63,702 nt of DNA, filler included, from Octopus bimaculoides (GCF_001194135.2; 5 parts of 4 records of this genome joined end to end with filler, not necessarily neighbours in it); one strand, 5' to 3'; shown: positions 1-63,702, counted from the whole stretch's first letter. Notes: a model not told the origin generated them from the sequence alone. Translations and numbers: made by a program.

Positions 1-25759: not shown

Positions 25760-26452
25760 TCATCATCATCAGGCATCTGGTGTCCATGCTCGCATGGGTT
25801 GGACGGTTTGACCAGGGCTGGCAAGCTGTAAGGTTGCACCAAACTCCAGTCTGGTTTGGCATGGTTTCTATGGCTGGATGCCCTTCCTAATCAACCACTC
25901 ATAGAGTGTAATGGGTGTTTTTATGTGCCATTAGCATGGGTGCCATTTGCGTGACACCATTTTCTGCTACAACTGATTTTACTTGGCTTGATGGATCTTC
26001 TTTTCAAGCATGACATAATGCCAGAGGTCTCAGTCATTACCTCTGTGAAGCCCAACACTCGAAAGGAGTTCAGCCACTTTGTCTCCGTGAAGCCAGATGC
26101 TTGAAAAGTGCTTTTCACATGCCATAGGCATGAATACTGTTTATGCGACACCAGCATCAATCCCTACTACGATTTCACTTGGCTTGACAGGTTTCTCAAG
26201 CACAGCATATTGCCAAAGGTCTTGGTCACTAGTTTCACTGCTATATAGCATAGCTGTTTGCACATAGGCATCATACAATCTGCCTTTCACTCTGAGTGAG
26301 AGGCCCTTTGTTGCCAGTAGAGGTAGGAACTCTGAACTTTACCCAGGCTAAACTTATTCTCACAGCTACACTCTTGGAGTATCCACCTCCGCTACTGACT
26401 TGGTCACCTAGATAACAGAAGCTATCTACTATCTCTAGCTTACCCCCCCCCC
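25760..26452 (-). mobile_element. RTE-clade LINE 3' fragment with internal deletion
   Basis: LEIVDSFCYLGDQVSSGGG...AW.KFR and TAMLYSSET motifs, 3' UTR and (GAT)n tail. Confidence 0.85.
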
Positions 26453-26763
26453 NNNNNNNNNNNNNNNNNNNNNNNNNNNNNNNNNNNNNNNNNNNNNNNN
26501 NNNNNNNNNNNNNNNNNNNNNNNNNNNNNNNNNNNNNNNNNNNNNNNNNNNNNNNNNNNNNNNNNNNNNNNNNNNNNNNNNNNNNNNNNNNNNNNNNNNN
26601 NNNNNNNNNNNNNNNNNNNNNNNNNNNNNNNNNNNNNNNNNNNNNNNNNNNNNNNNNNNNNNNNNNNNNNNNNNNNNNNNNNNNNNNNNNNNNNNNNNNN
26701 NNNNNNNNNNNNNNNNNNNNNNNNNNNNNNNNNNNNNNNNNNNNNNNNNNNNNNNNNNNNNNN

Positions 26764-26812
<49 letters not shown>

Positions 26813-26820
26813 GTATGTAT

Positions 26821-27642
26821 ACTCTTTTACTCGTTTCATTCTGTTGGTGATCTTTTGCTGAACTGGTAAGTTTCAGGGACGTAAATACACCAACTTCGGT
26901 TGTCAAGTGATGGTGGGGGGGACAAACACAGACACACAAATACATACATATATACACACATGATGGACTTCTTTCAGTTTCTGTCTACCAAATCCACTCA
27001 CAAGGCTTTGCTTGGCCCGATGTTATAGTAGAAGAAACGGATCTATTTTAAAACGGGGGCCACATTTTTCATTAATGTTTTACGTAGTGTTTTTGGTACG
27101 GAAAGACTTTCAAACTTCGTATACTTATCTATTTTGTGTTATAGAACAGAAAAATATTTTTGTATTCGAATTTATTTCATGTAAAAAATTGTCTTATTTC
27201 GATAATTTCAACCAATCACTGACAAGTATTCAGTTGTTTACATTTACTCCTTTGGCTGATTAAGCGATGTAAAGCGTATTTAATCTCCATACCTTCGTTT
27301 TATTTGCTTTAACCTTAACCCTATCCCTAACCCTAGGGTTAGGGTTAATTGTTTCAGAATCGTTTGTTTATGTAGTCGGCACTTAATGTATATCGGCTGA
27401 ATGGACGTCAGTGATTGGTTGAAATTACAGAAATACGACAACTTTAACATGGAATAATTTATGGATTTCTTTTTTTTTAAGAAGACTAAGAGAAAAAGAT
27501 GTTTTATATGACACATTCTACCAGTGTTCCAAGTTTCAAAGTGTTTCGTTAATGAAAAATGTGGCCCCCGTTTTAAAAAAGATCCGAAGAAACTTGCCCA
27601 AGGTGCCACGCAGTGGAACTAAACCTGGAACCATATGTGCAA
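26821..27642 (-). mobile_element. SINE family A interrupted by a MITE
   Basis: The SINE sequence CTATAGTAGAAGA-ACTTGCCCAAGGTGCC is split at 27038/27586. Confidence 0.85.
27039..27585. mobile_element. 547-bp MITE with GG termini and 8-bp TSD (Merlin- or MULE-like)
   Basis: TIR of about 37 bp (GGATCTATTTTAAAACGGGGGCCACATTTTTCATTAA); TSD GAAGAAAC at 27031-27038 and 27586-27593; internal inverted repeat TTCAACCAATCACTGAC. Confidence 0.9.
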
Positions 27643-27829
27643 GTATATATATATTATATACTGAAGAATCACAAAGAGAACTGACTGAAATTCAGATAAA
27701 AACCAACGTGGAGGCAACTCCTGTTTCAATACTAGTGTTTCCAACAATAAATGTATATTGTACAATATACAATCTTTTTTTTTTTAATTGAAAGACATTT
27801 TATTAATTTTATATCCTAGTGTTAAATAA

Positions 27830-30120
27830 TTTAATGAAGCAGGGGGAAAGAAAATTTTTACACAATGCACTATTACTGTTACACATGATTAAACACTCAC
27901 TACCAATTGCTTACAGTGAACTGCTTACCAATTGCTCACAGTTCTTAATTTTATTGCAATGTTTCAGTCCACTTTTAGTCACATAAGGATGGTCGGAATC
28001 CTTCTACAACATCTTCCCTCTTTAGAATTAAACTCCATTCAGAGTTTTAATAGCTCTTAAACTTAGGGCTCAATTCCCGTGTTTTTGTTCTTTGCCATTT
28101 TCTGGTGCCGGAACGTATAGTTTCAGACTGTTTGGGTGTTGATACCTCAAACATGTACAATACTTCAATGGGGATTTCATTTCTCATGACTGGTTTTTCT
28201 GTGAATCTTTTTTTAAGTTGGTTAATATGTCTTTTATGTTTGACATTGTTTCCTTTTACCAGAATAGCATTTTCCATTATACAGTGAATTACAAGCGAAT
28301 TACACAGTCCTCCCAGCTTTCTTTACCATATCTATAGGTTTTTAAAAGTCACCTAACTTGAAAAATTTTGAACTTTGCTTTTTTTTCTATTGTCACTCAG
28401 TATCAAAAACGGATCTGACCTTTCTAGCAAACATCAATTCTAGTGGTTGAGGGAACCTGTGGAAGAGGTGGACCAAGGAAGACCTGGGATGAGGTGGTGA
28501 AGCACGACCTTTGAACATGAGGCTGCACCAAGGCAATGACTAGTGACCGAGACCTTTGGAAATATGCTGTGCTTGAGAAGACCCGACAAGCCAAGTGAGA
28601 CCATAACCTGTGGCCGATGCCAGTGGTATTACCAGCCCACTTATGCATGCCTTTCCTTCATTGGACACTAAACTCTGCTTGCGAAGACCTGTTGAGGCAA
28701 GTGAAATCGAAATCAAATTCGATGTCAGCACCGCATGACTGGCATCCGTGCCAGTGGAGTGCTAAGTGCACCATCCGAGCATGATTGTTACCAGGGCCAG
28801 TGACTGGCTCCTGTGCCGGTGGCACGTAAAAAGCACCATTCAAGCATGATCGTTACCAGCGTCGCCTTACTGGCACTTGTGCCGGTGGCATGTGAAAAAC
28901 AACATTTGAGCGAGGTTGTTGCCAGTGCCTCTGGACTGGTTTCTGTGCAGGTGGCACGTAAAAAACACCATTTGAGCGTGACCGTTGCCAGTACCGCCTG
29001 ACTGGCCCTTGTGCCGGTGGCACGTAAAAGCACCCACTACACTCTTTGAGTGGTTGGCATTAGGAAGGGCATCCAGCTGTAGAAACTCTGCCAGATCAGA
29101 TTGGAGCTGGTGCAGCCACTGGCTTGCCAATAAACTGTCCAACTCCTGCCAGCATGGAAAGCGAGCGTTAAACGATGATGATGATACCCCAGAGTTGCAA
29201 CCTATTAGCAGTATGGGTAGGGATTACTTTCTTTGACCCTTATATAGATAATAACAGATGATGATTTTTAAAGCAAATGGTAACTTGTAATTTATACAGT
29301 TCTTTATGTGTGTTAATTGTTAGGTGTTTAGAGCATTCATTGTCGACTCTAATTTGTAGGTACGCATCAGAGAGGACAATTTAGAAAATATCTTGCCACT
29401 GTTTAATTTCACAAATATGTTCTCTGGAGTAAGTAGCGGATAGTGGAACGTTTTAAGACATTCGTTTAACCCAGTGCAAAAATCAGCACACACTCTGGTT
29501 TTATTATTCTTTTTCTTAGTGTACACAGTTGGTGATGCTCATTGACTATATTCCACTTTTTGGATAACTCCAATTTTCTCTAGTTTCTCTAACTGGTTTC
29601 CAAGTTTATTTTAATCTAGGTCTTCTGATTTTTTTTCCATGTATCTGTGTTGAGTATTGATATATCACTGCCCATATCCAATTGTAACTTTACATTTGTG
29701 CTATTAATGTTTACATACACAAATTTCCTTTGAGGCTCATTCATATTTCTTGTCACTGATAACCTGTTTGTGTAATTTTTTCTGTTGAACCGTTTCTTAG
29801 GTTCTGTGTGATTCTTTATGACCTATCTTACCACACTTGAAGCATTTTATATTTTTAAATGGACAGTTACTTTTAAAATGTAGAAGACCATATCCATAAC
29901 ATGGATTTGGTCTTGACATTTTTTTCTCTTTTCTGTTACCAGTTGACATGCATGAATATGAGCAAACTTTTTCAATTTTATCTGCATCATGTCTTAGATT
30001 TATAATGCTCTGGCATTCTTCTACTACTGTCTGTAAAGTTAACTTATGGTCCTGTTCTAATTTTCTCAGTATCTGGAACATATATCTACATCTTTGCTTG
30101 TAAGCGCTTGAAACAAAATT
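27830..30120 (-). mobile_element. Heavily deleted Ty3/Gypsy LTR retrotransposon, with a nested RTE LINE
   Basis: Gag zinc knuckle CFKCGKIGH (29797-30126), protease QLDMGSD, RT start VCADF...GKIFSK, integrase C-terminus KRHINQLKKR, PPT AAAGAGGGAAGA then TGTTGT at 28011. The left LTR boundary is approximate. Confidence 0.85.
28435..29186 (+). mobile_element. 5'-truncated RTE-clade LINE
   Basis: VEGTCGRG.PRKTWDEVVKHDL...MTSDRDLWKYAVLEK; 3' UTR with about 60-bp subrepeats; (GAT)n tail. Confidence 0.9.
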
Positions 30121-30124
30121 AGAC

Positions 30125-30510
30125 ATTTTACTCTTTTATTTGTTTTTCATTTGACTACGGCCATGCTGAATCACTGCCTTTAGTCGAACAAATCGACCCC
30201 AGGACTTATTCTTTGTAAGCCTAGTACTTAGTCTGTCGATTTCTTTTGCCAAACTTCTAAGTTATGGGGATGTAAACAAACCAACATTGGTTGTCAAGCG
30301 ATGGTGGTGTGATAAACACAGACACACAAACATACATATATATACATATGACAGGCTTTTTTCACTTTCCGTCTTCCAAATCCACTCACAAAGCTTTGAT
30401 TGGCCTTCAGCTACAGTAGAAGACACTTGGCCAAGGTGCCACGCAGTGGGACTGAACCAAGAACATGTGGTTGGTAAGCAAGCTACTTACCACACTGCCA
30501 CTCTTGCACC
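30125..30510 (-). mobile_element. Full-length SINE family A
   Basis: Collinear with 13892-14316. Confidence 0.9.
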
Positions 30511-30770
30511 TATGTCCGGGGTTAATTAATTTAATTTGAATTTTCCACACTGTCTGTTAACAACTCTGGCATAAGTGATGAAATCTTCATCCTTTTTGTC
30601 CAAATTTAAACATTGCCAGCAAGTATTGAACAGGGAACTTCTTTCACTGAAAAATTTTCAATAAAAAATTGTTTCATCAAAGCAAGTTTCACCAGGTTTC
30701 TTCGGCAGAATATAATTACTGTATTTTTTGTGTTTAGCAGGGGATAACTTTCTTAAAAGTAGTCTTACTA

Positions 30771-31941
30771 GGAGGGGTGTCTGAAAAGTCTTGAGCCTCA
30801 AAAAAACAAAACATGGTACAAGACTTCTGATGATTTATTTTTCAACATAGTCCCCCTCGATGGCTGAACACTTTCTCCAGTGGTGCTGAAGTGCCATTAT
30901 CCCGGCGTAGAAGAACTCTTTTGTTTGGGACTCCAAGAAACTTCCTACAGCATCTATGACGTCATTGTCACTGGCAAAATGGTGACCAGCCAGGGCTTTT
31001 TTCATTTTTGGAAATAGATGAAAGTCAGAGGGGGCTAAGTTTGGCGAATAAGGCGGATGGGGAACAAGTTCGTATCCACAATCATGAATTGTTGCCATGG
31101 CAACCACTGAGGTGTGGGCTGGAGCATTGTCTTGATGAAAAAGGACTCCTCTGGAGAGCATTCCCAGCCTTTTTTCTTTGATTGCTTCTCAGAGGCGTTT
31201 CAGTAGCTGAGAATAATACAGCCCTGTCACGGTGTGACCCTTTTCAAGGTAATCGATCAGCAAGACACCTTGAGAATCCCCAAAAAACGGACGCCATGAC
31301 CTTGCCAGCTGAAGGAATGACCCTGGCCTTCTTTGGAGTAGGGGAAGATGTGTGCTTCCACTGCTTTGATTGTTCTTTGGTTTCAGGCTGGTAGTGATGG
31401 ACCCAAATTTTGTCCATAGTAATGAAACAAGCAAGAAAATTCTCTTCATCGGCTTCAAACAGTTCCAGATTGCTCGTACACAAAGTGCACCCGGTGTGTT
31501 TCTGTTCAGGAGTCAAAAGGCAAGGGACCCACCTTGCAGAAACCTTGAGAACCCAAGTTCATTTGTCACAATGTTGTCTGCTCTTTCAGTTGAGATTCCC
31601 AGTCTCTCGGCTATCTGACGACATGATATTTGGTGATCTTGCATTATCATACCAAGAGCAAGGTCAAGGTTGTCCTTGGTGATTGCAGTTGGAGGTCTCC
31701 CTGGTCTTGGATCATCTTCCACACTCTCCCTGCCATGCTTGAATTCATTTACCCAGCGTTTGACTGTTGCATATCAAGGAGCATTGTCTGTTAAGGTTCT
31801 CACCATATCTTCATGGATTTCTGATGGAGTCATGCCTTTCAAATGAAGGTACTTTATGACAGCACGATACTCAGTTTTCTCCATTTTCCTTGTAAATTCG
31901 AAGCTTGTTTATTCAAAAATCTGCAACAAAAACAATTAAAA
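30771..31941 (-). pseudogene. Mariner DD34D transposase, frameshifted
   Basis: TMDKIWVHHY, FHQDNAPAH, YSPNLAPSDFHLF with 34 residues between D2 and D3; TIR GGAGGGGTGTCTGAAAAGTC after TA; the other end lies in a gap. Confidence 0.95.
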
Positions 31942-32723
31942 NNNNNNNNNNNNNNNNNNNNNNNNNNNNNNNNNNNNNNNNNNNNNNNNNNNNNNNNNNN
32001 NNNNNNNNNNNNNNNNNNNNNNNNNNNNNNNNNNNNNNNNNNNNNNNNNNNNNNNNNNNNNNNNNNNNNNNNNNNNNNNNNNNNNNNNNNNNNNNNNNNN
32101 NNNNNNNNNNNNNNNNNNNNNNNNNNNNNNNNNNNNNNNNNNNNNNNNNNNNNNNNNNNNNNNNNNNNNNNNNNNNNNNNNNNNNNNNNNNNNNNNNNNN
32201 NNNNNNNNNNNNNNNNNNNNNNNNNNNNNNNNNNNNNNNNNNNNNNNNNNNNNNNNNNNNNNNNNNNNNNNNNNNNNNNNNNNNNNNNNNNNNNNNNNNN
32301 NNNNNNNNNNNNNNNNNNNNNNNNNNNNNNNNNNNNNNNNNNNNNNNNNNNNNNNNNNNNNNNNNNNNNNNNNNNNNNNNNNNNNNNNNNNNNNNNNNNN
32401 NNNNNNNNNNNNNNNNNNNNNNNNNNNNNNNNNNNNNNNNNNNNNNNNNNNNNNNNNNNNNNNNNNNNNNNNNNNNNNNNNNNNNNNNNNNNNNNNNNNN
32501 NNNNNNNNNNNNNNNNNNNNNNNNNNNNNNNNNNNNNNNNNNNNNNNNNNNNNNNNNNNNNNNNNNNNNNNNNNNNNNNNNNNNNNNNNNNNNNNNNNNN
32601 NNNNNNNNNNNNNNNNNNNNNNNNNNNNNNNNNNNNNNNNNNNNNNNNNNNNNNNNNNNNNNNNNNNNNNNNNNNNNNNNNNNNNNNNNNNNNNNNNNNN
32701 NNNNNNNNNNNNNNNNNNNNNNA

Positions 32724-35700
32724 ATGTGACTGTCAGTGGACTGAATTAATCTTATAAATAGATAGACCAGTAGACAAAGTTGAACTGTGAGAGTGTTAGT
32801 CTTGTCATTGATTCTATGTTGGAGTATTGGATTGTCATTGTATGAACAGTTATATGAAGATAACCAACTCTTGTTACATTGCTTCTTGTTATATGGTTAT
32901 ATTTGGTACTGTGATATATTGTTACATACATGCACATCATATATCGTCACTGATGATATAACAGTTGGCGATGAGAAGTGTTTGAGACTTACTCGAATTA
33001 TTGTGAATTGTATATTTTTTATGAGAAGAAGAAATTTGTTTTGTTTATCATAGAAAAATTACTGTCAACCATAATAGAGTTGCTAAAACAGCAACATGAG
33101 ATTTTACAGGTTCTCCTCAAGGAAACAAAAAATGTTACAAATGTATTTACACCAGATCTGTTGGCAAGCTCCATCAATGAATTTAGATATAATCTGGATG
33201 AAGGTGTTACATTTGCTGCTTATTATAATCGATCTGAGGAAATATTCAAGAAAGAAAGGTTCAGACTGGAAAGAAGTTCAGAAGACTAGACTTTTGCTAA
33301 GAAAATTAGCACCAGTAGAACATGAAAAGTATATCAATTATATACTACCCCAAAAACCTGGAGAATTACTATTTGAATACACAATGAGCACACTATCATG
33401 CATTTTTAGTGAAAAAAATCTTTGTTCAACACAAGAGGGTCCTGTTTAAATTTGACAAAAAACATAGAGGATGACTTCATAACATATGCCGGAATAGTAA
33501 ACCGTGAGTGTGAAAAGTTCAAACTAAAGGAACTGACAATGGATATGTTTATGTGCCTGATATTTGTTCAAGGATTAACTGCACAACAGGATTTGGAAAT
33601 TTGCACAAGAATATTGACTAAGCTAGAACAGAACCAGGATATTACTCTTCAACAGATATCAGAAGACTATCATTATCATCATCATCTAGTGTTTTAAATC
33701 CGGGTTTTATCTCTGTTAATGGGTGTGGCCAGATCTACCTCAATGCTTATAGCAACCAAGGTAGGCAGGTGCAGCCCACCCCAACCTTTGGGCTGGCTGG
33801 TGCCCATTCTTTGCTATCATGTGGCTTTTTTGGAGCTGGATTTTCTACGGGGAGCATGCCCTTGCTTATCCCCAACCTCAGTTTCTAGACATGAGTGGTC
33901 CCGAAACCAAGGCCTCTACCATGATTTTTAATGGATAATAAATCTTAAACATGACAATGAGAGAATACTGGAACATGATATATCAAACATAGAGGCTATA
34001 AGGCCAAAGAAAAACATTAGAAAGTGCAAAGTGGATTGATGCACAAGATGCAGTCAAATACATGATTGATATGACTCTCTGTTCAAAAAACTTAAACACT
34101 TCAGGTGTGGTTTTCGAGGTCACAGAAGTTCTCATTGTCTCACAAAAAATAAGGAAAGCATCCAAATATGATGCATTCAGGAAACATAATAAAAATGTAT
34201 ACAGTGTATCTGAAAATGATAAGGATAATAATATACATAGAAAGTTTGTAAACATAAAAATAAATGGAACAAACGTCAGATTACAGTTCGATACTGGGAG
34301 TGATATAACTATATTAAATGACAAAACATGGAGTACGTTAGGTAAACCGGTACTAAGTAAAACTATAAAAGCTGCGAGAGGTGTTTCGAGAAGAAAATTA
34401 TCGTTTAGAGGTGAATTCAGTTGCAGTGTGACTTTCTGACGAAAAATGATAAAAGCAAAGGCTTATGTGCTAAATAATACCAATAATCTATTTGGAATGG
34501 ATTGGATGGAGGAATTTGATCTTTGGGCTCTACCCATTAATCACTATTAAATGTAATAGGTACAGGCACAAGTTCTAGCACTGACTTGAACAAATTGCAC
34601 AAAGAACTAAAGAAAGTATTCTCAGATGTGTTTTCAGACGAAATTTGAGATAAAAGAGAATGCAATACCAATTTTTAAATCAAAAAGTGTTATATGCACA
34701 TTTTCTAGTCTCTTTAATGTGTTATGTGCACATTTAGAGAGACTACAAAAAATTGGAGTTATCCAAGAAGTGGAATATAGTTCATGGGCATCACCAATTG
34801 TATGTTAAGAAAAAGAATAATAAAATCAGTGTGTGTGCTGATTTTTCCACTTGGTTAAATGAATGTCTTAAAACTGTACCCTACTTAGTCTGGAGGATAT
34901 ATTTGCAAAATTAAACAGTGGCAAGATATTTTCTAAATTGGATCTCTGATGCATATCTACAAATTAAAGTAGATGATGAATGCTCTAAATACCTAACAAT
35001 TAATACACATAAAGGTCTATGAATACAATAGGTTACCATTTGGCTTAAAAGTTGCACTGGTGCTCTTCCAACAGATTATGGATGCAATATTAGTGGATTG
35101 TGAATTTGCAATTGCATATCTCGACATATTGATTAAGAGTGAATTAAGAAGTCTTCTTGTACAACATGTGAAAAAGGTATTTAAAAAACTAAGTGAATAT
35201 GGATTCAAGCTGAGAGCAGATAAGTGTGATTTCTTTTTGCCTAAAATTAGATGTTTGGGGCAAATCATAGATAAGAAAGGGTTGGCGTCCAAATCCTACC
35301 AGGGCATCAGCAATTAAAAATATGCCCCCGCCAAAGAATGTGGCAACATTACAAGCATTTTTGGGTTTGGTGACTTATTACCGAAGTTACATCTGTATTA
35401 TTCATAACTTGCATGTGCCATTAAATTACCTGCTAAAGAAGGGAATGAAATAGAATTGGACGCAAAAAGATATACTAACTTCCAAGCTTTCTTTAGCACA
35501 TTATGATCCGAAAAAAGAAATTGTAGTAGCTTCAGATGCCAGTGAATATGGTACCAGAGCAGTAATTTTGCATAAGTATGAAGGTGGTAATACAAAACCT
35601 GTAGCACATGCATCACATACACTGTTGCCTGCTGAGAGGAATTACAGTAAAATTGAGAAAGAAGCTTTAGTAATTATTTATACTGTAAAAAGTTTTATAA

Positions 35701-35985
35701 ATTCATCCATAGCTGAAGGTTTTGTCTGCAAACCAATCATTGTCCCTTATTGAAGATATTTGGCTCTAAGAAGGGCATCCTAGCACATACTGCCAATAGA
35801 ATGCAGAGGTGGGGAACCATTTTGTTGAACTACAATTTCAAAATGGAATACCGCCCCTCAAAAAAGTTAAGCCATGCAGATGGGTTATCTAGGTTAATAC
35901 TTAAAAATATTGAAATGTTCAAAGAAAGTATAATTGCATCATTAAGAGCTGAAACAGAGATAAAAAGCATTTTACTATATTTTTA
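32724..35985 (+). mobile_element. Ty3/Gypsy LTR retrotransposon (5' LTR, PBS, gag, protease, RT, RNase H), degenerate and truncated before integrase
   Basis: LTR ends ATAACA at 32963; PBS TGGCGATGAG; LQFDTGSD; SWASPIV, RLPFG, AYLD; VASDAS, NYSKIEKEAL, HADGLSRL; many stops and frameshifts. Confidence 0.95.
33673..33930 (-). mobile_element. (GAT)n-tailed retroposon inserted in gag
   Basis: (CAT)n at the left edge and RTE-tail-like motifs; removing it restores EDYQWIINLKHD (compare EECQSIINLRHD in the paralogous gag). Confidence 0.7.
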
Positions 35986-35994
35986 AGTAAAACA

Positions 35995-36136
35995 CACCCC
36001 TTAGTGATTCGACATAAGAGAACGATAGAATAAGTACTAGACTTACAAAAAATAAGTCCTGGGGTGGATTTACTCGACTAAAGGTGGTGCTCCAGCATGG
36101 CCACAATCAAATGGCTGAAATAAGTAAAAGAGTAAA
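35995..36136 (+). mobile_element. SINE family A, 3' portion
   Basis: GATAGAATAAGTACTAG...AAGTAAAAGAGTAAA. Confidence 0.8.
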
Positions 36137-36299
36137 TATTTTTGTTCACTTTGTAACAGTGAAATGTATTTCATCCTGTTCTCAGATAATCCTCTTATAA
36201 ACCTGTTTATAGAATGCGTTTATTGTTGCAAACATTGACAGAAACATAACTTTAGTTCCTATAAGTGATTTCTACCATTCTATAAAATTTGACCTTTGT

Positions 36300-39200
36300 C
36301 TTCTTACTTTTCACTTCCACTAAATATATCTACTTCCATGCCTTTAAAATTTATTCCTAATCACCTATTGCTCTATATCTCTTCACTATTAGTTTTCTGC
36401 TAATTTCTTTCTTTCTCCTCCTTCTCTTTCTATAAACTACCTTTGACGTTATATCTACTAACGGTTTTTAAAAAAAAAACTTGCTAGCCTTCTCTTCATC
36501 ATATACACAGTCATCACATTCTGTTAAAATATCTTATTGATATGTTTGGTTTCTTTCTTTCCCTATGAGAAGATTGCATTGTTTTACACCATTTTATTCC
36601 TTCTGAAATAATACCAATGTTTTCTTCGAAACATGTCGGAAGAAAAAAGATTTGAATAACACCTGCGTTTAACTCCATTTATTTATTTATCTACTAGCAG
36701 TATAACCTGATGTTGTCCGGGTGTGACTTATTACGCCATCTACGATAAGTCTTGCTAGGTGAAAATCAACTAAAAAAGAAAGCGTTACAATGAAAAAACC
36801 TTTATGATGTAAATATGTTCATAATTCAAAAGACGATGAAATTAATAGGGAAAGTCTGAAGGCTGTTTTGCGTAACATTATTAAGTGTACGTAAATTTCA
36901 TCCGTCTAATTGGCTATACACATGCTTGTGCAAAACACTATTTGCTCTGCCCTGATTATACATAGTAGGGTAATCCCTTTTAGCAGGAGCTAGGACGGCA
37001 ATTTCTGATGAAGCAATTGCTGGTGATCTGTTGCTACACAGTTCTGCCAGAATTCTATCAGATTGGGCAGTGGATGTTGATGCACCATTTTGCATTATGT
37101 TCAAAGTAGCTTCTGGAATGTGGTGAATTGCTGCAGTCTGTTGCTGTCTTTTTAAACCGGTTGCTTTCTTTCCCTGGCAAGCTCTCTTCTTTGGAGATAT
37201 AATCTTTGTATATATTAAACGGAACAACAAAAGTTATAATAGATGGCAGGGTCAGTAGTTTTCACATTTCTGTAATTTTTCAGATTAACACCCGCACGGT
37301 TACCCAACCCTAACCCTAAAACCCTAATCCTAACCCTAACACTAACACCAACCCTAAACTCCAACCCTAAACCCTAACCCTGACCCTAAAACTGTAACAC
37401 TAATCCTAACCGTAACCGTAACCCTAAAACCCTAACCCTGACCCTAAAACCCTAACCCCCTAGTGAAAATCGTGGTATATTTACAAAACATTGACGAACA
37501 TGAGTTATATTTTAGTGAATGATTGTGTGTACTTATGCGTTTATGTGTTTGAGAGAGGGGGAGAAAGGAATAGAGAACAGGAGCAATGAAGAGAGAGGAA
37601 GGGAGAACGGAAGACAGTTATAAAATAGCAATGCGTGTTTATATTGAAAGACACAGAAAGTAAATCTTATATCTATAATGTTGATGTGTGTATGTGTTTA
37701 TGTATATGTTGTTGTCACAGATCACGTATGTGTGATTGTGTGTGTTTTTACGTATCTATGTTATGAAAAATAGGTAAAAAATACTAAGAGGAAAGTTTAA
37801 TCTATGACTTTGTATGTATCACTTTCTCTCTCTCTCTCTCCCTCTTTTACTCTCTATATTATATGTTGAGTGCGTGATCGATGTGTAANNNNNNNNNNGT
37901 GTAAGAATGCCGGTACAGGTAGAAGGGAAGAAATATAAAAGTTGCTAGAAACAACAGCCAATTCTCCCTTAAATCACACAAAGTAAACGGAATTTAAAAA
38001 TCTAATTACTGCACTGGAAAGTTCACATCGAAAAAATTCCATTGATGTAAAAATTTTTACGCAAAAGTGGAAAATGTGGATTTCTATAAACTTTTAAAAA
38101 GGCTTCACACAGACACACATCTTCAGCTTTATATATAAGATATTATATAAAAACATTTCACCTAAACCTGGAGTTTCTACCTCTATAAGTAGGCTGTTAC
38201 ATCCTTAGTACTTGGGTGAATTTTTGCTACACTAATAACTATTTATTTATTTTTTCTGTGTTATTTGTAAACATTGAAACACACATACACACATGTATAC
38301 ACACACCATACATACATATTCACACACATACACATATATACATATGTAGACCCATATACATATACACATACACACAGATATACACATACATAACCATACA
38401 CAGCTATACATCCACACAGCTACCCATATGTACCTACATACATACATACATATGTATTTATTGTTAATTTCTGTGATAACTACATTGATATACTACATTT
38501 TTCAATTTACATAAATTTTTAACTATACAGCTCTCTATATTTTTACAATCACCTGTTTTATAAGAATAATCATTTGAGGAAGAGGCTTTACATGTAACTG
38601 GTTTCTGATCGTTCTTAATAATATGTTTATTAATTACTACTACTATCTTCTACATTGACCCTGGAATTAGGGGAGTTATTAACACATTCTCTATTTGAAT
38701 AAAATAAATCTAATTTTTTATTATTTATAGAAGCCATAATAGTAGCTAAGTTAGTTTATCCTATCTTTATTTCTTTATTGTTAATAATTTCATAATATTT
38801 ATTATTTATTTTGAAAAGCTTATTAATTAGCCTATAAATACATTTCACCAAATTAGTATTTATTTGATGGCATATGGAACTATAAGCCATATAAAATTAA
38901 AAATAATATCTACTAGCAAATATACCTAGTACCCTCTATGCACCTTATGCTGTACATTTCTAGTTCTACAGTTAATACCAGGGTTAATCTTACATACCAT
39001 GCAGTTTTCATTAGTGCATGTGGTATTGTCGAAGGAGTATGTACATAACTGCGATCTGATGGAGTTCCCTGACTTTTCAACCATCTTAATGTTGATTTTG
39101 TTCTTCACAAACGTCACTTCTTTATATTTGTCAGCCCTGTACCATGTGTTTACTTTGTTTGCTTTATCACAAACTCTCTGTATACTATTCTAGTCTAGAG

Positions 39201-39545
39201 TGGGTACCGCTGGCTTCATTACATATAATGCTATCTAACTTCTTCCTAGCTCCCTGTATACACAAATCCTATCTTTCTGGTCATATCCAGAAATTGCATG
39301 CAGTACATGAAGTTCTGTACATGTTTCCTTGTTTCAAAGGGCTCACATAGGTGGGGGACATGTTATCCATTATTCTAACTAAGTCTGTTATCGTTATGTT
39401 AATTTTCGTATTGTGACAAAGCTGAGTTCTTGTGAACAATATATATTGTTGGAAACACTAGTAATAAAATTAGACCAATAACAGAGTTGCCTCCCTTGGG
39501 TTTTATCTGAATTCTGGTCAGCTCTTGTGATTCTTCAGTCTATAA
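36300..39545 (-). mobile_element. Degenerate Penelope-like element, interrupted by a Helitron
   Basis: Minus-strand remnants MQ-SGYDQKDRI, TWYRADKYKEVTFV, KMVEKSGNSIRSQL and C..C..C...NCRTRNV (linker and start of a GIY-YIG-like region) at about 38930-39360. Confidence 0.6.
36694..38140 (-). mobile_element. Helitron family H1 copy 2, with an extra 384-bp segment (37533-37916) and an (AACCCT)n-like array at about 37305-37460
   Basis: A^TC 5' end, hairpin plus CTAG^T 3' end, collinear with 9894-11010. Confidence 0.9.
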
Positions 39546-39690
39546 TCATCATCATCGTTTAATGTCCACCTTCCATGCTGGCATGGGTGGGACAGTTTGG
39601 CAGGAACTGGACAGTCAGAAGCCTGCACCAGACTTTGGTGACTGTTTTGGCAGGAGTTTTACAGATGGATGCCTTTCCTAACACCAATAA
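39543..39690 (-). mobile_element. RTE-type 3' tail fragment
   Basis: (CAT)n-CGTTTAATGTCC...GGATGCCTTTCCTAA. Confidence 0.75.
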
Positions 39691-39823
39691 TATACGTAAT
39701 ATAATACATCGTTCATTCTATATTTGATGTGATTATATACATATATGGTATATGTTATCTCTATATTACTAAGTCGTAGTATCTGAATGACATCTCTCTT
39801 TCATATATATATATGTATATATC

Positions 39824-40067
39824 CAATTGTGGCAAAAGTTTGGTACATTTAAAAAATAAATTAAAATTGTTATTCCCAAATACAATTTAATTCAGATATA
39901 TACAACGTAGAGATATACTTACCTAATAACTGATTCAATGGTTGAATATCTAGAAGAAAAAATAGGTAAAATCAAAAATATAGTTTTAGACCAAATTGCT
40001 CACTTTTAATAAATAGAAGAATACATCATGTATATGAAAATATGTTCCAAACTTTTGGTCACAACTA
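39824..40067. mobile_element. Tc1-like MITE
   Basis: Imperfect TIRs CAATTGTGGCAAAAGTTTGGTACA / TGTTCCAAACTTTTGGTCACAACTA. Confidence 0.65.
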
Positions 40068-40555
40068 TATGAAGGTAGTTAATTATGGAAACACCACTCG
40101 TGTTATACAGCACACACCTAAAATTAACACAGTATACGTTACAAACAAGATAAGCATGTGATTTTAACTTTTACAATTAAAATATATGCTATCACCTCTT
40201 ACCATGCACCTGTTGGCAGGAGAACACAGCTGAGAAAAGGTATTCACAGTAATTCTGGATCTGCTTGGTTTTTGGCCCTTGGAGTCTTCTTGCTTTTACA
40301 TTTGTTTTTATTTCCCATACCATCTTGGGTCAGATGAATATATTATTAGTATAGCTGGATAACTTCTTTTTGCTAACCCTTACCTATTTTTCATTAAAGA
40401 GCTATCTTGTTCCATATCTTTGAAGGTGTGAAGCCAGTGAACAACCTGTTGGCAGAGGAAATGACAACATCACTCTTTGGTGCTTAGCAATATTTGGGAG
40501 ATGCACAAATGTAAACACACAAATGCACATATACAAACGTGTGTGTGTGTGTGTG

Positions 40556-41130
40556 TAATCATCATCATCATCATCATTTAATGTCTGTTTTCCATGTTGG
40601 CAGAGGTTGAATGGTTTGCTCAGAGTTGACAAGCTGGAGAGCTACTTCTGGTTCCAGTCTGATTTGACTTGGTTTCTATGGCTGCATGCACTTCCTAACA
40701 CCAACGACTTTACAGAGTGTGCCAGGTGCTTCTTATGTGGCCTGGTATGGGTACTTTTTATGTAGGTTGGCAGGTGCTTTTCATGTGGGCCCAGTACTCA
40801 CCGGCTTCTGTCAAATTATCCAACCTGTACCACCAAGGAAAAAGTGTACGAGGGCACTTTCAAGGCAAGTCCCCACCCTCCTTTGGGGGTAGGAGTTTAA
40901 CAACTCTGCTATGGTGGATGGGTCTTCTTACAAAAACAAGGTACCACATATCTTGGTCCTTTGTCATCCTCTTTGTACGGCTCAGTGTCCTGAGAATAGC
41001 CTTCAGTACATCTTATGACTTTCTGGGTCTCCCTCTTCCACTAGTTTCATTCACTGTAAGTGATTGGCACTTCTTTATGCAGCTGTCTGCATCCATCACA
41101 GGGCCAAGCCAAACCAGATCAGCAAATCTC
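40556..41130 (-). mobile_element. RTE-clade LINE 3' fragment
   Basis: Minus strand DSCIKKCQSLTV...GRGRPRKS*...MTKDQDMW, followed by UTR and (GAT)n tail. Confidence 0.8.
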
Positions 41131-41344
41131 AATGCAAATAACAGTGTATAAATGTTGGGTTAAAAACCCTTTGGATAGAAAAAGTCAAAGGTTGCTCATG
41201 GATTCGAACCCACATGATTCACCATTCCTAAAAACAATTATTTCAGGTTCTCAAAGTTTCTAAATTCTTATGACATCAACAACTCCTCTCATTCCTCAGT
41301 TGTTGGGTCATTTTGTCTTGCAAATTACTTAGTGTTCTTGCTGG

Positions 41345-41495
41345 TACTGGTGCTATGTAATGTGGTTGGTGTTAGGAATGGCATCCAGCTGTAAAAACCT
41401 TGCCAAAGTAGACAGTAGAGCTTTGCTTAGTCCTCTGACTCACCGGCTTCTGTCAAATTGTCCAACCTGTACCAACAAGGAAAAAGGATGTTAAA
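41345..41495 (+). mobile_element. RTE-type 3' tail fragment
   Basis: TTAGGAATGGCATCCAGCTGTAAAAACC...GTCCAACC...TGTTAAATTATGAT. Confidence 0.7.
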
Positions 41496-41706
41496 TTATG
41501 ATACATATATATGCATATACACATACATGCATACAAGAATAAATGCATATATACATACACATACAAACATGACATGCATACACATCACCTATACGTCACT
41601 TGTGGAAATACTCCACATTTGTTTGGCATTTAAAATTCTGACTTGTTTATTTCAGTTTAACCTTTTTGATACCTACCCACCTGAGACTGCCTCTAGTTCT
41701 GTGATA

Positions 41707-42698
41707 TGAGGATGAGCTGAAAAGTTCATAGGTTCACTATGACGGAGTGATGCTAGAACTGTGAAATCTTGCATGCATTAATTTTAACTTTTATTAATAA
41801 CTGCATTGTTTCATTTCCGGGTAAACTGATATTTGACTGTTCAGAGAAGACTTGAAAAGTAACTAGTAGTGACTTCTCTTGAAAATGGACAACATTTGGC
41901 ATTGTGGTGTTATCAGGTACCTGTTATCAGGTACCTGTTATCAGGTACCTGTTATCAGGTACCTGTTATCAGGTACCTGTGGAAAGTTCAGCTTCCAAGG
42001 GTATTCATGCTGACATGGTTGCTACATTATGGGATGACACTCCAGCTTTATCAGCAGTGCAAAAGTAGGCTGCTGACGTCCTGGACGTCCTGCAGCTGCC
42101 ACCACTGAGGAAAGCATTGATCATATTTTTCCACATGATGATGGTTGACAGGTGATTGACTATAAATCAAATAGCCAATGCTATTAGCATATTCTGTGAG
42201 AGAGTATTCTGCACAGTGAATTTGGTATGATAGTTTCTGTTCGGTGGGTGTCACATTTGATACCTGATCAAAAGCACACCAGACTGATCACATCACGAGA
42301 AAATCTAATATTGTTTGAGGCAGATCCAGCTGGTTTCCTCAAACATTTCCTAACCCAGGGTGAGTGTTAGTGTCATCACTTTGAGCCAGAGACAGAGAGA
42401 CAATCTATGCAGCAGAAACATCCCTCCTCACCTGCTCCAAAGAAGGCTAAGCTCATTAGGCCCCACCTGACTAGCATGTCTTTCCCAACATATAAAAAGC
42501 ACTTGCTTGGGAACCAGTATTGTAGTGATGATGATGTCATATCTGCTGTTGATGACTTTTTTGACCAACAAGATGAAAACCTCTTCACCAATGGAACCCA
42601 ACATTGCAAAAGCTTATGAAGTGTGTGGACTTCAAGGGGAGACTATGTTGAAAAATACACCTAATTTGGTTAGCCAGTGACCTTTCAATTAACCCTCA
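41707..42698 (+). mobile_element. Deleted mariner element with both TIRs and TA TSDs
   Basis: TA-TGAGGATGAGCTGAAAAGTTC ... CCTTTCAATTAACCCTCA-TA; C-terminal DDDVISAVDDFFDQQ. Confidence 0.85.
41908..41980 (+). repeat. 14-bp minisatellite (TGTTATCAGGTACC) x5
   Basis: Five perfect units counted. Confidence 0.95.
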
Positions 42699-43192
42699 TA
42701 CATGTGACCTATTTTGAAGTGATTTAATTTATAATCTAATGTCAAAATTCCATATTAATTTATGTTCCAAATATTTTGAAAATGAATTGAAACAAAGTCA
42801 AATGTATTTCAACAGAAATATGGCAACAAAAGTGTTAAAGTACACAACTCCTAAAATTTAGCATCAAGTTCCGTTTTCATCTATTGTCGTATAAAGTATT
42901 GATCTTTGAACATATACTTGTTCATTGTTTTTGAAAAAAGCACTCAAGCTTTCAACAGTTAAAATTAGAAACTTAATATACTGTTTTGTATTGAAATTAT
43001 TGAGTATATCAAACATGGTGTACTGAGTCAGCTCCATTATGGTCAGTTATATAAAGTATCAGAATCTAGAATCATTGATTAAAATTTGCAGCTCATAACA
43101 GTCCAGTTTGTATTATCTCCTTATTAATGTTAAGTTCCTTTAGCTAAACCTAAATGCTAAGGGTAAGTTAATTATTATTGTTATTATTTCAG

Positions 43193-43239
43193 GTCATTTG
43201 GAGTATTATCAACAATACGTTCTGCTCTTTCAAGACAAA
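43193..43239 (+). other. Candidate exon, 47 bp
   Basis: TTATTTCAG|G acceptor and AAA|GTAAGT donor. Confidence 0.4.
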
Positions 43240-43683
43240 GTAAGTTTTTGATATGTATTTCTTTGTAAATCATTGTTGATATGTTAATGGACTACGGAGT
43301 GGGCAGATGGTAGAGTTGACAATGAGGTGGGCTATGTAGTTGAGTTAGTTGACTATTTAGTAGAATTAACAATGTAATGGTGGTGGGTATAATTTGGTAG
43401 TAGTTGTACTGGCATTGTGTTCATAATAGTAGTTGTTAAGCCCAAAGTTGCCTTGATTTAGCAGACTTGTATAATGAAAGACTTCCCAACTGTGACCATC
43501 CCATTTTATATTTAGGCATAGTCTATCTATAACTACATTTATCTAATATGTTTTTCATCCTAATTTGTGACCAGACCAATTACTGTTTCACTAGATTTCT
43601 GATGGTGAGAGTGACAAGGGATCAGTGTTTAGCAAATATCTCAAAGGACTTCAAGAATTTCTTTTCCTCATTAGTTTACATAG

Positions 43684-43825
43684 GTCTACACATGCATGGA
43701 TATACACTGACAAAGTTTCATACAGTTTCCTTTCACTAAATTCTGTTGAGCTAGAATGCACACTGGGATTGAATCTGGTACCATGTGGTTATGAACTTCT
43801 TAAACACACTGTCAAGCTTGCATTG
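43684..43825 (+). other. Candidate exon, 142 bp
   Basis: TTTCTTTTCCTCATTAGTTTACATAG|G acceptor, TTG|GTAATG donor; the single open frame is phase-compatible with the previous exon. Confidence 0.35.
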
Positions 43826-44193
43826 GTAATGTATCCTTTCATATTTTAAGATGTTAGGGTATAATTTGAAGGAAATTTGGCTGCAGTTTTTAGCAGTACA
43901 AAGCAATAAGATCACCTAAATAGTGATGGCAGTAGTGTTCTTTAGTTCAAAATCAACCCTAATTGAGAATTATGATGAAAGACATTTCAGGTGTGATCAT
44001 CTTAGTTTATGGAGGATGTATCCTCCTTGTAAGTCAGTAGTGTGTGATGAGGTGTATTTGTCCACTATTTCTAGCATGTACAGGTTCTCTCATTGATTTA
44101 TATTGAATAGAGGGTGAGTAGCCAAGATCACTAAATTTAATTGTCAGCAACTGTAGAACTATATAATTACAACTGCAAGTAACATTTCTTCAG

Positions 44194-44326
44194 GTCCTGA
44201 TACTGACTCTGGTTCAGTAATTTAGAGTTTAACACACAAATAGCTTTACTGTCCAAACTGTAATATTTTGACCAGTGTTCTGAAGATCTTCATAACTTTT
44301 GCTATCAAAATACTCTTCCTAATCAG
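44194..44326 (+). other. Candidate exon, 133 bp, with stops in all frames
   Basis: CATTTCTTCAG|G acceptor and CAG|GTAAAA donor. Confidence 0.3.
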
Positions 44327-44416
44327 GTAAAAATTCAGAAACATCTATATCTGATTCATCCAAAGACTTCAAGTATAAATCATTTCTTAGAATACGTACT
44401 TACTGAAGTTATATCA

Positions 44417-46620
44417 GGGTCATTCCATGTCAAATCACCCAGCGGGTACTAGGTCACCCACTCAGATTCCCCTAAAAATATTCATACTATATGATGGAAA
44501 AATGTCAAGTATTAGGTCAATATCTTTGATAGTTTTGAAATTGTAAGCCTTTAAAATATTAATTAACTATACATTTTTTCGTAATGAGCCTCTTGGACCA
44601 ACTTGAGACAGCCATTTCTACTCTAATTTAGGTAAACACAACTTTGAAATCATGTGTATGGGGTTATCTTTTTCTGTAGAGTTCAAATATCTTATCAAAT
44701 CAAGTGTATCTTGTATAGTTTTCCATCTACAGGTCTCTGAAAATAGCCAAGAATTAAACGTACAGTAAATGTATGCTTCTTTTAGGTATTTTTATCTCAT
44801 TAGGTACACTAGATAAAGCAACCACAATTGTTTTCTTGTTACTTAGCATATAGTAGACCATTTCTGAGCAGTAACCATGTTAGTTACTATTATGGGAGTG
44901 TCAGAATAATTTTTTGAAATATGTACGGTTTCAAAATTTCTAAAAAGATGCCCATTTTAATGCCCTTAGTTGACCATGTGGGCAGCTCACTATCATTTTC
45001 AAATGTTTACCATGCATTCTTATACTTCTGATGGTGATGTGACAGAAATTTGGTTTTGTTGCTGAGCTTTTTTCAGAGTTGTAAATTTTTAGAAATTCAG
45101 TTGTCAGCGTTTGTACAGGATCAACTTATTCATATAGCATTGGTTATAAAACAGCATATTATCCATCAGTGATTTATTCAATATAGTATAAATAAACATC
45201 TTTTAAATTAATGGGTATTTATTCATTCAACGAATGGCAAACTATACTACATGTATATCCACAACCACATTTTACATGATAATCTACAGAGCCACACATA
45301 AGACACAAATTCTAAACAGCTAGAATTCACAAAAATTTCAACATAAATTTATTTTACTCAGTGATAGAATACTATATTGGCCTTCATTGAATTATTCATT
45401 ACAGTACCTAGTGATTCATTGATGACAGACAAGGCATATCCTTGTGCACTTTTTACATATAGCTGCCGACAAGTAACTAATACACTTTATAGAGTCACAC
45501 TGGAATTAGTACATAGTACCAAAGTGACAAGGCAGCGTGCCACAAAATGATTTAAATACAACCAAAGTAAATATTAAATGCTTTCAGTGCCCAACTCAAT
45601 AACTTGTGTTAAATAATTATAAAACATACTTAGGTCAAACACAAATGTGAATCATATTAATTCTGCACAAATTCTGGGAATAGGGTAAGAATTTTGTTCA
45701 GGTCACTTGAACTAATTGTGTAGGTGCGAGCACTTCTACCTTGAACGATTGGTACACTGATTACACACATGACATGTTGTAAAGGAACCCAACATTCATC
45801 CTTACAGGATGCTGCTGGCCAAGAAAGTACATTGTTTTTTTTATCCTTTTATAAAGGAAACTAGAATATCAGAATGTTCAAATGAGCAGTCAATAATGTT
45901 TCCCACATACCAGTTGGAATCGTATATGTAGGCTACATACTTACCTGGTTGATACTCATCCCCGTTTACATTAGCCTGTTCCTCCATATCATCCCCTACA
46001 TTCACAACAGTGTGCATATCATCTAGGGATACCCTTCTCATCTGAAGTCTATTTCCTGGACATAGAATGAAACTGTGATGTGACCTAACTCCAGCTATTG
46101 TTATGCAAGCATCAAACTGTTCAGCCAATTTGAATTTGGCAGCATTTTCTTATACTTGATCTTTTGAAACAAAGAAAAATTCAATCCCATAAATGTTATC
46201 TCTTGCCCAACTGTACATATCATGTGGTGGTAAAATTTAGTCATTAACAGTAGCCTGAAGGCTTGTTTTGGCTACTAGTCTTTTAACAGTGCCCCCCCCC
46301 CCCCTCACACGGACACTTTCTGTGGCTAATAGCAAAGAAAGGCCATTCATCAAACAGACCAATGGTCGTCATAATGGCAGCAGAGGTTAGCAAAATTTTT
46401 GAAATCTTTCTATTGGCTGAAGTATATAACTTTGGTCAGATCCTCAAACTTTGATTTTATAGCAGTCAGTACTTGAGAAGTAAAAGCATGAATTGCCACA
46501 GTGTCATTGTTGAGGCAATTAGATATGACACACATTTACTCATTTGAAATCAGAGGCTGAGGAGTCTTCAACATAAAATACAAAGGGTGCACTGTAGCTT
46601 GGGATGTTAAACAATGATGA
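44417..46620 (-). mobile_element. Degenerate DNA transposon, Sola2-like transposase (about 45700-46620)
   Basis: SQATVHPF, NNDTVAIHAF, VIYFS..*KDFKNFANL, GGTVKRLVA, GVRSHHSF, WYVG; terminus GGGTCATTCCATGTCAAATC (GRG-type start). The superfamily assignment is tentative and the second TIR was not found. Confidence 0.65.
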
Positions 46621-46716
46621 TGTGAGTCCTAAGGAAAATATCATTAATTTAAAAAAAAAAAAAATTTTGCAGCATAAGATATGAACATTGAGAGATTAAT
46701 AACAGTTTGTCTGTCG

Positions 46717-46818
46717 TAGTAAAAATTGTTTGCCAACATAACATGGCAGTCCTGGTTTAGGGACTAATGTTGCTGTAAACCAGGTCTGCCATGTTATGTT
46801 GGCAAACAATCTTTACTA
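46717..46818. repeat. 102-bp near-perfect hairpin (43-bp arms, 2 mismatches, 16-nt loop)
   Basis: Arms 46717-46759 and 46776-46818 compared base by base. Confidence 0.9.
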
Positions 46819-47110
46819 TAAAGTACTGTTGCTGAATATCTCACGTTGTGAGATTAAAAAATAGTAAGTTCAACTGTTGTTATGAACTTAGAATTTGCAT
46901 GGTGTACCCATGTCCCAATAATTCGCCATATAATTAAAAGATGACAAAACGTCACTAGGGCCTACTACCACCATCTTCACCATCTTCATTTAGTACTTCA
47001 TAGTACATAAAAGTTATTTTGACAAGAGCATAACAAAATCATGCCTGTGATAAACTTATTAAAAGACTATAATTCTGACAAACAGACAGTACTGTATCTA
47101 TCTTCCTCAG

Positions 47111-47133
47111 GTGATGAAGTAACACTATCTTAG
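47111..47133 (+). other. Candidate 23-nt microexon
   Basis: CTATCTTCCTCAG|GTGATGAAGTAACACTATCTTAG|GTAAAT. Confidence 0.3.
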
Positions 47134-47354
47134 GTAAATATTAATATCTTTCAAATTCTCTCATGTATGTTTTGCAAATAAATAATTATACTATTATAAT
47201 ACTATTAAAGTATTATTATAGTATTATACTATTCAAATACTATTTAACATACTATTATACTTACGAGATATCTTTTTGTGAATGATTTTTGGATCTGCAC
47301 AAAAACATTGCAGGCTTCCATAATTTTCTCATGATGAGAGCAAACATTGTCATC

Positions 47355-47645
47355 TTCATCATCATCATCATCATCATCGTTTAACGTCCGCTTTCCATGC
47401 TAGCATGGGTTGGACGATTTGACTGAGGACTGGTGAAACCGGATGGCAACACCAGGCTCCAGTCTGATTTGGCAGAGTTTCTACAGCTGGATGCCCTTCC
47501 TAACGCCAACCACTCAGAGAGTGTAGTGGGTGCTTTTACGTGTCACCCGCACGAAAACGGCCACGCTCGAAATGGTGTCTTTTATGTGCCACCCGCACAA
47601 GCCAGTCCAGGGGCACTGGCAACGATCTCGCTCGAAAATCCTACA
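47355..47645 (-). mobile_element. Young RTE-type 3' end with (GAT)n tail
   Basis: (CAT)n-CGTTTAACGTCCGCTTTCCATGCTAGCATGGGTTGGACG...GCTGGATGCCCTTCCTAACGCCAACC. Confidence 0.9.
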
Positions 47646-48062
47646 NNNNNNNNNNNNNNNNNNNNNNNNNNNNNNNNNNNNNNNNNNNNTTAATTAATTA
47701 ANNNNNNNNNNNNNNNNNNNNNNNNNNNNNNNNNNNNNNNNNNNNATTATTGACCGGAAGCATGTGACCATGCCGGTGTAAGGGGAAGAGAGAGAGAGAG
47801 AGTGGTAGAGGGAGAAACAAAGGGAGGAAGTAGAAGAATAGGTGAGCAACGAGAGGAAAAGAGGAAGAGAGGAAGTACGAGGGGGTAAAAGGAGATGCGT
47901 AGTAGTAACAGAGGAAGAACGAGAGGGGTAAAGAGAGATACGTAGTAGTAAAAAGAGGAAGAACGAGAGGGGGAAAATAATAGAGGAAGAGAAAGAGAAA
48001 GAGTAGCGTCGGAAAATATACAGTTGCGAAAACTACTTAGAGATTGGTGACGCTGCGTTCGG

Positions 48063-48120
<58 letters not shown>

Positions 48121-48700
48121 NNNNNNNNNNNNNNNNNNNNNNNNNNNNNNNNCATACGAGTGGGTATAAAAAAGAAGTTTGAAAACGCCAATATATAAAA
48201 AATGAATTTTAATTTAACATGTTTCGGTTCTTGTAAAAACGAACCTTATCAAAACTACATATTTAATAAAATGAAAATAAAATTAAATGAAGAGTTCATA
48301 ATTGTTCCTTACTGGCGTCAGTAGTCCACGTGGGGGGCATTTTTTGTTGGTTGTAGTAGTAGTAGTGTTCCTGTTGGCAATATTAAATGGCAGTGACCTC
48401 TGTCCGTGTCAGTAGTAATAGTAAATTGGTTGTAGTGGTAGGGGTGGAAGTAGCACAAGCAGTAGCAGCAGCAGCAGTAGTGACCGGAATATCAGCAGTA
48501 GTAGTGACTGTTATAACAATAGCAGTAGTAGGAGCAGCAACAGCATTAGTAGTGATAGTAGTAGCAGTGATTGTTAGTAGTGACCTTGATAGTAGTAGTA
48601 GTAGTAGTAGTAGTGTCCGTAATAACTAATATATGATTTTAATGTTACTAGTTTAGGGTGTTTAGACTTGGCTCGAATTTCCTAATAAAATGGAGGGTAG

Positions 48701-49140
48701 AGACGGACTATATGTAATCTGAACCTTTTCAACCCCTTATTTATTAATTTTTTTTTACGGAATCCCACGTTTTAGGCTATGGAGATTCCGATTCTGAAAA
48801 AAAATTGTTTCAAAAATTTCAATCCCCCCACCCCAAGCAGGCTATTTACATGCTAGAAATAACAGCCAAATCTCACAAAACTAGTGCTAGGGTTAGGTAT
48901 AGGGTTACGGTCAGGGTTAGGGTTAGGGTTTGAGTTAGGGTTAGGTTTACCCTGTGGATCTATATAAAAACCGGGGGGGGGGGNNNNNNNNNNNNNNNNN
49001 NNNNNNNNNNNNNNNNNNNNNNNNNNNNNNNNNNNNNNNNNNNNNNNNNNNNNNNNNNNNNNNNNNNNNNNNNNNNNNNNNNNNNNNNNNNNNNNNNNNN
49101 NNATAAGGGGAGAAAGGTTCAGATTACATATAGTCCATCT
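48701..49140. mobile_element. MITE-like element with about 40-bp inverted ends and an internal TTAGGG-like array
   Basis: 48701-48740 pairs with 49103-49140; AGGGTT repeats at about 48888-48946; no TSD found; internal gap. Confidence 0.6.
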
Positions 49141-50564
49141 GGTCCAAATGGAGCTCTTTGTTTTGACGTTGGGTGAAAGTTGTGTTGTCATTAAATTGAT
49201 AAAGTGGGAAGGTCGTAAACTTTGGATTTTTATATATATATATGTATAGCACACATATGTACGTATGTGTGGATGGATGGATTGATACGTGTATGGAAAT
49301 CTAGCTTCGTTTTATTATTCCTTACTAAGAGATATTCAATACAGTGCAAATTGAAATGATTCACTGGTTTCACATGGATAGTATCCACAAATCATCACCG
49401 CTTCATTACCCAAAGTAGCTATTCTTGTTCGAGAGAGCAGAACCAGTTAATGTATTTACTAGAATAAGCTAAGTTTGCAAGTCCTGTAGTCTAGAATTAG
49501 CATGGCATAATTTTTCTAAACATACTTGTCGCAAACTATTTTCGATTATGAAGGTTTCAATTATGAACATTTGGATTATGAAGGATATTAAGCTGTTTAG
49601 TCATTCGGAATAAGCAAATATTATCGTTTATTTTGTAATATAAATTATTACTTTGTATTGAACATTGAATTAGACAAATTGGTGAAACACTAACTCTATT
49701 AGATAGCTCTAGGTCATCTATTCTTGCTGTTTTGAGTTCAATGTGTGTAACCAGGTCTGTAAGAAAAGGATCCTTGCATTCTAAGTTTGATTATTTCCTT
49801 GAAGGAAAAATTAGAAATCGAGAAAGCTAATATAAATAGCCAAGAGGAATTAATGGGAGGCAAAATGAACATGTTCATTGTATTAATTAATATCTGCCTA
49901 CTTCATGTATTCATTTAATAACTAGCATCATACTTTATTACAATTAAGAAATTTCTATTTCTTTTAAGTATTTAAATCAATATATTTTCACGACAAAATG
50001 CAAATGATGTGTTTTGTAAATATATAAACATGGTTTAATAACTTGAATATGAAATGCGAGAATTACTGAAATCGGTTTTCGATGACTTCTTATGAAGCTG
50101 AATTTAAGGATAGGAATAATTCAATCTAACACAACTATTTAACGTTAAATTCCTGCAGGCAGCACGCATGAACACACAAAATTAAGCATATAAATATTCT
50201 TATCATTTATTATTTAAAAAAAAAATGTAGTTGTGTTATGTAGGAATGCTTAAATGTTTCACAATATAGTAACAGTTGTATAAATTTGTGCATGTGTCAT
50301 AAGATAGCCATATGACCGGAGAAGATGTGTGCTGTTATATATGAATTTTGTTTTGCGTGTATGTGTAAATGGCACTCACCCGCTCTTTCTCTCTCTGTCT
50401 CTCTATTAGACGATATATTTCATGGGCGGAGGTTACGAATATGCACACTACGCGGTTTCGGCGTAACCCTAACCCTAAACATTGGGAGTGCGTATTCTTT
50501 ACATTCGACCATAAATACATATGCATACATATTGCGTGAGTGAGAGAGAAAGACAGAAGCAGAG

Positions 50565-50669
<105 letters not shown>

Positions 50670-50969
50670 AGTAACTGTATTTCCTCGTAGCATACAAAAA
50701 ATAGATGTCTTTTGTTGTGGCTTATTTAATAGAATATTTATGTGTACATTTTCATAAATGCTTGTCTGTGTAGAATGCTACGCATGCACGAAACATGGGA
50801 CGGAAGTGAAACATCAGAAGCAGAGCGAAATATTGTTAAAAAAAAAACAAGACAATTGTAAGACTCAACCTAGTTTACGAGTTTATCTTAGTTGTTAACA
50901 AAGAGTTGTTGAGTCAAAAACATTCTTTATTTGGTAGGTAATTAATTGGATATACATTACTTTCGTTAT

Positions 50970-51480
50970 TCACACGTCGTTACCCGCGTAATGCAACGCT
51001 TTGTAATTTGTTTTTAAATTGAAAGTGTGAATCTATATTAATTTTCTAATGAAACCTGGTCGTTATACAGAAGTGTATTTGAAATAACTATACCTTGTTT
51101 AGATAACGTAGAAAATATGTAAATGAAAATAAAGTTTATTTGACATGTGAAATTGATTTGATTGTACTGGTCTTAATATCACTTGGTAAGAATAGAAATC
51201 ATTTGACGACACCTTTGTGTTTTTAGTTGGCTATCCTGTTGCAGGATCAATGCGTGGAATATTGAAATGATAACCATATTTTCCATCCCACAAAATAAGA
51301 GTATACTGGAGAGCATCATAAGAAGGATGAGGCTGCGAAACAATTTTAAGTTTGTTATCTCGAACACAAATGAGAATATCATGATTTTCATGGCGATCAC
51401 CAACGATAAGGGTGTCTACTTCATTAGATGTGGGCTCATTAAAATAACGTAAAATGTTTTTATCTATAGTTTACTATAGA
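50970..51480 (-). mobile_element. Small deleted Helitron, family H3, retaining a Rep-region fragment (about 51165-51450)
   Basis: Minus-frame RYFNEPTSNEVDTLIVGD...DILI...HPSYDALQYTLILWDGKYGYH matches the Helitron Rep motifs FN.P..DEV and SYDALQYPL.F..GE.GYH; ends are degenerate. Confidence 0.8.
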
Positions 51481-51501
51481 CGTAACGAACGCAGAAACAC
51501 A

Positions 51502-51593
<92 letters not shown>

Positions 51594-51670
51594 ATTGATA
51601 ATATTGTAAACAACAAAACGTACACAAACCAAGTTCAAGCAAAACGAAATGTAGTCAATATAGGTGCACA

Positions 51671-51845
51671 ACATACTTTCTGTAGCATAATTATGCTATA
51701 CAAAATGAAAAGTCACCAATTTAGCAAAAGTTACTAAATGTAGCCAATGTAAGTACAAAACATATTTTCCGTAGGATAGTTATGCTATAAAAAAATGGAA
51801 AGTCACCAATTTAGCAAATATTAGTATGCGTCACCAACGTAAGAA
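51671..51845. repeat. Two diverged tandem copies of an 89-bp unit
   Basis: TTATGCTATA.AAAATG.AAAGTCACCAATTTAGCAAA occurs twice, 89 bp apart. Confidence 0.8.
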
Positions 51846-52899
51846 AGTGCATAAAGTCAACATTTATTTAGAACATGTACTAAATGTTATAAAATTCACG
51901 ATTGAATGTCACAGTGAAGAAAGTAAAAATCCAAGAAAATTCTGAAGGCAAGTGTATACAAAGAAATATGCTGTTATGAACGTTAATTTAAAACATATGC
52001 TGAAGGACGTACGTAGTAAGATATAATTTAACTGATGTTACTATAACATTTTAACTGTTTAACTTTATAAGCTATAGATTAAATACTGACCAACGCAGTA
52101 CAAAGTTTGTGCGACGTTGATAGACTGTTGAATGATTGGAGAAATACAGGGACTGTTAAAATAAACAACATTATCTTGAAACTTGTTAGAAGGAGTGGAA
52201 AAACATTTCCATAACTATATTGAAAGAGCCGCTGAGTCTTTCTGCTTCGCCATGTTTGTGAATTTATTATAATAACCAGAATAACATATTCCAGATAAAT
52301 AAGCGAGTATTGTGAGTGGCATTACATCAGCTAAATGTGCAATTTGGTAGTACTCGAAAGTGAACGTCGTTGTTCGTTTTAAGCCCAGGCCGCAATTAAG
52401 CTTTCAATATCGGCAGGTTTCACTCGTACGGGGGTAATGCATACATAATCTAACACACATACACATACATTAATGCACACCTGAACCCTATATCTGCTCA
52501 TGTGCATGTCTGTCACTGTCTTTAGATGTGTATGTGTTAGTCGTAACAAAAATGTATGTATACTGACAGACACATACACCGTCACGCACATATATTTGTC
52601 AGTCATCGGCCTAACGTAGGTAACGATCGCACGAACACACTCGTATAGAAAAGGTGAAACGTTGTGGTGGTGATATGAAATGTCATTTACGATAGGTGAC
52701 TAAAAGAAAAATGATAATGTTAGATTTCTCTAATGCAAATATGTGAACGAAAATATAGTTTAGTTGGTAGCAAAAAGCTTACTGAATCTTTTGATACCCA
52801 TACGTGAAAATCAGCAACTCATTTTTGGATTGCCTAAATTACATACGCACACGCATATACAAAAACTCTTATATATTTATGGATATATGTGCATATATG

Positions 52900-52975
<76 letters not shown>

Positions 52976-53277
52976 NNNNNNNNNNNNNNNNNNNNNNNNN
53001 NNNNNNNNNNNNNNNNNNNNNNNNNNNNNNNNNNNNNNNNNNNNNNNNNNNNNNNNNNNNNNNNNNNNNNNNNNNNNNNNNNNNNNNNNNNNNNNNNNNN
53101 NNNNNNNNNNNNNNNNNNNNNNNNNNNNNNNNNNNNNNNNNNNNNNNNNNNNNNNNNNNNNNNNNNNNNNNNNNNNNNNNNNNNNNNNNNNNNNNNNNNN
53201 NNNNNNNNNNNNNNNNNNNNNNNNNNNNNNNNNNNNNNNNNNNNNNNNNNNNNNNNNNNNNNNNNNNNNNNNNNNNN

Positions 53278-53309
<32 letters not shown>

Positions 53310-54231
53310 AGAGAGAGAGAGAGAGAGAGATATGCTATCATTCATCTTATGCTGAATACAGTATTACTTTAAATTTTAATTTGAATTATCTTCCAGTAAG
53401 CATTAAGAATAATTCTTCTAAAAATAGGAAAAACAAAAAAACACAAGAGAAATGTGGGCAAACTATTTTGATATGACATGGCTAGACTATAGAAATAAGC
53501 TTGTAATGTAAGCTGCTGATCTTGGTAAGTATTTTTTTAGACTGTACAACTAATAACATTTCATTTAGGGAACATTCTATACCGTTCAATATTGAATGTA
53601 TATGTAGTGCTGTTAGAACAAGAAAATGTCATTATTTTGGAAGACATTGAGAAACTGGTTATCCCAGAATAAGTATAGTGATTTTTTGACACATTTATGT
53701 GGCTTCGCATGTGGACTTTTAATTTGCAAAACAACAACGTATAGGTAGTTATGCCAGCAGTCAATATCGTATACATATGTATTAACGATCAATTTCAATA
53801 GAAACCCCTAAATATAATACATATAATTGCAATTCTATATAAGTTGTATTCTGTAGTTTTCGCTTATGTTTAAATTAGAAAAGAATTCACAGATTACATT
53901 TGCCATCACCTACAAAAGTACATACAGAAGCATACACACACTCTTATATATAATCAGAACTATATATGTGTATTTGTACATATATATACATTGCGGTGAC
54001 ATCCATCTCATTCAACGTACAGTGAAGTCGGTCTCTATTATTATATAAATGGATCCCCGTTGATAAAATCTCACGCTATTGGAGATACGGCTGGGTTTTG
54101 ACTAATGCTTCATGTATATAGAGAACTGACAGGTTTGCACCTGATGTCTTTTTATGTTAATTTCTATGTTCTTTATTTTAACTTGTATTATGTTATACGA
54201 GTTTTATTATGTATGTATATTTATGATCAGT

Positions 54232-54609
54232 GAAGGCGCAATGGCCCAGTGGTTAGGACAGCGGACTCGCGGTTATAGGATCGCGGTTTCGATTCCCAGA
54301 CCGGGCGTTGTGAGTGTTTATTGAGCGAAAACACCTAAAGCCCCACGAGGCTCCGACAGGGGATTGTGGCGAACCCTGCTGTACTCTTTTACCACAACTT
54401 TCTCTCACTCTTACTTCTTGTTTCTCTTGTGCCTGTAATTCAAAGGGTCAGCCTTGTCACACTGTGTTACGTTCAATATCCCCGAGAACTACGTTAAGGG
54501 TACACGTGTCTCTGGCGTGCTCAGCCTCTTGCACCTTAATTTCACGAGCAGGCTGTTCCGTTGATCGGATCAACACTTGACGTCGTAAGCGACGGAGTGC
54601 CAACAACAA
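54232..54609 (+). mobile_element. SINE family C (tRNA-derived head, (CAA)n tail)
   Basis: A box TGGCCCAGTGGTTAGG, B box GGTTTCGATTCCC; TSD-like ATTTATG(A/C)TCA at 54219-54229 and 54609-54619. Confidence 0.9.
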
Positions 54610-54782
54610 TTTATGCTCATTATTAGTTTACGAAAATTGTAAAATTGCGTTTGTATATGTGTTGATATACAATATGTTTGTATGTGTATTTCTTACTAAG
54701 CTATTTTCTGTCTTGTTTTACACACTCTCGTATTTTGTCTTTCTGTGTGTCTTTCTGTCTGGGTGTTAGCCTGTCTCTCTTA

Positions 54783-54850
<68 letters not shown>

Positions 54851-56950
54851 CTAAAGCTAATTGTTCTTTGACTATGTGTTTGCTTAACTTTTGTTTTAAG
54901 TATCATCTTACATATCTTAGAAGGTTGCTTAAGAAGTGTTATATCATGGAAATTTTGAAGTGAAAAATCGACTTACATTTCTGATGAGATTAGTGATGAA
55001 CATTCGCAATTCTTTTCAATGAAGTTTCTGCTGTAACACAAGCTTGAACACGCAATTATTTCTCTTGTACTGTGTCAGGTATTGATCGTAGGAATATGTA
55101 CATAGTCGCGATCAAATTTGTTATATATTTTGTGAATTGTCTACATCAAACAATATTAAAACTTATTTATCACCCAAGCCACTCCAAATATGCATGATCC
55201 GACAAGTGACAATTCAATGGAACATAACAGTGCTAATTAATTCATAGGAATCTAAAATTTCAGATTATAGAATTAATAGAATTTTGTAAGTAAAATCATT
55301 GTTAACAATATAAAATAAAGAGAGTTAATTCGTTATAGAAATTTTCAACAGCCTAGTAATATCAATATTCCAACTTAGAGAATATGAAATGTTTCGATAA
55401 AATTCAAACGCGGAATTGAAAACATTCCAATTTCAAATCACGCAAAGGACCCTGAAAGAATGTGTAGAAACGTTTTCTTTAAAGTTTTGTTGATTAAGCA
55501 AGAAATTTTACCTCATATCTCTTGTAAGATTTGTGAATGCTAATGTCATTCAAGATTATATTGTTTTTTGGGGCACGGAATTGTTTTATGCAGGCAAATA
55601 ATTGAATATATTTAATATATTATCCACAAATTTGTACATGTATGCCTTGCTTCTCAATTTGGTAATATTTTCTGCGAGCTTACCAAAATGTATTCACTTC
55701 GAATATCTCAGGATACATGAAATTTGGCTAATCGATCATTTTGTCATATTTGAGAGATTTCTATGACCTTGAAGATTCTTATGCGCTGTATGCATTCACA
55801 TATATTTACTCATTAAAAGAAATGCTTTCTAGATAAATACATAAATGCATCTCACTCGAATGATGTTCATGGGTGGTAACTCACATAATACTTCTCAAGA
55901 GTATCATTATTGATGCCATAACGACTAGGTTCATATTTTGCAATTTTAGTGAGTGTGAAACGTGATGTAAAAAAGACATCGAAGTTTTCGTTTTCTTGCA
56001 TATTTGTAAAAATATTGAAGAGATTTGCCTGAAGGGAATCACACATTATTGTCATATGCTTTTATGACCTTAACAGTTTGGATAATGCAGAATTATATTC
56101 TGCTGGTCTTGAAATCACTTTCGCATGCATGGTTTCTTCTTCATATACAGTGGATAATCACTGATCTGCCTCCCACAGAGAAAAGAGTAAGCATTGACAT
56201 ATGTTTGCGCAATTATTACCTTCCATCCAAAACTATTTTCTATTCTGAAATCGACATGGACAGTAATCAGTGTGTTTCACACTCTGATGTTGAGCGGAAT
56301 TGGTGATGTTATCTATGTTCTAGCTGGAAGAATATGATCAATTTCCTTTCTGCGTATTATATCTTTTAAACAAAGCAGTAGTTTAGTATAGTTATATTTA
56401 GATGTTGAATTTTGTAGAACGCACCGAACAGGAAATGTTGTGGCGTTAACCTGGAGGCATATCGAAACTTCTTTAATTCTCATTTCGATTGAATGCTGAG
56501 GGGCTTATTGGTGGATCAATGACACTGATAATAGCATACTGAATGCTATGTATGCCTATGTATGCTGTCCTTCTAAGTCAAGTGGTAGAAAAACGACCGG
56601 TTGTATAACAATTGCTTAATTTACATCATATTGGGTTAATATACTTTACTTATACAACGTGCATATTTGATGGATGTTTTTCCTTGAATGTAATTTGTAC
56701 TGGCTCGACGTTGGTGAATGAAGTCCGTAAGTAGTTATTGATATTATAGCGAAAATTATACTTGCGTCGGATATCATCTAAGCATATAGGCATAGAAATT
56801 ATTTTCACAAAATACATCCGATAAATTTAAATATTGATTAGATTGATATAATATTAAATATTGATTAGATTAACCGATAAGTTTCTAACATTCAGACGAA
56901 AGATTTATCGGATTTCCCTAAAGAATTCCTCACCTACAATTGGAATGCAA

Positions 56951-57879
56951 ATTCCTCCAACTGCAACCGCCAAGGACAACCTTGACCTTGCTCTTGGTAT
57001 GATAATGCAAGATCGCCGAATATCATGTCATCAGATAGCCGAGAGACTTGGCATCTCAATTGAAAGATCAGAAAACATTGAGACAAAAAAACTTGGGTTC
57101 TCAAACGTTTCCGTAAGGTGGTTCCCTCGCCTTTTGACTCCTGAACAGAAGCGCACTACGTGCACTGTGTCCACGAGCAATCTGAAACTGTTTGAAGCCT
57201 ATGAAGATATTATCTTGCTCATTTCATTTCTATGGACGAAAGTTGGGTTCATCGCTACCAGCCTGAGACCAAAGAATAATCAAAGCATTGGAAGCACAGA
57301 TCTTCTCATACCCCAAAATAGGCCAGGGTCATTCGTTCAGCTGGTAAGGTCATGGCGTCCGTTGTTTTTTTTTTTATTCTCAAGGTGTCTTGCTGCTCGA
57401 TTACCTTGAAAAGTGTCACACCGTTACGGGGCTGTTATTATCAGCTACTGAAACACCTCCGAGAAGCAATGAAAGAAAAAAGGCCGGGAATGCTTACCAG
57501 ATGAGTCCCTTTTCATCACGACAATGCTCCAGCCCACACTTCAGTCGTTGCCATGGCAACAATTCGTGATTCTGCATACGAACATGTTCTCCATCTGCCT
57601 TATTCTCCAGACTTAGCCCCCTCTGCCTTTTATCTACTCCCCAAAAAGAAAACGGGCCTGGCTAGTGGCCATTTTGCCAGTGGCAATGACGTCATAGACG
57701 CTGTAGGAAGTTTCTTCGAATCTCAAACAAAAGATGTTTTTCTACGCCGGGATAATGGCGCTTCAACACCGCTGGAGAAAGTGTTCAGCCATTGAGGGGG
57801 ACTATGTTGAAAAATAAATCATCAGAAGTTTTGAACCATGTTTTGTTTTTGAGACTCACAAGCTTTCATACACCTCTCG
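56951..57879 (+). pseudogene. 5'-truncated mariner transposase, same family as 30771-31941
   Basis: AKDNLDLALGMIMQDRRISC, HDNAPAHTSVVAMATI, YSPDLAPSAF, EGDYVEK; right TIR then TA. Confidence 0.9.
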
Positions 57880-58237
57880 TATTATGAAATGTTAGCGCCA
57901 AGCAGTGTTTAGGCATAATCAAAATGTAGGTTAGTTAAAATGTTTGTGACATAGTTCAACTGCTAAAAGGCAAATTCAGTGCGGTTAGTTCAATGACAAC
58001 ATGTATCAGGAATGCCAGCCTTCGATGTTTCGAGTTGTTTGATTCTTATAATTGGGATGTATCTAAGAGAGGCAAATCTGGACAAACTTATAAAGAAATA
58101 GTTTTATGTAAAATTCAGTCTACAACGTTGACTGATTTGTGCTGGTGGGCCACACATACATGCAGGCGTATGTATTTACATGCATAAATACATATACACA
58201 CTCATGCATACATGTTCATGCATACATACATATTCAC

Positions 58238-58392
58238 CATATTCTTCCCGTCGGGGTTAATACCAAAATGTGTTAATCCATGGTACGCTGGATCTTCAAG
58301 AATGTAATTGCGATTTGCTTTCCAGTTTTTATTCCAAGTGTGGTGTTCCCTCAGCACGGCATGCGATAAAATTGTTTCCCAGAATGTAGCGA
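58238..58392 (-). CDS. Candidate coding exon of an unidentified gene or pseudogene (155 bp, phase 1 to 0)
   Basis: Stop-free (V)ATFWETILSHAVLREHHTWNKNWKANRNYILEDPAYHGLTHFGINPDGKNM; donor ATG|GTGAAT; removing the adjacent SINE restores branch site TACTGAC and acceptor TTTTTCAG. Confidence 0.45.
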
Positions 58393-58395
58393 CTG

Positions 58396-58654
58396 GCAGA
58401 ATAATTAGCACGCTGGACAAAATGCTTAGCGTTATTTCGTCTGCCGCTACGTACTGAGTTCAAATTCCGCCGAGGTCGACTTTGTCTTTCATCCTTTCGA
58501 GGTCGATTAAATAAGTACCAGTCACGNNNNNNNNNNTCCTTTCGAGGTCGATTAAATAAGTACCAGTCACGCACTGGGGTCGATATAATCGACTTAATCC
58601 GTTTGTTTGTCCCCTCTGTGTGTAGCCCCGTGTGGGTAGTAAAGAAATAAGAAA
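58396..58654 (+). mobile_element. SINE family B (short head truncation) with 10-bp TSD GTAGCGACTG
   Basis: TSD at 58386-58395 and 58655-58664; GAGTTCAAATTCCGCCGAGGTCGAC body. Confidence 0.9.
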
Positions 58655-60316
58655 GTAGCGACTGAAAAACATCGATTGTCAGTAAGTGCAATGACTTGCC
58701 TCAAGATATTGTTAGTGTTTAAAACATGGCAACAGATGTCCAAATCTCCACATTAAAGGGCAATTATATCGCCTACATCATTTTTCTTATAGTTTCAATT
58801 CGGTCAAGATTTCTTGTTAAAACGTAAATCACAAATATTTAGCTCACATATCCCACCACGTTAAAAGACAATAAACATTTCTATTTCTTGCACCATACTG
58901 GGAAATGTAAACAAACAGAATTCAGTCAGCATTTTATCAGTTTTTGCAGCATTTCGTCTCGTTTGATGTACTATGGTTGTCATTTATAATCCGTAGCGTA
59001 TTGTAAAAATAATGGCAATTCTCTTAGCGCATATCCAACACATACAATCTCCGCTTTTAATTAAATGTAACTTAGCGTTCTTAGCATATCAGCAGCGATT
59101 CCATGACATTATCGTTTTCTATTATACTAACATTAACATCACAGAGCTCTACTATAATATCTTTTATTAATGAATTACTTTAAATTTTAGCTTCAAAGCA
59201 AATGTTCTGACAATGATATGCATATAGTGGGGAAAATGATATTAAGAAATGGTTATGGTTGCTAAAAAAAAATAATAACACAGATACTGAAATGTAAATA
59301 TATTATGGATATATCTAGAGAGATGGGAGAGAGAGAAAGAGAGGGGAAAGTTGATATCTATTTAGTTATCTATGTATTTGTGACTCAGTAAACGTCTAAA
59401 TTTATATGAACGCATTTCTGAAGAAAAAAGAGTAAACAGTACTTATGGTCTATTTCTTTCAACGCGGTTAGTAATTTACACACCCGTGCGCACACATACA
59501 AACATGCGTGCACACATACACACATGTGTGCACACATACACACATGCGTGCACACATACACAAACACACACATACGTGCGTTCAAATATACACGCTTACA
59601 CTAGGTATATGTCATTTTTGTTACGAGTATGAATTTATATGAGTGACTTATATGTTCGTCGGAACTTGAATCAAGTGTTTTGTCCTTGATAGTCCTCCTC
59701 TCTGAAAATCTATCACACTCCGCTCTCACACAATTTTAGAATTTAACTTCATTCGCCATCTATTCAGGTCTAATAGCCTGACGGTACTTATTTACAAACG
59801 GCTGCATATAATGTCCTGCAAACCAGCTTACATTGTATTTTGAATAACTCTGTAAAAGTCAGTCTTTTGTGATGGGAAATAAATCCAGTTTGCTTATGCG
59901 ATAACAGGGGTCGGCTTTCTCATTCCCGTATATATTATAGGAAATACACAAAATACTATTATATATATATATAAATACGTAAGTATATATATATACACAC
60001 ACACATATATATATATANNNNNNNNNNNNNNNNNNNNNNNNNNNNNNNNNNNNNNNNNNNNNNNNNNNNNNNNNNNNNNNNNNNNNNNNNNNNNNNNNNN
60101 NNNNNNNNNNNNNNNNNNNNNNNNNNNNNNNNNNNNNNNNNNNNNNNNNNNNNNNNNNNNNNNNNNNNNNNNNNNNNNNNNNNNNNNNNNNNNNNNNNNN
60201 NNNNNNNNNNNNNNNNNNNNNNNNNNNNNNNNNNNNNNNNNNNNNNNNNNNNNNNNNNNNNNNNNNNNNNNNNNNNNNNNNNNNNNNNNNNNNNNNNNNN
60301 NNNNNNNNNNNNNNNN

Positions 60317-60355
<39 letters not shown>

Positions 60356-62431
60356 TGTATATATATATACATATTTATATATATATATATACATACATAT
60401 ATGTGTGTGTATATATCTCTGTATGTATGCATGTATATATATATATATATGTAAATATATTGTGTATATGACTGAGACATCCATACTATTTTTATTGTCT
60501 TAATCGTAATTATTGAATATGAGTAAAACGAATATAGATTTTTGTGTATAATATTTTTTTATGCAATTATTCGTGTACTGAATGACGTACTTGGAAATTT
60601 CTATCAGTTTATAATATTTTTAATAAAATAAACAAAACCACTGGTAACTATTGCCAATGCTTCACAATAAAATTTGGCGATAAAGAGACGGAGAACTTGA
60701 GAATTAAATTTCTAGAATATTGAATTTTTATGCTATGGATGGGGAAATGTTCCTTGTCAAGATGCATGACAGCAACGGACATAAATCTCACTTATTACAC
60801 ATCGTCGACCAAATTTTGGATTTTCAACTACTCAATCATTTGCCATTCTTATTTTGAATTATTTCTGATCAGATTATTTAAGTTTCCCCTTTCCTCTGGA
60901 TATAGATTATGCCTACTTAGAAAATAAATACTATGAGAATGATTGTATTACATCTTATTTATTTTGTTTTATCACGTATAAACATTGCTATTAACGACTT
61001 CTTTCTTCTCAATATTATGGACTAGTTATCCTTAGGGTTAGGTTTAGGGTAGACAATCACAATCTTTAACTTTAGTTTTTCTAAATAATTCTAAATTATT
61101 CTGCAGATAGTCAAGTAAGGAAATGTATAAATAAGTGCACTAACAATACAAAAGTAATATTCGACGTTTACACTTCTTAGATGTAACACTGTCTTCAATT
61201 ATGATAAATAATATCCGACGTGAATAAAATCTACAAGGTAAGAGTAAATAAAATGTGCTGGACTGAAACAGATTTATGTTATAATGGAGTCGTGAGAGTG
61301 TTATCAGCCTTCAGATACAGGAGAAACTTGATGAAATATTTTCTAACAATATACAGACAAATCATTTCCAGTTAGTGATCAACTTATGTAAATACTGAGA
61401 AATATAATATATATATATGATAAGAAAGTTGCAAAAGCAGAAAAATTCAATAATGTATCAATGCCCTTATGCTGGCTGTATGTGTGAATGTGTGCAAGAG
61501 TTATCTCCGCGTGCCTAAATATGTTTATATGTATATGTATATATATATATATNNNNNNNNNNNNNNNNNNNNNNNNNNNNNNNNNNNNNNNNNNNNNNNN
61601 NNNNNNNNNNNNNNNNNNNNNNNNNNNNNNNNNNNNNNNNNNNNNNNNNNNNNNNNNNNNNNNNNNNNNNNNNNNNNNNNNNNNNNNNNNNNNNNNNNNN
61701 NNNNNNNNNNNNNNNNNNNNNNNNNNNNNNNNNNNNNNNNNNNNNNNNNNNNNNNNNNNNNNNNNNNNNNNNNNNNNNNNNNNNNNNNNNNNNNNNNNNN
61801 NNNNNNNNNNNNNNNNNNNNNNNNNNNNNNNNNNNNNNNNNNNNNNNNNNNNNNNNNNNNNNNNNNNNNNNNNNNNNNNNNNNNNNNNNNNNNNCCGATC
61901 TTGTGTGTGTGTAACAGACATATAGCGGTAGTATTTCCATTATTGTTTTGTGAATATGGTTTACTCATTTTTAATAATCCTGTCACTGTTTACGTTACAG
62001 TTTTTTTGTAGATAGAATATTGTGTTTTCTAAGATTTGCATTGATCAGTATATTACATTAGTTACTCGCTGAGAAAACGACATCTTTAAATTTCATGGAT
62101 GACCGTTCTCCGGGAAATATCAGCGTAAAAGACTACAACACCCGCAAAATTTTTGAATTATCCTGGATTAAAAGTAGAAATTGTATTTTGCGTACATGTT
62201 AGTTCATGAGTCTTAGTCAAGAACTTACCTAATACCTAATTTATTCACAACCCACCAGCTTTTCGAGACATCATTTGCTCTATGGGCAGTGTTATATTAT
62301 ATCAGTTTGGCAGGTATTTTCGATCTAGCATCCTGCACATGACTACCACTGCTGATGATGTGAAATTAATGATGTAATCATGTGATACAATAACACCACG
62401 CGCTGGTGCTAAAGAAAATTTTGGCAGCTGG

Positions 62432-62997
62432 TTTAATGCTTCGATAGTAGTCGGATACGTCTTTTCTCACATGATGGCCTATGATAATATTTTCATTTAC
62501 AATGTAAGTAAAATAGTCAAAACACCCAAGCACGCATATACACCTACAAATACAGAAACAAGAACAGACATAAACATACACAAACATATNNNNNNNNNNN
62601 NNNNNNNNNNNNNNNNNNNNNNNNNNNNNNNNNNNNNNNNNNNNNNNNNNNNNNNNNNNNNNNNNNNNNNNNNNNNNNNNNNNNNNNNNNNNNNNNNNNN
62701 NNNNNNNNNNNNNNNNNNNNNNNNNNNNNNNNNNNNNNNNNNNNNNNNNNNNNNNNNNNNNNNNNNNNNNNNNNNNNNNNNNNNNNNNNNNNNNNNNNNN
62801 NNNNNNNNNNNNNNNNNNNNNNNNNNNNTATATATATATATATGTTTGTGTGTGTGTATGTCTGTTCTTGTTTGTGTATTTGTAGGTGTGTGTGCGTGCT
62901 TGTGTGTTTTGACTATTTTACTTACATTATAAATGAAAATATTATCATAGGCCATCATGTGAGAAAAGACGTATCCGACTACTATCGAAGCATTAAA
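62432..62997. repeat. Inverted duplication with arms of about 158 bp around a gap
   Basis: 62432-62589 versus about 62839-62997: outer 67 bp identical, about 7 mismatches further in; TTAA at both outer ends. Confidence 0.85.
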
Positions 62998-63620
62998 ATT
63001 ACATAACGACCAGAATCTTAACATGATAGGGGTACCCTCGCACTGAGAGTATTTTTTCTATATAATATTGTATAATAATTGAAGCGTTGATTTATTGAAA
63101 AGGAGGGCGATTCAAATGTTATTTTAATTCTTACTATTGCTGCTGCTTGTTATTTCACAAAATCCCATCTAAGATAGATAACATCTTCATCTCTTAATCT
63201 GATAATATTCGACAATCCTCACGTAAAGTATGGACTGCGATAATAGAAGACATAATCCGATGCTTTTACGATTTTATACCCCGGTTGTATGTGGCTGTCT
63301 CATTTGATATGCTGCTCACAAGTAGACAGAACCTGTAGGAACCTGTCTGTCCTCAAATACTGCGTAGGACATGCTTACGTCAATGTACTTAAGTACATAT
63401 TTTATGACAAACTCTTATATCTATAGACCCACACCGTGTGCAGAACACAGTGTATATTCATAGTTGTTCGCACAGGGACATAGTTGATGCGTGGCTTTCT
63501 TGGCACTTGCTACAGGCAGGTAAAACCTCGTTCTGAAATGTCCTTCAAAGATCCATAATACATATATGCACACAAACATATATGTAAGTATATATATATA
63601 TATATGCATTTATATTACTC

Positions 63621-63677
<57 letters not shown>

Positions 63678-63702
63678 ATATATTTCATATATATGTATAT
63701 AT

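What the first reader, a model, noticed from the sequence alone, without database searches (positions are those of the whole stretch)
58232..58690. SINE insertion whose TSD duplicates a 3' splice site
Seen: on the minus strand the 10-bp TSD is CAG|TCGCTAC, the putative acceptor plus the first 7 exon bases. Removing the SINE rebuilds TACTGAC...TTTTTCAG followed by a 155-bp stop-free segment ending at GTGAAT. After insertion there are two acceptors. The distal original one would exonise the antisense SINE. The proximal copy is now preceded by SINE-derived TGCTAAT-TATTCTGC-CAG, a branch-point-like motif with a short pyrimidine stretch. Inference: the insertion either killed the exon, was spliced out harmlessly using SINE-donated signals, or created an alternative 3' splice choice.
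Basis: partly seen in the sequence, partly recalled or inferred. Interest (0 to 1): 0.7.

Follow-up and report, generated by a model that had tools for sequence, protein, structure and literature searches.

The report
Ordinary octopus SINE copy, exon unsupported
This is one old copy of a very common octopus SINE retroposon with its target-site duplication; I found no evidence that it landed on a real exon or splice site, so it looks ordinary.

Summary
A SINE lies on the + strand at 58396-58649. It is 89% identical to a consensus I built from copies in Octopus sinensis.

Two points need correcting.
- The direct repeat is 15 bp with one mismatch (58381-58395 and 58650-58664), not 10 bp.
- The copy lacks the first 12 nt of the full-length element.

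The assembly gap (58527-58536) is an unmerged contig overlap. The 35 nt on each side are identical, and the collapsed sequence is collinear with the consensus. So 45 nt are spurious, and reading frames are unaffected.

The exon reading is not supported.
- The 52-aa peptide has no credible homologue. This holds even in a protein collection shown to contain O. sinensis proteins.
- Open frames of 52 or more codons occur 77 times in this 16-kb piece.
- 33 AG...GT open pairs score at least as well on a rough splice matrix.
- The surroundings are transposon remnants and microsatellites.
- The "SINE-donated" branch/pyrimidine/CAG motif is built into the antisense 5' end of the SINE consensus.
- The CAG of the duplication lies where the target resembles the missing SINE head.

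RNA evidence and the orthologous empty site could not be checked, so a lineage-specific exon is not excluded. I rate that unlikely.

The parts
58381..58395 (+). Upstream copy of the target-site duplication, AGAATGTAGCGACTG. On the minus strand it reads CAG|TCGCTACATTCT, the 'proximal acceptor'.
   Evidence: It matches 58650-58664 at 14 of 15 positions, and the last 10 nt are identical.
58396..58526 (+). Left part of the SINE body. It starts at consensus position 13 (GCAGAA...), so the copy is 5'-truncated by 12 nt. It contains a B-box-like GAGTTCAAATTCC.
   Evidence: alignment to O. sinensis copies and consensus; blastn.
58527..58571 (.). Assembly artefact: 10 N plus a second copy of the 35-mer TCCTTTCGAGGTCGATTAAATAAGTACCAGTCACG, which also occurs at 58492-58526.
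   Evidence: family D13, 100% identical. One search shows that the collapsed sequence is collinear with the consensus.
58572..58649 (+). Right part of the SINE body, ending in the family's 3' end ...GGGTAGTAAAGAAATA. It carries a 10-nt deletion relative to the O. sinensis copies.
58650..58664 (+). Downstream copy of the target-site duplication, AGAAAGTAGCGACTG. On the minus strand it reads CAG|TCGCTACTTTCT, the 'distal/original acceptor'.
58662..58685 (-). Acceptor-like motif of the pre-insertion DNA, TTACTGAC-N9-TTTTTCAG. Its matrix score is 4.5, in the top 8% of AG sites in the piece.
   Evidence: There is no RNA or homology support.
58238..58392 (-). It encodes ATFWETILSHAVLREHHTWNKNWKANRNYILEDPAYHGLTHFGINPDGKNM. 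I judge it a chance open frame.
   Evidence: translation; no credible homologue; background.
58232..58237 (-). Donor-like GTGAAT. Its matrix score is 5.4, in the top 6% of GT sites. It lies at the edge of a (TGTA/TGCA)n microsatellite at 58151-58232.

Best explanation
This is a single, old, slightly 5'-truncated copy of an abundant octopus SINE family. It was inserted by target-primed reverse transcription into non-coding, repeat-rich DNA and made a 15-bp target-site duplication.

The acceptor-like look of the duplication has two ordinary sources. First, the target's 3' end resembled the SINE's own 5' head (GGCGGCGAGCTG), which probably guided 5'-end joining by microhomology. Second, the antisense SINE head carries a branch-like TGCTAAC, a short pyrimidine run and a CAG by family consensus.

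The 155-nt open frame beside it is a chance open frame. No splicing function is implied.

Shown: the SINE identity, the duplication, the truncation, the gap artefact, the lack of homologues and the decoy background.
Inferred: the insertion mechanism, the microhomology and the absence of transcription or splicing.
For: SINE identity.
- More than 10 full-length copies of the same element lie in about 130 kb of Octopus sinensis DNA.
- The window copy is 88.8% identical to, and collinear with, their consensus.
- Other copies carry 15-20 bp duplications directly after ...AAAGAAATA. The window fits this with a 15-bp, 14/15 duplication.

Organism and database control.
- The mariner-like ORF at 56861-57409 hits O. 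sinensis RefSeq proteins at 58-76% identity.

No exon.
- Pfam gave no family.
- No protein in 5.8 billion clusters shares enough words with the peptide.
- Exhaustive phmmer against 1.84 billion representatives returned only three repeat proteins: a tandem-repeat protein, a protein with WD40-like repeats, and one of unknown type. They do not resemble one another. Their scores come from summing 22-26-bit matches to each repeat unit.
- PDB gave E > 0.5. tblastn against the fetched octopus loci found nothing.
- 77 open frames reach 52 or more codons, and 33 AG..GT open pairs are equally good or better.
- No Pfam domain is found in any open segment of 45 or more codons on the minus strand.
- Nearby are a mariner at 56954-57882, another repeat at 54229-54600, and a microsatellite at 58151-58232.

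Motif origin.
- The antisense consensus ends gcgtgctaacgtttctgccag|CTCGCCGCC and scores 5.15. The 'original' acceptor scores 4.48 and the proximal one 2.82.
- The duplication matches the missing head at 8 of 12 positions with one gap. Only 0.4% of 15-mers in the piece do as well.
Against: - No RNA-seq, annotation or orthologous locus of this species could be consulted. A lineage-specific or unannotated exon, coding or non-coding, cannot be excluded.
- The pre-insertion site does have a tidy TTACTGAC, 17 nt from the branch A to the G of the AG.
- The stop-to-stop open frame is 92 codons. About 3 of that length are expected per shuffled piece.
- One weak resemblance to a WD40-like repeat (W..x..IL.DP..G....SPDG, 26 bits) is suggestive but far below significance for one stretch.
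- Only O. sinensis was shown to be in the protein collection. The window's own species is not known.
Confidence: 0.85

Rival explanations
1. The 155-nt segment is a real coding exon of an unannotated octopus gene on the minus strand. The SINE inserted exactly at its 3' splice site and duplicated the acceptor. Splicing now uses the proximal copy with SINE-derived branch and pyrimidine signals, or alternates between the two.
For: The motifs and the open frame exist. The proximal acceptor keeps the frame intact. The antisense SINE head supplies TGCTAAT plus a pyrimidine run.
Against: - There is no homologue in any collection, including one holding O. sinensis proteins.
- The motifs and the frame are no better than 33 decoys in 14.6 kb.
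- The open frame is not bounded by the motifs.
- The proximal acceptor scores only 2.8.
- Use of the distal acceptor gives a frameshift and a stop after 21 codons.
- No other exon-like, domain-bearing ORF lies on the minus strand of the piece.
Confidence: 0.06
2. The locus is transcribed as part of a non-coding RNA or a UTR. The antisense SINE contributes a usable 3' splice site, as antisense Alu does in primates, without any protein-coding exon being involved.
For: The antisense consensus carries a built-in acceptor-like motif with a score of 5.15. The antisense A-rich tail gives a pyrimidine run, TTTCTTATTTCTTTACTACCC. According to PMC13282606, SINEs make up about 11.6% of the O. vulgaris genome, so many such latent sites exist.
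Against: There is no transcript evidence of any kind here. A translated antisense-SINE frame found no annotated protein. This would be a family-wide property and nothing special to this copy.
Confidence: 0.07
3. The flanking repeat is not a target-site duplication. The upstream copy is the SINE's own diverged 5' head, and the downstream copy is the start of a second, tandem unit. Tandem arrays of this SINE exist in O. sinensis.
For: The upstream copy resembles the head GGCGGCGAGCTG at 8 of 12 positions. Tandem arrays of SINE sub-units occur at L002 21463-22236 and L007 22237-23006.
Against: - In those arrays the repeated unit starts at consensus position 48, not at the head.
- The sequence after 58664 (AAAAACATCGATTG...) does not continue as SINE.
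- The two copies agree with each other at 14 of 15 positions, including AGAA, which is not head sequence.
- The repeat sits exactly where other copies have their duplications.
Confidence: 0.02

Closest known systems
The same SINE family in Octopus sinensis (GCA_006345805.1; copies in loci L002, L007 and L008). It is probably among the 'unclassified SINEs' that make up most octopus SINE content (PMC13282606).
   Same: 89% identity to a 235-nt consensus over the whole length. It has the same 3' end...GTAAAGAAATA. It has the same kind of AT-rich-starting 15-20 bp duplication.
   Different: The window copy lacks head positions 1-12 and has a 10-nt internal deletion. It comes from an unidentified octopod.
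Octopus tRNA-derived SINEs OK, OR1 and OR2 (Ohshima & Okada 1994, as cited in PMC4824008 and PMC4758252), and the CORE-SINE superfamily
   Same: Same host group, short size, a B-box-like GTTCAAATTCC, and retroposon-type duplications.
   Different: ARAGORN and Rfam call no tRNA in the head.
Antisense Alu exonisation in primates (from my own knowledge: Sorek 2002; Lev-Maor 2003)
   Same: An antisense SINE offers a pyrimidine run followed by AG that could serve as a 3' splice site.
   Different: Here the motif lies at the antisense end of the SINE head and not only in the tail. No transcript evidence exists, and no exonised copy was found among annotated proteins.
Microhomology at the 5' junctions of truncated L1/Alu insertions (from my own knowledge: Zingler et al. 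2005)
   Same: In two 5'-truncated copies, the window's and L002:5667, the end of the duplication resembles the missing SINE head.
   Different: The similarity is longer and imperfect (8/12 and 6/8), not the 1-5 nt exact matches typical of L1. There are only two cases.

Membership tests
SINE (non-autonomous non-LTR retroposon) | Short (about 100-500 bp) dispersed repeat with many diverged copies in the genome | tested here: met
   The collapsed copy is 209 nt. More than 10 full-length copies and many partial or related ones lie in about 130 kb of O. sinensis DNA, at 73-97% identity to the consensus.
SINE (non-autonomous non-LTR retroposon) | Flanking target-site duplication of variable sequence | tested here: met
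   The window has a 15-bp duplication matching at 14 of 15 positions. Four other copies have different duplications of 15-20 bp.
SINE (non-autonomous non-LTR retroposon) | Internal RNA polymerase III promoter (A and B boxes) in a head derived from tRNA, 5S or 7SL RNA | tested here: inconclusive
   A B-box-like GAGTTCAAATTCC is present. A-box candidates match only 6 of 9 specified positions, judged by eye. ARAGORN and Rfam find no tRNA in the window copy or in the O. sinensis consensus or copy.
SINE (non-autonomous non-LTR retroposon) | 3' tail shared with a partner LINE, or an A-rich or simple-repeat tail | tested here: inconclusive
   The A-rich end GTAAAGAAATA is conserved among copies. No partner LINE was sought.
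CORE-SINE superfamily | Conserved central CORE domain of about 60 nt | tested here: not met
Only the B box aligned. This is a rough test because the reference came from memory.
Functional 3' splice site / coding exon | AG preceded by a pyrimidine tract and a branch point, and scoring above the genomic background | tested here: not met
   The motifs are present, but 124 AG sites in the piece score at least as well as the distal site (4.5). The proximal site scores 2.8. The matrix is approximate.
Functional 3' splice site / coding exon | The encoded peptide has homologues or is conserved in related genomes | tested here: not met
   Searches found no credible homologue. The database control for O. 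sinensis is. The orthologous locus itself could not be fetched.
Functional 3' splice site / coding exon | Spliced transcripts across the junctions | not testable with these tools
   No RNA-seq or cephalopod transcript resource was available.

The most novel reading that the evidence does not exclude
The 155-nt segment is a genuine exon of a lineage-specific, unannotated octopus gene. This SINE family, through the acceptor-like motif built into its antisense head, has replaced or doubled the exon's 3' splice site. That would be an invertebrate counterpart of Alu-driven splice-site turnover, with the target chosen by microhomology to the SINE head.
Probability: 0.05. Interest if true: 0.4.

Novelty: already known. 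Interest (0 to 1): 0.1.

Why it matters
As it stands this is routine repeat annotation. It is one of the very many copies of a SINE family that fills a sizeable part of octopus genomes.

There are three modest practical points.
1. The gap at 58527-58536 is a false gap with a duplicated 35-mer. Coordinates and any frame drawn across it should be read with 45 nt removed.
2. Splice-like motifs next to antisense copies of this SINE are expected from the consensus. They should not be taken as evidence of exons.
3. If junction reads were ever found, the family-wide antisense acceptor motif would be worth a genome-wide look at SINE exonisation in cephalopods.

Tried and rejected
- ARAGORN on the piece and on the consensus, and Rfam on the piece, the SINE head and an O. 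sinensis copy, found no tRNA. The Rfam mir-297/mir-3149 matches are TG/TA microsatellites, all below their gathering scores.
- An exact 23-mer of the SINE is absent from the metagenome, prokaryote-genome and viral collections, as expected for animal DNA.
- Exact-product look-ups of three window ORFs found no record. The window's own assembly or an orthologous locus could therefore not be fetched.
- The translated antisense-SINE frame found no annotated protein.
- The three phmmer hits were rejected as repeat-summation artefacts.
It was redone with open segments joined by X.
- PDB searches of the mariner ORF and of the 92-aa open frame found nothing.
- The ENA loci L001, L003 and L004 carry the mariner but not the SINE, so they gave no SINE copies.
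- The CORE-SINE idea, which I had from memory, did not survive an alignment test.
- Albertin 2015 (PMC4795812) is not held in the library.
- A literature search for octopus SINE exonisation found nothing specific.

Full report
**What is in the sequence**

On the + strand, GTAGCGACTG occurs exactly twice in the window, at 58386-58395 and 58655-58664. Between the two lies a 259-nt insert that includes the 10-N gap. Removing one repeat and the insert rebuilds, on the minus strand, cTTACTGACaatcgatgtttttCAG|TCGCTACATTCTGGG... This is followed by a 155-nt segment (58392 down to 58238), open in one frame only, ending ATG|GTGAAT. It encodes ATFWETILSHAVLREHHTWNKNWKANRNYILEDPAYHGLTHFGINPDGKNM. The proximal CAG is preceded by TGCTAATTATTCTGC from the insert.

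**The gap, tested first**

The 35 nt left of the gap (58492-58526) and the 35 nt right of it (58537-58571) are identical (family D13). That is the signature of two contig ends that overlap but were not merged. I removed the 10 N and one 35-mer and aligned the result to other copies of the element from Octopus sinensis. The collapsed sequence runs collinear with them straight through the junction...CCAGTCACG|CACTGGGGTCG.... The gap therefore hides nothing, and 45 nt of the displayed sequence are spurious. Since 45 is a multiple of 3, frames drawn across the gap are not shifted.

**The insert is a SINE, and the organism is an octopus**

- A mariner-like ORF 1 kb away (56861-57409, + strand) hits Octopus sinensis RefSeq proteins at 58-76% identity. 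These proteins carry HTH_48 and Transposase_1.
- I fetched the DNA around those genes: loci L002 and L005-L008, about 130 kb of O. sinensis.
- These loci hold more than 10 full-length copies of the same element, plus partial and related ones.
- A consensus built from five full-length copies is 235 nt. It starts GGCGGCGAGCTGGCAGAAACGTTAGC and ends ...GGGTAGTAAAGAAATA, plus a few bases of ragged flank.
- The window copy is 88.8% identical to this consensus.
- Three ENA loci that share the mariner lack the SINE.
- The head has a B-box-like GAGTTCAAATTCC. ARAGORN and Rfam call no tRNA in it, so tRNA descent is not shown here.
- A CORE-domain resemblance I recalled did not survive an alignment test.
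- Octopus SINEs are long known: OK, OR1 and OR2 of Ohshima & Okada 1994, cited in PMC4824008 and PMC4758252. SINEs are put at 11.6% of the O. vulgaris genome, mostly unclassified (PMC13282606).

**The duplication, corrected**

In four other copies the SINE ends at ...AAAGA(A/G)ATA or ...AAAGAAA and is followed at once by a 15-20 bp duplication. Examples are TATAATATCTACGCGACCTA, TATTTGGAATAGCAT and AAGGTATTTATTCGCTA. Read the same way, the window's SINE ends at 58649 (...GTAAAGAAATA). The duplication is then 15 bp with one mismatch: AGAATGTAGCGACTG at 58381-58395 and AGAAAGTAGCGACTG at 58650-58664. A 10-nt exact repeat between two 30-nt boundary windows is expected about 1e-3 times by chance, so the duplication is real.

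The copy begins at consensus position 13, so the head GGCGGCGAGCTG is missing. The 3' end of the duplication (GTAGCGA-CTG) resembles that missing head at 8 of 12 positions with one gap. Only 0.4% of 15-mers in the piece do as well. Copy L002:5667 shows the same thing: the duplication GGTGTCGA stands in place of the head GGCGGCGA, and only 0.09% of 8-mers match as well. I read this as 5'-end joining helped by microhomology, as described for truncated L1/Alu insertions (my own knowledge). With two cases, this is an inference.

**Is there an exon?**

Homology:
- Pfam gives nothing, even at E = 10.
- The word-indexed search of 5.8 billion protein clusters finds no candidate. That collection holds O. 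sinensis proteins.
- Exhaustive phmmer against 1.84 billion representatives lists three proteins. All three are long repeat proteins that do not resemble one another. One is an 111-aa tandem repeat, one has WD40-like repeats, and one is unknown.
- Each single match is only 22-26 bits. The reported E-values come from adding the same weak match over 7-13 repeat units. They cannot all be homologues, and none is credible alone.
- PDB gives E > 0.5. tblastn against the fetched octopus loci gives nothing.

Statistics:
- The piece has 77 open frames of 52 or more codons, against about 47 in Markov shuffles. It has 11 of 92 or more codons, against about 3.4 in shuffles.
The distal acceptor scores 4.5; 124 AG sites are as good or better. 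The donor scores 5.4; 97 GT sites are as good or better.
- 33 AG..GT pairs of 50-300 nt with an open frame are as good or better on both sites, within 14.6 kb.
- The open frame continues 40 codons upstream of the 'acceptor' and 11 codons past the 'donor'.
- The 'donor' sits at the edge of a (TGTA/TGCA)n microsatellite.

Context:
- No open segment of 45 or more codons on the minus strand has a Pfam domain. On the + strand only the decayed mariner gives a weak hit.
- The piece also carries another dispersed repeat at 54229-54600 and many microsatellites and gaps.

**Where the splice-like motif comes from**

The antisense consensus of the SINE ends gcgtgctaacgtttctgccag|CTCGCCGCC. It has a branch-like TGCTAAC, a short pyrimidine run and a CAG, and scores 5.15. 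That is better than the 'original' acceptor at 4.48 and the proximal one at 2.82. The 'SINE-donated signals' are thus a property of every antisense copy. The CAG inside the duplication lies in the stretch where the target resembled the SINE head.

If the distal AG were used, the collapsed insert would add 224 nt (224 mod 3 = 2). In the incoming phase the reading would stop after 21 codons, at ATFLFLYYPHGATHRGDKQTD*. A different antisense frame is open through the whole SINE, but it joins the exon out of frame.

**Verdict**

This is an ordinary, fairly old SINE copy with its target-site duplication, lying in repeat-rich non-coding DNA beside a chance open frame. I put about 85% on this. I leave about 6% for a real coding exon and about 7% for some non-coding splicing use of the antisense SINE. 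Neither can be excluded without RNA-seq or the orthologous locus, and neither of those could be reached with the tools here. Nothing about the locus is new in kind.

Noticed in passing
window 56954-57882 (+); ORFs 56861-57409 and 57553-57795: A decayed mariner-type transposon, broken into at least two frames. The ORFs contain RWFPRLLTPEQK and LPYSPDLAPS. It is 80% identical over 941 nt to an O. sinensis copy (L005), and the protein hits O. sinensis 'GVQW3-like' proteins carrying HTH_48 and Transposase_1. It lies about 350 bp from the putative exon.
   Followed up: partly
window 54229-54600: Another dispersed repeat of about 370 nt, with 4-5 copies in L002 at 80-88% identity. It is unclassified and overlaps the ORF at 54314-54580. 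A shorter repeat at 48167-48324 matches L005.
   Followed up: no
window 58381-58395, and L002 5667-5674: In two 5'-truncated SINE copies, the end of the target-site duplication resembles the missing SINE head GGCGGCGAGCTG: 8/12 matches (0.4% of 15-mers do as well) and 6/8 matches (0.09% of 8-mers). This suggests microhomology-guided 5'-end joining in this family.
   Followed up: partly
antisense strand of the SINE consensus; window 58393-58412 (-): Every antisense copy of this SINE ends in gtgctaacgtttctgccag|CTCGCC, a latent 3' splice-site-like motif with a matrix score of 5.15. The antisense tail gives a further pyrimidine run. Whether any copy is used as an acceptor in octopus transcripts is untested.
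   Followed up: partly
L002 21463-22236; L002 19063-19460; L007 22237-23006: In O. sinensis the SINE also forms short head-to-tail arrays. In these, a full copy is followed by 1-3 units that start at consensus position 48. The result is satellite-like amplification of a SINE sub-unit.
   Followed up: no
window 58151-58232, 52849-53372, 59940-60480, 61500-61900, 62540-62900: TG/TA/CA-type microsatellites flank most of the assembly gaps. They also produce spurious sub-threshold Rfam 'mir-297/mir-3149/mir-466' matches.
   Followed up: yes
loci L001, L003 and L004 (ENA assemblies ERZ25068511, ERZ22157276 and ERZ25067582): Contigs filed in ENA assemblies carry the same mariner family at 76-79% nucleotide identity but none of the octopus SINE. 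They presumably come from other molluscs or cephalopods. The organisms were not identified.
   Followed up: no
peptide from window 58238-58393 (-): The peptide's second half (WNKNWKANRNYILEDPAYHGLTHFGINPDGKNM) loosely follows the pattern W..x..IL.DP..G....SPDG seen in each repeat of the WD40-like hit P0002 (26 bits). This is far below significance. I record it only so that it is not rediscovered as a hit.
   Followed up: yes
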